From the NCBI GenBank assembly GCA_023229425.1, contig JALNZG010000006.1, forward strand, positions 117,130-181,129: a DNA stretch of 64,000 bases, written 5' to 3'. The first letter of the stretch is position 1, and every line of letters starts with the position of its first letter. The position numbers were made by a program, and so were the translations under genes. Source of the stretch: Ignavibacteriaceae bacterium. Its GTDB lineage: Bacteria; Bacteroidota; Ignavibacteria; Ignavibacteriales; Ignavibacteriaceae. This document shows, piece by piece, positions 1 through 64,000 of the stretch. Under the pieces are notes generated by a model. The model did no database searches. It had not been told where the DNA came from and saw only the letters and a list, made by a program, of their open reading frames with translations.

Positions 1-1
1 A

Positions 2-469
2 TTTCAATTAGAAAACGGTGAACGTGGAGTTTATCATTACGTTCACACTTTTGGTTCTTCAATGGTTATTCCAATTTCTTCCAATGGAAAAATTTTGATG
101 GTGAATCAATATCGCTATTTAAATGAACGCGAAAGTATTGAGTTTCCGTGCGGTGGAATGAAAGAAGGAATTTCGTACAAAGCCAATGCTATAAAAGAAC
201 TTCGCGAAGAAACAGGATATTCTGCTAAAACGATTCTAGAAATAGGAGAATTTGCACCATTTACAGGAGCTGCAGATGAGATATCAAAAGTCTTTCTCGC
301 AAAAAATTTATTCCTTTCTCCACTTCCGAAAGATGCAACGGAAGAATTTGAATTACTTGAAAAAACTCCAAAAGAAATTGAAGAACTGATCAATAAAAAT
401 ATTATTTGGGATGGACTAACATTGGCGGCTTGGGCGCTGGTAAGGAGACATTTTCAAAATGAATTATAA
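2..469 (+). CDS. NUDIX hydrolase (ADP-ribose pyrophosphatase-like); 5' end runs off the window
   Basis: Nudix box GGMKEGISYKANAIKELREETGY. The frame is open from nt 2 (FQLENGERGVYHYVHTFGSS...) upstream of the listed ATG at 62. Confidence 0.8.
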   Translation, partial: FQLENGERGVYHYVHTFGSSMVIPISSNGKILMVNQYRYLNERESIEFPCGGMKEGISYKANAIKELREETGYSAKTILEIGEFAPFTGAADEISKVFLAKNLFLSPLPKDATEEFELLEKTPKEIEELINKNIIWDGLTLAAWALVRRHFQNEL

Positions 470-1700
470 ATTTGTTCTCATCGCACTTTTTCTTCTGCAA
501 ACTATTTACTGCCAAACGAATAAAATCAATATTGCAACGGGAGCCGATCTGCTTCTTTCTGAAAATATTGATTTAGTTGAAGGAAGAAACATTGCAATCG
601 TTACAAACCACACTGCTGTTTTATCAAACGGAACACATCTTATAGATGCACTTTATTCATCAGAATTTAGAATCAAAATTGTTGCGTTGTTTGGACCAGA
701 GCACGGAATACGCGGGCAGGTGCAAGCGGGAGAAAAAATTGAAAATCTTATTGATGAGAAGACTCAAGTTCCAATATATTCTCTCTACGGAAAAGATAAA
801 AAACCAACTAAAGAAATGTTGAAAGGTGTCGATGTTTTACTCTTCGATATGCAGGATGTCGGAGCTCGTTTTTACACATATATTTCTACTCTTTATTATG
901 CGTTGCAAGCGGCGGCTGAAAATAATATTCCGATTGTCGTATTAGACAGACCAAATCCAATCAGCGGTAATTATGTTGATGGACCTATTCGACAAGATTC
1001 TTTAAGTTCGTTTGTAGGAATTGCTCCAATACCCATTGCTCATGGAATGACTTTTGGCGAATTGGCAAATTATTTTAACGATGAAAATCTTTTGGGAAAT
1101 AATTTGCACGCGACACTTGAGGTCTTGAAGATGAAAAACTGGAAGAGGAATTATTTCTTCGACGATCTGAATCTTCCATGGATAAAACCATCTCCAAACA
1201 TTACGGATTTGCAAACTGCAATTCTTTATCCCGGAACTTGTCTTATTGAAGGAACAAATGTATCTGAAGGAAGAGGAACCACTCAACCGTTTTTAACTAT
1301 CGGAGCGCCGTTTATAAAAGCAAAGAAATTGGTTGATGCGTTGCATAAGTTCAAATTTATAGGGTTAACATTCACTGAAACTTCATTTACACCTAAAGAT
1401 GCACCAAATGTTTCCGTAAATCCCAAGCATAAGGGAAAATTATGCCGTGGTATTACAATAAAAGTAATTGACAAAAGAAAAGTTGAATCTATTAAGTTTG
1501 GAATTGCTTTACTTTCCGTTTTACATAAACAATACCCAACAGAATTTTCGTTTAAAGATAAAACTTTCGATCTCCTTTCCGGCGATTCAAAAATAAGAGA
1601 GCAGATTTTAAAAAATATTTCTCCGGATAAGATTTTCAAATCTTATCAAGAAAAACTGAACAACTTCAAAGAAAAAAGAAAAAAATATTTACTTTATTAA
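459..1700 (+). CDS. DUF1343 family protein (NamZ/YbbC-like exo-beta-N-acetylmuramidase)
   Basis: N-terminal signal peptide. LFGPEHGIRG and DMQDVGARFYTYISTLYY blocks are typical of DUF1343. Overlaps the upstream gene by 11 nt. Confidence 0.75.
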   Translation: MNYKFVLIALFLLQTIYCQTNKINIATGADLLLSENIDLVEGRNIAIVTNHTAVLSNGTHLIDALYSSEFRIKIVALFGPEHGIRGQVQAGEKIENLIDEKTQVPIYSLYGKDKKPTKEMLKGVDVLLFDMQDVGARFYTYISTLYYALQAAAENNIPIVVLDRPNPISGNYVDGPIRQDSLSSFVGIAPIPIAHGMTFGELANYFNDENLLGNNLHATLEVLKMKNWKRNYFFDDLNLPWIKPSPNITDLQTAILYPGTCLIEGTNVSEGRGTTQPFLTIGAPFIKAKKLVDALHKFKFIGLTFTETSFTPKDAPNVSVNPKHKGKLCRGITIKVIDKRKVESIKFGIALLSVLHKQYPTEFSFKDKTFDLLSGDSKIREQILKNISPDKIFKSYQEKLNNFKEKRKKYLLY

Positions 1701-1709
1701 AGGATAAAA

Positions 1710-2756
1710 ATGAAAAAACTACTTGTGCTAACTTTACTTCTCCTTCCCTTTCTTGTCGGATGTAATAAAACTGAAGAGCCGAAAAAAGAAGAAAACAAAT
1801 TCTCTACCGCATTTGATTCTTCGGATATCAAAACTGTTCCGATTTCCGACGGCGCTTTTTCTTCCGTTGATTTAAAATATTCACTTAAAAAAGGTTCTGA
1901 ATACAACTACCGTTTAACCAGCATTACCAACGATGATCAGTCGATTTTGGCTGACACTTCCGTCTCTCAAAAAATTAAACAAGCCCTTACTTATTTATTA
2001 AAACTTGCGGTAAAAGACGTTGACAAAGACGGTGTAATGGAAATTGAATTTACTTTTTCTTCAGTTAAACTTGATGCTTCGGGAAATGGAAAAACTTTCT
2101 CTTATCAATCAGGCAATAAATTAACGGCTGATGAAAAATTAAGATATGCCGACTATGAGGCGATCATCAATAATCCCTTCACGGCAAGAGTTGCGCCGAA
2201 AGGTGAAATTCTCGAATTTTTTAGAACCGATAGAATTGCGACTAAAATTTTGGAATTAAAAGGTTTAAAAGATTCCGTTTCTTTGGAAGAAAAGAAAATG
2301 CTGCAGGAACAAATCTCGGAAGGAGCCTTGCGCCCACTGCTTACGCAGGTCTTTAGAAAATTGCCGGATCAACAAGTGAAAAAAGATTCTGTCTGGTCGC
2401 TTACAAATCCACCGGCACAACTTCCGTTTTTTGAGATGTCTAACACTATAAAATTCAAAATAATCGGTTTTGAAAAATATAACGAAAGCAACCTGGCTGT
2501 TATTGATGCGGGATTATCTTCGCAATACAAAATTTCGGAGAGAGCAAAACAGGCAAAAGTAACGGTGAAATCTCCGTCATACACCGGTGAAGGAAAAATT
2601 TATTTTAACTTGTCGAAAGGATTAGTCGAAAGATCAAAGACTAATTTGTATCTGACTATTGAGATGAGTATGCAAGCCCCTTCGAGAACCGGCGGAATGC
2701 AGAAAGTAACCCAAAGACAATACACGAAGACTACTAACATTTTAGAACTTTTGTAA
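1710..2756 (+). CDS. hypothetical lipoprotein
   Basis: Signal peptide with lipobox LVGC. No recognisable catalytic motif. Confidence 0.55.
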   Translation: MKKLLVLTLLLLPFLVGCNKTEEPKKEENKFSTAFDSSDIKTVPISDGAFSSVDLKYSLKKGSEYNYRLTSITNDDQSILADTSVSQKIKQALTYLLKLAVKDVDKDGVMEIEFTFSSVKLDASGNGKTFSYQSGNKLTADEKLRYADYEAIINNPFTARVAPKGEILEFFRTDRIATKILELKGLKDSVSLEEKKMLQEQISEGALRPLLTQVFRKLPDQQVKKDSVWSLTNPPAQLPFFEMSNTIKFKIIGFEKYNESNLAVIDAGLSSQYKISERAKQAKVTVKSPSYTGEGKIYFNLSKGLVERSKTNLYLTIEMSMQAPSRTGGMQKVTQRQYTKTTNILELL

Positions 2757-2783
2757 TTAACAAAGTTTCAAACATAGAAAACA

Positions 2784-2810
2784 AAAGCCTAAGTTGTACG
2801 CTTAGGCTTT
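2784..2810. terminator. bidirectional hairpin terminator between convergent genes
   Basis: AAAGCCTAAG-ttgtacg-CTTAGGCTTT gives a 10-bp stem with T-rich flanks on both strands. Lies between the stop at 2756 (+) and the stop at 2836 (-). Confidence 0.7.
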
Positions 2811-2835
2811 CTTGTTATTCAACTTCCGCGGCTTT

Positions 2836-4938
2836 TTATTTTAATCCCCTCTTGTCCAATAATGCATCAATCTTTGGTTCTCTTCCTCTAAACTGTTTGT
2901 ATAGAACCATAGGATCATCGCTTCCGGCTTTCTCTAAAAGATTTCTGAATGCCTTGGCAGTAGTTTTATTAAATACATCATTTTTTTCTTTGAATGCAGC
3001 AAAGGCATCCGCATCTAAAACCGCTGCCCAAACATATCCATAATACCCGGCGGCATAGCCGTCATCTGCAAAAATGTGCTGGAAATTTGTACTCTGATAG
3101 CGCGATTCAATTTCATGAATCAATCCATGTTTAGATAATGATTCCTTTTCAAATTTAGGAACATCCCGTTCATTTGTATCTGAAATGGTATGCCAATCCA
3201 TATCAAGAAGTGATGCCGCTAAATATTCAACGGTTTCAAATCCTTGATTGAACTGTCCGGCATTAACAATTTTTTTGATCAGTTCTTCCGGTATTGGTTT
3301 TCCCGTTTTATAATGCTTTGCATACATTTTTAAGACTACCGGATCAGACGCCCAATTCTCCATTACCTGAGACGGCAATTCAACAAAGTCAACCGGAACT
3401 CTTTTACCGGATGGATAAATTGAAGTTGCGATCAAATAATGAAGCGCATGACCGAACTCGTGGAATAATGTATTAACGTCATCAAAACTTAATAGCGCAG
3501 GTTTATCTTTAGTAGGTTTTGTAAAATTTCCAACGTTATAAATTACCGGGGAAATATACTTTCCTTCTATATTTGACTGGTTTGTGAATTCACTCATCCA
3601 CGCGCCGCTTCGTTTACTATCTCGCGGGAAATAATCGGTGTATAAAATGCCAAGATGTTTTCCATTTGCTTCCAGCACTTCAAAAACTTTTACATCGGGA
3701 TGATAAACCTGGATATTTTTTTTCTCAACGAATTTTAGTCCGTACAGCTTTGTAGCAACTCCAAACGCTCCGTCAACTATATTTTCAAGTTTAAAATAAG
3801 GACGAAGCATCTCACCGTCGAGAGCATATTTTTCCTTTCTAACTTTTTCAGAATAGTACCACCAATCCCATGACTGTAGCTTAAAATTTCCTTCTTCTTT
3901 GTCAATAATCTTCTGCATGTCGGCAACTTCTAATCCGGCTTTGTGTAAAGCGGGTTTCCATAAATCATTTAAGAATTTGTAAACATTTTCGGGATTCTTA
4001 GACATGTTGATCTCTAATTTAAAATCGGCATAAGTTTTATATCCCAATAAAACAGCTTTCTCAACGCGCAAAGATGCCATTTTTGTTAGAATCTTTTTTG
4101 TGTCTAATTCATTATTACTATTTCCGCGGTTTAAATAAGCTTTAAATAATTTCTCTCTCAGATTTCTTTTTTCAGAATATTGAAGGAAAGGAGTCCAGCT
4201 TGGTCTTTGCAAGGTGAAAACCCATTTGCCTTCGAGTTCTTTTCCTTTAGCGGTTTCGGCTGCGCCTTGAATTACTCCTTCGGGTAAACCGGCGAGGTCT
4301 TCTTTATTATCTATCACTAACCCAACGGCATTGGTTTCTTTCAAAATGTTTTCCGCAAACTTTACACCGAGAAGAGAGAGTTCTTCATTTATCTTTTTAA
4401 ATCTTTCTTTATCTACTTTATTAAGATTAGCTCCACCACGGACAAAATCCTTAAAATAGTTTTCAAGCACAACTTTTTGTTCTGTAGTAAGATTGAGTTT
4501 CTCTTTTTCTAGATAGATACTCTTTACCCGGTCGAAGAATTTTTCATTCAGATAAATCTCATCAAAATGTTTAGATATCATTGGTGCAGTTTTTTGAGCA
4601 ATTGCTTGAATCTCAGCATTGGTGTTCGCACCGTTTAAGGCATTAAAGACGTTATTAACCTTTGTGAAAAGCTTTCCGCTTTTTTCAAACGCTTCAACAG
4701 TGTTTTTGAAAGTCGGTTTTTCTGTGTTGTTAATTATTTCTTCAACCTCAGCCAACTGACGTTTCATCCCTTCATCATAAGCGGGCATGAAATGTTCATT
4801 TTTGATCTCGTTGAAAGGAGGTGTTCCGAATGGAGTTTTCCATTCTTGGAAAAAAGGATTGTTCATTTTATTTTTATCCGATTGCATAGTAAATGCGCAG
4901 AGTATTGTAAATAGGAAAACACTTAAAATTATTTTCAT
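2836..4938 (-). CDS. dcp: M3 family peptidyl-dipeptidase (Dcp-like), secreted
   Basis: HEFGHALH zinc motif, 700 aa, M3A-like layout, N-terminal signal peptide. Confidence 0.9.
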   Translation of the reverse strand: MKIILSVFLFTILCAFTMQSDKNKMNNPFFQEWKTPFGTPPFNEIKNEHFMPAYDEGMKRQLAEVEEIINNTEKPTFKNTVEAFEKSGKLFTKVNNVFNALNGANTNAEIQAIAQKTAPMISKHFDEIYLNEKFFDRVKSIYLEKEKLNLTTEQKVVLENYFKDFVRGGANLNKVDKERFKKINEELSLLGVKFAENILKETNAVGLVIDNKEDLAGLPEGVIQGAAETAKGKELEGKWVFTLQRPSWTPFLQYSEKRNLREKLFKAYLNRGNSNNELDTKKILTKMASLRVEKAVLLGYKTYADFKLEINMSKNPENVYKFLNDLWKPALHKAGLEVADMQKIIDKEEGNFKLQSWDWWYYSEKVRKEKYALDGEMLRPYFKLENIVDGAFGVATKLYGLKFVEKKNIQVYHPDVKVFEVLEANGKHLGILYTDYFPRDSKRSGAWMSEFTNQSNIEGKYISPVIYNVGNFTKPTKDKPALLSFDDVNTLFHEFGHALHYLIATSIYPSGKRVPVDFVELPSQVMENWASDPVVLKMYAKHYKTGKPIPEELIKKIVNAGQFNQGFETVEYLAASLLDMDWHTISDTNERDVPKFEKESLSKHGLIHEIESRYQSTNFQHIFADDGYAAGYYGYVWAAVLDADAFAAFKEKNDVFNKTTAKAFRNLLEKAGSDDPMVLYKQFRGREPKIDALLDKRGLK

Positions 4939-5096
4939 TTGAAAACTCCTTGAATATTAGCATGTATGATGTAAAAGATGAAAACTTTTGTTTATATAGT
5001 TTGCAAAAATATTGTGCGAAAAACCGTGAGAATATTTTCTTGAGTTCCGGCTCTATCATGTTATGATTTTATGAACCGGATAAGCTAAATCTTATT

Positions 5097-6416
5097 TTAA
5101 ACTTTCTGAACGATAATTCTCATTCCCTCAACTTTAATAACTTTTATTTGTGACCCTCTTTCTATAAAATCTCCGGCGGTAACTACATCGTAACGTTCAC
5201 CCTTTATTATTGCAGTTCCGGCGGGACGAAGCGTGGTAAAGGCTTCACCCGTTTCACCTAAAAGATTATAATAAGATGGATGAGAGATAAAACCATCATG
5301 CGCAGCGTTCTCGTTTGATAAAATCAATCTATTAAATGTAGTGGTCTTGGGAAGATATTTCACCAACAAGAACATAATCACGACTGAAGAAAAAACGGCT
5401 GTTCCAAGTTGAATGATTGCGGTGAAAAGGATGTTCGAATCAAAATAAAATTCTGCATTAAAAAGTGAAAAGAATATCGAGCCGATAACCAATAATATTC
5501 CGGCTATACCAGTAACTCCAAAGCCGGGGATGACAAATATTTCTACGATCAATAAAATTATTCCGATAACAAATAATAAAATTTGAAATATTGAAGCGAT
5601 CTGTAAGATGAATGACGAACCGAAAAAGAGAGCCAATGCAATAAGTGAGACAGTCCCGGCAAAACCCCAGCCGGGTGTTTTAATTTCGGTGTAAAGACCG
5701 ACCAATCCGATCATGATCAGTAAAGAAGAGACAATAGGATTATTAAGGAAGCTGACGAATTCTTCAGCCCAATTTGCTTTTGCTTCAATAATAACGGCGT
5801 TATGAATATCAAAAGCGGCTAACACTTTTGAAATGTTTTCAACTGTGGTATCGGAGATTTGATATTTTAATGCCTCTGCTGAGGTTAAAGTTACTAGCGT
5901 AGTGCTGTCGTCAACACCGAGAATTACAACCCGTTCATCAACCATCGCTTCGGCTATATCTGTTCTTCTTCCGTTTTTTTCTGCGGTGGAACGCATTTCC
6001 GAACGCATATATGATTGATATTTCTCCGATTGCTTCTGTCCCGTTTGATCAACAACCGTAGTTGCGCCGATTGAACTTCCGGGAGCCATAGCAATTTTTT
6101 TACATGACAGAGTTATTAATGCACCGGCAGAAATTGCACGGTTTTTTACAAAGGCGATTGTTAAAACTTTGCTTTCCAGAATTGCGTCTTTTATTTGTGT
6201 AGCTGCATCAACTCTACCGCCAAATGTGTTTATCTCAAAAACGATCGCTTGCGCGTTTTGAGATTCCGCATCGGAAATTACTCTTCTTACAAAAGGAGCT
6301 AATCCCAGATCAATCTCCCCTTCAATTTTTGCATGAAAAACTTTTTGCGCGCTTGTGAATGCAGATAACGTTACAAAGAGTAAACAAAAGGCATATAATA
6401 ATTTTTTCATTTTCAA
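5097..6416 (-). CDS. NfeD family membrane-bound ClpP-class serine protease
   Basis: Signal peptide, ClpP-like N-domain (NTFGGRVDAA, AISAGALI), central multi-TM block and C-terminal OB-like NfeD domain (GETGEAFTTLRPAGTAIIKGERYDVVT). Confidence 0.8.
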   Translation of the reverse strand: MKMKKLLYAFCLLFVTLSAFTSAQKVFHAKIEGEIDLGLAPFVRRVISDAESQNAQAIVFEINTFGGRVDAATQIKDAILESKVLTIAFVKNRAISAGALITLSCKKIAMAPGSSIGATTVVDQTGQKQSEKYQSYMRSEMRSTAEKNGRRTDIAEAMVDERVVILGVDDSTTLVTLTSAEALKYQISDTTVENISKVLAAFDIHNAVIIEAKANWAEEFVSFLNNPIVSSLLIMIGLVGLYTEIKTPGWGFAGTVSLIALALFFGSSFILQIASIFQILLFVIGIILLIVEIFVIPGFGVTGIAGILLVIGSIFFSLFNAEFYFDSNILFTAIIQLGTAVFSSVVIMFLLVKYLPKTTTFNRLILSNENAAHDGFISHPSYYNLLGETGEAFTTLRPAGTAIIKGERYDVVTAGDFIERGSQIKVIKVEGMRIIVQKV

Positions 6417-6712
6417 CCTGACTAAAATTCAATGTTATTTTCATTGGAAATATACAAAGAGTTCCTGAAAAAAATTTAGTGCCCCTGACAAGCATGGCGT
6501 GCTTTGTGTCTTGAAGGCAAAGTCATCTCGCCACAAAGTCACGAAAAAACGAAGGGCAGCAACAGAAGAAAAAAATATTTTTGGCTGCCAGGAGATTGTA
6601 GAATCTCATTTTCATTATATTTAGCCGTAAGAATATTTTTTATAGAAATTTAATAAACAAAGATTGTGTTAATAAAAAAGGTACTAAGGTTAAAACCAAT
6701 TAAGATAAAATT

Positions 6713-7732
6713 ATGGAAGAACAAAAAAACATATCCGAAATAATATTATATCAAACTGAAGACGGTAGAACAAAAATAGAAGTACTTCTTGAGAATGATA
6801 CTGTTTGGTTAACACAGCAGCTAATGGCTGAACTATTACATACAACCAAACAAAATATTAGTCTTCATATCGGCAATGTCTTTAAGGAAGGAGAATTGCC
6901 GGAAGATTCAGTTGTCAAGGAATGCTTGACAACTGCAAAAGACGGGAAAAAATATCCAACAAAACAATATAATCTTGATGTGATTATTTCTGTTGGCTAC
7001 CGCGTAAAATCTATTCAAGGAACGAAATTTCGTATATGGGCAACACAACGGCTTAAGGAATACTTAATCAAGGGTTTCACTTTAGATGATGAAAGATTAA
7101 AAGCCGGTGGTTTTCGTAACAAATATTTTGACGAATTATTTGAACGTATTCGGGATATCCGCACTTCCGAAAAAAACTTTTACTATAAGGTGAGGGATAT
7201 TTATTCTCTTTCGGCAGATTATGATCCGAATGTAGAATTAACTCAAAATTTCTTTGCTACGGTACAAAATAAATTTCATTGGGCAATTCACCACCATACT
7301 GCGGCTGAACTTATTGCGCAAAGAGTTGATGCAGCAAAACCCTTTATGGGATTAACGGCGTGGAGCGGCTCTAAAATCCGAAAGCATGATGTAACTGTAG
7401 CTAAAAATTATCTCTCTCTTGATGAACTAAAACAATTGAACTTATTGGTAGAGCAATTCCTTGCATTTGCGGAATCTCAGACCCAGCAGCGAAAAGTTAT
7501 GTACATGAAAGACTGGATTAAAAAACTTAACGACATTCTGATTATTAATGAAAGAGAGATTCTTGAAAGCCCAGGCAGAATTAGTAAACAAAAAGCAGAA
7601 GATATCGCATCAGCGGAATTTGAAAAGTACAAACAAATTGAAGCCGAGACAGAGATAAAGCAACTTAAAGAACTTGAGAAAGAAGTAAAAGAAATAACTC
7701 CCTCTGTAAAGAATAAAAAGAAGAATAAATAA
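6713..7732 (+). CDS. RhuM family virulence/DNA-binding protein
   Basis: N-terminus ILYQTEDGRTKIEVLLENDTVWLTQQLMAELLHTTKQNISLHIGNVFKEGEL and the GYRVKSIQGTKFRIWATQRLKEYLIKGF block are characteristic of RhuM-like proteins. Confidence 0.8.
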   Translation: MEEQKNISEIILYQTEDGRTKIEVLLENDTVWLTQQLMAELLHTTKQNISLHIGNVFKEGELPEDSVVKECLTTAKDGKKYPTKQYNLDVIISVGYRVKSIQGTKFRIWATQRLKEYLIKGFTLDDERLKAGGFRNKYFDELFERIRDIRTSEKNFYYKVRDIYSLSADYDPNVELTQNFFATVQNKFHWAIHHHTAAELIAQRVDAAKPFMGLTAWSGSKIRKHDVTVAKNYLSLDELKQLNLLVEQFLAFAESQTQQRKVMYMKDWIKKLNDILIINEREILESPGRISKQKAEDIASAEFEKYKQIEAETEIKQLKELEKEVKEITPSVKNKKKNK

Positions 7733-7910
7733 AAATGAGGGGAATTATCATTTCGTTGACGTCAACAAAATGATAAAACAGCTCAAAAATGCAATTAGCG
7801 CTGTTCTACAATCTGTAGAGACATGACATGCTTGGGGAAAAAACAAAGCGAGATTAACTTTTAGCGTGATTGTTGGCAATGCTCATTATTTATTTTTTTC
7901 TTGGGAAGAA

Positions 7911-8022
7911 TGAAAAATAGTTTTAGTTTTATTGCACTAATTAAACAAAGAAAAAGAAGTATGGAAAAAGTTACTTGGATGGATGTTTAAGAAATAGTAC
8001 GGAACATGTAAAAAAACTTTAC
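7911..8022 (+). other. conserved leader-like element, copy 1 (paralog at 28381..28480)
   Basis: About 100 nt aligns by eye at roughly 75-80% with 28381..28480. The core GGAAAAGTYACTTGGATGGATGTTTAA is nearly identical and contains the mini-ORF ATG GAT GTT TAA. Confidence 0.6.
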
Positions 8023-8084
8023 ATTGTTGATTTGAGCGGCGGTCTACAAATAATGCTGTCAGGTCTCTACCAAAAAGGTTCAAT

Positions 8085-9071
8085 ATGAATTTAAATACTC
8101 TTCTCGGAAAACGAAATGTCATCCTAATTATTTTTGCGATTTTGCTAACCATCGTATTAGCTTTTATCCACAATCTATCGACTAGTTATAGCAATAAATA
8201 TGATACTTCGTTATTGCCAAAAGACGAAAAAATTGAAAAAATATTTAAGAGTAAACCGGATACCTTAAAAGGAACTGATATCTATTATTATAAGAATGCC
8301 ATTAGTTCATTTGAATACGCTTGTGAAAATAAATCATTAAGTGAGCTTGAGGATGCAAAAAATGCTTTAACTGGGTTGTTGGATAAATTTCCAAATTCAA
8401 ACTATTTAGCTGATGCCAAGATAAAACTCAAAGAATTAATACTCTTAAAAAACAGAATTCAAAAACGCAATTCAATTAGCGAACAAATTAATGCTTATAA
8501 TAATTTGTATCAGTTTAATAATTCATTAAAACTACTTTCCAAATCCAAACAATTCTTTGACGATAGCGAATATGACGAATTAAGAAATGATATTACAAAA
8601 CAAAAACGCAATTCAATTAGCGAACAGATTAATGCTTATAATAATTTGTATCAGTTTAATAATTCATTAAAACTACTTTCCAAATCCAAACAATTCTTTG
8701 ACGATAGCGAATATGACGAATTAAGAAATGATATTATAAAACAAAGGGATAAACCTATACAAGTTAGTATAAGAGAATTAATATCTCAGTCGAGTAAATA
8801 TGATGGTAAAATAGTGGAGGTTAACGAATTGCGCGCAATAAGCAATGATATTCAAAGTAAGTTCTTTCTGACTTATAAATCAACCGGAAGTGGAAGGTTG
8901 GATTATGATACCGACTTAAGGATATTGATTTGTTATGCTAAGGCTACTAATCGGGATCAATTGATTTATTTAACTGGCGATAATTATCCTGAAATGACAG
9001 TGACCGGAAAGTTTGTTAATTTATCTCTTTTTGGTAGTAGTTACATTGATGCGAAGGAAATAAAATATTAA
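8085..9071 (+). CDS. hypothetical N-terminally membrane-anchored protein with internal 47-aa tandem duplication
   Basis: TM helix VILIIFAILLTIVLAFI. QKRNSISEQINAYNNLYQFNNSLKLLSKSKQFFDDSEYDELRNDI(T/I)K occurs twice back to back. Confidence 0.6.
   Translation: MNLNTLLGKRNVILIIFAILLTIVLAFIHNLSTSYSNKYDTSLLPKDEKIEKIFKSKPDTLKGTDIYYYKNAISSFEYACENKSLSELEDAKNALTGLLDKFPNSNYLADAKIKLKELILLKNRIQKRNSISEQINAYNNLYQFNNSLKLLSKSKQFFDDSEYDELRNDITKQKRNSISEQINAYNNLYQFNNSLKLLSKSKQFFDDSEYDELRNDIIKQRDKPIQVSIRELISQSSKYDGKIVEVNELRAISNDIQSKFFLTYKSTGSGRLDYDTDLRILICYAKATNRDQLIYLTGDNYPEMTVTGKFVNLSLFGSSYIDAKEIKY
8460..8741 (+). repeat. 2 x 141-bp in-frame tandem duplication
   Basis: Unit 8460-8600 is repeated at 8601-8741 with two mismatches (caa/cag synonymous; aca/ata T->I). 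Confidence 0.95.
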
Positions 9072-9289
9072 TGCCCTAATCTGCGCAGCAATAAAAACCG
9101 CTTATTCGATAGAGTCGGTTTAAGTATTTCAAGTTTTGTTTATAAAATTTATTCGATCTTTAAAGTAGGTAAGACTTAATAAAATATTAAAAAATCATTA
9201 GCATTTGTTTCCAAATATCCAATGTTTTTCATGGTTTCAAAATAGACGTATACAGTAATGTGTTTTTATAAAAAAATGGAGTCCATCTA

Positions 9290-10039
9290 ATGAATCGAAA
9301 GAAATTTATTGAATCGCAAGGGGCAACATGTCTAAACTGGACTTGGAGCTGGTCATTTATCAATAAAAAAGATAAAGTCATTATTTTTGGCGCTTGGGAT
9401 AAAGAGACAAATGGTAATACGACTGTTATTTTAGATAAAAAATGGGAGTATAATCCAATTGGACGAAAAAATAAAGCATACACACAGTCTCTTGAACACA
9501 TACGGTTAATTGAAGAAAAAGGTTATTCGCTCAAGACATTCAAAATTATTTATTCAGACGAGAAAAAGGATGTCAATAATAATGGACCAGCCGTTATCAA
9601 AGATTTTATCCCAGAATTAAATACTATGACATTAATAAAAAAGGGCACAAAGTGGTATGCTTTAAATGACCGAATTAGTTACTTTTTACCAGAAGAAGTT
9701 GAAAACCCCACTCAATATTTCGAAGGTGCTTGCAGAAAGGTAACTGTTAATACTTATGAACGTAATTTTGAAGCTAGGAAAAAGTGCATCTCACATTATG
9801 GTTTGAAATGTATTGTATGTTCATTTGACTTCCAGAAAGTTTATGGAAGCCTTGGGGATGGTTATATACATGTTCATCATCTTAAACCTTTATCTGAGAT
9901 TGGAAAAGAATATAAATTAGACCCAATAAAAGATTTAAGACCAGTATGCCCAAACTGCCATGCAATGATTCATAGAAGGCAATCTGATTTGAGCATTGAC
10001 GATTTAAAATCTCACTTGAAAAAAACAAAAAACACATAA
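9290..10039 (+). CDS. HNH endonuclease with uncharacterised N-terminal domain
   Basis: C-terminal CIVCSFDF...GYIHVHHLKPLSEIGKEYKLDPIKDLRPVCPNCHAMIHRR (HNH, CxxC...CxxC). The 150-aa N-domain has no motif I can name. Confidence 0.8.
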   Translation: MNRKKFIESQGATCLNWTWSWSFINKKDKVIIFGAWDKETNGNTTVILDKKWEYNPIGRKNKAYTQSLEHIRLIEEKGYSLKTFKIIYSDEKKDVNNNGPAVIKDFIPELNTMTLIKKGTKWYALNDRISYFLPEEVENPTQYFEGACRKVTVNTYERNFEARKKCISHYGLKCIVCSFDFQKVYGSLGDGYIHVHHLKPLSEIGKEYKLDPIKDLRPVCPNCHAMIHRRQSDLSIDDLKSHLKKTKNT

Positions 10040-10235
10040 CTCGACACGAATAATGTTTTTCGCAAGGTTATAAAATACCTTGTGTAACTGTTTTTTTTAT
10101 AGTGAAAAAGTATTGTGTTATTTCGCCATACATCCACGGATGTTCGCACGACCTCTGCCAAATTTCCTTATTCCTCCGTGCAGTTTCACCAAGTCTCTAT
10201 AATATTGTCATGTGACTTTTTCTGGGGTACTTAAT

Positions 10236-11450
10236 TTATTTCCGCTTTCCAGCATCATTTAAAATGAGATGCCCCATTTTATCTCTTTTCGTTTGCAAAT
10301 ACCGAAGATTGTTTTCGTTCGGGAGAATTTCTATCGGGATGCGTTCTACAATCTCCAAATCATAGCCCTTTAATCCGACAACTTTTTTCGGATTGTTGGT
10401 AAGTAATTTTATTTTGCGGACACCGAGATGAAGCAGTATTTGCGCACCAATTCCGTAGTCGCGTAAGTCCGCGCGAAATCCGAGCGCTTCATTCGCTTCA
10501 ACGGTATCTTTTCCTTCATCCTGTAAATTGTATGCGCGAAGTTTATTCGTTAGACCGATTCCCCGCCCTTCCTGGCGCATATAAACAACAACGCCAACAC
10601 CTTCTTCTTCAATCATTTCGATTGCACGGTTAAGCTGGTCGTGGCAATCGCACCGTAATGAATGAAAAACATCGCCGGTCAAACATTCGGAGTGCATACG
10701 AACAAGCACAGGTTTGGATGGAACAATTTCTCCTTTAACCAAAGCAAGATGTTCTTTCTTCTCAATTTTATTTTCGAAGAGGAACATTCTAAAATTTCCT
10801 TTTGAAGTTGGGAGATTGATCTCTGTAATTTTTTCTACAAGACTCTCTTTTTTAATTCGATACTGAATTAAATCTTTTACGGTAAGAACTTTTAAATTAA
10901 ATTTTTCGGCAAGTTCAATAAGCTGTGGAGTGCGCGCCATTTCGCCGTTGTCTTGTAAAATTTCGCAAAGAACTCCGGCGTGGGTTAAACCGGCAAGAGC
11001 GCACAAATCAACAACTGCTTCAGTGTGCCCGGCACGGCGGAGAACACCTTCATCCATTGCACGGAGCGGGAAGATATGTCCGGGAACCGCGAAATCATTT
11101 CTTCTTGAATTCGGATCAATCATTTTTTTGATTGTTACTGCTCTATCGGCGGCAGAAATTCCGGTGGTTGTTCCTTCAACGGCATCAACGGTTACGGTAA
11201 ATTGCGTTCCGTGTAAAGCGGAGTTTTCATCAACCATTAACGGGAGTTCAAGTTCTTCCAGGCGTTTGCCGGTAAGGGAAATGCAGACTAATCCTTTGCC
11301 GTGCGTGATCATAAAATTAATTATTTCGGGAGTAACAAACTCCGCCGCACAGACAAAATCGCCTTCATTCTCACGGTCTTCGTCATCAATAATGATGATC
11401 ATCTTCCCGTTTTTTATTTCTTCAAGCGCTTCTTCAACGTTACAAAACAT
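10236..11450 (-). CDS. ribBA: bifunctional 3,4-dihydroxy-2-butanone-4-phosphate synthase / GTP cyclohydrolase II
   Basis: [11 protein letters not shown] and GHTEA (RibB half). [18 protein letters not shown] and [12 protein letters not shown] (RibA half). Confidence 0.95.
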
Positions 11451-11618
11451 AGCGAGAACACCTTAGTTAAAACTTTCAGAATATTCTGATCTCAGAACAA
11501 GGATTAACGATTTACGATTTTTGATTTATTCACCAGACTACTTCGTATCGTTCATATCAACTTTTTTAACTTCTTAAATCTAAATTCGTTAATCGTTGAT
11601 CTTAAATCTCAAAAAAAA

Positions 11619-11939
11619 TTAATTTCCGTCTTTGGCTTGTGTAACAATACCAATTGCAGATTTTTCAAATTTCATTTTGACATTATCGGCAACTTTTACA
11701 AGAATTGTTTTTTCTTCAACAGTATCAACCGTTCCGTGGATGCCGCTGAGCGTAACGACTTTGTCCCCTTTTTGAATACCGCTGATAAGTTTTTCTTTTT
11801 CTTTCGCGCGTTTCTGCTGGGGACGAATGATCATAAAATAAAAAATTGCGAAAATAGCACCGAACATTATTAGTGTGCTGTACATACTGCCGCCGCCGTC
11901 TTGTCCGGGAGGCGGAGCCATTGCCAAAAGATAATTCAT
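11619..11939 (-). CDS. yajC: preprotein translocase subunit YajC
   Basis: 106 aa with a single TM and FYFMIIRPQQKRAKE...GDKVVTLSGIHGTV. Abuts the tgt stop. Confidence 0.9.
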   Translation of the reverse strand: MNYLLAMAPPPGQDGGGSMYSTLIMFGAIFAIFYFMIIRPQQKRAKEKEKLISGIQKGDKVVTLSGIHGTVDTVEEKTILVKVADNVKMKFEKSAIGIVTQAKDGN

Positions 11940-13097
<1,158 letters not shown>

Positions 13098-13149
13098 TCA
13101 AATTTGATGGCGAAATTTACGGAAAATGGGGCAGGTAAAAAAAGTTTTG

Positions 13150-14160
13150 TTAGACGATATTAACTTCTTCTTCTAATTGAATTTCAAACTTCTGATAAAC
13201 GTCTTCTTTGATTGCATTTGCCAGTTGAAGAATGTCTTTTCCTTCCGCGCCACCGTAATTAACAAGCACAAGGGCTTGATGTTCGTGCACACCTACATTT
13301 CCAATCCGCTTCCCTTTCCAGCCACACTGTTCAATCAACCAACCTGCGGGAATTTTAATTGTGCTTTCTGAAACCGGAAAACTTTTAACCGAAGGAAAAC
13401 CTTGACTTATATTTTCAAAATGTTTTTTTTCAACTTCAGGATTTTTGAAAAAACTTCCGCAATTACCTAATATTTTCGGATCAGGAAGTTTCTCTTGTCG
13501 AATTTTTATAACGATGTTACGAACATCTGCTAACAATGGATTATTCTTTCCAATACTTTTTAACTCTTGTTTAATTGCACCGTAATTAATTTTCAAGTCA
13601 TCAGTTTTCTTTAACTTAAAAACCACAGAAGTAATGACAAATTTATTTTTCAATTCGGTTTTGAACATGCTTGTTCGATAGCCGAAGATACAATCGCTAT
13701 TGAAAAATGTTTTTTCGGAAAAATCACTTAAAAATATTCCATTTAATGCAAAAAACGTATCTTTCAATTCCTGTCCGTACGCCCCGATGTTCTGGATTGG
13801 TGCAGCTCCAACGGTGCCGGGAATCAATGAAAGATTTTCTATTCCATAATAATTATTCTCAACACAGTAGGCAACAAAATCATCCCACAATTCACCGGCA
13901 AATACCTCTAACAAAACAGAATCTTTCTCCTCATCTTTTTTGTTGATTCCTTTTTTGTTGAATTGAAGAACAAAGCCATCAAAGTTTTTTGTAAAAAGGA
14001 TATTGCTTCCGCTGCCGAGAAATAATATTCTTTCTCCCTTCACCTGTGATAATGCTTCTTTTAGCTCTGATAAAGTATCAACTTCACAAAAGTATTTGGT
14101 TGAAACATTCAGTCCGAATGAATTTTTATTTTGGAGATTATAATTTTTGTGGATGAACAT
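13150..14160 (-). CDS. murB: UDP-N-acetylmuramate dehydrogenase
   Basis: FAD-binding LFLGSGSNILF, the GSFFKNP motif, and C-terminal MurB domain GWLIEQCGWKGKRIGNVGVHEHQALVLVN. Confidence 0.9.
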   Translation of the reverse strand: MFIHKNYNLQNKNSFGLNVSTKYFCEVDTLSELKEALSQVKGERILFLGSGSNILFTKNFDGFVLQFNKKGINKKDEEKDSVLLEVFAGELWDDFVAYCVENNYYGIENLSLIPGTVGAAPIQNIGAYGQELKDTFFALNGIFLSDFSEKTFFNSDCIFGYRTSMFKTELKNKFVITSVVFKLKKTDDLKINYGAIKQELKSIGKNNPLLADVRNIVIKIRQEKLPDPKILGNCGSFFKNPEVEKKHFENISQGFPSVKSFPVSESTIKIPAGWLIEQCGWKGKRIGNVGVHEHQALVLVNYGGAEGKDILQLANAIKEDVYQKFEIQLEEEVNIV

Positions 14161-14165
14161 TTGAT

Positions 14166-15299
14166 TTATTTAATCGCCTGTTCAATATCTGCAATCAGAT
14201 CCTCAACATCTTCAATACCAACGGAGAAGCGGACAAGTTTTTCCGTTAAACCGAATTTCTCACGCTTCTCTTTTGGAACAGATGCGTGCGTCATTGAAAT
14301 CGGATGACATAAAAGACTTTCAACTCCGCCGAGACTTTCTGCAAGCGTAAAAACTTTTGCATTATTCAGAAATTGTTTTGCGGTTTCAAACGTATCGAAC
14401 TCAACGGAGATCATACCGCCAAAACCGGACATTTGTTTCTTCGCAAGTTCGTGCTGTGGATGTTCCGGCAAACCGGGATAAAATACTTTTTTTACTTTGG
14501 GATGCTGCTTCAAATAATCTGCAATTTTAATAGCGTTAGCATTGTGCCGATCCATTCTCACAGCAAGTGTTTTTGTTGAACGAAGTGTCAACCAGCAGTC
14601 AAATGGTGATGGAACCGCTCCCGCAGCATTTTGAATATAGCGCAAACGTTCGTGAATTTTTTCAACACCGGTTACAACAATTCCGCCGATGATATCGCTA
14701 TGTCCGTTTAAATATTTTGTGGTGCTGTGCAGAACGATATCAATTCCAAGTTCGATCGGACGTTGAAAATAGGGACTCATAAATGTGTTATCAACTACGC
14801 TGATGAGATTTTTTTCTTCACATAATTTTGCGACTGCTACTAAATCGGTTAAGGTGAGCATCGGATTTGTCGGTGTTTCAATATAAACCATTTTCGTGTT
14901 CGGTTTTATTTCCGCTTCAATATTTTTCACATCCGAAGTATCAACCCACGAAAAAGAAATTCCGAAGTCAGTCATTAGTAATTCAAACAAGCGGTACGTT
15001 CCGCCATAAACATTATCAGTAACAATTACGTGATCACCACTTTTCAGTAAAGACATTAATGAATGAATTGCAGCTAGACCGGAAGCGAAAGCAATTCCGT
15101 ATTTCCCTTTTTCAAGCGTAGCGATGTTCGCTTCAAGCGCGGCGCGTGTTAAATTATGGGTCCGCCCGTATTCATACCCTTTGTGTACGCCAAGTTCCGG
15201 CTGATGATAAGTTGAAGTTAAATAAAGCGGAGTAATTACTGCGCCGGTTTCTAAATCAGCTTTTTGTCCTGCATGAATTGCATCAGTTGAAAATCCCAT
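14166..15299 (-). CDS. PLP-dependent cystathionine gamma-lyase/beta-lyase family enzyme
   Basis: Cys/Met-metabolism PLP family. The STTKYLNGHSD lysine motif is present. Lies immediately downstream of the CBS gene. Confidence 0.85.
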   Translation of the reverse strand: MGFSTDAIHAGQKADLETGAVITPLYLTSTYHQPELGVHKGYEYGRTHNLTRAALEANIATLEKGKYGIAFASGLAAIHSLMSLLKSGDHVIVTDNVYGGTYRLFELLMTDFGISFSWVDTSDVKNIEAEIKPNTKMVYIETPTNPMLTLTDLVAVAKLCEEKNLISVVDNTFMSPYFQRPIELGIDIVLHSTTKYLNGHSDIIGGIVVTGVEKIHERLRYIQNAAGAVPSPFDCWLTLRSTKTLAVRMDRHNANAIKIADYLKQHPKVKKVFYPGLPEHPQHELAKKQMSGFGGMISVEFDTFETAKQFLNNAKVFTLAESLGGVESLLCHPISMTHASVPKEKREKFGLTEKLVRFSVGIEDVEDLIADIEQAIK

Positions 15300-15316
15300 G
15301 TCGTTCCTTTCAAATT

Positions 15317-16684
15317 TTATAAAGATGACGCGTATTCGATTATATCGTAACGGGTAACAATGTCAATAATTCTTCCGAATTCCAAAACTAAAACTGCGGG
15401 AGATTCAGTCAACTGTTTTTTAACGATTTGTAAATCACTTTTTTCATCAAGGCAAGGGAAAGAAGAACCCATTACTTCCTCCACAGTTGCATCAAGTAAC
15501 GCATGATTATCAACTAAACTCGCCATAACTTTTGCTTCGCGAATGCTTCCGACCGACTGACCGTTTTCGATAACCGGAATTTGCGAAAATCCGTTTATGT
15601 TAAGAACTTCAATAGCATCACGGACTTTATCTTTCGCATGCAAATAGATTAAATTCTTTACCGGTCCGTTTTTCTTTGCGTTTGATAAATCTCTTAGCGT
15701 TTTCATTTCCCGATTTAATAACCGCTTTTCGCGCAGCCACTCATCACTGTGCATTTTACTTAAATATCTTTCGCCCGTATCGCAAACGATAAAAACAATA
15801 ACATCATTTTCAGTTAGATCTTTTGCAATTTCCAAAGCAGCTTTTGCAATAGTACCGGTGCTTCCACCGCAGAATATCCCCTCTTCTTTCGTCAGTGCGC
15901 GTGAAACAGAAAATGAATCGAAATCAGAAACATTAATTATTTCATCTATGACGGGAAATTCAATATTCTCAGGAATGCAATCCTGACCAATACCTTCAAC
16001 TAAATAAGGAACACCTTCGCTTAGCTTTCCATCTTTTTTATATTCTTTTAAAATGGAACCAACCGGATCAGCGCCGATAATTTTTATTTTAGGATTTTTT
16101 TCTTTCAAATATTTTCCAACGCCGCTTATCGTTCCACCGGTTCCAATGCCGGCAACAAAGTGAGTAATTTTGCCGTCCGTTTGTTTCCATATTTCCGGTC
16201 CCGTTGTTTCATAATGAATTTTTGGATTTGCGGGATTTGCGTACTGGTACATAAACAATGCGTTTGGAGTTTCCGCTGCAATTTTACGCGCAACGTTAAC
16301 ATAATAATCGGGACTATCATGTTTAACTGCGTTTGGACAAACAATTACTTGAGCGCCAAAAGCTTTCAAGTAATTTATTTTTTCAGAACTGACTTTGTCG
16401 GTAACGACAAAAACAGATTGGAATCCGCGGATAGCCGCTGCCAACGCTAATCCAATTCCGGTGTTCCCGCTTGTAGCTTCAACTACTGTTCCGCCGGGTT
16501 TTATTATTCCGCGGTTAACAGCGTCATCCAACATCGCAATACCGATGCGGTCTTTAACGCTTCCCCCGGGATTAACCGATTCAAGCTTAGCTAAGATTAA
16601 CGGCTTCAAACCTTTATTAACCTTGTTTAACTTAATCAACGGCGTGTTGCCAATTGCTTCTAAAATATTATTCTTATAATCCAT
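15317..16684 (-). CDS. cystathionine beta-synthase (CysK-like PLP domain plus tandem CBS domains)
   Basis: [28 protein letters not shown], and a C-terminal CBS pair of about 130 aa. Confidence 0.85.
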
Positions 16685-16726
16685 TACATCCTCTTTTTAA
16701 CATTATAACACAAAAAACTCTTCTAC

Positions 16727-16758
16727 AATTCCTAATTCGTAATTCTCAATTCCTAATT
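16727..16758 (-). repeat. heptamer array (sense-strand AATTAGG-type) embedding the fmt stop codon
   Basis: The + strand reads aattc|ctaattc|gtaattc|tcaattc|ctaatt, period 7. The stop at 16753-55 lies inside the array. Confidence 0.8.
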
Positions 16759-17664
16759 AAACCGGTGTCCTCTTAAAAACTCTGCAATCTTCAATCGTTT
16801 CTTCCCTTCCTGTTGTATTTCTAAAATACTTAAAGAATTTTTTTCACAACCGAAGATTAACTCACTTGGAGATTCAAATAATTCTCCCGGATTAAGATTT
16901 CGTTCAACAACTCTTGTTTTATAAACCTTATAAATTTTTTGTTGATGGATGAAAAATGCTGCCGGGAATGGCGAAAGTCCGCGCACTAAATTATGGATAT
17001 CATCTGCATCTTTTTCCCAAACAATTGCACAAAGCTCTTTTGTTATTTTGGGAGCCGGAGTTGCCATTGAGTTATCCTGTGGAAGTAGTTGATGACGCCA
17101 CTGGCGGGATTGCGAATTAATCATTTCAATCGTTTCAGCAACTGCTAAACTTCCGAGCAAACTTAATTTATCATGAAGAGAACCAAAATCATCTTCATCA
17201 TCAATTGGAATTTCTTTTTTCAAATAAACATTTCCGGTATCAACTTTTTCCGCAAGAGCAAATGTTGTTACTCCGGTTTTCTTTTCACCCTTTATTAATG
17301 CCCATTGTATAGGTGCAGCGCCACGGAATTTTGGCAAAAGTGAGCCGTGCAAATTAAATGATCCAAATTTCGGCATCGAATAAATTTCTTTCGGTAAAAT
17401 CCGGAATGCTACGACTACAAAAAGATCGGCTTCTAAATTTTTTAGTTGTTCAATAAAGGTTGCATCATTAAAAGCTTCCGGTTGTAGAACTTTGATTGAA
17501 TGCGCAAGAGCGAATTCTTTAATCGGAGTGAACGTGACTTGCTTCCCGCGTCCGCGCGGTTTATCCGGGGCAGTAACTATAGCTACAACATCATGTTGAT
17601 GATCGAGAATAGTTTGAAGGGAAGGAATTGCAAAATCCGGAGTTCCGAAAAAAATTATTTTCAT
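16753..17664 (-). CDS. fmt: methionyl-tRNA formyltransferase
   Basis: KIIFFGTPDFA, SFNLHGSLLPKFRGAAPIQWALI. Lies directly downstream of def. Confidence 0.95.
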   Translation of the reverse strand: MKIIFFGTPDFAIPSLQTILDHQHDVVAIVTAPDKPRGRGKQVTFTPIKEFALAHSIKVLQPEAFNDATFIEQLKNLEADLFVVVAFRILPKEIYSMPKFGSFNLHGSLLPKFRGAAPIQWALIKGEKKTGVTTFALAEKVDTGNVYLKKEIPIDDEDDFGSLHDKLSLLGSLAVAETIEMINSQSRQWRHQLLPQDNSMATPAPKITKELCAIVWEKDADDIHNLVRGLSPFPAAFFIHQQKIYKVYKTRVVERNLNPGELFESPSELIFGCEKNSLSILEIQQEGKKRLKIAEFLRGHRFN

Positions 17665-17670
17665 AAAATA

Positions 17671-18225
17671 TTACATGGTTCCTTTTTCCGTAACCGGGTA
17701 TTCAATCTCAACTTTTCTTGCAATAATTTTTAGTAATGGTTTCTTTACCATTTTTTTCCCCTCGTCATCAAGACGGTCGGTAAAAAATGTTGCTTGTAAA
17801 TGGTCATACTCATGTTGAATGACTCGCGCAAGCAAATCATGGTCTTCAAGCATATGATCTTTCAAATCAATATCTTGATAAAGGAGTTTTATGCCGAGCG
17901 GTCTTTCAACTTTTGCACGAATGCCGGGTAAACTTAAACAGCCTTCTTCCAAAATTCTTGTCTCTTCAGAGTATTCAACTATTTTTGGATTTATGAATAC
18001 CATTGGCTTTGATTTTTCAAAACCTTTTACAGACGATAGATCAAGGATGAAAATTGATTTATGGCTTCCGACTTGGTTAGCCGCTAATCCCATACCTTCC
18101 GCGTTGTACATTGTATCGAACATATTGTTTATTAACGTAAGAATCTTTGCATCCACTTTAGAAATGCGGATCGCTTTTTTCTTTAATATTTTATCTCCGT
18201 AAAGAGTAATCGGCAGCACTGCCAT
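17671..18225 (-). CDS. def: peptide deformylase
   Basis: GMGLAANQVG, EGCLSLPG, QHEYDHL motifs. Confidence 0.95.
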   Translation of the reverse strand: MAVLPITLYGDKILKKKAIRISKVDAKILTLINNMFDTMYNAEGMGLAANQVGSHKSIFILDLSSVKGFEKSKPMVFINPKIVEYSEETRILEEGCLSLPGIRAKVERPLGIKLLYQDIDLKDHMLEDHDLLARVIQHEYDHLQATFFTDRLDDEGKKMVKKPLLKIIARKVEIEYPVTEKGTM

Positions 18226-18236
18226 AACTGTTTTCC

Positions 18237-19187
18237 TTAACTAATTTCTTCAAATGCAGGCGAAACAGTATCGGCTTCGCCATCGGTAAAAATCAACAAC
18301 TCTGTGGAATAAAAGTACATCCTGATGAGCACTCGAAATATAATTAACAACTGCTGAATTAGAAAGGTAAGAAGGAGGAAGTAAACCGGCTTTTTGGGGA
18401 GTAAACTATCTACAAGATTATAAATTGCTGCACCAATCGCCACAAATATCAGCATGATAAAATATACGGTCATCACTTTAACAAAATTCTTTTTAATAAA
18501 TTGAAAAGATTTATAAAGAGAACGAAATAACTTTGTTGAATCAACTACAACAATAGCCACCTTAGTATAATCTGAAATGATATTAATAATGCTGATAAGA
18601 AGCAGGAAAAAAAGATAGCGAAAAATCTGCACGGCAAATTCTATAAAGGCATTCTCTTTTTCTAAAAAGATCTGCTTAATCCCATAATCAATTAAAACGT
18701 TAATACTGATAGCAACAAAGTAAAGTGAGCTAATAAAGAAAGCGATTTTCAGAAACCTGATATAATACTTTACGCTTCCGTAAAAGAAATCAACCACATG
18801 ATTTTTTTTTGAGTTTGTAAATACTGCAAGTAGCCCGCCTAAATAAAAGAGCTGGAGAAGAATATAAACCCCGGCAAATGTATAAAGAAGGATCGGAATT
18901 GCATCCAGAGAATTTTGAAAAATGTGACGAAACTGAACATACCAGAGATAATCAAATCCAAGACTGAGATTATTGTTGATGAGTGAGTGTGCTAATCCTT
19001 GCTGAAGTACTGAAAATAAAGGAAGTGACAAAGCAAACGCAAAAACAATATTCGTTATCCAGAAAAGTAAAATAAATTTTCTGTGTGCAAAAACCATTCT
19101 TGAACCGGTTACCAGAATTTCTTTAATGGAAAGGTTCAAGACAAACCTCCGAAGATCATCAATAGATTTTGTATCCAGAAGAACCAT
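18237..19187 (-). CDS. hypothetical polytopic membrane protein
   Basis: Six or more hydrophobic helices. The listed start overlaps the upstream gene by 52 nt. The internal ATG at 19097 (MVFAHRKF...) is an equally plausible start. Confidence 0.5.
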   Translation of the reverse strand: MVLLDTKSIDDLRRFVLNLSIKEILVTGSRMVFAHRKFILLFWITNIVFAFALSLPLFSVLQQGLAHSLINNNLSLGFDYLWYVQFRHIFQNSLDAIPILLYTFAGVYILLQLFYLGGLLAVFTNSKKNHVVDFFYGSVKYYIRFLKIAFFISSLYFVAISINVLIDYGIKQIFLEKENAFIEFAVQIFRYLFFLLLISIINIISDYTKVAIVVVDSTKLFRSLYKSFQFIKKNFVKVMTVYFIMLIFVAIGAAIYNLVDSLLPKKPVYFLLLTFLIQQLLIIFRVLIRMYFYSTELLIFTDGEADTVSPAFEEIS

Positions 19188-21187
19188 CTAACGGAAAGAT
19201 ATAATGCACCGCTGTACTGCGATGCAACCGTATATGAGTTATTGGCAAAATTCAGATCAAATAAATTTTTTCTTTCCGGATCAATTACGGCAGAAAAGAC
19301 TTTGTTTGTAGTATGAAAAATAATTTTTTTAATTTTTTCTTTACCATTCCAAAAAGTTTTTAAAGTGTCCTTATCGGTATGGAGATCAATTTCTAACGGA
19401 ACAACCGCTTCCCCATCTCGTAAAATAACCACTTCGGCTTCCCGGTGATCCTTGGAAACATTAATTCCAAGTATCCGGTAGTCACACGTATAAGAATTTT
19501 CATAAAAACCTGTAATGAGCCACTCAATATTTTTATGAGTATATTTTCTCAAGACGGAAAAAAAATCTCCGGCAGTTGGATGCTGAAATTTATAAGTGTT
19601 AAAATATTGTCTTAGAATAAAAAACAGTTTCTGTTCCCCAAGATATTTTTCCAATGTAAAAAGGAAGAGCGCTCCCTTTGCATAAGAGACTGATTGATAG
19701 ACACTTTTATTTAAAAGACGAAAACTCGGATCGTTGAGAGAACCATACATAGCATAAGGGTAATATGCCGCCATCAAATCAGCTTCAAACGGTTTGGGAA
19801 TTTGCGTAAGTGTATAAATAAAGGGGATTCGTTCAATTGCAAGCAACTCCATTCCGGTTACCGGCAAATAACCGAAGAGTTTGAACGAAGCAAATCTCTC
19901 ACCATATTTTTTTTGCAATATTTTTTGCGAGACGTACTCGGCAAAACCTTCATCAAGCCAGGCTTCGGTAGTTTCATTATTGGCGAGTAAACCATAAAAA
20001 TATTGATGAGAAAATTCGTGAATAATTACTTCTTCAACAGCTTTCGTAAACTCCGGTGAAAAATAATCTTTAGAGAAAGTGAAAAGCGCGGGATACTCCA
20101 TCGCTCTTATCATTCCCGCTTTTGTCGGTGCATCTATTACTGTTAATGTTTTGTAAGGATATCTTCCGATATTTTTTTCAAAAAAAGAAAAAGCATTATT
20201 CACGGCATTGCAGATTCTCTCTCTACTCCCCTCATTTGTAGTTTGAAGAATGTAATGAACAGCAACTTCCGAATGATCTTTCCATTTGATCGTATCGGTA
20301 AAATCCAAAACATCTTTTGCTGCAAGCCAGGCGAAATCATGAATATTATTTTGAACTACTTTATACGTAGTGTTCTTCGATTCAACTTTTTTACTTATCA
20401 CTTCACCGGAAGAAGCAAGCACGAAACCATTGGGAATAGTTATTTCAAGCGAGTAGTTGGAGAAATCTGCATAGAATTCCGTGAAAGGATAATAAGGTTC
20501 ACAAACCCACCCCGCCTTGCCGGGCAGGCTTCCGTTTTCATACACTCCTAATTTGAGAAACCACTGAGCTAAGAAGAAAAATATTTCGTTTGCATCGTAC
20601 CCGAAACGGCTGTAAGCTTTGGGAATTTTTACTTCATACTCAAACGCAATTTCAAGCGAATCATTCTGATTTACCGGTTGATCTAAAACAATTTTAGCAA
20701 CCGTACTATCAAAACGATTATCTGTTCTGCCGGAAGAATAGTTTAACGATTTCTCCTGACCGTTTACCGTTACTTTATTGATATAAATATGAGAATGAGA
20801 ATTGTCCGGGATTCTTCTCCCGCTTAAAAATTCTGTCCGCTTATTGCTGAAAGCATTTGGGTAAAGATGAAAATAAAGTTCAGAAGTTGGAATATCTGAT
20901 GGATTTTTCCATTTTATTACTTGTGAAGCTTTGAGTAGTTTCTTCTGAACATCTAAAGAAACTTTAATTGAATAAGAAGAAAATACTTTTGCCGGTCGCT
21001 TTGTTTTAGCTCTAATTGAATCATCAACATTTACTTTTACAGTAACACTGTCACTTAAACTGCTTACAGCGTTTGTCTGCTTCTCTTGGTATTGAAAGAA
21101 AGCATAAAAAAGAAAAAGGGATATGAGTGCGATGTACTTCAATGATAACTGTGTTTTTAGTTTGAATAAAAAAGGGTGATCGCTCAC
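19136..21187 (-). CDS. M1 family metallopeptidase (aminopeptidase N-like)
   Basis: HEFSHQYFYG plus WLDEGFAEY (HExxH-18-E) and an N-terminal TM/signal. Confidence 0.8.
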   Translation of the reverse strand: MSDHPFLFKLKTQLSLKYIALISLFLFYAFFQYQEKQTNAVSSLSDSVTVKVNVDDSIRAKTKRPAKVFSSYSIKVSLDVQKKLLKASQVIKWKNPSDIPTSELYFHLYPNAFSNKRTEFLSGRRIPDNSHSHIYINKVTVNGQEKSLNYSSGRTDNRFDSTVAKIVLDQPVNQNDSLEIAFEYEVKIPKAYSRFGYDANEIFFFLAQWFLKLGVYENGSLPGKAGWVCEPYYPFTEFYADFSNYSLEITIPNGFVLASSGEVISKKVESKNTTYKVVQNNIHDFAWLAAKDVLDFTDTIKWKDHSEVAVHYILQTTNEGSRERICNAVNNAFSFFEKNIGRYPYKTLTVIDAPTKAGMIRAMEYPALFTFSKDYFSPEFTKAVEEVIIHEFSHQYFYGLLANNETTEAWLDEGFAEYVSQKILQKKYGERFASFKLFGYLPVTGMELLAIERIPFIYTLTQIPKPFEADLMAAYYPYAMYGSLNDPSFRLLNKSVYQSVSYAKGALFLFTLEKYLGEQKLFFILRQYFNTYKFQHPTAGDFFSVLRKYTHKNIEWLITGFYENSYTCDYRILGINVSKDHREAEVVILRDGEAVVPLEIDLHTDKDTLKTFWNGKEKIKKIIFHTTNKVFSAVIDPERKNLFDLNFANNSYTVASQYSGALYLSVRWFFWIQNLLMIFGGLS

Positions 21188-21412
21188 CCTTAATGTAAAA
21201 ATATGGAGAAAATTTTTATTTTACCAACTCATATCTTTCGTTCTCAATTTGAAAGAAAGGTTCTTTCAAGCGGAAAAACCTAGTTCGTGGCTTTTATGTG
21301 ACTCAATCCTCCTTCAGTTAATACGTTTAACCGCATCTAATTCACTCACAACCAATGGACCTGTACAGTCACTGGCGGGACTATTTATTTATTAGAGAGG
21401 TTGTGTTTCGTG

Positions 21413-22306
21413 TTAAAATAATGTAGTACCGACTAATACTTTAAACATAACTAAATTATTTGAACTAAAGGATCCAGGTTTAATGACACCTCCAGAATTA
21501 ATCGGTTCAAACACAACTGAAGAATTTATATTCATGAAATCAAAGATATTAAGTCCACATCCTAAATAGATGTTTGAATAGAAACAGAAGAAAGTATGCT
21601 TATCTTGCACTTTCAACTGCCATTGCGCTATGTTTGCATCCCAATATTGTCCGTTGGCAATACCTAATCCAAAACCATAAAATAAATTAAAAAATGATTT
21701 ATTTGAAAAGTAATACTTTCCATCAATTCCCCACTTTAACTCATTGGCACGATGCTCTGTTCCATCCCACCTAGCAAATTCTAAACTTAAAGCTAAAACC
21801 TCAGGAAATGCCTTAATATCAGATTCAGTCTTCACAGTTATTGCATTAGTCAGTGAAAATTTCTTAGCTGTATTTGTAGAACTGACCCCGAAATTATAAC
21901 CATATTTTCCTGATTTATGATAAAAAGTATCATCTCCTTTTCTTGTTTTTTCATCTACATTTCCTTTATAGATACCATACACTGTACCTGAAATGAGACC
22001 AATAAAACCTCCGATTATTGGCATTGCCATAAATCCTATTCCCATTTCATCTTGAGTATCTCCCCTCAAAACTGAAATAGAGTATAAACTAAAAGCAGTT
22101 GCTGCTCCAATACTGCTATGTTGAATTATATATTTTATTGGTTGGCTTAACTTATATTTAAGACCATATACATCATACAAAGCAGTATCTGATTGCGATA
22201 CTTCGTTTTTTCTCATTGGAGTATCAGAAATTATTTCGTTTTGTGCATGCAATATCATTGTGAATACAACAAATACGAGAAAATATTTTATCATAATTTG
22301 ACTCAT
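21413..22306 (-). CDS. hypothetical secreted protein, possible outer-membrane beta-barrel
   Basis: Signal peptide, Gly/aromatic-rich alternating pattern, C-terminal ...VGTTLF. Confidence 0.45.
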   Translation of the reverse strand: MSQIMIKYFLVFVVFTMILHAQNEIISDTPMRKNEVSQSDTALYDVYGLKYKLSQPIKYIIQHSSIGAATAFSLYSISVLRGDTQDEMGIGFMAMPIIGGFIGLISGTVYGIYKGNVDEKTRKGDDTFYHKSGKYGYNFGVSSTNTAKKFSLTNAITVKTESDIKAFPEVLALSLEFARWDGTEHRANELKWGIDGKYYFSNKSFFNLFYGFGLGIANGQYWDANIAQWQLKVQDKHTFFCFYSNIYLGCGLNIFDFMNINSSVVFEPINSGGVIKPGSFSSNNLVMFKVLVGTTLF

Positions 22307-22398
22307 TCAGAATACCAATACACAAAAACTAACGGCATGTTATGTTAAAACCCAATACTGCCGCATTTATTATTTATAGATTTCCACTCACACTCTAC

Positions 22399-22502
22399 TT
22401 TTATTGATCCTCTACGATGTTTTAATTTTGACCTCGTAGAGGTCATATTATTGTAAAAACCAAAGCACTCACAAGGAGTAATCCTCGTAGAGGATTTATA
22501 AA
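22399..22502. repeat. REP-like hairpin array, left copy
   Basis: TTTTGACCTCGTAGAGGTCATATTATTGTAAA (22426-22457) and TAATCCTCGTAGAGGATTTATAAA (22479-22502) are repeated exactly at 23140-23171 and 23195-23218. The cores are CCTC-GTA-GAGG palindromes. Confidence 0.9.
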
Positions 22503-22523
22503 CGCTTGCATTGTCAAGCACGG

Positions 22524-23000
22524 TTAATCAAAAAAATCAAACAAATATTTTTCATCATAAGCTATCTCAAACTTTTTAAGCAGTTCCGTATATTCCTGTC
22601 GGAAGGTTCTTTTTGTATGATGAATTTCTTGTTTAGCTATATAATTGTAAATAGTATCTAATTGGGATTTGCCGTATGAGAAAGCTCCATACCCCTCTTG
22701 CCAATGAAATTTTCCTCTGAACCAATCCTTCTGGTTTATAAATGTAGATGAATCCCTTTTTATACACGCTACAAGATCTGATATTTTATCATTGGGATTT
22801 AATCCTAATAATATATGAATATGATCTGGCATTCCGTTTATTATAAGGGATTTATGTTTTCTGTTTGTTATTATCCCGCTGATATAGCTGAATACTTCTC
22901 CTCTGATCTCCTTCCTTAATAATCGCTCCCGATACTTTACCGCAAATACCAAATGAGTATAGAGTTGTGTAAATGCGCCTGGTTTCATATTAAGCTCCAT
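22524..23000 (-). CDS. IS200/IS605-family Y1 (HUH) transposase, RAYT-like
   Basis: HUH motif MPDHIHILL. C-terminal WQEGYGAFSYGKSQLDTIYNYIAKQEIHH carries the catalytic-Tyr YIxxQ context. 158 aa. Confidence 0.85.
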   Translation of the reverse strand: MELNMKPGAFTQLYTHLVFAVKYRERLLRKEIRGEVFSYISGIITNRKHKSLIINGMPDHIHILLGLNPNDKISDLVACIKRDSSTFINQKDWFRGKFHWQEGYGAFSYGKSQLDTIYNYIAKQEIHHTKRTFRQEYTELLKKFEIAYDEKYLFDFFD

Positions 23001-23226
23001 TTTATTGATCCTCTACGAGGATCAATTCTTTAAGATTACACGTTATTACCATAATTAAACATCTACGATGTTTTAACACATGTTCAATTCGTTTTTGTTG
23101 TTGTGTTCCATCTTCTATCATTATAATTCCGTACTGTAATTTTTGACCTCGTAGAGGTCATATTATTGTAAACAATAACTCTCTCGAAATATTTAATCCT
23201 CGTAGAGGATTTATAAATCATAGTAT
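23001..23226. repeat. REP-like hairpin array, right copy
   Basis: TTGATCCTC-TAC-GAGGATCAA (23005-23025), AACATC-TAC-GATGTT (23059-23073), GACCTC-GTA-GAGGTC (23145-23159), ATCCTC-GTA-GAGGAT (23197-23211). Confidence 0.9.
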
Positions 23227-23489
23227 CTAATTACACCTCCGCAAATTCATTCCTATATCATTAGAAATCTCTCGAGTTAAAAGGGAACACCATTGTACAA
23301 TAGAAACAAATAACATTTTATCTAAGCACCCGTATTTGCGGAATGTCAGTGGAATTTATTTTTCTCTTGCCTGCCCGACTTTGGCGGAAATCAGTATTGT
23401 ATTACAAACACACTTTTAAGAACAACTTTCCGCCGCGGCGGATTGAAAACAAACTTTATAATTACACAATTGCCACACTAAAAAACAGT

Positions 23490-24182
23490 TTACCCACCTT
23501 TGTTAGTAGCCACTACCATAATTGGATCCCCTTGATTGTATAAATAGTATTCTTGTCTAACAATTCCTATTTCGCTAATGTAAGTGACTAAAAATGTATT
23601 CTGAAAAACATGAATATTGTTAAGACTATCTTTTTCGTAATAATTGTCTTTAGAAACATACTTATTACAAATAAATTCACCCGCCGGTACATTTATTTGA
23701 CTATTCAATGAAGTCACTTGCATGGTATCGGCTATAACTTTATTAAAGGCAGAAGAATATCCTGGATTTACTTCGTATTGGGTATTAAGGGTTACATGAT
23801 ATTTATATAAAAGTACCGAAGTATCTCGACTCTCGTACTTTGCTGTTCTTTGATATTTTATTCTTTCGAAATAGCCTTCACTCTTTTCAATTGCCAGAGT
23901 CCGGAACGTCGTTAATGGTTCGGATATCTCCGAGTGAATAATAGAATATCGTTCACCATCGATTATTGTATCACTCAATACCCTTACAGCAAAACTCAAT
24001 TGTTTAGTTGAATTATTTGTGAGATCATAAACGTACATGTCATACGTCCACATATTGCCAATTATAAGATTCATCTTTAGCGAGGCATTTGGTACAATTT
24101 TACTATCCGCCGGATTATTGCTACATTTTTGTAGAGTTAATCCGAGTAAGACAATACTCAAAATTATAATTTTATGTTTCAT
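23490..24182 (-). CDS. hypothetical secreted protein/lipoprotein
   Basis: Signal peptide MKHKIIILSIVLLGLTLQKCS. No recognisable domain. Confidence 0.5.
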   Translation of the reverse strand: MKHKIIILSIVLLGLTLQKCSNNPADSKIVPNASLKMNLIIGNMWTYDMYVYDLTNNSTKQLSFAVRVLSDTIIDGERYSIIHSEISEPLTTFRTLAIEKSEGYFERIKYQRTAKYESRDTSVLLYKYHVTLNTQYEVNPGYSSAFNKVIADTMQVTSLNSQINVPAGEFICNKYVSKDNYYEKDSLNNIHVFQNTFLVTYISEIGIVRQEYYLYNQGDPIMVVATNKGG

Positions 24183-24310
24183 CCTAAAAAAATCTCCATC
24201 AATGCAACAAATTACAAGTTGTTAAACTCCAACACTGCCCTATTAATTATTTAATAATTTATTGTTCTTTTGTTTATCCGCATCGGTGGATGCAGCTAAC
24301 TACTTTACTT

Positions 24311-24344
24311 CTAATTCGTAATTCCTAATTTCTAATTCCTAATT
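24311..24344 (-). repeat. heptamer array embedding the stop codon of the GHL10 gene
   Basis: ctaattc|gtaattc|ctaattt|ctaattc|ctaatt, period 7. The stop at 24343-45 lies inside the array. Confidence 0.8.
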
Positions 24345-26718
24345 ATCTCAAAAAGATCATCTTCTTCGTATCATGATATTTTCCGGCGCGGATAGTATAA
24401 AAATAAACTCCGCTTGGAACATGATTATTAAGTGAATCAATCCCGTTCCATTCAACAGAATATTTTCCGGGAGATATATCTTCACTTACTAATGTTATAA
24501 CTTCGCCTCCCAGCATATCATAAATTCTTACTTCCACATATTCCGGCAAAGGAATTGCAAACCCGATAGTTGTTGAAGGATTGAATGGGTTAGGATAATT
24601 TTGTGAAAGTTCATAAAAATCCGGTAAAATATGTTCGTCTTCAACTTTAACTGTAGGTTGCGTTTTGAATCCAAAGGTAGAAGACCACAGACTTGTTCCA
24701 TATTGATTCATAGCAGCAACGCGCCAGAAATAATTTTTATTCAATACTAACTTTGAGAGCGAAAGAGTTGTATCAACTAAAACCGTATCAAGCAAAGTCG
24801 TTTGCGGTGTAATAGTTATGCTTGATGCAAATTGGAACCTGTATGAAGTCGCAACGTTTGATTTAGCCCATTTGAATGTTGGACTAAGTGAGACACCTAT
24901 GCTTGCGTGAACCGGTTCAAGCAAGGTTATTGCAGCCGGGAAACCGGTAGTGAAATTGAACGTTGAAGAATAACTGCTTTCTCCGGCTGGATTTGAAGCT
25001 TTTGCACGCCAATAATATTTTTTTAATCCCACCATCCCTGTCAATTTAAAAGAAGTATCCGTTAAAACGCTGTTGGCAAACAAGGTTCCTGTAAAAGCTT
25101 CGTTATCAGCTACCTGTAATTGATATTGAAAAGCATCTTTTGCATAATTCCATACCAACTTTATCGTATCTCTTTGATTAGTTCCATCATTTAAAGGATT
25201 AGCCAACACCGGAACAGGCGGTGGTAAAAGTTGAACCAAATTAGAAAGACCGCTTTCATTCCCGGTTCTATCTAATGCAGTTACTCCGAAAAAAAGATCT
25301 CCCTGTGTAGAAACAAGATTTTTCGGAGCGATCTGTTTTAGCGAGGTGATATCTATAATATTTTGGTTATCATCTAATTCAGATTGCAAAGGATTTGCCG
25401 AAGAAAACTTATACAAAACATAAAAGAAAGAAGAATCACCATCCATATCAAGTGTCCCTTTCTCCCAAACAAGTTTGTTTACGGAAGTTGCTGCATCTCT
25501 TTCTAAGCGCAAATTATTTGGAGCCATCGGCGGATTATTCACTTTCCAATTCATAATCGGAGTTAATGAAGGATATTTGTACAACGTGTTTCTCAAAGAA
25601 TCTGTAAATCCTAACCGATTCTCTAAAGTTGAACTAGTATTATATAAAACACTTCCCTGGCAAAAATTATCTGTCCGGTTTAGGCGGATCTGTCTTGGAA
25701 GTTCGTTAGCGTTAAAGGGATTGTTGATACGATAAACTGCATGACCAACGTACATGTGTCTTCCGTTAGCGCCGGCTGAGTCTGCCCACCAGGGCATTAA
25801 TTTGCCGTAATCTTGTCCGCCGCCAAATGCCCAATAAAGTTGCGGATTAATATAATCAATAGATTTAGCATGCAGCCACGCCATAGCATCGCAATAAATA
25901 GACTCATAATTATCATTCCCCGAAATTCCTGATGGATAATTTGGACGCCAAATTCCACGAGGACTTATTCCCCATTTAACAAAAGATTTAACTGCAGTGA
26001 TGCTATCACTTATCATTTTTACAAGTGTATTTACATTATTTCTGCGCCAGTCCGCAAGACCAAGACCTGAATTGTATGCAGCATAGGTTGCTGCATCATC
26101 AGTTGTTAGCATACCATCAAGGTAAAAATAATCGTCAAAATGAATACCGTCCACATCATATCGTTTCACAACATCCATGATAACAGAAAGCACATATTCT
26201 CTCACTTGAGGAATACCAGGATTAAGTATTTTTATAGGTGGATTAGTCCCTTTGGTGATTATCCACTCAGGATGCTTTTTCGAAACGTGATTACCTGAGA
26301 TTGTATAATTTCCAACACTTTTTTCAGCACGGTAAGGATTGAACCAGGCGTGCAATTCCATTCCCCGTTTGTGTGTTTCGTCAATTGCAAATTGCAGCGG
26401 GTCATAATATGGACTCGGCGCACTTCCTTGATTTCCGGTTAACCAATAAGACCAAGGTTCGATTGATGAATTATAAAGAGCGTCACATTCCGGTCTTATT
26501 TGAAACATAACTGCATTCACATTTACAGTTTTAAGTCCATCTAAAATATTGATCAAAGCTTGCTTTTGGGATTCTGATGAAGCTCCTCTTGTGGGCCAGT
26601 CGATATTTGTTACGGTGGCTATCCAGGCGCCTCTAAATTCACGTTTGGGTACAAATGTTTGAGCAAAAGTTGAGAGACTAAAGACGAGAAGTGACAGCAG
26701 TAGAATTATTTTTTTCAT
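24343..26718 (-). CDS. glycoside hydrolase-like family 10 (DUF187/YngK-like) protein with Fn3-like repeats and T9SS type-A C-terminal sorting domain
   Basis: FRGAWIATVTNIDWP...MELHAWFNPYR is typical of the GHL10 fold. C-terminus reads NYPNPFNPSTTIGF...GVYFYTIRAGKYHDTKKMIFLR. Confidence 0.8.
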   Translation of the reverse strand: MKKIILLLSLLVFSLSTFAQTFVPKREFRGAWIATVTNIDWPTRGASSESQKQALINILDGLKTVNVNAVMFQIRPECDALYNSSIEPWSYWLTGNQGSAPSPYYDPLQFAIDETHKRGMELHAWFNPYRAEKSVGNYTISGNHVSKKHPEWIITKGTNPPIKILNPGIPQVREYVLSVIMDVVKRYDVDGIHFDDYFYLDGMLTTDDAATYAAYNSGLGLADWRRNNVNTLVKMISDSITAVKSFVKWGISPRGIWRPNYPSGISGNDNYESIYCDAMAWLHAKSIDYINPQLYWAFGGGQDYGKLMPWWADSAGANGRHMYVGHAVYRINNPFNANELPRQIRLNRTDNFCQGSVLYNTSSTLENRLGFTDSLRNTLYKYPSLTPIMNWKVNNPPMAPNNLRLERDAATSVNKLVWEKGTLDMDGDSSFFYVLYKFSSANPLQSELDDNQNIIDITSLKQIAPKNLVSTQGDLFFGVTALDRTGNESGLSNLVQLLPPPVPVLANPLNDGTNQRDTIKLVWNYAKDAFQYQLQVADNEAFTGTLFANSVLTDTSFKLTGMVGLKKYYWRAKASNPAGESSYSSTFNFTTGFPAAITLLEPVHASIGVSLSPTFKWAKSNVATSYRFQFASSITITPQTTLLDTVLVDTTLSLSKLVLNKNYFWRVAAMNQYGTSLWSSTFGFKTQPTVKVEDEHILPDFYELSQNYPNPFNPSTTIGFAIPLPEYVEVRIYDMLGGEVITLVSEDISPGKYSVEWNGIDSLNNHVPSGVYFYTIRAGKYHDTKKMIFLR

Positions 26719-26941
26719 GACCGATTCGCTTTTATTGAAATGTTTTATACAAAAATAAAGAATTAATCGTTAAACTACTACCATCGCTTTAGTGGCAAGT
26801 TAAAAGTAGAATGAGAAGAAAAAAAATGAGTTGATAAAACAGATTTGTCTTTTTGCCATTGTTCTCTAAAAGATTTATACTGAAATTAGAAGTGAAAATT
26901 TTTAGGTTTAACTAATCCCGGAAAAACGAAATCTTAATTAC

Positions 26942-27346
26942 ATGAAAAATATTCTCAATATAATATCCATATTTTCGATAATTCTTTTTGCTTTTATCGG
27001 TGGGTGTAAAGATACGGTAACAAATCAGCAAGTTGACGATACCATAATTCCGGCTTCAAATGTTTTATTCGGTAAACATATTCAGCCTATTTTTACAGTG
27101 AAGTGTACGAGTTCAGGTTGTCATGATGATGAAACTCGTGCAGGAAGTTTAAGTTTAACAAGTTGGACGAATGCACATATTCCGGGAATTATTAACGATT
27201 ATGAGCCTGCAACTTCGCGGTTAGTCTGGGCGATTGAAGGGCAATTAGGTTCAAACAGTATGCCTCCGTTTGGCTATCCCGCTTTAACGCAAAATCAAAT
27301 TGAGGGAATCATAACCTGGATAAAAGAAGGAGCGAAAAATAATTAG
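26942..27346 (+). CDS. small lipoprotein with PSCyt1-like (planctomycete cytochrome-c-like) domain
   Basis: Lipobox FIGGC. IQPIFTVKCTSSGCH...SLSLTSW...SRLVWAIEG...MPP...LTQNQIEGIITWIKEGA matches the PSCyt1 pattern, but with CX4CH instead of CXXCH. Confidence 0.5.
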   Translation: MKNILNIISIFSIILFAFIGGCKDTVTNQQVDDTIIPASNVLFGKHIQPIFTVKCTSSGCHDDETRAGSLSLTSWTNAHIPGIINDYEPATSRLVWAIEGQLGSNSMPPFGYPALTQNQIEGIITWIKEGAKNN

Positions 27347-27371
27347 GAATTAGGAATTACGAATTAGGATT
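27341..27371 (+). repeat. heptamer array embedding the stop codon of 26942..27346
   Basis: aattagg|aattagg|aattacg|aattagg|att. The stop TAG at 27344-46 lies inside the array. Confidence 0.8.
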
Positions 27372-27467
27372 GAAAATTTATAGAGTAAATAAACTTCATA
27401 ATTCAATATTCTCTGTTCGGTATTCAAATTAAGAACTTTGCTCTTTACTGTACAATTCAACTCAAAT

Positions 27468-27520
27468 CTCCTAATTCCTAATTCTCACCGTGTCCGCCTC
27501 TGGCGGAATTCCTAATTCTA
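27468..27520 (-). repeat. composite 3' element: heptamers plus TCCGCC-TCT-GGCGGA mini-hairpin plus heptamers, embedding the stop of 27518..27892
   Basis: ctcctaattcctaattctc (27468-86), hairpin at 27493-27507, aattcctaattcta (27507-20). Confidence 0.75.
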
Positions 27521-27892
27521 CAAAATGTATTTGCCGATCAACTTGCTAAAAGCCACAATATCAAATCCACCGGTAATGTCAAAGTGTATTGGACCAATTG
27601 AGCTTACGAAAATTTCAAGTTCACAATCCAAATCAATTAAGCCGGCAGTTTCAACTGAAAAAGTTTGGATTCGGCTGTATGGGATTGAAGTAAAGTCAAT
27701 TTTCTTCCCGGTTATTCCTTGCACATTTGCCGCTATTATTCGTTTGTCGGTAAAGACGAGCTGATCTCTTACCGTTTTAAAAGCAGCAAAAACATTTTCA
27801 TCATCAAGAAACATTTTGTGCATAATGTCGATGATCTCTTCAATCTTAATTGGTTTCAACTTAAGGAACGTAGCATTTTTGAAATCTATCAT
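27518..27892 (-). CDS. bacterial PH domain protein (YokE-like)
   Basis: LVFTDKRIIAANVQGITGKKIDFTSIPYSRIQTFSVETAG...ELEIF matches the bPH/YokE-like pattern. Confidence 0.6.
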   Translation of the reverse strand: MIDFKNATFLKLKPIKIEEIIDIMHKMFLDDENVFAAFKTVRDQLVFTDKRIIAANVQGITGKKIDFTSIPYSRIQTFSVETAGLIDLDCELEIFVSSIGPIHFDITGGFDIVAFSKLIGKYIL

Positions 27893-28116
27893 AACAAATC
27901 TCCTTTGTTCTAAAATCTCTCACTATTTTGAGTGCAATATAATAATCCTCCGTGATAATTGAATTCCAATTTGGCACACACTTCAAAGGTAACTGAACGC
28001 TCGTCACGCATCAGCGTGATTGCCTGCGATGGAAATAATAATCGCCAAACATAGGAAGCCGTTAAGACTGCTCAGTTTCAATTATCTAAACAAATAGAAC
28101 GACAATAATTAAGAAT

Positions 28117-28209
28117 GAGTTATTGTTCATCCTAAAAAATCACTCAACAATTTCAAAAGACGGAAAGCTGAACTTTGGCAGGACGAAAAAGATGATCTTA
28201 ACGAAATAA
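28117..28209 (+). pseudogene. orphan T9SS CTD tail fragment (no start, no N-terminal half)
   Basis: Translates to ELLFILKNHSTISKDGKLNFGRTKKMILTK*. This is homologous to the last strands of the intact CTDs in this window. An in-frame stop lies at 28087. Confidence 0.6.
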
Positions 28210-28380
28210 TGTTTCGAGAAGTTCTATTCCATCAGCCCCCTTCGCCTTTATTCCTTTCTAATGATAAGCACAAAGAGATTTTGTGAGCAGCACGAATGTA
28301 AAGTTGAACAGAAAACCAGAAGTTGGGAAGGCAGAAGTGAAAGTTGACATAGAATATATTTTTAAATTATCTTGATTTTA

Positions 28381-28480
28381 GAGTAAATTAGTTTTAGGTT
28401 AATACTATAAATTAGACAAGGAAAATAACTTAGGGAAAAGTCACTTGGATGGATGTTTAATAATTGGTATAAAAAAACTT
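28381..28480 (+). other. conserved leader-like element, copy 2 (paralog of 7911..8022)
   Basis: Same core GGAAAAGTCACTTGGATGGATGTTTAA. Located about 100 nt upstream of the ATG at 28542. Confidence 0.6.
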
Positions 28481-28541
28481 CTAAAGAGATTCTACCCTCT
28501 TTCATGTTATTCTATTATTGTAAATCAAGAACGAAAAACAA

Positions 28542-29927
28542 ATGGAATTTATTGAAGGGCAAACGCTCAATAATATTATCGGAAAAGAGGTAGGTCCCAT
28601 TCCCTACGAAAAAGTGCTCCCTCTCTTTACCCAAATTCTTGAAGAGATCAGTTACGCTCATCGGCAAGGGGTTGTTCACCCCGATCTTAATCCAATTAAC
28701 ATTATCCTTACTCCGGAAAACAAAATAAAAATAACCGATTCCGGTATTACCGGTAAAAAGAGTCAAACCCAAACACCAAAAACCGGCACAAAGAGGGGGA
28801 CACTTTTTTATAAATCACTCGAGCAACTTCGGGGTGAAAATGTTGATAAGCAATCCGATATTTACAGTTTGGGAATTATCCTTTATGAAATGCTTGCCGG
28901 AAGATTGCCATTCGATAAGTATGAAAAGATGAGCGATTTTACGCTGATGAACAAAATTGTTAGCGAAAAACTAGACGATCCTCGAGAATTTTATCCTCAC
29001 ATACCCGAATGGCTTGTAAACATAATTCATAAAGCTACAGCAAAGGAAAAATCCGAAAGGATAAAAACTGCCGATTCTTTTATCTCATTATTAAAAACCG
29101 GAAAAGAGACTTTTGAGAAGCAAGTTCAAGAAGAGCTTGAAAAAGAGAAACGACTCCGTAAAGAAAGAGAAGATTCTGAAAAGAAAGCTCAAGAAAAAAT
29201 TTTAACAGTAAGGCAACTGAAAAGAGAAAAAGAAATAACAAGACCAACTGAACAAGAGCCCTCGATAAAAGAGCCAAACAAAGGGAAAGCGAAAAGCATT
29301 AAAGGAAGGAAGAAGAAAATCGTAGTTATTCTTTATTTAGTTTTTTGGATAGCAGTAGCATCGGCGTCTTTTTTGATTATTTATGATAATAAAACTATAG
29401 ACAGCGAATGGATGACTGAAAACCTAAATATTGCCTATTACAGAAATGGGGATTCGATTCCTGAAGTAACAGACCCGAAAAAATGGGCAAAGTTAAAAAC
29501 CGGCGCTTGGTGTTATTATGATAATGAGCCGGAGAATGGTAAGGAATATGGAAAGTTATATAATTGGTATGCAGTAAATGACCCGAGAGGATTAGCCCCG
29601 GAAGGATGGCATATACCGACGATTGAAGAATTAACAAAAGCAGTAAATAATGATGGTGATGCATTAAAAGCGATGGGATATGGAAGCGGCAAAAACACAA
29701 GCGGCTTCTCTGCATTGCTCGCGGGCTACCGCGACAGCGTTGGTTACTTTTACGATTTGGGTTACGTCCCTTACTTTTGGAGTTCTACGGAGTACGATAC
29801 AGTGAGCGCATACGATTTGGTTCTGCCCTACCACGACAGCAATGTCACTTTGTCACATAACAGTAAGGCTTACGGCTTTAGTGTTCGCTACCTTAAAGAT
29901 AAAAAGAAGCTGGTACTTATACAATAA
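28542..29927 (+). CDS. N-lobe-less Ser/Thr pseudokinase - coiled-coil - TM - FISUMP (Fibrobacter succinogenes major paralogous) domain protein
   Basis: Starts at the kinase hinge (MEFIEGQTL). Catalytic loop is HPDLNPIN (canonical HRDLKPxN), DSG replaces DFG, and SLE replaces APE. The C-lobe block DIYSLGIILYEMLAGRLPF is conserved. Then a K/E-rich linker, TM IVVILYLVFWIAVASASFLII, and FISUMP (WMTENLN...YGKLYNWYA...GWHIPT...NTSGFSALLAGYR...FWSST...YGFSVRYLKD). Confidence 0.75.
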   Translation: MEFIEGQTLNNIIGKEVGPIPYEKVLPLFTQILEEISYAHRQGVVHPDLNPINIILTPENKIKITDSGITGKKSQTQTPKTGTKRGTLFYKSLEQLRGENVDKQSDIYSLGIILYEMLAGRLPFDKYEKMSDFTLMNKIVSEKLDDPREFYPHIPEWLVNIIHKATAKEKSERIKTADSFISLLKTGKETFEKQVQEELEKEKRLRKEREDSEKKAQEKILTVRQLKREKEITRPTEQEPSIKEPNKGKAKSIKGRKKKIVVILYLVFWIAVASASFLIIYDNKTIDSEWMTENLNIAYYRNGDSIPEVTDPKKWAKLKTGAWCYYDNEPENGKEYGKLYNWYAVNDPRGLAPEGWHIPTIEELTKAVNNDGDALKAMGYGSGKNTSGFSALLAGYRDSVGYFYDLGYVPYFWSSTEYDTVSAYDLVLPYHDSNVTLSHNSKAYGFSVRYLKDKKKLVLIQ

Positions 29928-29934
29928 ATTTTAG

Positions 29935-30039
29935 CGCAGAAGACTTTCTTCGGGAGTTTATTTGTACAGCATTAATGCAGTGTCGGTGGATGGGAAACAG
30001 AATTTTAGAGCAACTAAAAAAATGATAGTTCTAAAATAG
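29935..30039 (+). pseudogene. orphan T9SS CTD tail fragment
   Basis: Translates to RRRLSSGVYLYSINAVSVDGKQNFRATKKMIVLK*. Preceded by an in-frame TAG at 29932. Shares the exact 21-mer TTTAGAGCAACTAAAAAAATG with 30861-30881. Confidence 0.65.
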
Positions 30040-30085
30040 AATTAAAACAAACAGAAACGGTATAAGCGAATCAATCCTAGGAGTT

Positions 30086-30808
30086 ATGAAAACAAAAAAA
30101 ACATCCTTAACTATTAAAATACTTCTAGTGCTAAGTGTTTTTATCTTATCAATTATTTCACTTAAATGCAATTATGGGGAAGAACATGATGCTGGAGGGA
30201 TTGTTAATTTTATAATAGTCGTTGATTCGGATATGGATTCATTGACGGTATCAAACTATGACATTTTTAGTGCTGATGTAATAAAAATAAATATCAAAGA
30301 ATTTCCATGGTCGTATAAATACAAAGATGCATTTTCAAACAGCCAGCCTTGGTTTTTCAAAAGTTACAATGATTCTGGTTACATTAAAATTGCTTTTTAT
30401 AGTAGTGAATTAGAAAATGATAATAAATATGTGTTAAGAGATTCAATAAGATATTATGCTCCCTTTAATGATTTTAGTATGCAGTGGGCATCAGAAGAAA
30501 AAGTAAATTACAATTATAAAATGTCGGCACAGCCTGATTCGGTAAAAATTAAATTGGGATGGGATGCAGAGTGGGCAGATTATAGCACAGATACACTTAT
30601 TACAAATCACTATTGGTCGTTAACTGAATTTGGAGGTCGATATGACATGTTAAGAGGAATGATAATTAATCCAACAGAGACAGATAATTGCAAGTTTCAA
30701 TTCACCAGTTCAGGGAAAGTCGGTAGAAATTACAAGTCGTTTTATATACCAAAAAATGATACGGTTTATTTTAAGATATACAAGGGGTTATTAACAGTTT
30801 TGCAGTAG
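30086..30808 (+). CDS. hypothetical secreted protein
   Basis: Signal/TM SLTIKILLVLSVFILSIISL. Trp/Tyr-rich, with no recognisable domain. Confidence 0.5.
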   Translation: MKTKKTSLTIKILLVLSVFILSIISLKCNYGEEHDAGGIVNFIIVVDSDMDSLTVSNYDIFSADVIKINIKEFPWSYKYKDAFSNSQPWFFKSYNDSGYIKIAFYSSELENDNKYVLRDSIRYYAPFNDFSMQWASEEKVNYNYKMSAQPDSVKIKLGWDAEWADYSTDTLITNHYWSLTEFGGRYDMLRGMIINPTETDNCKFQFTSSGKVGRNYKSFYIPKNDTVYFKIYKGLLTVLQ

Positions 30809-30821
30809 TGAGAAAGCATAG

Positions 30822-30896
30822 GATTTGTTCATCCAAGTGTTGTTAGATGGAAAGGGAAAGTTTAGAGCAACTAAAAAAATGTTGTTGATGAAATAA
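30822..30896 (+). pseudogene. orphan T9SS CTD tail fragment
   Basis: Translates to DLFIQVLLDGKGKFRATKKMLLMK*. Preceded by an in-frame TAG at 30819. Confidence 0.65.
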
Positions 30897-30916
30897 AAAT
30901 TCAGACAAGGTGTTTT

Positions 30917-33217
30917 ATGCGAATAAAAAAAAAGATACGGATAATGTTAACGGTGGTGTGTATTTGCACATTGCAATTAACCTCACAAACCGTTACTGGT
31001 AAATTAGTTGACCAAAACGGTAGTGGTTTAGCGGGCATACAGTTAGAACTTTATATTAATCCAAAAGTATATAACGCAACTTCTTCTTCAGATGGATCAT
31101 TTATTTTTAATGATATTACTTATGTGCAAAAAGATGAACTGCTCCCAACCGGGTATTCGGTCTCAGATAATTATCCAAACCCATTCAATCCTAAAACGAG
31201 GATTGGAATAACATTACCCAACAGTGGAAGTGTTAGAATTAGTTTGTATAATTTTCTTGGACAATCTGTTCTAGCAGAGCTTGAAAGATATTATAGCGCG
31301 GGAACAAATTTTGTCGATTTAGAACTGAACGGATTACCGAATGGTGTTTACTTTGCTAGAGTAACACTAGATGGAAAATATACAGTTACAAAGAAATTGA
31401 TGCTCATCTATGGCAGTCAGCATCTGCCTTCTTCAATAAACCTCCCAAATATTCAACTTAACAAATCCACAATTACAAATAGTTTAACATTGGAGACAAA
31501 TCTTGATAGTCTTGTAGCTACCAGCACTATCACGGGAAGAAAAACTTTTAAGAATTTGCCAAGCATCGTGAGTAGTTCATTAAATTTAGGGAATTTTACT
31601 ATTGAAAGATTTTGTCTTGGTCTGCCAACGGTAACATATGAGGACAAAACATATAATACTGTGCAGATAGGTGCTCAATGCTGGTTAAAAGAAAATCTTA
31701 ATGTCGGAACTATGATAAATAGTTATAATTCGGCCGATTCTATGAGAAATAATGGCATAATTGAGAAATATTGTTTTAGGAATGATACTGCAAACTGTAG
31801 TAAATATGGAGGCTTGTACCAATGGGATGAAGCATTGACGTATAATGGGACAGAAAAAGTTCAAGGGATATGTCCAAGCGGTTGGCGTATCCCCACAAAA
31901 TCAGAGGGTGAAACGTTAAAGGCATCTGTGAACAATGATGGCAACGCATTAAAAGAAGTAGGAGAGGGAACGGGGAGCGGAATTGGCACCAACACCAGTG
32001 GCTTCTCGGCATTGCTCTCTGGCCACCGCTCTTCATATGGTTTTTTCGAATTTTTGGCAACCTCCACTAGATTTTGGAGTTCTACTAAGTATAGTACAAC
32101 AGCTGCCTTCTTTATGGCCTTGTCTAGCGATATCAATGCCACCTCCTTCAACGATGTAAATAAGTCATACGGTTTCAGTATTCGTTGCTTAAAAGATGAA
32201 AACACTATTAAAATAGGCAGTCTGAAAGACCAAACGATTTCCATGAACTCGCAATTTGGTCCGTACAAGATTTTAATGAGTCATGTAAAGTCACCTCTTG
32301 ATAGTATTGAAATATTTGCCGCTTCATCTAATTGGGAATTGGTAGACACAAATTCCATTGTACTGACCAAAACTAAAGATGAAATTACTCTAACCGTATT
32401 ACCGAGTCTTGGAAAATATGGCGTGACAGAAATATCTTTGGTTGTTCAAGACAAAGAGAACAGAGACTCCGCTAGTTTTAATTTGACCGTTGTTGCAAGC
32501 AATGCAAATTTATCTTATCCAACCATCTTGAGAAAATTGGATGAAACCGAAATGACAATTAGACAGAACGAATTGACCCAAATGCTCGGAACAAAATATA
32601 TTGCAACACTTGATTCGTTTGGTCTTATAGGGCATCTAGGAATGTTGAGTAGAGGGCGGTCGAGCATAACTACAGCCGATCAAGCTATTTCGGTCGCAAA
32701 AAATGCATTATTACATTTTAAAGATTTTACAAATGTTGCTGATACTTCGTTGTTGACCGTTCACGAGGCAACAAATTACAACCCTTTCCCAACGAATAAT
32801 TCAGATTGGACTGTCGATTTTGATAATCAGTCGTATAATAATCTTGAAGTGTGGCGAACCAACATTCTTTTGCTTATCAACGATGTAAAAATCTCTATGG
32901 ACTGGCATCATTACAAAGACATTTTTATTCCTAAAGTTGATTTGATCAGTAAAGAAAGAGCAAAAAGAGAATTAGTCGGAAAAGAAATCTCATATTATTG
33001 CTGGGGACCAACCAAATTTACGATGACCGAAGAATCCATTAATATTGATAGTTTGTCATTAAGTATTTACCCTTTAAGTAAAAATGATGTGATAGAGTTT
33101 CGGGCAGTTTGGAAGGTTCCTATTTATGAATCATCAAGCCAATTTCCAAGTTGGTATTATTTCATAGATGTTTTGACTGGTGAGATAGTTGGAACTGAGC
33201 AGTTGTTTATTTGTTAA
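30917..33217 (+). CDS. multidomain secreted protein: CarboxypepD_reg-like - internal T9SS CTD-like domain - FISUMP - unknown region with PepSY-like C-terminus
   Basis: Signal peptide and TGKLVDQNGSGLAGIQLEL. The internal CTD is NYPNPFNPKTRIGITLP...GVYFARVTLDGKYTVTKKLMLI at aa ~84-165. FISUMP is YNTVQIGAQCWLKENL...YGGLYQW...GWRIPT...NTSGFSALLSGHR...FWSST...YGFSIRCLKD. The C-terminus reads ...WYYFIDVLTGEIVG. Confidence 0.75.
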   Translation: MRIKKKIRIMLTVVCICTLQLTSQTVTGKLVDQNGSGLAGIQLELYINPKVYNATSSSDGSFIFNDITYVQKDELLPTGYSVSDNYPNPFNPKTRIGITLPNSGSVRISLYNFLGQSVLAELERYYSAGTNFVDLELNGLPNGVYFARVTLDGKYTVTKKLMLIYGSQHLPSSINLPNIQLNKSTITNSLTLETNLDSLVATSTITGRKTFKNLPSIVSSSLNLGNFTIERFCLGLPTVTYEDKTYNTVQIGAQCWLKENLNVGTMINSYNSADSMRNNGIIEKYCFRNDTANCSKYGGLYQWDEALTYNGTEKVQGICPSGWRIPTKSEGETLKASVNNDGNALKEVGEGTGSGIGTNTSGFSALLSGHRSSYGFFEFLATSTRFWSSTKYSTTAAFFMALSSDINATSFNDVNKSYGFSIRCLKDENTIKIGSLKDQTISMNSQFGPYKILMSHVKSPLDSIEIFAASSNWELVDTNSIVLTKTKDEITLTVLPSLGKYGVTEISLVVQDKENRDSASFNLTVVASNANLSYPTILRKLDETEMTIRQNELTQMLGTKYIATLDSFGLIGHLGMLSRGRSSITTADQAISVAKNALLHFKDFTNVADTSLLTVHEATNYNPFPTNNSDWTVDFDNQSYNNLEVWRTNILLLINDVKISMDWHHYKDIFIPKVDLISKERAKRELVGKEISYYCWGPTKFTMTEESINIDSLSLSIYPLSKNDVIEFRAVWKVPIYESSSQFPSWYYFIDVLTGEIVGTEQLFIC

Positions 33218-33245
33218 AGTATTTCGTACAAAAATTAAAGAGCCT

Positions 33246-33914
33246 ATGAAAAATGTAATTTATTTTATTCTTGTTTCACTTCTTGTGTTTACATCATGCA
33301 AGAAAGATGCAAGCAATCCTCTATCTCCAATAGACACTTCGCAAACAGTTACGTACTCTGGGAAAGTGTACCACACAGTAAAAATTGGTAATCAAACTTG
33401 GCTTAAAGAAAACTTGGATGTCGGTGTGATGATTGATAGTATGCAAAACCCAAGCAATAACGGAGTAATTGAAAAATACTGTTATGGTAATGACACAGCA
33501 AATTGTACTAAGTACGGTGGATTATATCAATGGAGTGAAGCAATGGCTTATGACACCGCAAACGGTACAAAAGGCATCTGTCCAACTGGATGGCACATAT
33601 CAACGACGGCAGAATTTGATACATTAGCGGCAGCGGTGTATAATAATAGCAACTCACTAAAAGCAGTTGGGCAAGGAGATTCGCAATATGGAGGAGCTGG
33701 CACAAACTCGAGCGGTTTCTCTGCCTTGTTAGCGGGCTACCGCTCCTATAGTGGTAACTTCTTCAATTTAGGAAACGTCACTCTCTTTTGGAGTTCTACA
33801 AAGGACCCTGGAACGTACGCCTACAACATGTACATGTGGGACAGTGGTAGCATTATCAGCATTGGCCTTGGGTTCAAGGTGTACGGTTTGAGTATTCGTT
33901 GCATAAAGGATTAA
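33246..33914 (+). CDS. FISUMP domain lipoprotein
   Basis: The ATG at 33246 gives MKNVIYFILVSLLVFTSCKKD (lipobox), preferred over the listed start at 33189. A full FISUMP domain ends in YGLSIRCIKD*. Confidence 0.8.
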   Translation: MKNVIYFILVSLLVFTSCKKDASNPLSPIDTSQTVTYSGKVYHTVKIGNQTWLKENLDVGVMIDSMQNPSNNGVIEKYCYGNDTANCTKYGGLYQWSEAMAYDTANGTKGICPTGWHISTTAEFDTLAAAVYNNSNSLKAVGQGDSQYGGAGTNSSGFSALLAGYRSYSGNFFNLGNVTLFWSSTKDPGTYAYNMYMWDSGSIISIGLGFKVYGLSIRCIKD

Positions 33915-34200
33915 AATGAAAATTAACGGATTTTGTGTAACATACGATTTGACAAGTCGAAATTATGACCAGTAATTGCATGAGATTCAATTAAGAATTA
34001 ACTAAACACCCTGTAATTGTTATGAGTAAAAAGAACAATTCGAATGCAGTACTATTAATATCGTTAATGTTTCTTGTCCTAAATTGAAAGTTAAAACCAT
34101 AGAGTTTTGTGCAATCTAAAAAGATGATAGTTTTAAAGTAAGCAGCATCATAAACAGGAACCAGAAAATCGAAACATACATTTTCGCAAGACCATCGGGA

Positions 34201-34947
34201 TTGCAAATAAAAGGGTATGCAAAAAAAATTAACGACGTAAATACGGTTCTTTGTTTTGATCTCGAAGATATCCTAAAAGAGATACCCGGCGATTCGATTA
34301 ATGCCGATGAAAAACAATTGCAGAGGAAAGCAGTTGTAGATACGATAGCAGTATTGAGCGACTCTTTTAAAAACAGACGTATCGGGATTAGGGTGAACAT
34401 TTTTAATTCAAATGAGTTTTATAAAGACCTTGAAGCCTTAGGAAAACTTAAAACACAAGTAAGGTTAACCTCAATTTTTTTACCAAAAGTTGAAAACGGA
34501 AAAGAGATTCTACATTGTTTTAATCTTTTCAAGGAGAGAGAAATTGAATTCGAAGATATTATTCCGATCATCGAAAGTAAAAACGCATACGTAAATCTCA
34601 ACGAGATTGTGACCGTAGCAAAAGATTTTACAAAAAAATTAGCTTTTGGCCATTGTGATTTTAATTATGCGCATCACCATTTCCCTTTCTTGCACCAACG
34701 TTCAGAAAAATATTGGGAATGGATTGAAGCTATTAACAAAGTTACAGAAGCCAATAATATACTCTTTATAAACTCACCGTATCTATTTCTGGATGATGAT
34801 GAGGGCTTTTTATGGAATCTAAAACAATTGAACTCAATTGTTACGGGTAGTGTTGGACAAATTACTTTAACTTTACGCCAGACAATGCTATGCTCGCTCT
34901 ACAAAAATAATTCAATCCCGTTTGCACTTAAAAAAAATATTTTGTAG
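34201..34947 (+). CDS. HpcH/HpaI aldolase / citrate lyase beta (CitE)-like protein, apparently disrupted (see finding)
   Basis: FDLEDIL, RIGIRVN, IFLPKVENGKEI, IIPIIESKNAYVNLNEI and LAFGHCDF follow the CitE-like block order. The start is TTG with no upstream ATG. The C-terminal part continues in another frame after an A8 run. Confidence 0.55.
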   Translation: MQIKGYAKKINDVNTVLCFDLEDILKEIPGDSINADEKQLQRKAVVDTIAVLSDSFKNRRIGIRVNIFNSNEFYKDLEALGKLKTQVRLTSIFLPKVENGKEILHCFNLFKEREIEFEDIIPIIESKNAYVNLNEIVTVAKDFTKKLAFGHCDFNYAHHHFPFLHQRSEKYWEWIEAINKVTEANNILFINSPYLFLDDDEGFLWNLKQLNSIVTGSVGQITLTLRQTMLCSLYKNNSIPFALKKNIL

Positions 34948-35109
34948 AGAACAAACAGATAAAAACTTTCGCAAATACTCTCATTTCTGATTTTGAAGAG
35001 AATAGGATGGGGACTCTAAGTTTCTCGCTCAACCGTAAAAAGAGGATCGTCATCTCTCCTCAAGAGTATTTGGCGGCAAAAGAATATTTAAGAGAATTGA
35101 ACTTTTCAA

Positions 35110-35952
35110 ATGGAGAATAAAATCAAAGTTTTAATTGTTGGCGGTTGTTTCCCCGTTCAGGAGAATATTACCCCAGAGGACCTTTATCACCAGATATTAA
35201 AAAAGAAACTTAACGAATATATTGGAGTAAATCTGGAAATTAAAATAATCCGTTACGATCTTATTCCTCAATGCTATGAAGCTATAGTTGAAGCAATTGA
35301 TCTAGACAAACCGGATTGGATATTATTCCACTTGAGGGTTGAACCGCTTTTGGGTTTGGCTAAACTCTATTATAAATATCATGACAAAAATAAGACAAGA
35401 ACTACGTGTATTACTGCCTCTTCTATAAACTTCAAATACAAAAAGAACCATCCGACAGGCAAGGAGTTAAAGGATAAAGAGAGTTCCGGAGGATCATTAA
35501 ATTCACAAAGTTTGGTGCGTTACATTTTAAGAGAAATGAATTACTTTTTGGGAAAAATTGTTGGAAATATGACCTCCGCATTTGCTATTTATTTAGATTT
35601 ATTACAACAGATCATTACGTTATGTAAGAATAGCAATATCGAACTCATAATTACGGGTCCGGTTTCAAGACCACATACTTTTTATGAAGATTATTTTTCC
35701 CGCAAATTGCATCTCTTTATAAATTCATTTATCAGTGGCAAGGGAATGATCTATCTAAATTGTCTTGGGAGAAGCGATCAAAACGGTGAATCACTTTTTT
35801 TTGATGATCAAATTATGGTTAATGAAAGAGGTCACAAAAGAATTGCAGAATTAATTTATACAGCGATCTGTGAACAAAATTTATCTATACGGACAATGGT
35901 TGTCAGGGATGAAACATGCCCCGGGTCTAAAGGCACCCACAAATTGCTGTAG
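35110..35952 (+). CDS. hypothetical protein, weakly SGNH/GDSL-hydrolase-like
   Basis: KVLIVGGCFP sits at the block-I position (no GDS serine). MVNERGHKRIAELI resembles block V (DxxH-type). Confidence 0.4.
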   Translation: MENKIKVLIVGGCFPVQENITPEDLYHQILKKKLNEYIGVNLEIKIIRYDLIPQCYEAIVEAIDLDKPDWILFHLRVEPLLGLAKLYYKYHDKNKTRTTCITASSINFKYKKNHPTGKELKDKESSGGSLNSQSLVRYILREMNYFLGKIVGNMTSAFAIYLDLLQQIITLCKNSNIELIITGPVSRPHTFYEDYFSRKLHLFINSFISGKGMIYLNCLGRSDQNGESLFFDDQIMVNERGHKRIAELIYTAICEQNLSIRTMVVRDETCPGSKGTHKLL

Positions 35953-36072
35953 TGATTGCCCTGTTTACCGTAATGCAACGGCGGGGAGTATCAACTTTTT
36001 CATTCTGAATTCTTACTTCTGAATTCCGCCTTCTTCCCTTATTACTTTAAACTTTCAACATTCCGCCGCTAG

Positions 36073-37059
36073 TCAAATCCACTTCATTTCCTTGTACCAG
36101 GCAACCGTTCTTTTAATTCCTTCTTCAAGAGATATTTCCTGCTTATATCCGAAATGATCAAAAGCTTTTTGCGAAGAACAGATCCAATCTTTTTGAGTGA
36201 TGTCGCGCGCTTTTTCCAAATTCAACGTTGCCGCTTTACTTGAAAAATGAGAAAAGAAATGTGCAACCGCCGCAATACCATAAACTAAAAAGTGAGGAAC
36301 AATAATATGCAACGCATGACGGTTTAATGATTTCTCCGTTACCTTGCCAATTTCTTCCCAAGTATAAAATTTTTCAGAACCGATAAAATATATCTCTCCT
36401 TTTGTTCTTTCGGAAAGAGCGGCGAGATAAAGTCCGCGAACTAAGTCCTTAACGTGAATTAAATTGATACGCTTAATGTCTAAACCGATTGTTGTAAAAA
36501 TTCCAATATGATAAGTTTTAAAGAAAATTAAAATTTCGGTATCGCGTTCACCATAAACAGCCGGTGCACGGCAGATAGTGATTGGCAACTCATTAAAAAA
36601 CTGGCTTGCGACCTTTTCTTTTTCTAATTTACTTCTTCCGTAAGTAGTTATTGGGTGTGGTTCCATCGCCTCATTAACCGGTTCTCCGTCAAACGAAGGA
36701 CCGCCTGCAGTTTGACTACTCACAATCAGAATTTTTTTCAATGAACTTTTAAACTCAATCGCGGTTTCTAACAAAGTTCTTGTTGTTTCCACATTCCCCT
36801 TAAAATAACCTTCCCGTCTTTTTGATTTAACAACTCCCGCAACGTGATAGAGATAGGAAGCGCCGTTAAAAGCTTTGCGCAAGCCTTCTTTATCAAATAA
36901 TCCCGAATTAATAATTTCCACATCTTTATCTTTTAACCATTTCAGATCGCTGCTTTTACGGATAATACATCGTACTGCAAAATTCTGATCGAGTAAATAA
37001 TCTACTAAATGGCTTCCCACAAAACCATTGCCGCCTGTAACAACTGCAATTTCCTTCAT
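36073..37059 (-). CDS. NAD-dependent epimerase/dehydratase family SDR (candidate keto-sphingoid/ceramide reductase)
   Basis: Rossmann motif VVTGGNGFVGSHLV and YGRSK active-site context. Divergent from the Spt-like gene. Confidence 0.8.
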   Translation of the reverse strand: MKEIAVVTGGNGFVGSHLVDYLLDQNFAVRCIIRKSSDLKWLKDKDVEIINSGLFDKEGLRKAFNGASYLYHVAGVVKSKRREGYFKGNVETTRTLLETAIEFKSSLKKILIVSSQTAGGPSFDGEPVNEAMEPHPITTYGRSKLEKEKVASQFFNELPITICRAPAVYGERDTEILIFFKTYHIGIFTTIGLDIKRINLIHVKDLVRGLYLAALSERTKGEIYFIGSEKFYTWEEIGKVTEKSLNRHALHIIVPHFLVYGIAAVAHFFSHFSSKAATLNLEKARDITQKDWICSSQKAFDHFGYKQEISLEEGIKRTVAWYKEMKWI

Positions 37060-37173
37060 TTTTTTTCCGTAATTTGATTTTGAAACTATTTAATTATAGA
37101 TTTTAAATGAAAAATTACAAAAATAAGTTCGTATAAATAAATTATTTAATAATAACCGGATACGGAGGATCTT

Positions 37174-38364
37174 TTGGATCTATTTAATAAATGCTTTGAG
37201 TTTACGCGTGCCGACGAAGTTAAAAAGCTTGGCTTATATCCATACTTCAGACCTATCGAAGCAAATGAAGGACCCGTTGTAAAGATTGAAGGAAGAAAAA
37301 TTGTTATGGCAGGCTCAAATAATTATTTGGGACTAACCGCACATCCTGCTGTAAAAGAAGCCGCAATAAAAGCTATTGAAAAATATGGAACAGGCTGTTC
37401 GGGTTCCCGTTATTTAACCGGAACACTTGATCTTCATATAGAATTAGAAGACAGATTGGCAAAATTCTTAGAAGTTGAAGCAGTATTATTATTTTCTACT
37501 GGTTACCAGACTGCTCAGGGAATTATTCCTACATTAGTAAACCGCGGCGAATATGTTGTTTCTGATAGAGATAACCATGCTTGTATTGTCGCTGGAAATT
37601 TAATGGCAAAAGGGATAACTGCAGAAGTTGTTCGGTATAAACACAACGATATGACTGATTTAGAGAGAGTGATCTCAAAACTGCCGGAATCTGCCGGAAA
37701 GCTTGTTGTAAGCGACGGCGTTTTTTCCACCGGCGGTGAAATTGTTGATCTGCCCGAATTAAATAAAATTGCAAAAAAATATGGCGCAAGAATTTTAATT
37801 GATGATGCACATGCTACCGGCGTTATCGGTGTTGGCGGAAGAGGGAGTGCAAGCGAATTTAATCTTGGAAAAGAAATTGATCTAACTATGGGAACCTTCA
37901 GTAAAACTTTTGCATCGCTCGGCGGTTTTGTAGCAGGCACAGAAAGAGTTATCAATTATTTAAAACATAATGCCGCAGCCTTAATTTTTTCAGCTTCACC
38001 TACTCCGGCATCAGCCGCTTCTGCATTAGCCGCTCTTGCTATTTTGGAAAAAGAACCTGAAAGAGTTACAAAAGTTGTTCGTAATGCAGCAAAAGTCAGG
38101 ACTGCATTAACAGAAGCCGGTTTCAAAGTTGAACCGGGAAGAACCGCTATTGTACCGGTTATCGTCGGCTCTGATGAAGTAGCTTTTGTAATGTGGAAAG
38201 CTCTTTTTGAAGCCGGTGTTTTCGTAAATGTTTTTATTTCTCCCGGTGTTCCGCAAGGCAGACAAATGATGCGAACAAGTTATATGTCAACTCATGAAGA
38301 TGAACATCTGGACTTTATCATCGAAACCTTTAAGAAAGTCGGTAAAGAATTCGGATTGATCTAA
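37174..38364 (+). CDS. spt: alpha-oxoamine synthase, serine palmitoyltransferase-like (Spt / CapB-like)
   Basis: [46 protein letters not shown], and PLP-lysine [12 protein letters not shown]. The layout matches Bacteroidota Spt as I recall it. Confidence 0.8.
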
Positions 38365-38452
38365 TTGGTTATTAGTCATCAGTCAATCGTCATTTTGTTT
38401 TACAATGACTACTACCCAAGATAATTCAGAATAAATTTTGAAAGGTGTTACT

Positions 38453-39577
38453 ATGAGCGCTTCCGTAGAAATTTCCATGGTACGAACAAAATCAGAGTTG
38501 ATGGAGTTTATCAAATGTCAATGGCAGTTTTATAAAAATGATCCATACTGGGTTCCACCTCTGATCATGGATAGAAAAAAACTCTTAAATAAAGAGAAGA
38601 ATCCATTCTTCAAACACGCGGAAGCTGATTACTTTCTCGCTAAAAGAGATGGTAAAATTGTCGGACGAATTGCTGCAATCAAAAATGATCTGCATAATAA
38701 ATACCACAATGAAAATATCGGATTTTTCGGGTTCTTCGAATCTATTAATGATCAAGCGGTTGCGAATGCTTTGTTCGATACGGCAAAAGACTGGCTTGCC
38801 AAGCGAGGATTAACCCACATGCGCGGTCCGGCAAATCCCTCTTCCAACGATGAATGGGGAATGCTGCTCGAAGGCTTTAACGACTCACCACGATTATTAA
38901 TGACGCATAATCCAAAATATTATTTAGACCTTTGCGATAACTACGGATTCTACAAAGCAAAAGATCTCCTTGCATATCAACTTGAAAACAAAAAAGTTAA
39001 CTCCTCTGAAAAACTTAAACGCGTCGCTGAGATCGCCAGAAAAAGATCCGGTATAAAAATTACTTCTCTTGATATGAAAAATTTTAATTCTGAATTAGAG
39101 AAAATAAAATTAGTTTATAACAAAGCCTGGGCGCCAAACTGGGGTTTTGTTCCCATGACCGAAGATGAAATTGACGCGATGGCTAAAGATTTAAAACCAT
39201 TAGTTGAACCTTCTTTAGTTTTGTTTGGTGAAATTAAAGGAGAGGTTGTAGGTTTCGCCCTTTGCATGCTTGATTATAATCAGATATTCAAAGAAATGAA
39301 CGGGCATCTTTTCCCTTTCAACTTTTTAAAATTGAAAACGAAGAAAAAAGAAATTAAATGGGCAAGAGTTATTACGCTTGGCATTATTCCCGAATATCAA
39401 AAACGGGGACTTGACGCAGTGTTTTACATGGAATGTCTTAATCGCGCGCATACTATCGGAATTGATTTAGGCGAAGCAAGCTGGATTCTTGAAGATAACG
39501 AAATGATGAACCGGGGCGCAGAAGTAATGCAAGGCGAGGTTTATAAAAAATATAGAATCTATGAGATTGCAATTTAG
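38453..39577 (+). CDS. GNAT-fold-like N-acyltransferase family protein (candidate bacterial ceramide synthase)
   Basis: About 375 aa with PYWVPPL...DYFLAKRDGKIVGRIAAI...GFFGFFE...RGLD. I recognise this family as annotated GNAT N-acetyltransferases. The ATG at 38453 is preferred over the TTG at 38438. Confidence 0.6.
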   Translation: MSASVEISMVRTKSELMEFIKCQWQFYKNDPYWVPPLIMDRKKLLNKEKNPFFKHAEADYFLAKRDGKIVGRIAAIKNDLHNKYHNENIGFFGFFESINDQAVANALFDTAKDWLAKRGLTHMRGPANPSSNDEWGMLLEGFNDSPRLLMTHNPKYYLDLCDNYGFYKAKDLLAYQLENKKVNSSEKLKRVAEIARKRSGIKITSLDMKNFNSELEKIKLVYNKAWAPNWGFVPMTEDEIDAMAKDLKPLVEPSLVLFGEIKGEVVGFALCMLDYNQIFKEMNGHLFPFNFLKLKTKKKEIKWARVITLGIIPEYQKRGLDAVFYMECLNRAHTIGIDLGEASWILEDNEMMNRGAEVMQGEVYKKYRIYEIAI

Positions 39578-41552
39578 ATTCTTCCTCTTTTCCCTTTTTC
39601 TTTTTTACACAGCTCCATCATTTTGTCAATACAACAAAAGCGATGAAGCGTTAGTAAAAACAACTTTCACAAGAGAGTTCGATAATAAAATTATTTCATC
39701 CTATCTCAATTCAAATGATGAGAGAAAAATACAAACTGCACTTCTCTCGATAAGTCATTCAGAGGATTCTTCATTCATTCCCCAAATCTGTTCTTTAGAT
39801 TTTCAAAAGTATTATGGAATCATTTGTTTTACACTTGGTCAGCTTGGGGAACAGCGAAGTTCAACTCAATATCTTTGGCAGATGTTTGAAAAACATCAAG
39901 TTAAGGAAATCCAAAAGCTAGTTCTTGAAACAATTGGAAAGACCGGCAACAATAACGATTTACAAAAATTTCTTTACTTAAATGAACAAAAGAAAATTAT
40001 AAGTAACTGCGGATTCGCATTAGCGATTTACAATTTTTCTCTCCGCAAAATTTCCGAGAAGGAAAGCATTTCTTTTCTAAATGAAATTTTAGCGGCAGGG
40101 AAAGAAGGATGTGAAGAAACTCTTTTCACTCTTTATCGAATGGGGACAACAGATTCTCTAATTCTCTCTTCGATCGAAAAAATTATCCGCACTGAAATTA
40201 AAAAAGAAATCCCTTCGCAATTTGTTATTCAATACGCGCTAGGAATTTTCCGCAAAGCAAAATACTTTCCGAATGATTTTGGACTTCTTTATAAGTTAAG
40301 CGCTAACTCTAATCCAATAATCCGTATTGAAATTGCTCGAACCAGTATTTACTTCCCTTTTACAGTGCTAACTAATTTTGATTTTCTTCTTCAATTACTC
40401 CTGGATAAAAATTCAAATGTTTCAAGACAAATGGCAATCTCATTCCGTGAAATACAATTAAACGAAAAATTCAAAGCAGATGCCTTGCAGTTTATTAGAA
40501 ATCAACTGAAGAATAAAAATCTTTCTGAGGCGACACGCGGTGAATTGTTTATTGCTTTCATAAAACATTTACAGACGCTCGATACCTATTTTATAAAAGA
40601 ATACGAACCATTCATAGATAAAGCCTTTGTCTATCAAAGCTGCGGTGAATTGGCAATCCTTCCGAATGATATTTTTAATTATCTCATCGGGAAATATGCA
40701 CTTGAGAAAAAAGAGAACAAACTTTTTATTCTTTCTTCGTTGTTAAAGCATCAAAAAAATTATGGCGGCAGTAAATCTTTTAGTGATTTTGCCTTTAAAG
40801 TCCTCGCCGAAAAAGATATTTCCCTTTCAACTACTTTGCTCGATGAACTTTCCGATGATTTTATCTCTAAGAATAAAAAGAAGCTTGTTGAAACCATTTT
40901 AGCCGACACAAAACGGAATAAAAATGATCTGAATTTCGCCGGTAGTCTTGAGAGTTATTATAAAGTGACAGAAAAAATCGGTAAAATTTCCGCGAATAAA
41001 TTCTGCAAAATTTTAGCTTCTTCCAACATTCATTCAATTGCTAAGTTTGCCTCGGTTAAGCTTGGGAATAAAGTTCCAAATCAACATAACATGAAATATT
41101 TTGCAAGACTTTGGGAACGTGCATTCAAATATGAGGGAGCAATAGTAAAAACCACAAAAGGAAATTTCACAATTCAATTTCTGCCGGATGCGGCTCCTAT
41201 TTCAGTTGGTAACTTTTGTCTGCTTGCAGAAAAAAACTTTTTTAACGGATTAAAGTTTCATAGGGTTGTTCCCGCTTTTGTTATCCAAGGCGGTGACCCG
41301 GAAAATACCGGTTGGGGAGGTTCTGATATTCCCATCGTTTCTGAATTTTCACCATATCAATTTCAAACGGGAATTGTGGGGATGGCAAGCAGCGGAAAAG
41401 ATACCGAGAGTTCACAATGGTTTGTGATGCAGGCGTTTCACCCGCATCTTAACGGCAGATACACTATCTTCGGAAATGTGGTGGAAGGATTAGAAACCGT
41501 TTTACAGACAGAACAACAAGATAAAATTCTCTCAGTTGAATTGCTTCACTGA
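39561..41552 (+). CDS. cyclophilin-type peptidyl-prolyl isomerase with long N-terminal HEAT/ARM-like extension
   Basis: C-terminal FHRVVPAFVIQGGDP...GIVGMASSGKDTESSQWFV...GRYTIFG. The N-terminal ~500 aa are helical-repeat-like, preceded by a signal peptide. Confidence 0.75.
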   Translation: MRLQFRFFLFSLFLFYTAPSFCQYNKSDEALVKTTFTREFDNKIISSYLNSNDERKIQTALLSISHSEDSSFIPQICSLDFQKYYGIICFTLGQLGEQRSSTQYLWQMFEKHQVKEIQKLVLETIGKTGNNNDLQKFLYLNEQKKIISNCGFALAIYNFSLRKISEKESISFLNEILAAGKEGCEETLFTLYRMGTTDSLILSSIEKIIRTEIKKEIPSQFVIQYALGIFRKAKYFPNDFGLLYKLSANSNPIIRIEIARTSIYFPFTVLTNFDFLLQLLLDKNSNVSRQMAISFREIQLNEKFKADALQFIRNQLKNKNLSEATRGELFIAFIKHLQTLDTYFIKEYEPFIDKAFVYQSCGELAILPNDIFNYLIGKYALEKKENKLFILSSLLKHQKNYGGSKSFSDFAFKVLAEKDISLSTTLLDELSDDFISKNKKKLVETILADTKRNKNDLNFAGSLESYYKVTEKIGKISANKFCKILASSNIHSIAKFASVKLGNKVPNQHNMKYFARLWERAFKYEGAIVKTTKGNFTIQFLPDAAPISVGNFCLLAEKNFFNGLKFHRVVPAFVIQGGDPENTGWGGSDIPIVSEFSPYQFQTGIVGMASSGKDTESSQWFVMQAFHPHLNGRYTIFGNVVEGLETVLQTEQQDKILSVELLH

Positions 41553-42430
41553 TAAATTATTTCGTCGTATTTTCCGGCGTGCGGCGGGTCAATCTCCTTT
41601 AACGTTTTGAAAATAGATTTATCATGGTAATCTTTTAAGTACTCAATAATCTCTTGATATTTCGCATCAAAAAATACTTTAATAAAAATACTTCGCAGAT
41701 CAATTTTTGATTTCAATGACTGCAAAACATTTATAAGAGAAACTATCCTTTTCTGCCCGTTGTTTTTATTCACTTCAAAAAGATCAACCCCGTAATGATA
41801 TTCAGAAATAGCTTCACGGAAAGGTCTGAACCGCTCATTTAGAATATCCTCGACTAAATCGCGCCGGTTATAAGTTCCCGAACTTTTATCCCAACCTTTA
41901 CTGTATTTACTACTCAAAGCGAGATGAACAATGTCAAGGGCTTTTGTAAAAACCGGAGTGCCGCTCATTTGTTCCCACGAATCATTATCCATTCCTAAAA
42001 TTAGGTAAGCGTAATAATCTAAAAAACTTGTTATTGAATTGTTTACCATCGGATTAAAATAGAGCGCTTGATTTTTTTCGTAACTGAAATTCCAATTGTT
42101 ATCGAGGATCGTCAACATCGGGGAATTTTTAGTTGAATTGTAAACCGGTCTCTGGCTGCCGACAAAAACTTGAGCCGTGTAAGAAATTTCATCCGCGGCA
42201 GTTAAGAAAAAAATTGTGAAAGTACATTTTATTTTGGGGTTGTTCCATGTAGCGCCTGTAAACCGGTTGTTATTTAAATAATCTTGAACCGTCTGAGCAA
42301 AGTTCACAAGACTTTCTTTGTTAATAACGGGGAGATTTTCATATTGAACGGTGACCGTTGCCTGTAGTTCCTGCGCTTTTAATGAAAAGGTTAAGAGCAC
42401 AAGTAAACCAAGAATAAACTTCATAATCAT
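41546..42430 (-). CDS. DUF4835 family protein (named T9SS PorD in some annotations)
   Basis: Signal peptide, ELQATVTVQYENL..., FVGSQRPVYNS, FLDYYAYLILGMDNDS, YNRRDLVEDIL. Confidence 0.65.
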   Translation of the reverse strand: MIMKFILGLLVLLTFSLKAQELQATVTVQYENLPVINKESLVNFAQTVQDYLNNNRFTGATWNNPKIKCTFTIFFLTAADEISYTAQVFVGSQRPVYNSTKNSPMLTILDNNWNFSYEKNQALYFNPMVNNSITSFLDYYAYLILGMDNDSWEQMSGTPVFTKALDIVHLALSSKYSKGWDKSSGTYNRRDLVEDILNERFRPFREAISEYHYGVDLFEVNKNNGQKRIVSLINVLQSLKSKIDLRSIFIKVFFDAKYQEIIEYLKDYHDKSIFKTLKEIDPPHAGKYDEIIYQ

Positions 42431-42719
42431 TCCTCAAATTCAGTTTTACAGAGCAGAAATTTTTTACTATGAAATCTTACTAAAAATATCGGTAAAAAGA
42501 AAGGATGAAATTGGAAATGTTGTAACTTCCAAACTGCTGAAGTTATATTATTTTTAGTGCCATGCGCATGAATCCTAAATTAGAAATAAACTCAATTATA
42601 TCAGAAAAATTATTTATCTTTATTCAAGACATTGGTCAACTAATGTTTTCTCGAAAGATTTATTTTATTTCCATAAATCTCTTTAGAACCGGTTAGATAA
42701 CTAACTCATAGATACTATA

Positions 42720-42983
42720 ATGAATATAACATTAATCAGCGCATCTGATTTGCCGGGATTTCAATTCAGGAACATAGTAGGTTTTAACAGCTATGTTTTT
42801 ATGAGGGTAGCTCCAAGCCAAAATAACCTGATACTTTTATTAGTTGATGGTGATTTGAAGAATTATGACGCCAACAATGATTTTGGTTATCCTATCTCAG
42901 GTATGTATAAATCTTTAGAAAAAGCTGATCTTGCCGGGGCAGAAGGAGATAATTATTGGACGAATGAGAGGAGGATTAAATGA
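42720..42983 (+). CDS. hypothetical small protein
   Basis: ORF only. 4-nt overlap with the next ORF. Confidence 0.3.
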   Translation: MNITLISASDLPGFQFRNIVGFNSYVFMRVAPSQNNLILLLVDGDLKNYDANNDFGYPISGMYKSLEKADLAGAEGDNYWTNERRIK

Positions 42984-43354
42984 AAAAATTTTTTACCGCA
43001 CAATCGCAAAGTTCAACTAAAGCTACCTCTAAAATTGTACTCATCTACTTAATCGTCAGCGTTCTATGGATTTTCTTTTCAGATAGCCTCATCAGTAGTT
43101 TAGGACTCTCTCTTTTTATCCAAACAATAGTTTCAATTATTAAAGGATGGGGTTTCGTAATTGTTACTTCCATGCTTCTTTATTATTTGATTAGGAAAAG
43201 TACCGGTCATATCATCGATGAACATAATATGTTTACCAAAATTGTGGAAACGGTTCCCGTCGGGATAGCATTCGCGAGTAAAGAAAGCTTAACTAACACA
43301 AAGGGAAAAAGTGGTTTTTTATTTTTCCTTGTATATCTTTTAAGAATAAAATGA
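42980..43354 (+). pseudogene. probable 5' fragment of a PAS sensor gene
   Basis: Two-TM N-terminus (LWIFFSDSL...KGWGFVIVTSMLLYYLIRK), then the first strand of a PAS domain (IVETVPVGIAF), then junk and a stop. Confidence 0.4.
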
Positions 43355-43373
43355 AAATAGGATATAGAACGAT

Positions 43374-46004
43374 ATGCCAACTATTCAATACGGCCAAATA
43401 TTCATACTTCTTTTTCAATGTTTAATAGTTGCATCACTTCTATTATTCCTGTTCCGATTACGCACAGTATTTGGATTAGGTTTACTATTTACTGCATTGG
43501 GCGTTTTTCAGTATTTGCAGGTGTTTCTTGCCGGTACACTTTACATTGAAGTTGCGCCTGGTATTTTAGTTTCGCCCGGATCAACAGTAATGTTCAGCGG
43601 AAGTCTTTTTGCAATACTTCTAATTTACATTCGTGAAGATGCTATTGAAGCGCGCAAAGTAATTTATGCCATTCTTGCTGCTAACCTTGTTTTAACTTTT
43701 CTACAAATTGTATTTAGCTGGAATTTAGAAGGAGACGGAGTTAAAAATATTTATAGTCTGCCAAAAGAATTATTTACTCAAAATGCACGTGTACTAATAG
43801 TTGGAACTTTAGTTCTTTTCTTTGATTCTTTCATTGTGATTATTTTGTACGAAGTTATATCGCGGTATGTTTCTGTTCTTTTTTTACGTATCCTCTTTTC
43901 GATGGCAGTGGTACTCAGCATTGATTCATTGCTTTTTTCTTTTGGTGCATTCGGTGGGACAAATCAATTCCTAAGCATTTTAGTTTCGGGATTGATCTCA
44001 AAAAACTCTGCCGCATTAGTTTACTCGGTTTTATTTACAATTTACCTTGTTTATTTAGATAAGGACTTACACAAAAAAGTAGTTAATGCTGGTTCATTTA
44101 AGGATATATTTTATTCTCTAAGCTTCCGGCAAAAATATGAACATGTTTTTCAGGAAAAGGAAATTCAGAAAATAGAACTGCAGAAAAGCGAAGATTACAA
44201 CCGCCTGTTATTCAATACTTCTCCTATCGGTTTGGCACTTTGCAGAATGGATGGCTCGCTTATAGATGTTAACCCTGCTTTTGCAAAAATTATTGGCAGA
44301 ACTATTGATGAAACATTGAAACTAACTTATTGGGATATCACACCGGAGAAATATGCCGCACAAGAAGAATTGCAGTTAAAAAGTTTAGAAGAAACCGGCA
44401 GATACGAATCTAATGAAAAAGAATACATACATAAAGATGGGCATCTCGTGCCTGTTCGATTACACGGTTTAATTATTGAAAGGAAGGGTGTAAAATTTAT
44501 TTGGTCAAGCGTTGAAGATATTACTGAACGCAAAAAGACAGAAGAAGTTTTACATTACCACCGAACCTTGTTAGCTGAAATGGGTAAAGTTGCAAAAATA
44601 GGCGGATGGGAATTCGATGTCGCAACCGGTAAGGGAACGTGGACTGAAGAAACTGCAAGAATTCATGATCTTGACCCGAACGATGAGACAAATATGGAAC
44701 GCGGATTAAGTTTTTATAAGGATGAATCCCGCTCAAAGATTGTTGATGCAATTAAAGAAGCGATTGAGTTTGGCAGATCATATAAACTTGAACTTGAACT
44801 AATAACGGAAAAGAACATTCATAAATGGGTTCAAACAATAGGGCATCCCCAAATTGCTAATGGAAAGGTTATTCATGTGCGCGGTTCTTTTCAGGATATC
44901 ACCGAACGCAAACTGGCAGAAGTAGCATTATCTGAGGCACATGAACAATACCGGCAGGCTCTTACACAAGCTAAAGCAGTTCCCTATCTTCGATATTATC
45001 ATGAGAACCATTATAATTTTATTGGTGATGACATTTTCAAGTACACCGGTTATCCAGCTCATGAATTTCTTCCTTCACTATGGAAAGAACTGCGGCAGGA
45101 AGTTGTTATGATTGGCGAATGTGCCGGATTAACTATAGAAGAAGCAGGAGACCAAATCAGGGAGGGTAAGCGTTCAAAGTGGCTTGCTGATTATAAAATT
45201 CGTACCAAGAACGGCGAAATCCGGTGGATAAATGATTCTTCTGTACAAATCAAAGATCAACAGGGAAAAATAATTGGTGCTCTTGGAGTGCTGCAGGATA
45301 TTACCGAGCGCAAAAAAACCGAAGAAGAAATCAATAAATCGCGCGATGAGTTACGCTCATTATCAGTTCACTTACAAAACATTCGCGAAGAAGAGAGAAC
45401 AAATTTGGCAAGAGAAATGCACGATGAAATTGGGCAGATTCTTACTTCAATCAAAATGAATTTATCCTTAATGAAAAGACAAGTAGGGAATAGAGAAAAG
45501 AAGTTTCAAAGAGAAGAGTTAGATAAAGAAATAAAGTCCATGTCGGAAATGGTGGATCATGCAGTGGTTCGTGTTAGAAAAATGATAACTGAGCTGAGGC
45601 CTGAACTTTTAGATAAATTAGGACTGATCCCAGCTCTTGAATGGTATGTTGAAGAATATGAAAAGGAGACAAAAATAAAATGTAAGTTCAAAAGTGATTT
45701 TGAAGAACTATTGCTCGATCATAATGTAGAATTAACAATATTCAGAATAGTTCAAGAAGCATTAACAAATGTTACAAAGCATTCAAAAGCAAAGAACGTA
45801 ACTGTAAATATTAAAAAAACCGAAACAGAAATAGTTGTTGAGATAATTGATAATGGAATCGGTATTTCAAAAGAAAAATTAAAAGTGGAAAAATCTTTCG
45901 GTTTACTTGGAATGCGTGAGCGCGCTAATCTTGTTGGTGGAAAAATTGAGATATCTGGAATCACTGGTAAGGGAACGACGGTTAAATTAGTTATTAGCAA
46001 TTAG
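43374..46004 (+). CDS. multi-TM PAS sensor histidine kinase (HisKA_3 type)
   Basis: Six to seven N-terminal TM helices, repeated PAS modules each ending DITERKK, the H-box REMHDEIGQILTSIK, and an HATPase domain (NVTKHS...DNGIGI...GLLGMRERA). Confidence 0.85.
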   Translation: MPTIQYGQIFILLFQCLIVASLLLFLFRLRTVFGLGLLFTALGVFQYLQVFLAGTLYIEVAPGILVSPGSTVMFSGSLFAILLIYIREDAIEARKVIYAILAANLVLTFLQIVFSWNLEGDGVKNIYSLPKELFTQNARVLIVGTLVLFFDSFIVIILYEVISRYVSVLFLRILFSMAVVLSIDSLLFSFGAFGGTNQFLSILVSGLISKNSAALVYSVLFTIYLVYLDKDLHKKVVNAGSFKDIFYSLSFRQKYEHVFQEKEIQKIELQKSEDYNRLLFNTSPIGLALCRMDGSLIDVNPAFAKIIGRTIDETLKLTYWDITPEKYAAQEELQLKSLEETGRYESNEKEYIHKDGHLVPVRLHGLIIERKGVKFIWSSVEDITERKKTEEVLHYHRTLLAEMGKVAKIGGWEFDVATGKGTWTEETARIHDLDPNDETNMERGLSFYKDESRSKIVDAIKEAIEFGRSYKLELELITEKNIHKWVQTIGHPQIANGKVIHVRGSFQDITERKLAEVALSEAHEQYRQALTQAKAVPYLRYYHENHYNFIGDDIFKYTGYPAHEFLPSLWKELRQEVVMIGECAGLTIEEAGDQIREGKRSKWLADYKIRTKNGEIRWINDSSVQIKDQQGKIIGALGVLQDITERKKTEEEINKSRDELRSLSVHLQNIREEERTNLAREMHDEIGQILTSIKMNLSLMKRQVGNREKKFQREELDKEIKSMSEMVDHAVVRVRKMITELRPELLDKLGLIPALEWYVEEYEKETKIKCKFKSDFEELLLDHNVELTIFRIVQEALTNVTKHSKAKNVTVNIKKTETEIVVEIIDNGIGISKEKLKVEKSFGLLGMRERANLVGGKIEISGITGKGTTVKLVISN

Positions 46005-46083
46005 TTCTTTGGAAAAATTATTTGCTAACTTAAAGTTGATAAAAAGAATTGTATATTTCTAAAAATATTTATTTGGTTTTACA

Positions 46084-46716
46084 ATGATTAACGTCTTTAT
46101 AGCTGATGATCATACTTTGATCCGCGAAGGTATAAAAAAACTTCTTGCCCAAGAAATAGATATTAAGCTTGTAGGTGAAACTTCAAATCCATTTGAGGTT
46201 GTAGATCAAATTGTTAAAAGTAAGTGTGATATTTTAATTCTTGATTTATCTATGCCCGGTAAAAGCGGACTTGATGTTCTAAAAGAAATTAAAGTCCTCG
46301 TCCCTCAAGTAAAAGTTTTAATTATGACTATGCTTCCGGAAGATCAATTTGCAAAACGAACACTTAAAGCCGGCGCTTCAGGATATATTACTAAAGACCG
46401 CGCAGGGGACGAATTAATTACGGCAATTCGCCGGGTTGCAGACGGTAGAAAATATGTAAGTCAATCATTAACTGAACTGCTCGTTGATGATCTTGACGGC
46501 ACTTCTCAAAAACCACTACATGAAATTTTATCTGACCGTGAATTCCAGATTCTTAAAATGATGGCAAAAGGAAAAACTCAAACAGCTATTGCAGACGAGC
46601 TTTCCATCAGCATTTCTACAGTTAATACCTATCGCAGCAGAATCTTCGAAAAACTTAATTTACACTCAAATGCCGAGTTGATCCACTTTGCATTTCAAAA
46701 TAATTTGACTGAGTAA
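46084..46716 (+). CDS. NarL/FixJ-family response regulator (REC + LuxR HTH)
   Basis: IADDH, ILILDLSMPG, and the LuxR HTH SDREFQILKMMAKGKTQTAIADELSISISTVNTYRSRIFEKL. Confidence 0.9.
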   Translation: MINVFIADDHTLIREGIKKLLAQEIDIKLVGETSNPFEVVDQIVKSKCDILILDLSMPGKSGLDVLKEIKVLVPQVKVLIMTMLPEDQFAKRTLKAGASGYITKDRAGDELITAIRRVADGRKYVSQSLTELLVDDLDGTSQKPLHEILSDREFQILKMMAKGKTQTAIADELSISISTVNTYRSRIFEKLNLHSNAELIHFAFQNNLTE

Positions 46717-46818
46717 CTACTCTCTGTAGTAAAATTACTACAAATATTTACCTTCCATTGCTACATTACTTTTTTCTCTTCTTTTTTACTTTAGTATAAA
46801 GAAAATGCACAATAATAA

Positions 46819-47187
46819 ATGAAAAGAATTATAATAGTAGACGATTCGGCAACTCTAAGAAGGGATTTTAAAAAACTCCTTAAACCCATAAAGGGTATAG
46901 AGGTAGTCGGTGAAGCAATTGATGCAGAAAGTGCATTGAGGCAATGCCATGAGTTAAAACCAGATATAATGATCCTTGATATTAATCTAAAAAACGGTAG
47001 TGGAATTGATGTGTTGGAAAAGATGAAAAAATGCCCCCAATCTCCAATCACTATCATGTTCACAAATTATTCTAAGGGCGAATTCCAAAAAGCGACTAAA
47101 CGTCTTGGCGCCGATTATTTTTTTGATAAGACCAATGATATAGAGGAATTGGTCGCCACCTTAACAAATTTATCTTCGAAGCAATAA
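46819..47187 (+). CDS. stand-alone receiver (CheY-like) protein
   Basis: IIVDDS, IMILDINLKNGSG, and K in RLGADYFFDK. Confidence 0.85.
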   Translation: MKRIIIVDDSATLRRDFKKLLKPIKGIEVVGEAIDAESALRQCHELKPDIMILDINLKNGSGIDVLEKMKKCPQSPITIMFTNYSKGEFQKATKRLGADYFFDKTNDIEELVATLTNLSSKQ

Positions 47188-47321
47188 TCGTCATACTGTC
47201 GTAAAGCTACTACATAAAAATTCCTTTTTTTCTACAACAGAATCAATAGTTACACGATACCCGTTATTTAGATCTAAAGTTAGATTGTTCACGGAAATTA
47301 AATAAAATATAAGAAATAAAA

Positions 47322-47717
47322 ATGACCATGAACATATTACTATTTGATAACTCGCCGGAAGTCAGAACAATGATCCAACGGAATCTTTTTCAGATTTCAC
47401 GTACCCTAAACATTGTTCTCGTCGAAAATATGTTATCCGCAAAGGAAGCCTTCAACAAAACCGTTTTTGATATTGCGATTATTGATATGGATAAATTAGA
47501 CGGAATATTTTCTCTATTTATTAAAACTGCACGAGATACTAATCCGGATATAGTTGTTATTCTTCTCTCTTCACTTCCATTTGTAAGGATATTTGAAATA
47601 TTTATAAATAAAGGCGCCGATTATTGTTTTGATAAAACGAATGAGTTCGAGGAGCTGATTAAAAAGATTGATGAGCTTTTAATAGAAAGTTATCAATTGA
47701 AAAAAGTAATTGGATAA
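47322..47717 (+). CDS. stand-alone receiver-like protein, divergent acidic pocket
   Basis: LLFDNSP replaces DD. IAIIDMD and KGADYCFDK are retained. Paralog of the preceding REC, sharing GADYxFDKTN-EEL. Confidence 0.7.
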   Translation: MTMNILLFDNSPEVRTMIQRNLFQISRTLNIVLVENMLSAKEAFNKTVFDIAIIDMDKLDGIFSLFIKTARDTNPDIVVILLSSLPFVRIFEIFINKGADYCFDKTNEFEELIKKIDELLIESYQLKKVIG

Positions 47718-47729
47718 GGAAGAAAAACC

Positions 47730-50700
47730 ATGAACAAAGAATTAAAACACAATAGTAAACAAAACACGGCAGCAGAGCGAGCCGGGCAGCTTTCTAAATT
47801 ATTCGCACTGATAAGTATTTCTGTTGGAGCGCTGGTGCTTTTGGGGTGGACATTCGATATTCAATTGCTGAAAAGCGTTTTACCGGGGTTTGTTTCAATG
47901 AAAGCAAATGCAGCAATCGGATTTTTTCTTCTTGGCTACTTACTTATTCTGAATGGAAATAAAAAAATTGCCAGTTTGTATTCAAAAATTATTACAGTGT
48001 TTGTTTTATTACTTGGGCTGCTAACACTATTAGAGTATTTATTCAACATGAACGTTGGAATAGATCAACTTATTTTTCTTGATTCACCCGGCGCTGCACT
48101 AACTTCTAACCCCGGTAGGATGGCTCCAACGACAGCAGTTATGTTTATTTTACTTTCATCCGCATTAATCTTTTTTCAAAACCGGTTAGGGCACCGAACA
48201 GCTCAAGTTTTTTCTCTGTTTGTTATGGCAACCGGTTTTGTCTCTTTTATGGGTTATGCTTATAGTGTTAGTGCACTATTTCAATTTCACACATATACTG
48301 CAATGGCATTACACACGGCAATACTTTTTATTCTTCTCAGTTTGGGTATTCTTTTTTCAAAACCTCAAGTTGGGTTTATGAAAATTTTGTTAAGCAGAAA
48401 TGTTGGCGGTGCAATGATGCGAAGAATTTTACCTGTCGCTATCCTTTTGCCGTTTCTCATAGGATGGATTCATGTAAATTCTCAATACTTTGAATTGCTT
48501 CCGTTAGGAATAGCAGAAATTATCTTAGATGTAATAAATGTTACTCTGTTTTCAATCTTGATCTTTTGGCTTGCTAATTCGTTAAACATGGTTGATATAA
48601 AGCGCGAACAGGGGAAAGAAGAATTGATAAAACAGAATGCCGTGCTTAATGCTATTATCAATAACTCGCACTCTGTAATCATATTCATGTTAGATAAAAA
48701 TTATAGATACGTTGCTTTCAATGAGAACCACAAACTGGAAATGAAGAAAGTTTATAATGTTGAAATTGCAGTTGGAATGAAACTACTGGACTTAATTACA
48801 ATTCCAGAAGTAAAAGAAAAGGCGAAGGCAAGTATTGACCGCGTTCTTGCCGGCGAAACATTTGTAGAAACAGAAATCCAGCCGGATGTAAATATCTATT
48901 ATGAATTTCATTGGAACGTTGTTAAAAAAGAAGGAGAAATAATTGGCGCGTCTTGTTTTGTTATTGATATAACCGAACGGGAGAAAGCAGTGGAAAAAGT
49001 TCGTGAAAGCGAAATGAAGTATAGGCAATTATTTGATGATGATCTTTCCGGCAATTTCATTACTTCGGTTGATGGAACTATTCTGTTGGCTAATCCGGCA
49101 TTGGCTGGTATTTTCGGTTTTAAGACTGCGGGTGAAATGTGCGGTTTAAATATTGTTTCGTTTTATAAAAGCCCTAAAAGCCGGGAACCGTTTTTGAACC
49201 TTTTGCGCGAAAAGAAAAAGCTCGAAGACTTCGACCGAGAGTTTATCCGCCGTGATGGCAGCGTTCTTTCTGTTATAGAAAATGTGATTGGCGAGTTTGA
49301 CGAAAAAGGTGAATTGGTGCGAATAAAAGGATATCTGTTTGATAATACCCAGCGCAAACTTGCAGAAGAAGCTTTACAAGAAAGTGAAAAAAGCTACCGT
49401 AAATTTTTTGATGAAGATCTCACAGGCGATTTCAAATCCACACCAGATGGAAAGATGCTTATGTGTAATAGTGCTTTTGTTAGAATTGTTGGCTGTGACT
49501 CGGTTGAACAAGTTTTGCAGATAAACACCTGCGATTTCTATGTGGGGCAAGCCGATAGAATAGAATTTCTGAATAAATTAAAGGAAAAAGGGAAGCTTGA
49601 ACTTTATGAAGCAACTTTGCGCGGCTGTGACGGAAGAATAATCCATGTTATAGAAAACGTTCTTGGCAAATATAACGAGAAAGGAGAATTAGTTGAAATT
49701 TCCGGTTATCTGTTCGATATAACCGATCGTAAAAAAGCAGAACTCGATTTAATCGAATCCGGGAAAAAATACAGGCAGCTAATTGAGAACGCTTCCGAAA
49801 TTATTTTACTTACTGATAAAAATGGTAATTTCACTTTTGCAAATGATGCTGCTCTAAAATTTTCAGGCTATACCTTTGAAGAAATGACCTCATTTAATTT
49901 TTTGGATTTAGTGCATAAAGACCACAAGAAAAAAGTGAGTACCTTTTATTATCGTCAGTTAATCAGAAAGGATGAAACGACGAGTCTCCAATTTCCCTTT
50001 TATACTAAAGATAGATCATTCAAATGGTTAGAACAGAATGTTAAATTATTGACGGAAGGGGAAAAAATTACCGGCTTTCAATTAATAGCCCGTGATATAA
50101 CCAAACGAAAAGAAGCAGAAGAAAAAGTTCTACTGCTCTCACGTGCTGTAGAAAAAAGTCCGGCTACAATAATGATAACTGATGCAGAAGGTAATATCGA
50201 ATATGTTAACCAGAAGTTCATTGATTTGACCGGTTATACATTTGAAGAAGTAAAAGGGAAAAATCCTCGAATATTAAAATCGGGCGAAAAATCAGAAGAA
50301 GAATACAAAGAACTTTGGAAAACGATAAAATCCGGCAAAGAGTGGCGCGGTGAATTTCATAATAGGAAAAAGAACGGTGAACTCTATTGGGAATCCGCAT
50401 CCATTGTACAGATCAAAAATGGTAAAACTTTTTATCTTGCTGTAAAAGAAGATATAACCGAACGTAAACTTGTAGAAGAAGAACTTATTAAAGCAAAGGA
50501 AATAGCCGAGCAGTCAAATAAATTGAAAGATTCCTTTATAGCAAATATCTCACATGAAATTAGAACTCCACTCAACGGCATTTTGGGAATGACGAGCATC
50601 ATTAAAGAAATTTATTCACCGAACATTAACGGTGATGAAGTAGAGTACTTCACGGCAATTAATAAATCCAGTGAGAGGATTATCAGAACAATTGATTTAA

Positions 50701-51635
50701 TACTAAATTATTCCCAGTTGGAAACCAGAACATTTACTTTTATTCCTAAACAAATTGAACTTTCAACTATTTGCAAGAGTTTGGTAAGTAAATTTGGTGT
50801 CGCCGCCAAATCTAAATCACTCTCTCTTTCATTTGACAATAAATTAGGGCAAGTATTTATAGCGGCAAGCGAGTATTCCATTACCCAGGTAATCTCCAAC
50901 TTAATAGAAAATGCGATCATCTACACTAAGTCTGGGTTTGTTAAAGTGCATCTTTATCAAAGTGCACAAGATGAAATTATGCTTGATGTAATTGACAGCG
51001 GTATTGGCATTAGCAGTAAATATTTAGATCACATCTTTGAACCCTATAGACAAGAGGAAATGGGTTACGGCAGACCTTACGAAGGTCTCGGACTCGGACT
51101 TGCGTTAGTCAAAAAGATTTTGGATTTACACAATGCAACCACCTCGGTGAAAAGCAAAAAGGGAGAGGGAACAACCTTTACAATTAATTTCGTTAAGAGC
51201 TTGCAAATCGTTGAAGAGTTAACCGCCAAACAAAATATTGCCACTAAAGTTGAAATTACTTCAACTAAAATTGACTGCTTAGTTCTCATTGTAGAAGATG
51301 ACGTAATAAATCAAAGTATAATTAAAAAATTTATTAACAGAAAATATAACACCCTCGTTGCCGACTCCCACGATAGCGTGATGGAGATTTTAAAAAATAA
51401 TAAAGTTGATTTAATTTTAATGGATATCTCTCTTCAAGGGTCAAAGGATGGATTAGAAATAACCAAAGAGTTAAAAGTCTCGAGAGAATATAAACAAATA
51501 CCGATTATTGCAGCAACTGCACACACACTTGAACGCGACCATAAGGCAGTGATGGCAGCTGGTTGCGATGATTATCTTGCAAAACCATTTTCTATGAATC
51601 AATTGCTTGGTAAAATAGATAAGTTTATGCAATAA
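47730..51635 (+). CDS. hybrid sensor histidine kinase/response regulator with multi-TM N-domain and about six PAS modules
   Basis: H-box ISHEIRTPLNGILGM, an HATPase domain (DSGIGI...GLGLGLALVKK), and a C-terminal REC (LIVEDDVINQ...LILMDISLQG...DDYLAKP). Confidence 0.9.
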   Translation: MNKELKHNSKQNTAAERAGQLSKLFALISISVGALVLLGWTFDIQLLKSVLPGFVSMKANAAIGFFLLGYLLILNGNKKIASLYSKIITVFVLLLGLLTLLEYLFNMNVGIDQLIFLDSPGAALTSNPGRMAPTTAVMFILLSSALIFFQNRLGHRTAQVFSLFVMATGFVSFMGYAYSVSALFQFHTYTAMALHTAILFILLSLGILFSKPQVGFMKILLSRNVGGAMMRRILPVAILLPFLIGWIHVNSQYFELLPLGIAEIILDVINVTLFSILIFWLANSLNMVDIKREQGKEELIKQNAVLNAIINNSHSVIIFMLDKNYRYVAFNENHKLEMKKVYNVEIAVGMKLLDLITIPEVKEKAKASIDRVLAGETFVETEIQPDVNIYYEFHWNVVKKEGEIIGASCFVIDITEREKAVEKVRESEMKYRQLFDDDLSGNFITSVDGTILLANPALAGIFGFKTAGEMCGLNIVSFYKSPKSREPFLNLLREKKKLEDFDREFIRRDGSVLSVIENVIGEFDEKGELVRIKGYLFDNTQRKLAEEALQESEKSYRKFFDEDLTGDFKSTPDGKMLMCNSAFVRIVGCDSVEQVLQINTCDFYVGQADRIEFLNKLKEKGKLELYEATLRGCDGRIIHVIENVLGKYNEKGELVEISGYLFDITDRKKAELDLIESGKKYRQLIENASEIILLTDKNGNFTFANDAALKFSGYTFEEMTSFNFLDLVHKDHKKKVSTFYYRQLIRKDETTSLQFPFYTKDRSFKWLEQNVKLLTEGEKITGFQLIARDITKRKEAEEKVLLLSRAVEKSPATIMITDAEGNIEYVNQKFIDLTGYTFEEVKGKNPRILKSGEKSEEEYKELWKTIKSGKEWRGEFHNRKKNGELYWESASIVQIKNGKTFYLAVKEDITERKLVEEELIKAKEIAEQSNKLKDSFIANISHEIRTPLNGILGMTSIIKEIYSPNINGDEVEYFTAINKSSERIIRTIDLILNYSQLETRTFTFIPKQIELSTICKSLVSKFGVAAKSKSLSLSFDNKLGQVFIAASEYSITQVISNLIENAIIYTKSGFVKVHLYQSAQDEIMLDVIDSGIGISSKYLDHIFEPYRQEEMGYGRPYEGLGLGLALVKKILDLHNATTSVKSKKGEGTTFTINFVKSLQIVEELTAKQNIATKVEITSTKIDCLVLIVEDDVINQSIIKKFINRKYNTLVADSHDSVMEILKNNKVDLILMDISLQGSKDGLEITKELKVSREYKQIPIIAATAHTLERDHKAVMAAGCDDYLAKPFSMNQLLGKIDKFMQ

Positions 51636-51806
51636 TCGTTGCCTCTTGCCATAAAATACTTGCCATTTTCGCAAAGGATTTTACACTCTCGAAATGTCTG
51701 CTATCGCATAATTGGGATTTATATTCCTTTCCAATTAATAAAACCTTTTCATTCCTTTCAGAATTGTTTAATTTTGAATCCACAAAGATAATGGAAGAAA
51801 GTTTTT

Positions 51807-52664
51807 ATGGGACGAAGGCATTTTTCAACACTAATTCTATTTCTACTTTTTTTGATAGAAATTTCCGCTCAACAAAATCCGGGGGCAAAATCTATCTCAC
51901 TCGCCAATGCAGATGTAGCTTTGAACAGCGATGCTTTTTCCCTTTTCACAAATCCCTCCGGTCTGGCGCAAATGAACTGGACAGAAGGCGGAGTATTTTA
52001 TTCCCCTTCCCCATTTGGTGTAAATGAACTTTCCAACACTTTTTTTGCCGCTTCAATTCCCACTAAATATGGTTCACTTGGATTTGGCGTTACTAATTAT
52101 GGTTTTGAGTTATACAAAGAAAATAAATTCGTTCTCGCTTATGCCAACAGATACGCAAAGAATTTTTTTTACGGTCTCTCACTTTCGCTCAATCATCTTT
52201 CAATAAAAAACTATGGTCAGGATAATGCACTCGTTTTTTCTCTCGGGGCGCTTTATTACGTTTCGCCTGATTTCCGGTTTGCCTTTACCGCCTATAATTT
52301 AAACAAAGCATCTTGGGGAAAGGAGAAAAATCAAATTCCGACAGTTTATAAATCGGGTATTAGTTACGATGTGTTGCAAAATGTAAGTTTAAATTTAGCT
52401 TTGGAAAATGAAGTCGGTTTTAACCCATCGTTACAGTGCGGAATTAATTACGACATCAACGAATACTTTTCTCTTAGAAGCGGATTTGCAAATGAGCCTA
52501 CAAAATACAGCGCCGGATTCGGTATCCATTATTCACAATTTGAAATTGATTACGCAATTTTCACTCATCAGGAACTTGGCTTAACTCACCAGTTTTCTGT
52601 TTTGTTTGGATTAGAAACGCTTGAAAACCGGGCGGATAAAATCAGGAAGTATTTAGGTTTTTGA
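51807..52664 (+). CDS. PorV/PorQ-like outer-membrane beta-barrel protein
   Basis: Signal peptide, GAKSISLANADVALNSDAFSLFTNPSGLAQ, alternating beta pattern. Confidence 0.55.
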   Translation: MGRRHFSTLILFLLFLIEISAQQNPGAKSISLANADVALNSDAFSLFTNPSGLAQMNWTEGGVFYSPSPFGVNELSNTFFAASIPTKYGSLGFGVTNYGFELYKENKFVLAYANRYAKNFFYGLSLSLNHLSIKNYGQDNALVFSLGALYYVSPDFRFAFTAYNLNKASWGKEKNQIPTVYKSGISYDVLQNVSLNLALENEVGFNPSLQCGINYDINEYFSLRSGFANEPTKYSAGFGIHYSQFEIDYAIFTHQELGLTHQFSVLFGLETLENRADKIRKYLGF

Positions 52665-54697
52665 TCGAAATGAAAAAACTTTTTATTCCGGTTACTTTAC
52701 TTTTTTTGTCAGGCTTAGGTTATACATTCGCCCAAACCGATACTTCATCAACCGATATAGAAGAATCATTAGAAACTGTTCTTGAAGAAACAACCGATGA
52801 ATCCGATAATAATTTTCTTTATGATGAATTTGAAAATCTTGCCCGCCACCCAATAAATTTGAATACTTGTACAGCGGAAGAACTTATACAAATCCCGATA
52901 TTAGACTTGCCTGATGCAGCATTAATTATAGAACATAGAAAGAAATTCGGGATGTTCATTTCTTCCTCTGAGTTATTTTCAGTGGAAAATCTTAATTCCG
53001 ATAAAGTACAAAAACTTCTTCCGTTTGTTTTTGCTGAACAGTCGTCTTTCAAAGAGGAAAAGAAAACTATTCCGTCTGTTTCTTTTTTACACGATTTAAA
53101 TTTTGAATACCGTAGCCGCATCATTAGTGATCTTCAACCGCGCGCCGGATTCCTTGACAATGCTTATCAAGGAAATAAAATTAAATTTTACAACCGCGGT
53201 ATTTTTGAACTTGACAATACGTATCGTCTTTCTTTCCTCACAGAAAAAGATGCCGGAGAAAAGAGTCTGAACGATTTTACATCTTTTTCTCTTTCGGCAA
53301 AAAAACTTGGAAATTTTTCTTCTCTTGTTGTCGGAGATTATATTGTAGAGTTTGGACACGGGCTTGCACTTTGGTCTCCGTATGCACCTTCAAAGTCATC
53401 AGATATCGGTTTTGTAACGCGGCAGCGGGATAAAAATATCATTCCCTACAAAAGTACCGATGAAAATAATTTCTTTCGAGGCGCCGCTATTCAATATGAC
53501 TTGTATCCATTTAATTTTTCTCTTTATGCTTCCAACAATTTTTTTGATGCAAGCATTGATTCAGTACGAAATATTATTTCATCCATACCGATTGATGGAT
53601 ACCACCGAACAGAGATTGAATACACGAAAAAGAATACCGCCCGAGAACAATTTCTCGGCGGAAGGATTGATTATGATGTTTCGAATGCACTTCAAGTTAG
53701 CGGACTTTATTATTCATCCACTTATTCCCTTCCGATTGAAACTTCGAGCAGCGCTGTTTCCGCAAAAGGAAAAACCTTTGCACATTATTCAATTGCTTAT
53801 TCTTACTTGCCTGCCGACAAGGCAGGTGAACAAAGTTCATTTATTGCCTCGGGAGAATTTTCTTTTAATGGAATTTCTGTCGCTCAGCTTCATTCATTGC
53901 AAAAAACTTTCTCAAGGAATTTCAGTTATGTTTTCTCTGTTAGAAGTTATCCGCGGAATTACTACTCGCTTCACGGACGGGCATTTGCGGAAAATCCTTA
54001 CGACCTTCAAAACGAAATCGGTTTATACAACGGAATACTTTTTTCTACCTCGTTTGGCAAAATTAGTTTTTACTACGACCAATTTATGTTTCCCGCGGGG
54101 ACCGGCTCGACTCCACTATCTTCAAAAGGAAACGAAGTTCTTTTAAATGTGGTTTCCCGAATATCTAAAAATATTGAGACAACACTCCGATATAAAAATG
54201 AAAAGAAGGATGTGGTAATAACCGGCAAAGAAGTAAAAGAATTTACGGAAAGGTTTCGTCAGCAAGTTCGTTTTGAAACCACGTTTCCTGTTTCTTCAAA
54301 ACTTTATTTGAAAAACAGAATAGAATACAATTCATATTCCTTGAAGAAGGATTCATTTAATGAAAAAGGCTGGCTCTTTTTTCAAGATGTGAAATACAAA
54401 ATAGAAGGTGATCTTTCACTTTACGGGAGAATTATTTTCTTCAAAACCGATTCTTTCAATTCTGCAATTTATGAGTTTGAAAATGATCTTCCGGGGATAA
54501 TGTCCAATCTTGCAATGTATGGTGAAGGTTTTCGCTGTTATTTGCTTGTGAAGGTTAAATTGTTGAACAGATTAGCTGTTTCATTTAAATATTCGGAAAC
54601 CACAAAACCAAAAGAAAAAACATTAAGCAGCGGCACTTCAGAAATTTTTACAAATGTGGATAACAACTTCCATCTACAATTAGAACTTGCCCTTTAG
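52661..54697 (+). CDS. helix-hairpin-helix domain protein with large beta-barrel-like C-terminal region
   Basis: ComEA-like HhH INLNTCTAEELIQIPILDLPDAALIIEHRKKFGMFISSSEL. The remaining ~550 aa are beta-rich and end LQLELAL. 4-nt overlap with the upstream gene. Confidence 0.6.
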   Translation: MIEMKKLFIPVTLLFLSGLGYTFAQTDTSSTDIEESLETVLEETTDESDNNFLYDEFENLARHPINLNTCTAEELIQIPILDLPDAALIIEHRKKFGMFISSSELFSVENLNSDKVQKLLPFVFAEQSSFKEEKKTIPSVSFLHDLNFEYRSRIISDLQPRAGFLDNAYQGNKIKFYNRGIFELDNTYRLSFLTEKDAGEKSLNDFTSFSLSAKKLGNFSSLVVGDYIVEFGHGLALWSPYAPSKSSDIGFVTRQRDKNIIPYKSTDENNFFRGAAIQYDLYPFNFSLYASNNFFDASIDSVRNIISSIPIDGYHRTEIEYTKKNTAREQFLGGRIDYDVSNALQVSGLYYSSTYSLPIETSSSAVSAKGKTFAHYSIAYSYLPADKAGEQSSFIASGEFSFNGISVAQLHSLQKTFSRNFSYVFSVRSYPRNYYSLHGRAFAENPYDLQNEIGLYNGILFSTSFGKISFYYDQFMFPAGTGSTPLSSKGNEVLLNVVSRISKNIETTLRYKNEKKDVVITGKEVKEFTERFRQQVRFETTFPVSSKLYLKNRIEYNSYSLKKDSFNEKGWLFFQDVKYKIEGDLSLYGRIIFFKTDSFNSAIYEFENDLPGIMSNLAMYGEGFRCYLLVKVKLLNRLAVSFKYSETTKPKEKTLSSGTSEIFTNVDNNFHLQLELAL

Positions 54698-54799
54698 CTA
54701 GTTAGCAAAACAGAAAAAAGTTATCTCATAACCAGATATCGGAAAGGTTGAGTGTTTTCCATTCAGTCTTGCAATCTTAGCGCGGTGAAGCCGCCAACC

Positions 54800-54910
54800 T
54801 CCCGCCTCAGGCGGGTTGATCTCAGTCCGCCGCGGCGGAAAGGATTAACGATTTTTGATTTTAGAAGCTAAAAAAAATCAAAAATCGTCCCGCTTAGGCG
54901 GGATTAATCC
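54800..54910. repeat. cluster of GC-rich mini-palindromes and a 15-bp AT hairpin
   Basis: CCCGCC-TCA-GGCGGG (54800-14), TCCGCC-GC-GGCGGA (54825-38), ACGATTTTTGATTTT/AAAATCAAAAATCGT (54847-61/54873-87), CCCGC-TTAG-GCGGG (54888-901), GGGATTAATCCC (54899-910). Confidence 0.8.
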
Positions 54911-55123
54911 CCGTCTGAGCCGGGCAGGCTTGTTCGTAAATCTTGTCCGAAAAAACAAGAATTTAACTGAGGATACTATTCATTCGAGGGTGATACTCTG
55001 TCTCGTTCAGGTCAAGTTATATTTCTTTTGATTAAGCTAAAAATGTTTTGTCGTTCCTTGTTTCTAAAAAAATATTCCTCTATTTTTATGTAGATTAAAT
55101 CTAAATAGTATGAGAAAGCACCT

Positions 55124-55579
55124 TTGGCGATAAAAAAAGCAACCGATATTTTTAGAGAATTTCTAAAAAACGGAAGTAACAGAATAACCCCGGAACGCTT
55201 CGAGATTCTCGATGCGGCTTTGGAATGCAACGGACATTTTTCTGCGGATGAACTCTTCATCGAAATGAAAAAGAAAAATTCCAGAATCTCCCGCGCAACG
55301 GTTTACAATACCCTTGATTTATTAGCGCAATGCGAACTCCTTTCTACCCGTAACTTTGGCGATAATATGAAGCGGTTTGAAAGCAATTTTAAAAAACAGA
55401 TGCATGACCATCTCATTTGTCTTGACTGCGGAAGAATTCTTGAATTTACTTCCACAGGCTTGGATAAAATCGAACAGCAAGTTTGCCGGGATTTAGATTT
55501 TTTCCCTTCAAGTTATTCATTTAATATTTTTGCGCGATGTAAAAAAGGAAAGAACTGTAAATATTATCATGGGAAGTAA
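55124..55579 (+). CDS. fur: Fur family transcriptional regulator
   Basis: TPERFEILDAAL...SRATVYNTLDLL...HDHLICLDCGRILEF. The start is TTG. Confidence 0.85.
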   Translation: MAIKKATDIFREFLKNGSNRITPERFEILDAALECNGHFSADELFIEMKKKNSRISRATVYNTLDLLAQCELLSTRNFGDNMKRFESNFKKQMHDHLICLDCGRILEFTSTGLDKIEQQVCRDLDFFPSSYSFNIFARCKKGKNCKYYHGK

Positions 55580-55802
55580 AACGTTAGACAAAATAAAAAA
55601 AGGAACTTACTTTACTATTGAAAAACTTCCTTCAGGGATAGTTAAAGTGCAGCTTATCCGCCTTGGGTTATCGGAAGGTGATACAATTTTTTGCTTAGAG
55701 CGGTTACCCGGTGGAACGATCATCGTTCAAAAGAACCGGCAGGAAATTGCAATCGGATTTGAGCTTGCTAAGTTAATTTCAGTAAGAATTAAAATTATTT
55801 GA
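55569..55802 (+). CDS. feoA: FeoA family protein
   Basis: An SH3-like 77-aa protein (YFTIEKLPSG...RLGLSEGDTIF). The ATG at 55569 is preferred over the listed start at 55530. Overlaps the fur stop. Confidence 0.8.
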   Translation: MGSKTLDKIKKGTYFTIEKLPSGIVKVQLIRLGLSEGDTIFCLERLPGGTIIVQKNRQEIAIGFELAKLISVRIKII

Positions 55803-57841
55803 GAAAAAATTTGAAAGATATCATCGAACATAAGGAACATCACTTACATCTGGATAATATTTTATCCGAAGGAACAAAAAACGGATTACCAAAAATCGTT
55901 CTAGCGGGAAATCCGAATGTCGGGAAGTCACTTTTCTTTAATTATCTCAGCGGAACTTATGTTGATGTCTCGAACTTTCCCGGAACAACGGTCTCGATAA
56001 CAAAAGCGCTTTACAAAAATTCTGAAGTATATGATACACCCGGTGTATATGGTGTTTCGTCTTTTAACGACGAAGAAAAAGTTGCCCGTGATATTATTCT
56101 TGAAGCAGACATCGTTATTAATATAGTTAATGCACTTCATCTTGAAAGAGATTTGTTCCTAACTCTTCAATTGATTGATATGGGAAAAAAAATCTCTGTT
56201 TTTCTAAATTTTAATGATGAATTAAAAAAAAGAAAGATATTAATTGATCCAAAGAAACTTTCTGAACTGCTTGGTGTACCCGTATATGAAGCCTCAGCCG
56301 TAAAGAAAATGGGATTTGAAAAACTTGACGAAGCAATTGCAGATGCAAAAGTCGGGATACAGCCGGACGCATTGCATCACGTATTGCATGAAACTTTAAA
56401 CCGGGTGGGATCCCAAGCTGAAGCGCTGTTAATTATCGAGGGAGATGAAATCATTGCGGAAAGGCACAGCGTCCCTTGCGGTTCCGGTGATGAACGGGAA
56501 ATTATTTATATCGAACGAAGAAACCGTGTGAATGAAATTGTTTCAACGGTCGAACGTGAAGATTCTTCAAGAGGACTTTTCTTTAATGCGTTAGGAAAAT
56601 ATTCGCTAAATCCGGTTACGGGAATTCCAATTTTACTTGTGATGCTTACGGTTCTTTATTTTTTTATCGGAGATTTTGTTTCGCAAAGAGTTGTAAACTT
56701 TACTGAAAAAACGATCGGCAAAAAATATTTTGAGTATTATCTGAAATCCTATGTGGCAAATTATACTCCTTCAGAAATTTCGGTTATCATAAAGGATGAG
56801 GAAGACCCAGCGAAAAGATTAAGAGTTTATTCTTTTAAAGAAAATTTGAACGAGGATCAAAAAGTAAAACAAGAATTTAAGCATGTTTCACGAGATGAAA
56901 ATGCGGTTGTTGATTTTAAATTTTCTAATTTGATCGCAAAACTTTTATTTGGAGAATTCGGCATAATCAGCATGACGATTACCTATCTGTTGTTTCTTCT
57001 TCTTCCGCTTGTTGCCGCATTTTATTTTGCGATGGCTTTGATGGAAGACAGCGGATATCTTCCGCGCCTGGCAACAATGCTTGATAGAATGATGAATAGA
57101 ATAGGACTGAACGGCAGAGCCGTCATCCCCATCATGCTCGGTTTCGGATGCGTTACCATGGCTACCATCACTACTCGCCTGCTCGGAAGCGAAAGAGAAA
57201 AAACCATCGCTACAGCAATTCTTATGTACGTTATTCCTTGTTCGGCACAACTTGCAGTAATTGCCGTACTGTTAAGCGGAGCCGGATTCCTTCCTATTCT
57301 CATTTATGTTTCCGTCATTTTTTCAACGCTTGTCGTTATATCTACAACTTTAAATAAATTCTTACCAGGGCAATCAACTCCTCTCTTAATTGATTTGCCG
57401 ATTATGCGTCTTCCAAAATTAGATAATGCCTTCAAAAAAACTTTTTTCAGAACATATGGATTTATGAAAGAAGCATCCGTTTGGTTTTTTGTAGGGGCAT
57501 TGTTTGTAGGCTTGTTGGATGTTACCGGTTTGTTAGTTCTCTTTCAAGATATTCTTGCGCCGATTACAACGCATTGGCTTAAGCTGCCAAAAGAAGCGGC
57601 GACTGCTTTTGTTATGGGTGTTGTAAGAAGAGATTTCGGGGCGGCTGGATTATTCGGTTTACATTTAATGCCGATGCAAATCACCGTTGCGCTTATAACT
57701 ATAACTTTATTTGTTCCTTGTATTGCAGCCTTTATTATCATGATTAAAGAGCGCGGAATGAAAGAAGGATTGATCATCTGGTTTAGTGCATGGATATTTG
57801 CGTTTTTAATCGGCGGAATTGTTGCTCAAATAATTATTTAA
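55799..57841 (+). CDS. feoB: ferrous iron transporter FeoB
   Basis: G-domain GNPNVGKS, FPGTTV, DTPG, followed by about 8 TM helices. The TTG start overlaps the feoA stop. Confidence 0.95.
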   Translation: MRKNLKDIIEHKEHHLHLDNILSEGTKNGLPKIVLAGNPNVGKSLFFNYLSGTYVDVSNFPGTTVSITKALYKNSEVYDTPGVYGVSSFNDEEKVARDIILEADIVINIVNALHLERDLFLTLQLIDMGKKISVFLNFNDELKKRKILIDPKKLSELLGVPVYEASAVKKMGFEKLDEAIADAKVGIQPDALHHVLHETLNRVGSQAEALLIIEGDEIIAERHSVPCGSGDEREIIYIERRNRVNEIVSTVEREDSSRGLFFNALGKYSLNPVTGIPILLVMLTVLYFFIGDFVSQRVVNFTEKTIGKKYFEYYLKSYVANYTPSEISVIIKDEEDPAKRLRVYSFKENLNEDQKVKQEFKHVSRDENAVVDFKFSNLIAKLLFGEFGIISMTITYLLFLLLPLVAAFYFAMALMEDSGYLPRLATMLDRMMNRIGLNGRAVIPIMLGFGCVTMATITTRLLGSEREKTIATAILMYVIPCSAQLAVIAVLLSGAGFLPILIYVSVIFSTLVVISTTLNKFLPGQSTPLLIDLPIMRLPKLDNAFKKTFFRTYGFMKEASVWFFVGALFVGLLDVTGLLVLFQDILAPITTHWLKLPKEAATAFVMGVVRRDFGAAGLFGLHLMPMQITVALITITLFVPCIAAFIIMIKERGMKEGLIIWFSAWIFAFLIGGIVAQIII

Positions 57842-57848
57842 TTTTATT

Positions 57849-58583
57849 ATGATGAAAAAGAAACTAAGAAATCCAACACCAAAATTTCCAATCGTTTGGA
57901 AGAAAAAAGATTTTTCAATTAAAATCTTTTGTTCAATCCCAAATATCGCAACCGGGATTTTACTCACTGCAGGCGAGAACCATTTTGTAATTGATCCGGG
58001 CGATGGAATTTTACGGGACTTGAGTAAAGAGCTTGGCGTGGAAAGTCTGAAAAATATTTGTAATATTTTCGTTACTCATGGGCACCATGACCATCTCGGC
58101 GGTGTTTGGTCCCTGCTTACGTATTTACGTGTAATGAATAAAACGTCTCCACTCAAAATTTATTATCCTTCCGGATGTATTGAGATAGAAAGTATTTATC
58201 ATGCTTTTACAAAAGTTTATTCACACAACCTTCCTTATAAAATTGAATTAAAGAAAATTAGCGAGGGGAAAAAAATCACTATTAAAAATGTTAAGGTTAA
58301 ACCGTTTGCCGTAATTCATAAAGAATATCTCTCGAACACAAAAGAAAAAAGAGCCGTACCCGCATTGGGTTTTCATTTCAAATACAATGGCAAAACCATT
58401 TGTTATGGCGGAGATACCGGCTATTGTGATTCGTTGGTAAAAGCGGCAAAGGGCGCTGATCTGGCAATTCTTGAAGCGGGACACGAAGATGCCGCATCCG
58501 ATGATATGCACATGACAATGGAAGAAGCACAATCAATCGGGAAATCTGCAAAGGAATTTGTTCTCGTCCATATCCCCGAATAA
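57849..58583 (+). CDS. MBL-fold metallo-hydrolase
   Basis: THGHHDHLGG motif and a later D/H ligand pattern. Confidence 0.8.
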   Translation: MMKKKLRNPTPKFPIVWKKKDFSIKIFCSIPNIATGILLTAGENHFVIDPGDGILRDLSKELGVESLKNICNIFVTHGHHDHLGGVWSLLTYLRVMNKTSPLKIYYPSGCIEIESIYHAFTKVYSHNLPYKIELKKISEGKKITIKNVKVKPFAVIHKEYLSNTKEKRAVPALGFHFKYNGKTICYGGDTGYCDSLVKAAKGADLAILEAGHEDAASDDMHMTMEEAQSIGKSAKEFVLVHIPE

Positions 58584-58651
58584 ATTTTTTCAGTTTTTCT
58601 TAGTAACTATTCTTATCTTTTAAACAATATTTAAAACTAATTTGGAGCTGT

Positions 58652-59680
58652 ATGAAATACTTTCTTTTTTTATTCATGACCGGAATTCTTTTTTGCCAAA
58701 CTTCCGATTCTCTCCGGTTTCCCGAAGAAAGACATTTTAAAAATATACGAATGCTTACACCGGAAGGCGAAAATGCCGAAGCATATCTTTCCTTTGATGA
58801 AAAAAAATTAATTTATCAATCTACTCACGGAAGCCTTCAATGCGATCAAATTTTTACTATGAATATTAACGGTAGTGATAAAAAACTTGTTTCAACAGGA
58901 AAAGGAAGAACGACTTGCTCTTATTTTCTTCCGGGAGATTCTTTAATTATTTATGCTTCAACTCATCTCGATAACGAAAACTGTCCTCCGCTGCCGGATA
59001 AATCGAAAGGTTATGTTTGGAAGTTGTATGAATCATTCGATATTTTTTCCGCAAAAACAGACGGCACAAATCTCAAAAGGTTAACTTCAACTTATGGTTA
59101 TGATGCCGAAGCTACCGTCTCTCCAAAAGGAGATAAAATAATCTTCACTTCAACTCGCGATGGGGACCCGGAGTTATATTTAATGGATTTTGACGGCTCA
59201 AATCAAACAAGACTTACATTTGAAAAAGGATATGACGGCGGCGCATTCTTCTCACTCGACGGATCGAAAATTGTGTTCCGTGCAAGTCGTCCGAAAACCG
59301 AGCATGAATTTGAAGACTATAACGACTTAGTTAAAAACGGTTACGTTCGTCCGACTGCATTAGAGATTTTTACAATGGATGCAGACGGAAAAAATATAAA
59401 ACAGATCACTCATCTTAATAAAGCAAGTTTTGCTCCTTTCTTTTCTCCGGACATGCATAAAATTATTTTCTCTTCCAACTCCGGAAGCAAAACCGGTAGA
59501 GATTTTAATTTGTTTATGATTAATGCTGATGGCACCGGTATAGAACAAATTACATTTTACGAATCGTTCGACGGATTCCCGATGTTTACAAGGAATGGGA
59601 AACATTTAATTTTTGCTTCAAACCGGTTCAACAAAAAAGAGGGCGATACAAATATTTTTATAGCAGATTGGATTGAATAA
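58652..59680 (+). CDS. PD40/TolB-like beta-propeller repeat protein
   Basis: Repeated ...SPKGDKIIFTSTRDG..ELY / SLDGSKIVF / SPDMHKIIFSSN / TRNGKHLIFASNR blades, plus a signal peptide. Confidence 0.75.
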   Translation: MKYFLFLFMTGILFCQTSDSLRFPEERHFKNIRMLTPEGENAEAYLSFDEKKLIYQSTHGSLQCDQIFTMNINGSDKKLVSTGKGRTTCSYFLPGDSLIIYASTHLDNENCPPLPDKSKGYVWKLYESFDIFSAKTDGTNLKRLTSTYGYDAEATVSPKGDKIIFTSTRDGDPELYLMDFDGSNQTRLTFEKGYDGGAFFSLDGSKIVFRASRPKTEHEFEDYNDLVKNGYVRPTALEIFTMDADGKNIKQITHLNKASFAPFFSPDMHKIIFSSNSGSKTGRDFNLFMINADGTGIEQITFYESFDGFPMFTRNGKHLIFASNRFNKKEGDTNIFIADWIE

Positions 59681-59698
59681 AATAAAAGGATCATTCAA

Positions 59699-61492
59699 AT
59701 GAAAAAAAACTTTTCGGTACTACTTGTTCTTTTTGCATGCAGTTTTCTTTCTCCCCAGGTTAAACAGCACGAGAGTGCTATTACTGCAAAAGAGATTATC
59801 GGTCACATTTCCTATCTTGCTTCGGATGCCATGAAAGGAAGAGCAAGCGGAAGTAAAGAAATTATTGTTGCCGCTAATTACATCAAAGATCAATTTAATT
59901 TATTCGGATTAAAACCGCTTTTTAAAAATTCTTTCTTTCAAGAATATTCTTTCATCTCCGATGTGAAAGCTTCCAAAAACAATTCTCTTTCTTTTAAGGT
60001 AAAAGGTAAAGAAATTAAATTGAAATATGGAAAAGATTTTGTGGCTACTCCCTTTTCCGGAACAAGTAAAAGCAAAGCGAAATTAGTTTTTGCCGGATAT
60101 GGAATTGCTGCCCCGAAATTGAATTATGATGATTACAAGAGCCTTGATGTGAAAGGGAAAATTGTTATTGTGATGAAAAATAATCCCGAATATGATAATC
60201 CGCATTCTGAATTTGATAAATTCTCCAGCTTACGGTTGAAAGCAACTCTCGCAAAAGAAAAAGGAGCTTTGGGAATTATTTTCGTTAACGGTCATCTGCC
60301 GAAAGATTCATCCGACGATCTGATAAAATTCAAATACGATAGAGCAGGCGGAGTTAAAAATTTTTCAGTCGTTCATGCTAAAAGAAATTTTATTGATAAA
60401 ATCTTTGAAGCTGAAAACCAAAATTTTGCTCAGCATCAAAAGATGATGAAAGATAGTAACAAAACCGCTTCATTTGAATTTGTAAAATCTTCAGCACAAT
60501 TAACAACTGAAATAAAAGAAGTTGAATCGAAAACTTTAAATGTTTGCGGTTATTTAGAAGGGACCGATCCAAAATTAAAAGATGAATTTCTCGTTATCGG
60601 CGCTCATTATGATCATTTGGGAATGGGGGGTGACGGATCTCTTTACAAAGGAACGGATGAGCAAATCCATAACGGTGCAGATGATAACGCTTCCGGCACA
60701 ACCGGAGTTCTTGAGCTCGCAGAAAAATTTGCTTCGCAAAAAGCGCAATTAAAGAGAAGTATTATTTTTGTAACTTTTTCAGGTGAAGAATTAGGACTGC
60801 TTGGTTCAAATTATTTTGTTAATAATCCTCCCGTTCCGGTAGAAAAAATGGTAACAATGCTTAACCTTGATATGATCGGAAGATTAAACACTGAAAATGC
60901 GCTCACTATTTACGGAACAGGAACTTCATCAAAGTGGAAAGATTTGCTTAACGAAAAAAACACAGCATCTTTTAAATTAGCGTTTAACGATGAAGGATTT
61001 GGACCAAGTGATCACTCATCCTTTTATGGAAAAGCCATTCCCGTGCTTTTCTTTTTCACCGGAGTTCATTCTGATTATCACCGTCCGGCTGACGATGCCG
61101 ATTTAATTAACTCGACCGGGGAAGAAAAAATTCTGAATTATGTTTTTGATGTTGCAAATGCTCTTGCCGTACAACCGGAAAAACCGGATTATATAAATGT
61201 TCCGAGAAAAGAACAAAGTTCAGGCGGATGGAAAGTTTACGTTGGAACGGTTCCTGATTATTCAAGTAATAGTGAAGGTTTTAAACTTTCCGGTGTAAGC
61301 CCGGGAAGTCCTGCAGAAAAAGCCGGATTAAAAGCCAATGATATTATGCTCAAGTTTGGCGATAAAAAAATTGAGAATATTTATGATTACGTTTATGCCC
61401 TGCAAGACCATGTTCCCGGTGATGTAGTTGAAGTTCAAGTTAAAAGAAATAATGAATTGCTTACAGTAAAAGTTACGCTCGGGGCAAAATAA
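59699..61492 (+). CDS. M28 family peptidase with PA domain and C-terminal PDZ domain
   Basis: HYDHLG, NGADDNASG, SGEELGLLGS, DMIG, and PDZ GVSPGSPAEKAGLKANDIML. Confidence 0.85.
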   Translation: MKKNFSVLLVLFACSFLSPQVKQHESAITAKEIIGHISYLASDAMKGRASGSKEIIVAANYIKDQFNLFGLKPLFKNSFFQEYSFISDVKASKNNSLSFKVKGKEIKLKYGKDFVATPFSGTSKSKAKLVFAGYGIAAPKLNYDDYKSLDVKGKIVIVMKNNPEYDNPHSEFDKFSSLRLKATLAKEKGALGIIFVNGHLPKDSSDDLIKFKYDRAGGVKNFSVVHAKRNFIDKIFEAENQNFAQHQKMMKDSNKTASFEFVKSSAQLTTEIKEVESKTLNVCGYLEGTDPKLKDEFLVIGAHYDHLGMGGDGSLYKGTDEQIHNGADDNASGTTGVLELAEKFASQKAQLKRSIIFVTFSGEELGLLGSNYFVNNPPVPVEKMVTMLNLDMIGRLNTENALTIYGTGTSSKWKDLLNEKNTASFKLAFNDEGFGPSDHSSFYGKAIPVLFFFTGVHSDYHRPADDADLINSTGEEKILNYVFDVANALAVQPEKPDYINVPRKEQSSGGWKVYVGTVPDYSSNSEGFKLSGVSPGSPAEKAGLKANDIMLKFGDKKIENIYDYVYALQDHVPGDVVEVQVKRNNELLTVKVTLGAK

Positions 61493-61506
61493 TTACTCGT
61501 TTCACG

Positions 61507-61547
61507 AAAGCGAAGATGATGCAGAAACTTCACTTCGCTTTTTTTTA
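61507..61547 (+). terminator. rho-independent terminator
   Basis: AAAGCGAAG-17 nt-CTTCGCTTT runs into a T9 tract, 15 nt after the stop. Confidence 0.75.
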
Positions 61548-61692
61548 TTTCGATTTTTTGCATTAGCAAAACATTGAATTGATTTAGCGCAACTTATCTG
61601 TTTCCGCGAAAGAATTATACCTCTTTTCCCCTAAGTTTTCTTAATTTCATTATAAGAAATTAAGAAATTATTATAACCCTCTTGGAACTCTA

Positions 61693-64000
61693 ATGAAAAA
61701 ACTTTTCATTTTAATTATGTCATTCTTTTTCGCAATGCAGTCATTCGGACAATACGCATCCATCTGGGATCAAGTACCGGGTAAAATTAAAGTGAAAAAA
61801 TCTTTTAAACGATTAGAATGGTTTTACCGGCAGCGGGCTTTCCCATTAGACACGATTCCACTAACAAATTATTTTAAGGAAAAAGAAAAACAAATTTCAG
61901 TTGATAAAATCTCTCTCTCAAAAAGTAAGGCTTTGGTTTCATGGTCTGCTATAGGACCAAAATCTATCACCTCCGGATGGCCTACCATTTGGGGGAATTT
62001 TAGCGGAAGGATTCGCGGTATAGCAATTCATCCGGCAGATCCAAATATTGTTTATATCGGTGCGGCTTCCGGTGGAATTTGGAAAACCACTAATGGAGGA
62101 ACCACGTGGCAGGATTTATCAAGTCAATTTGAACTTTTAACTTTTGGCGCAATAGCCATTGACCCGCAAAACCCCGAAACTGTTTACGCCGGAACAGGAG
62201 AATTGCTCGCCGGATGGGATATGAATACCTATTCCGGTGATGGCATTTATAAAACAACGGACGGAGGAAGCACCTGGGCGAAAACCAATCAAGGAATTGG
62301 AAGCTCAACTCACATTGCTGCAATTGCGGTCAGTCCGAATAATTCAAATATAATTCTAGCAGCATTAGCGAGCGGAAATTGGTTTAAAGGAGATATGTCA
62401 AACGAAGGAATTTGGAGAAGTAGCGACGCAGGCGTAACATGGACAAGAGTGAAATCTTTACAAGACCCGAATGAAATTGTTTTCCACCCTACTGATGTTA
62501 ACAGAGTTTATTTTTCTTGCGGCGGTGGTTATACAACTGCGGGAGTTTATTATTCAACTAACGCCGGTACAAACTGGATTCAATCTAATGCAGGCTTACC
62601 TGTTACTTCATCAATTATGCGAATACAAATTGCCCTTGCAAATTCTACTCCCTCAACTCTTTACTCATATATTTATACTACTGAAACTGATTTAATATCC
62701 AAAGCTTACAAATCCACTGATAATGGAACAAATTGGATTCAAATTTCCACTACAAAAAATCTTGGCGGAAGTTATGACGGTTCTACCTGGGATGACCAAG
62801 GTTGGTATGATCTAACTTTAGCAGTAAAACCTACTGATCCGAACTTTGTTTTGTTTGGAAATATAGAACTGCATAAAACAACGAACGGTTCGAGCATTAA
62901 TGTTGTGAGAAATGTGTCCGGTCCATTTAGCGGAACAACTGCATGGGACAGCCCCATGCATGTTGATTATCATAAAATTGTTTTTGCTCCGTCGAATTCT
63001 AATTATGTTTATACTGGTTCGGATGGCGGTATTTATAAATCCACAAACGGCGGAACTTCATGGTTTCATGTAAATAATTTGATTTCCACTCTTCAATTTT
63101 ATCGGCTTGCTTCTCATCCTACAAATGAAAATATTCTGCTTGGGGGGGCACAAGATAACGGCGTTTTCAGAACAACCAATAAAGGAACTTCGAGTTGGAG
63201 TTTTGTAAGTACAGGTGATGGAATGGAATGTTTCTATGATTACACTAACCCAAACATTGTTTACTACAGTACCCAGCAAGGAAGTCTCGTTAAATCTACT
63301 GATGGGGGAGTAAGTAACTGGAACGATATTACTCCTATTTGGGATGCAACTTCTGCTTGGACTACTCCATTTGCGATGCACGTAACCGATCATACTATTC
63401 TCTACACGGCTTCAAAAAGTTTTTGGAAATCCACAAACTCAGGTTCATTATGGACGAACATATCTCCTAATGCAGCAACTAAGACTATTATTTCTTTCGA
63501 TCAAAGTAAGGTAAACACCAACAACTTTATTTTTGTTGCAGGTGAATATTCAACTTCACCGCAAATTAAAATTTCAACCAATGGCGGTATAACATGGGTG
63601 GATAGAACTTCAAAAATTCCTACTCCCAATAATTATATTGCACGGGTTGTAACTGATCCGAATGATGCAAATACCGTTTATTTTGTCCGCTCCGGTTTTG
63701 GTGCGGGAAAAGTTTTTCGTTCAACTGATTTGGGTAACAATTGGACTAACATCAGCGGAAATTTGCCGGATGTACCTTGCAGTGATCTTTTTATTGATCC
63801 GGTGAACACTGCATACATGTATGTTGGAAATGATTTTGGCGTTTATTACACTACAAACAGCGGAACAAGCTGGAGCAGATTAGGAAACGGAATGCCTTAC
63901 GTTCCCGTTTTGGATTTCAGTTACTTTAATAATGGAATAAAAAGATTATTGCGCGCAGCTACACATGGTCGCTCCGCATTTGAAATTAATCTAAATGATA
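61693..64000 (+). CDS. BNR/Asp-box repeat (sialidase/VPS10-like beta-propeller) protein; 3' end runs off the window
   Basis: Not in the ORF track because it has no stop. The ATG at 61693 gives MKKLFILIMSFFFAMQSFGQ. Repeated S-x-D-x-G-x-T-W boxes (TNGGTTW, TDGGSTW, SDAGVTW, TDNGTNW, TNGGTSW, TNSGTSW). Open to nt 64000. Confidence 0.8.
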   Translation, partial: MKKLFILIMSFFFAMQSFGQYASIWDQVPGKIKVKKSFKRLEWFYRQRAFPLDTIPLTNYFKEKEKQISVDKISLSKSKALVSWSAIGPKSITSGWPTIWGNFSGRIRGIAIHPADPNIVYIGAASGGIWKTTNGGTTWQDLSSQFELLTFGAIAIDPQNPETVYAGTGELLAGWDMNTYSGDGIYKTTDGGSTWAKTNQGIGSSTHIAAIAVSPNNSNIILAALASGNWFKGDMSNEGIWRSSDAGVTWTRVKSLQDPNEIVFHPTDVNRVYFSCGGGYTTAGVYYSTNAGTNWIQSNAGLPVTSSIMRIQIALANSTPSTLYSYIYTTETDLISKAYKSTDNGTNWIQISTTKNLGGSYDGSTWDDQGWYDLTLAVKPTDPNFVLFGNIELHKTTNGSSINVVRNVSGPFSGTTAWDSPMHVDYHKIVFAPSNSNYVYTGSDGGIYKSTNGGTSWFHVNNLISTLQFYRLASHPTNENILLGGAQDNGVFRTTNKGTSSWSFVSTGDGMECFYDYTNPNIVYYSTQQGSLVKSTDGGVSNWNDITPIWDATSAWTTPFAMHVTDHTILYTASKSFWKSTNSGSLWTNISPNAATKTIISFDQSKVNTNNFIFVAGEYSTSPQIKISTNGGITWVDRTSKIPTPNNYIARVVTDPNDANTVYFVRSGFGAGKVFRSTDLGNNWTNISGNLPDVPCSDLFIDPVNTAYMYVGNDFGVYYTTNSGTSWSRLGNGMPYVPVLDFSYFNNGIKRLLRAATHGRSAFEINLND

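Follow-up and report, generated by a model that had tools for sequence, protein, structure and literature searches.

Our data suggest that the C-terminal half of one FISUMP domain in this Ignavibacteriaceae DNA is a fixed former variable region (VR) of the kind rewritten by diversity-generating retroelements (DGRs), with at least one probable remote DGR target next to it. Taken as a whole we regard this as the best explanation and a reasonably likely one. The window, i.e. the whole 64-kb stretch analysed, contains three FISUMP genes, each with a segment homologous to VRs (VR1, VR2 and VR3). A sequence-only reading had singled out VR1 for its base and codon composition. The features discussed below are:

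28542..29927, +, gene 1: 461 aa, kinase-like C-lobe without N-lobe, K/E-rich linker, predicted TM helix and FISUMP domain
28542..29069, +, kinase-like domain of gene 1, C-lobe only (Pfam match and orthologue alignment)
29319..29384, +, predicted single TM helix IVVILYLVFWIAVASASFLIIY (from reading the translation)
29406..29897, +, FISUMP (Fib_succ_major, C-type-lectin-like) domain of gene 1 (profile matches)
29709..29897, +, VR1, the flagged segment: 189 nt, codon-for-codon homologous to DGR template repeats, with codon skew from about 29690
29938..29950, +, weak AT-rich hairpin GAAGA-CTT-TCTTC, unlike the GC-rich hairpins after confirmed VRs
30917..33217, +, paralogue 2: 766 aa (30944 as start according to the gene caller), with a T9SS sorting domain close to its N-terminus
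31661..32194, +, internal FISUMP domain of paralogue 2 (profile matches)
32006..32194, +, VR2, VR-homologous segment of paralogue 2, with moderate codon skew
33246..33914, +, paralogue 3: 222 aa, probable lipoprotein with little beyond its FISUMP domain (33378-33908)
33720..33908, +, VR3, VR-homologous segment of paralogue 3, with strong C3 and GC3 skew

Gene 1 and its codon switch

All three genes belong to the FISUMP family (PF09603, TIGR02145), scoring 99.5-125.8 bits against Pfam (cut-off 33.9) and 83.5-135 bits against TIGR02145 (cut-off 41.65). Gene 1 is a member of a small, conserved Ignavibacteria family of ~460-aa FISUMP membrane proteins that are kinase-like and N-lobe-less. Its Fib_succ_major match spans aa 289-452 (E = 3.2e-36), while the Pkinase match at aa 1-176 covers only profile positions 77-254 of 263, and a full-length STK-FISUMP relative (L090) aligns with it from L090 residue 89 on. 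The start MEF... is common to 15 orthologues, all 15 of which share the N-lobe truncation, and upstream of the gene there are stops in all frames and no coding sequence. The kinase motifs, as read from the sequence, are degenerate, with HRD replaced by HPD (HPD..N) and DFG by DSG. A complete Hanks-type Ser/Thr kinase domain (N-lobe, ATP-binding Lys, HRD, DFG) is thus not present in gene 1, and the domain is probably a pseudokinase; since the N-lobe is missing and HRD/DFG are degenerate in all 15 orthologues, phosphotransfer by the protein is doubtful.

Codon usage in gene 1 switches at about 29690. The composition figures of the sequence-only reading were reproduced: 36.7% A and 40% GC at 29401-29520 versus 19.2% A and 51.7% GC at 29721-29840, all 10 Tyr codons past 29700 being TAC against a TAT:TAC ratio of 13:4 in the 5' part of the gene, and low A contents of 20.6% and 21.7% in the paralogue segments. 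When the amino-acid sequence was held fixed and the expectation was taken from the codon usage of the window's own 39 ORFs, the A depletion of the flagged segment proved to be mostly an effect of amino-acid composition (0.21 observed, 0.24 expected, z = -2). Composition does not account for the synonymous skew, C3 being 0.43 versus 0.20 expected (z = 4.9) and GC3 0.60 versus 0.32 (z = 5.1), whereas the N-terminal half of the same domain has normal codon usage (z about -1 to 0). In a 60-codon sliding scan of all 39 ORFs (2837 steps), GC3 excess peaked in two FISUMP domains, those of gene 1 and paralogue 3, in the C-terminal half of each. The skew had been thought weaker in both paralogues than in the flagged segment, which is right for paralogue 2 only (C3 z = 3.0) and wrong for paralogue 3 (C3 z = 4.7, GC3 z = 5.1). 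Selection for translational accuracy, with TAC preferred at conserved Tyr, is rejected because the invariant Tyr residues of the N-terminal half mostly use TAT.

Nor can the skew be explained as a trait of the protein family. In a tblastn-based survey of 81 loci, the median GC3 z of the 105 FISUMP C-terminal halves scored was 0.4 and only 12% exceeded 3.5, so a family-intrinsic origin is rejected. The highest values are enriched in DGR-adjacent domains (7.5 in L071, 6.4 in L013, 5.9 in L045), and it is this concentration that marks the composition as a DGR-type signature. GC-biased conversion as a general trait of multi-copy FISUMP arrays is likewise unsupported, since the arrays at L050 (11 copies) and L026 lack the skew.

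Kinship with DGR template repeats

Relatives of the window genes occur in complete DGR cassettes made up of target, bAvd, template repeat (TR) and reverse transcriptase (RT), with TR/VR mismatches restricted to adenines. At L090, L091 and L092, where the RT carries IGNLTSQ...YVDD motifs, four VR alleles depart from the TR at 34-39 of its 68 adenines but at just one of the remaining 127 positions. At L045, L017 and L066 the TR/VR pairs are 192-193 nt long and the mismatches fall on TR adenines in 27/27, 29/30 and 37/43 cases. A partial 'TR' at the end of L004 with apparent non-A mismatches was set aside, the VR of L004 having a single non-A mismatch to the L090 TR; that copy probably arose from chimeric assembly of VR and TR, with similar artefacts in L091 and L092.

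VR1 is homologous, codon for codon, to bona fide TRs of these related Ignavibacteriaceae DGRs, which bears out the DGR-VR-like nature first proposed from composition. VRs of the relatives begin at most ~30 nt upstream of a GFS motif and extend to the gene end; in gene 1 the onset of the skew adjoins the GFS motif, so that its extent agrees with theirs. Like them, VR1 lies at the 3' end of its ORF, in a C-type-lectin fold, and is rich in NNC codons. It differs from the L090 TR at 32 of 68 TR adenines and 28 of 127 non-A positions, and from the L110 TR at 26 of 118 non-A positions (21-22% non-A mismatches for the two TRs). At the TR non-A positions its identity to the L090 TR is 78-79%, compared with 0.76 to the nearest orthologue, and distant orthologues score 0.53-0.59; at scaffold third positions the match to this TR is 0.67, versus 0.28-0.43 for distant orthologues. 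The last 27 nt of VR1 differ from the end of the L090 TR at 5 positions, and VR1 has a 10-codon tail after the usual KD end and a Tyr in place of a conserved Cys. Across the three window segments non-A mismatches to the L090 and L110 TRs amount to 17-36%, too many for either to be the template of VR1, VR2 or VR3.

Searches for DGR parts covered 75.5 kb (contig positions 1-75501) of one MAG contig together with the strain locus L085. As had been stated, RT, Avd and TR are all missing from the 64-kb window (blastn at word size 7, repeat search and YxDD scan all came out empty), and the added flanks (10 kb upstream and 2.1 kb downstream) have no DGR parts either. In the 75.5 kb and L085, phmmer with L090 RT and Avd queries (E <= 1) gave no DGR RT or Avd, and adenine-tolerant and AAY-rich scans gave no template candidates. 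No cognate TR for VR1 was found there, the best non-paralogous candidate having at least 57 non-A mismatches of 189, and the 75.5 kb contain no cognate TR or RT for VR3. A scan of metagenomes with the 'type B' scaffold (see below) returned VR alleles and a different DGR (L110), and no type B template. The three segments differ from each other at 27-33% of scaffold positions and, as the sequence-only reading had it, are not VRs of one TR. With no cognate TR for any of them, we infer DGR authorship rather than demonstrate it.

A constant segment beside two variable ones

The further suggestion that the flagged segment is a diversifying VR did not survive comparison with orthologues. Its 'variable' residues are conserved across 15 of them (53-99% identity), among them D398, G401, F403, D405, Y408, V409, P410, Y411, W413 and S414. 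In the second strain (L085) there are 2 differences in ~200 nt, one at 66 TR-A-homologous positions and one at 123 others. TR-A-homologous positions show no excess of differences against L096 (0.21 versus 0.24 elsewhere) or L005 (0.27 versus 0.47), and over all orthologues their differences (0.06-0.39) stay below those at scaffold third positions in 15/15 pairs. Variation confined to TR-adenine-templated positions was thus not found for VR1 in strain L085 or the orthologues. The 3' end is atypical as well: the short hairpin that the sequence-only reading had pointed to near 29900-29960 does exist, but it is weak, and VR1 has neither an IMH-like 3' end nor a downstream GC-rich hairpin, whereas confirmed targets carry hairpins such as GTCCC-GTAA-GGGAC, AAGGGGC-GTAA-GCCCCTT and ATCCGCC-TAA-GGCGGAT.

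It is more difficult to explain why the skew is still there. Relative to the deeper orthologues, synonymous sites of gene 1 are nearly saturated, so that a DGR footprint of great age would be expected to have faded, as happened in L005, L100 and L099 (GC3 z = -0.9 to 0.8). The window copy is undiminished (z = 4.9), and this persistence implies that something maintained or renewed the skew in its lineage.

The two neighbours behave differently, and the ranking of the three genes in the sequence-only reading is accordingly reversed: only VR2 and VR3 show evidence pointing to DGR-like diversification. Between strains, VR3 differs at 55% of TR-A-homologous positions versus 18% elsewhere (p = 2e-5), and its changed codons are NNC in both alleles in 14 of 33 cases versus 0 of 32 in the N-terminal half (p = 2e-5). 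Its scaffold appears to be held by a template: at scaffold third positions VR3 differs by 0.15-0.18 from four 'type B' VRs (VR2 of L085, L107, L108 and L114), while the adjoining N-terminal halves differ by 0.40-0.48, and synonymous divergence of type B scaffolds is 2.5-7 times below that of the adjoining N-terminal half. Compared with its own positional orthologue in L085 the VR3 scaffold is not spared (0.31 versus 0.35), and no downstream hairpin of VR3 was detectable. On these allele patterns VR3 is probably a DGR-written segment with a remote template, and the best candidate for one in the window. In VR2 the corresponding figures are 59% of TR-A-homologous positions versus 19% elsewhere (codon positions 1-2, p = 5e-6) and 10 of 35 versus 1 of 38 changed codons (p = 0.002), which points, less clearly than for VR3, to re-randomisation in the DGR manner between strains. 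It should be noted that divergence between strains exceeds that of the flanks along all of paralogue 3 and throughout the paralogue 2 FISUMP domain (identity returns to 95-100% right after the paralogue 3 stop codon), hence recombinational allelic replacement contributes. Positive selection on binding residues could also inflate the differences at TR-A-homologous positions of VR2 and VR3.

We therefore propose the following course of events. The flagged segment codes for the C-terminal half of a FISUMP domain, the part that would bind ligands, and is homologous to the ~190-nt VR that DGRs rewrite in related FISUMP proteins; its NNC-rich, all-TAC pattern would be the footprint of the DGR template/VR sequence family. 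Ordinary purifying selection may now keep its 'variable' residues as a conserved, Tyr-rich binding surface, the copy being no longer diversified. In paralogue 3 clearly, and in paralogue 2 less clearly, the homologous segment would have been re-randomised between strains in the adenine-templated manner of a DGR. This would imply a DGR at another place in the genome that works in trans, either at present or until recently in this lineage. We infer that VR1 was once DGR-written or else took over its codons from DGR-type sequences through conversion, and that this genome has, or once had, a remote DGR.

Alternatives and known systems

The main proposal of the sequence-only reading, that a DGR located somewhere else in the genome is diversifying VR1 from a distance, now looks very improbable. 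The codon signature does appear fresh, remote targets are documented (PMC5758913), a same-family DGR in related Ignavibacteriaceae adjoins a kinase-FISUMP gene, and VR3 suggests a working DGR in the lineage. Against this stand the constancy of the 'variable' residues in 15 orthologues down to 53% identity, the lack of a TR-A-homologous excess against L096 or L005 and the mere 2 nt that differ in L085. Synonymous divergence of the VR1 scaffold is higher than that of the N-terminal half, the opposite of what resetting from a template would give. Moreover, VR1 was assembled cleanly within a 169-kb contig, while active relatives sit on contigs of at most 1.6 kb, and the missing GC-rich hairpin, the 10-codon C-terminal extension and the Cys-to-Tyr change also speak against current activity.

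A variant of our preferred explanation concerns when and how the signature of VR1 arose: the codon pattern might be recent, brought in by patchy gene conversion (DNA-level or cDNA-mediated) from DGR-type sequences of the same genome, with VR2, VR3 or an unseen TR as donors; selection on the binding residues would restrict conversion to patches of scaffold. We hold this possible, though doubtful. Some strings of VR1 recur unchanged in its neighbours but not in its orthologues, namely GCATTGCTC in VR2 and GCGGGCTACCGC in VR3, and several window-specific derived states match the TR: AAG GCT (coding for Ala, against Gly in every orthologue), the terminal GAT, GCG GGC, ACG and TTG. Window-derived changes go toward G/C in 10 of 14 cases versus 4 of 12 in L096, the same-codon fraction against L096 is 0.62 in the C-terminal half and 0.83 in the N-terminal half, and the skew falls stepwise along the orthologues. 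However, the polarised changes (14 derived in the window lineage, 12 in that of L096) are too few to prove conversion, the derived states match DGR-type sequences in 12/14 versus 9/12 cases (Fisher exact test, p = 0.63), no tract is statistically demonstrated, and the multi-copy arrays at L050 and L026 are unskewed. A bolder idea, which we consider rather unlikely, sees in VR1 a domesticated DGR-derived region that gives a conserved family of pseudokinase-type membrane receptors its fixed sensor surface and, in this lineage, still exchanges scaffold with the genome's DGR template/VR pool; patchy conversion or non-diversifying homing would then keep its codons 'fresh' and its binding residues constant. 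If true, DGR-linked sequence homogenisation would be possible without diversification.

An account that dispenses with DGRs altogether makes the C-terminal half a compositional mosaic, produced by recombination with an orthologue of a GC-richer donor or by local selection on codon usage, and takes the paralogue differences for ordinary diversifying selection and recombination among surface-protein alleles. The amino-acid sequence of VR1 is indeed orthologue-like, and no template was found in the 75.5 kb and L085. Identity between strains is 98.4% for the gene 1 region and 84-94% for the flanks, which indicates recent exchange at the locus, and replacement of a whole domain or gene is visible in paralogues 2 and 3. 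Still, we find this account improbable. The skew within the family is concentrated in DGR-adjacent domains, and the agreement of VR1 with a bona fide TR at synonymous scaffold positions is far above the values for distant orthologues. Changed codons in VR3 and VR2 keep their third-position C in both alleles and type B scaffolds diverge so little at synonymous sites, neither of which is predicted by selection or by a GC-rich donor, and the TAT codons of the N-terminal half argue against selection for accuracy.

That the FISUMP fold is among those targeted by DGRs, in line with the sequence-only reading, is documented: VRs of the CLec2 type (category 'd') sit in DUF1566/DUF823/Fib_succ_major domains, with Legionella LdtA as an example (Wu et al. 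2018, PMC5758913). Like these targets, the window genes belong to PF09603, have the VR in the C-terminal ~190 nt with NNC-rich codons, and share the scaffold G.R...G.F..LG....FWSST....A..L.L.........K..GFSVRC.KD.; related Ignavibacteriaceae/Bacteroidota members of the type have complete cassettes with adenine-only mismatches. Unlike them, the window has no TR, RT or Avd within 75.5 kb, and VR1 is invariant, carries the post-KD extension of 10 codons and Tyr for Cys, and lacks the GC-rich hairpin. A DGR-targeted FISUMP with a remote target is an already known kind of system. Remote DGR targets are known, among them seven in Treponema denticola, and distances of more than 100 kb are on record (PMC5758913). 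Paralogue 3, possibly also paralogue 2, resembles them in that its variation follows the DGR pattern although the nearest tens of kb contain no DGR; such targets are defined by a TR elsewhere in the same genome with A-to-N differences only, and paralogue 3 is a candidate by its allele pattern.

The results underscore that a DGR-like compositional fingerprint alone is insufficient to call a diversifying VR. It was the comparison with orthologues and a second strain that separated a frozen VR from a neighbour plausibly still being rewritten, and VR1 may serve as an Ignavibacteriota example of a fixed VR that retains the DGR-type codon pattern. The approach can be used where no template is at hand: the adenine map of a related TR is laid over the segment, and the differences at those positions are compared with synonymous divergence of the scaffold and with the adjoining half of the domain. 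VR2 and VR3 further indicate that a DGR with FISUMP genes as targets probably acts, or acted, in trans in this lineage.

As for the kinase module, kinase-containing (STK-type) DGR variable proteins are known from cyanobacteria, together with DGR-less paralogues that retain remnant TR-VR homology and have no RT nearby (Vallota-Eastman et al. 2020, PMC7517822). Gene 1 similarly fuses a Ser/Thr-kinase-type module to a C-type-lectin-like VR domain with no RT nearby; it differs in coming from Ignavibacteriota, in having FISUMP as its VR domain, and in the lost N-lobe and degenerate HRD/DFG of its kinase module. Related Ignavibacteriaceae DGR loci are themselves linked to STK and PP2C signalling genes, L090 carrying a full STK-FISUMP gene and a PP2C phosphatase.

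The synonymous skew at the 3′ end of gene 1

The window sequence is also part of contig k141_480210 (169 kb) of ENA ERZ27247322, with NCBI protein MCK9426031.1. The FISUMP (Pfam Fib_succ_major) genes and the parts of gene 1 are:

28542–29927, gene 1, 461 aa, with the flagged segment (VR1, 29709–29897) at its 3′ end
gene 1, aa 1–176, Pfam protein-kinase match covering only profile positions 77–254 of 263
gene 1, then a K/E-rich linker and a hydrophobic stretch read as one transmembrane helix
gene 1, aa 289–452, Pfam Fib_succ_major (FISUMP) domain, E = 3.2e-36
30917–33217, paralogue 2, downstream of gene 1, FISUMP domain 31661–32194 (VR2, 32006–32194)
33246–33914, paralogue 3, downstream of paralogue 2, FISUMP domain 33378–33908 (VR3, 33720–33908)

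The sequence-only reading had described VR1 as an A-depleted, NNC-rich segment resembling a variable region (VR) of a diversity-generating retroelement (DGR), and all its composition and codon counts were reproduced. When the amino-acid sequence is fixed and synonymous codons are drawn from the window's own usage, the low A content turns out to be mostly compositional (0.21 observed versus 0.24 expected), but the synonymous skew is real: C3 is 0.43 versus 0.20 expected (z = 4.9) and GC3 is 0.60 versus 0.32 (z = 5.1). The skew has no amino-acid-composition explanation. Codon usage is normal in the N-half of the domain and in the remainder of gene 1, and the skew sets in at ∼29690, near the GFSALLAG motif and just 5′ of the point where homology between template repeat (TR) and VR starts in confirmed DGR cassettes. 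Among 2837 sliding 60-codon windows from 39 ORFs the GC3 excess is strongest in the C-halves of the gene 1 FISUMP domain and of paralogue 3. Skew had been thought weaker in both paralogues; this holds for paralogue 2 (C3 z = 3.0) but not for paralogue 3, which equals VR1 (z = 4.7 and 5.1).

A codon preference intrinsic to the family, which had been named among the observations that would together speak against a DGR, is ruled out. Over 105 FISUMP domains, each scored against the codon usage of its own locus, the median GC3 z of the C-half is 0.4 and only 12% exceed 3.5, while the top ranks are enriched for DGR-adjacent domains (L071 7.5, L013 6.4, L045 5.9, L066 3.7). Several domains with high values have, like that of the window, no DGR within 10 kb.

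Gene 1 belongs to a family of ∼460-aa Ignavibacteria proteins (15 members, 53–99% identity), all of which share the MEF... start and miss the kinase N-lobe; 5′ of gene 1 there is no open frame, stop codons being present in all three frames. Its kinase motifs (28686–28700, 28728–28736) are degenerate, with HPDLNPIN for HRDLKPxN and DSG for DFG, and the catalytic Asp is lost altogether in other orthologues (LRALNP). The degenerate motifs and the absent N-lobe point to a family of pseudokinases. Paralogue 2 has an odd architecture, as its T9SS C-terminal sorting domain (Por_Secre_tail) is not C-terminal but lies at aa 86–162 of the 766-aa ORF, followed by the FISUMP domain and then by ∼340 further residues; it could have originated by gene fusion.

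Working DGRs in related loci

A search for FISUMP-domain proteins returned several short lipoproteins (P0009, P0010, P0011, P0016) with identical N-halves and with differences confined to scattered sites in the last ∼65 residues; on their contigs a gene for the accessory protein bAvd lies 3′ of the target. Tracing one Avd (P0127, present in 58 sample blocks; NCBI MGD1008261.1 in an Ignavibacteriaceae MAG) led to the complete cassettes L090, L091 and L092, in the order FISUMP target, bAvd, TR, reverse transcriptase (RT), PP2C phosphatase, M48 peptidase and Ser/Thr kinase–FISUMP. The RT has 389 aa and the motifs LPIGNLTSQ...YVDD, and the TR of L090 (1090–1284) encodes SALLAGNRNNNGNFNNLGNNTNFWSSTENNTNDAYNLNLNNNDSNINLNNNNKADGFSVRCVKD. 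Four VR alleles mismatch this TR at 34–39 of its 68 adenines and at 1 of the 127 other positions. Judged from its sequence, the L090-type cassette is a working DGR. Three further FISUMP genes with RT, Avd and a TR of 192–193 nt were found among 80 loci of GTDB genomes, and of the mismatches between TR and VR, 27 of 27, 29 of 30 and 37 of 43 lie at TR adenines. The stated relation of FISUMP to the C-type-lectin-like folds used by DGRs is borne out by published lists of CLec2-type targets, which already include Fib_succ_major; remote targets are documented as well (PMC5758913, PMC4159848).

The PP2C, M48 and kinase–FISUMP genes lie directly 3′ of the RT in L090 (ENA ERZ27254249, 1–5978), L091 and L092. 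The kinase–FISUMP fusion, full-length in its kinase part, is the last gene, and the contigs end inside its FISUMP domain, the second of the cassette, as expected if this TR has another VR there. RT-less versions with an identical Avd (L086–L089, L093, L094; for example L086 10346–11010) carry, in place of the TR, a VR-like 'diversified' copy with a terminal stop codon, followed by small ORFs, SIR2, RNase H and IS21 genes, and could be decayed or rearranged DGRs.

In a codon alignment almost every AAY codon of the TR stands opposite an NNY codon in VR1, and many scaffold codons are the same, synonymous choice included (GCG GGC, GGT, TTT TGG AGT TCT ACG GAG, GCA TAC, TTG, CTG, AGC, AAG GCT, GTT CGC). 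At the non-A positions of the TR, VR1 is 78–79% identical to it, and distant gene 1 orthologues 53–59%. What was flagged is a genuine footprint of the DGR family, and the fold that carries it is a known DGR target.

A fixed region in gene 1

No RT or Avd homologue, adenine-tolerant template candidate or AAY-rich stretch was found in the window, as had been stated for RT, Avd and TR, nor in the same search with 10 kb upstream and 2.1 kb downstream added (contig positions 1–75501). VR1, VR2 and VR3 have no second copies in the window except one another (60–64% identity). As templates for VR1, the TRs of L090 and of L110, a second DGR from a metagenome scan, were rejected, since 28 of 127 and 26 of 118 non-A positions mismatch.

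Of the proposed VR-like signature the footprint stands, but diversification does not: the segment is conserved in 15 orthologues, and a second strain of the locus, L085 (JGI 3300038439), differs by only 2 nt within the VR1 span (15 differences in the whole gene, 5 of them non-synonymous). The FISUMP C-half is among the best-conserved parts of the family, and positions hypervariable in DGR targets are invariant there (D398, G401, F403, D405, Y408, V409, P410, Y411, W413, S414). With the adenines of the L090 TR as a map of templated positions, orthologue differences are not enriched at these positions (0.21 versus 0.24 elsewhere for L096, 0.27 versus 0.47 for L005), while confirmed DGR alleles differ at 0.58–0.64 of adenine positions and 0.00 of others. 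Nor is there a template reset: in almost every orthologue pair the scaffold third positions have diverged at least as fast as the N-half. In confirmed targets a GC-rich short-loop stem lies 20–45 nt past the VR; such a hairpin is absent after VR1, where the AT-rich one at 29938–29950 is indeed weak. VR1 also has a 10-codon tail beyond the usual KD end, and a conserved Cys is replaced by Tyr. These comparisons indicate that VR1 is a fixed, conserved surface, presumably for binding, and not a diversifying one. Kinase-linked DGR variable proteins and DGR-less paralogues have already been described, and for the latter it was suggested that the components for diversification were removed once an optimal variant had been selected (PMC7517822). 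The block 27478–30024 (bPH gene, intergenic region, gene 1) is 98.4% identical to L085 1592–4138, with flanks at 84–94%, which suggests that this block alone was recently exchanged by recombination or swept.

Because synonymous sites are near saturation between the window gene 1 and its deeper orthologues, an ancestral DGR footprint is expected to have decayed, and in distant orthologues it has. The C-half GC3 z is 4.9 in the window, 4.5 in L085, 2.6 in L096, 1.2 in L098, 0.8 in both L099 and L100 and –0.9 in L005, and Tyr TAC:TAT is 9:0 in the window and 1:7 in L100. Relative to L096, synonymous change is greater in the C-half (same-codon fraction 0.62 versus 0.83 in the N-half). Several window-specific derived states of VR1 match the TR or VR2/VR3 (AAG GCT, GCG GGC, GCATTGCTC, GCGGGCTACCGC), and 10 of 14 derived changes go toward G/C versus 4 of 12 in L096; the excess of DGR-type derived states (12 of 14 versus 9 of 12) is not significant (p = 0.63). 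The pattern is as would be expected from patchy conversion by DGR-type sequences of the same genome, with counts too small for proof. In the lineage of the window VR1 keeps its codon pattern at full strength without being diversified.

Paralogues 2 and 3

The stronger case for retroelement-driven change is paralogue 3, possibly also paralogue 2, rather than VR1. Between the window and L085 their FISUMP parts are much more diverged than the surroundings. In paralogue 3 the differences per site at codon positions 1, 2 and 3 are 0.37, 0.32 and 0.32 in the C-half and 0.16, 0.12 and 0.34 in the N-half, and identity is back to 95–100% right after the stop codon. Among codons changed at position 1 or 2, third-position C is present in both alleles in 14 of 33 C-half versus 0 of 32 N-half codons of paralogue 3 (p = 2e-5), and in 10 of 35 versus 1 of 38 in paralogue 2 (p = 0.002). 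At adenine-homologous positions (L090 TR map, codon positions 1–2) differences reach 55% in VR3 and 59% in VR2, the level of independent active-DGR alleles, versus 18–19% outside them (p about 1e-5).

A scan of JGI metagenomes with the scaffold common to the window VR3 and the L085 VR2 yielded additional alleles of this type B set (L106–L109, L111, L114, L115), as well as the second DGR, L110, together with the VRs that belong to it (L112, L113). Within the set third-position differences are 0.05–0.18 in the scaffold versus 0.35–0.50 in the adjoining N-half, and adenine-homologous positions differ by 0.38–0.53. Low synonymous divergence of the scaffold together with randomised adenine positions is predicted if the segment is copied again and again from a template that evolves slowly; selection alone makes no prediction of this pattern. 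The window VR3 falls within the set, and the window VR2 and the L085 VR3 fall outside, their scaffolds having diverged as much as the N-halves. Both paralogues also clearly show replacement of the entire gene or domain. No hairpin lies downstream of VR3, and the type B template was found neither in the metagenome scan nor at contig positions 1–75501. The template and RT acting on paralogue 3, possibly on 2, would be located elsewhere or have been lost. The VR of L085 paralogue 2 (4201–6465) shares its scaffold with that of window paralogue 3 (87% identity), not with its positional orthologue, which suggests either a template common to the two genes or a shuffling of their VR segments.

Several repeats were also noticed. 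An element of ∼40–63 nt, with copies 75–78% identical at 29979–30041, 30836–30898 and 34101–34140, sits 19–61 nt 5′ of the start codons of genes 30086, 30917 and 34201, and could serve as a common promoter or leader. Between genes, a 71-nt repeat with copies 73% identical occurs at 7929–7999 and, just 5′ of gene 1, at 28399–28469; the latter copy is found in L085 too. A 77-nt pair (22426–22502 and 23141–23217, 84% identical), each copy holding two short palindromes, GACCTCGTAGAGGTC and AATCCTCGTAGAGGATT, flanks a 102-aa Y1_Tnp gene (22524–22832, minus strand; IS200/IS605-type or REP-associated tyrosine transposase). At 8460–8741 a 141-nt tandem duplication, 99% identical and in perfect register, lies within a coding region.
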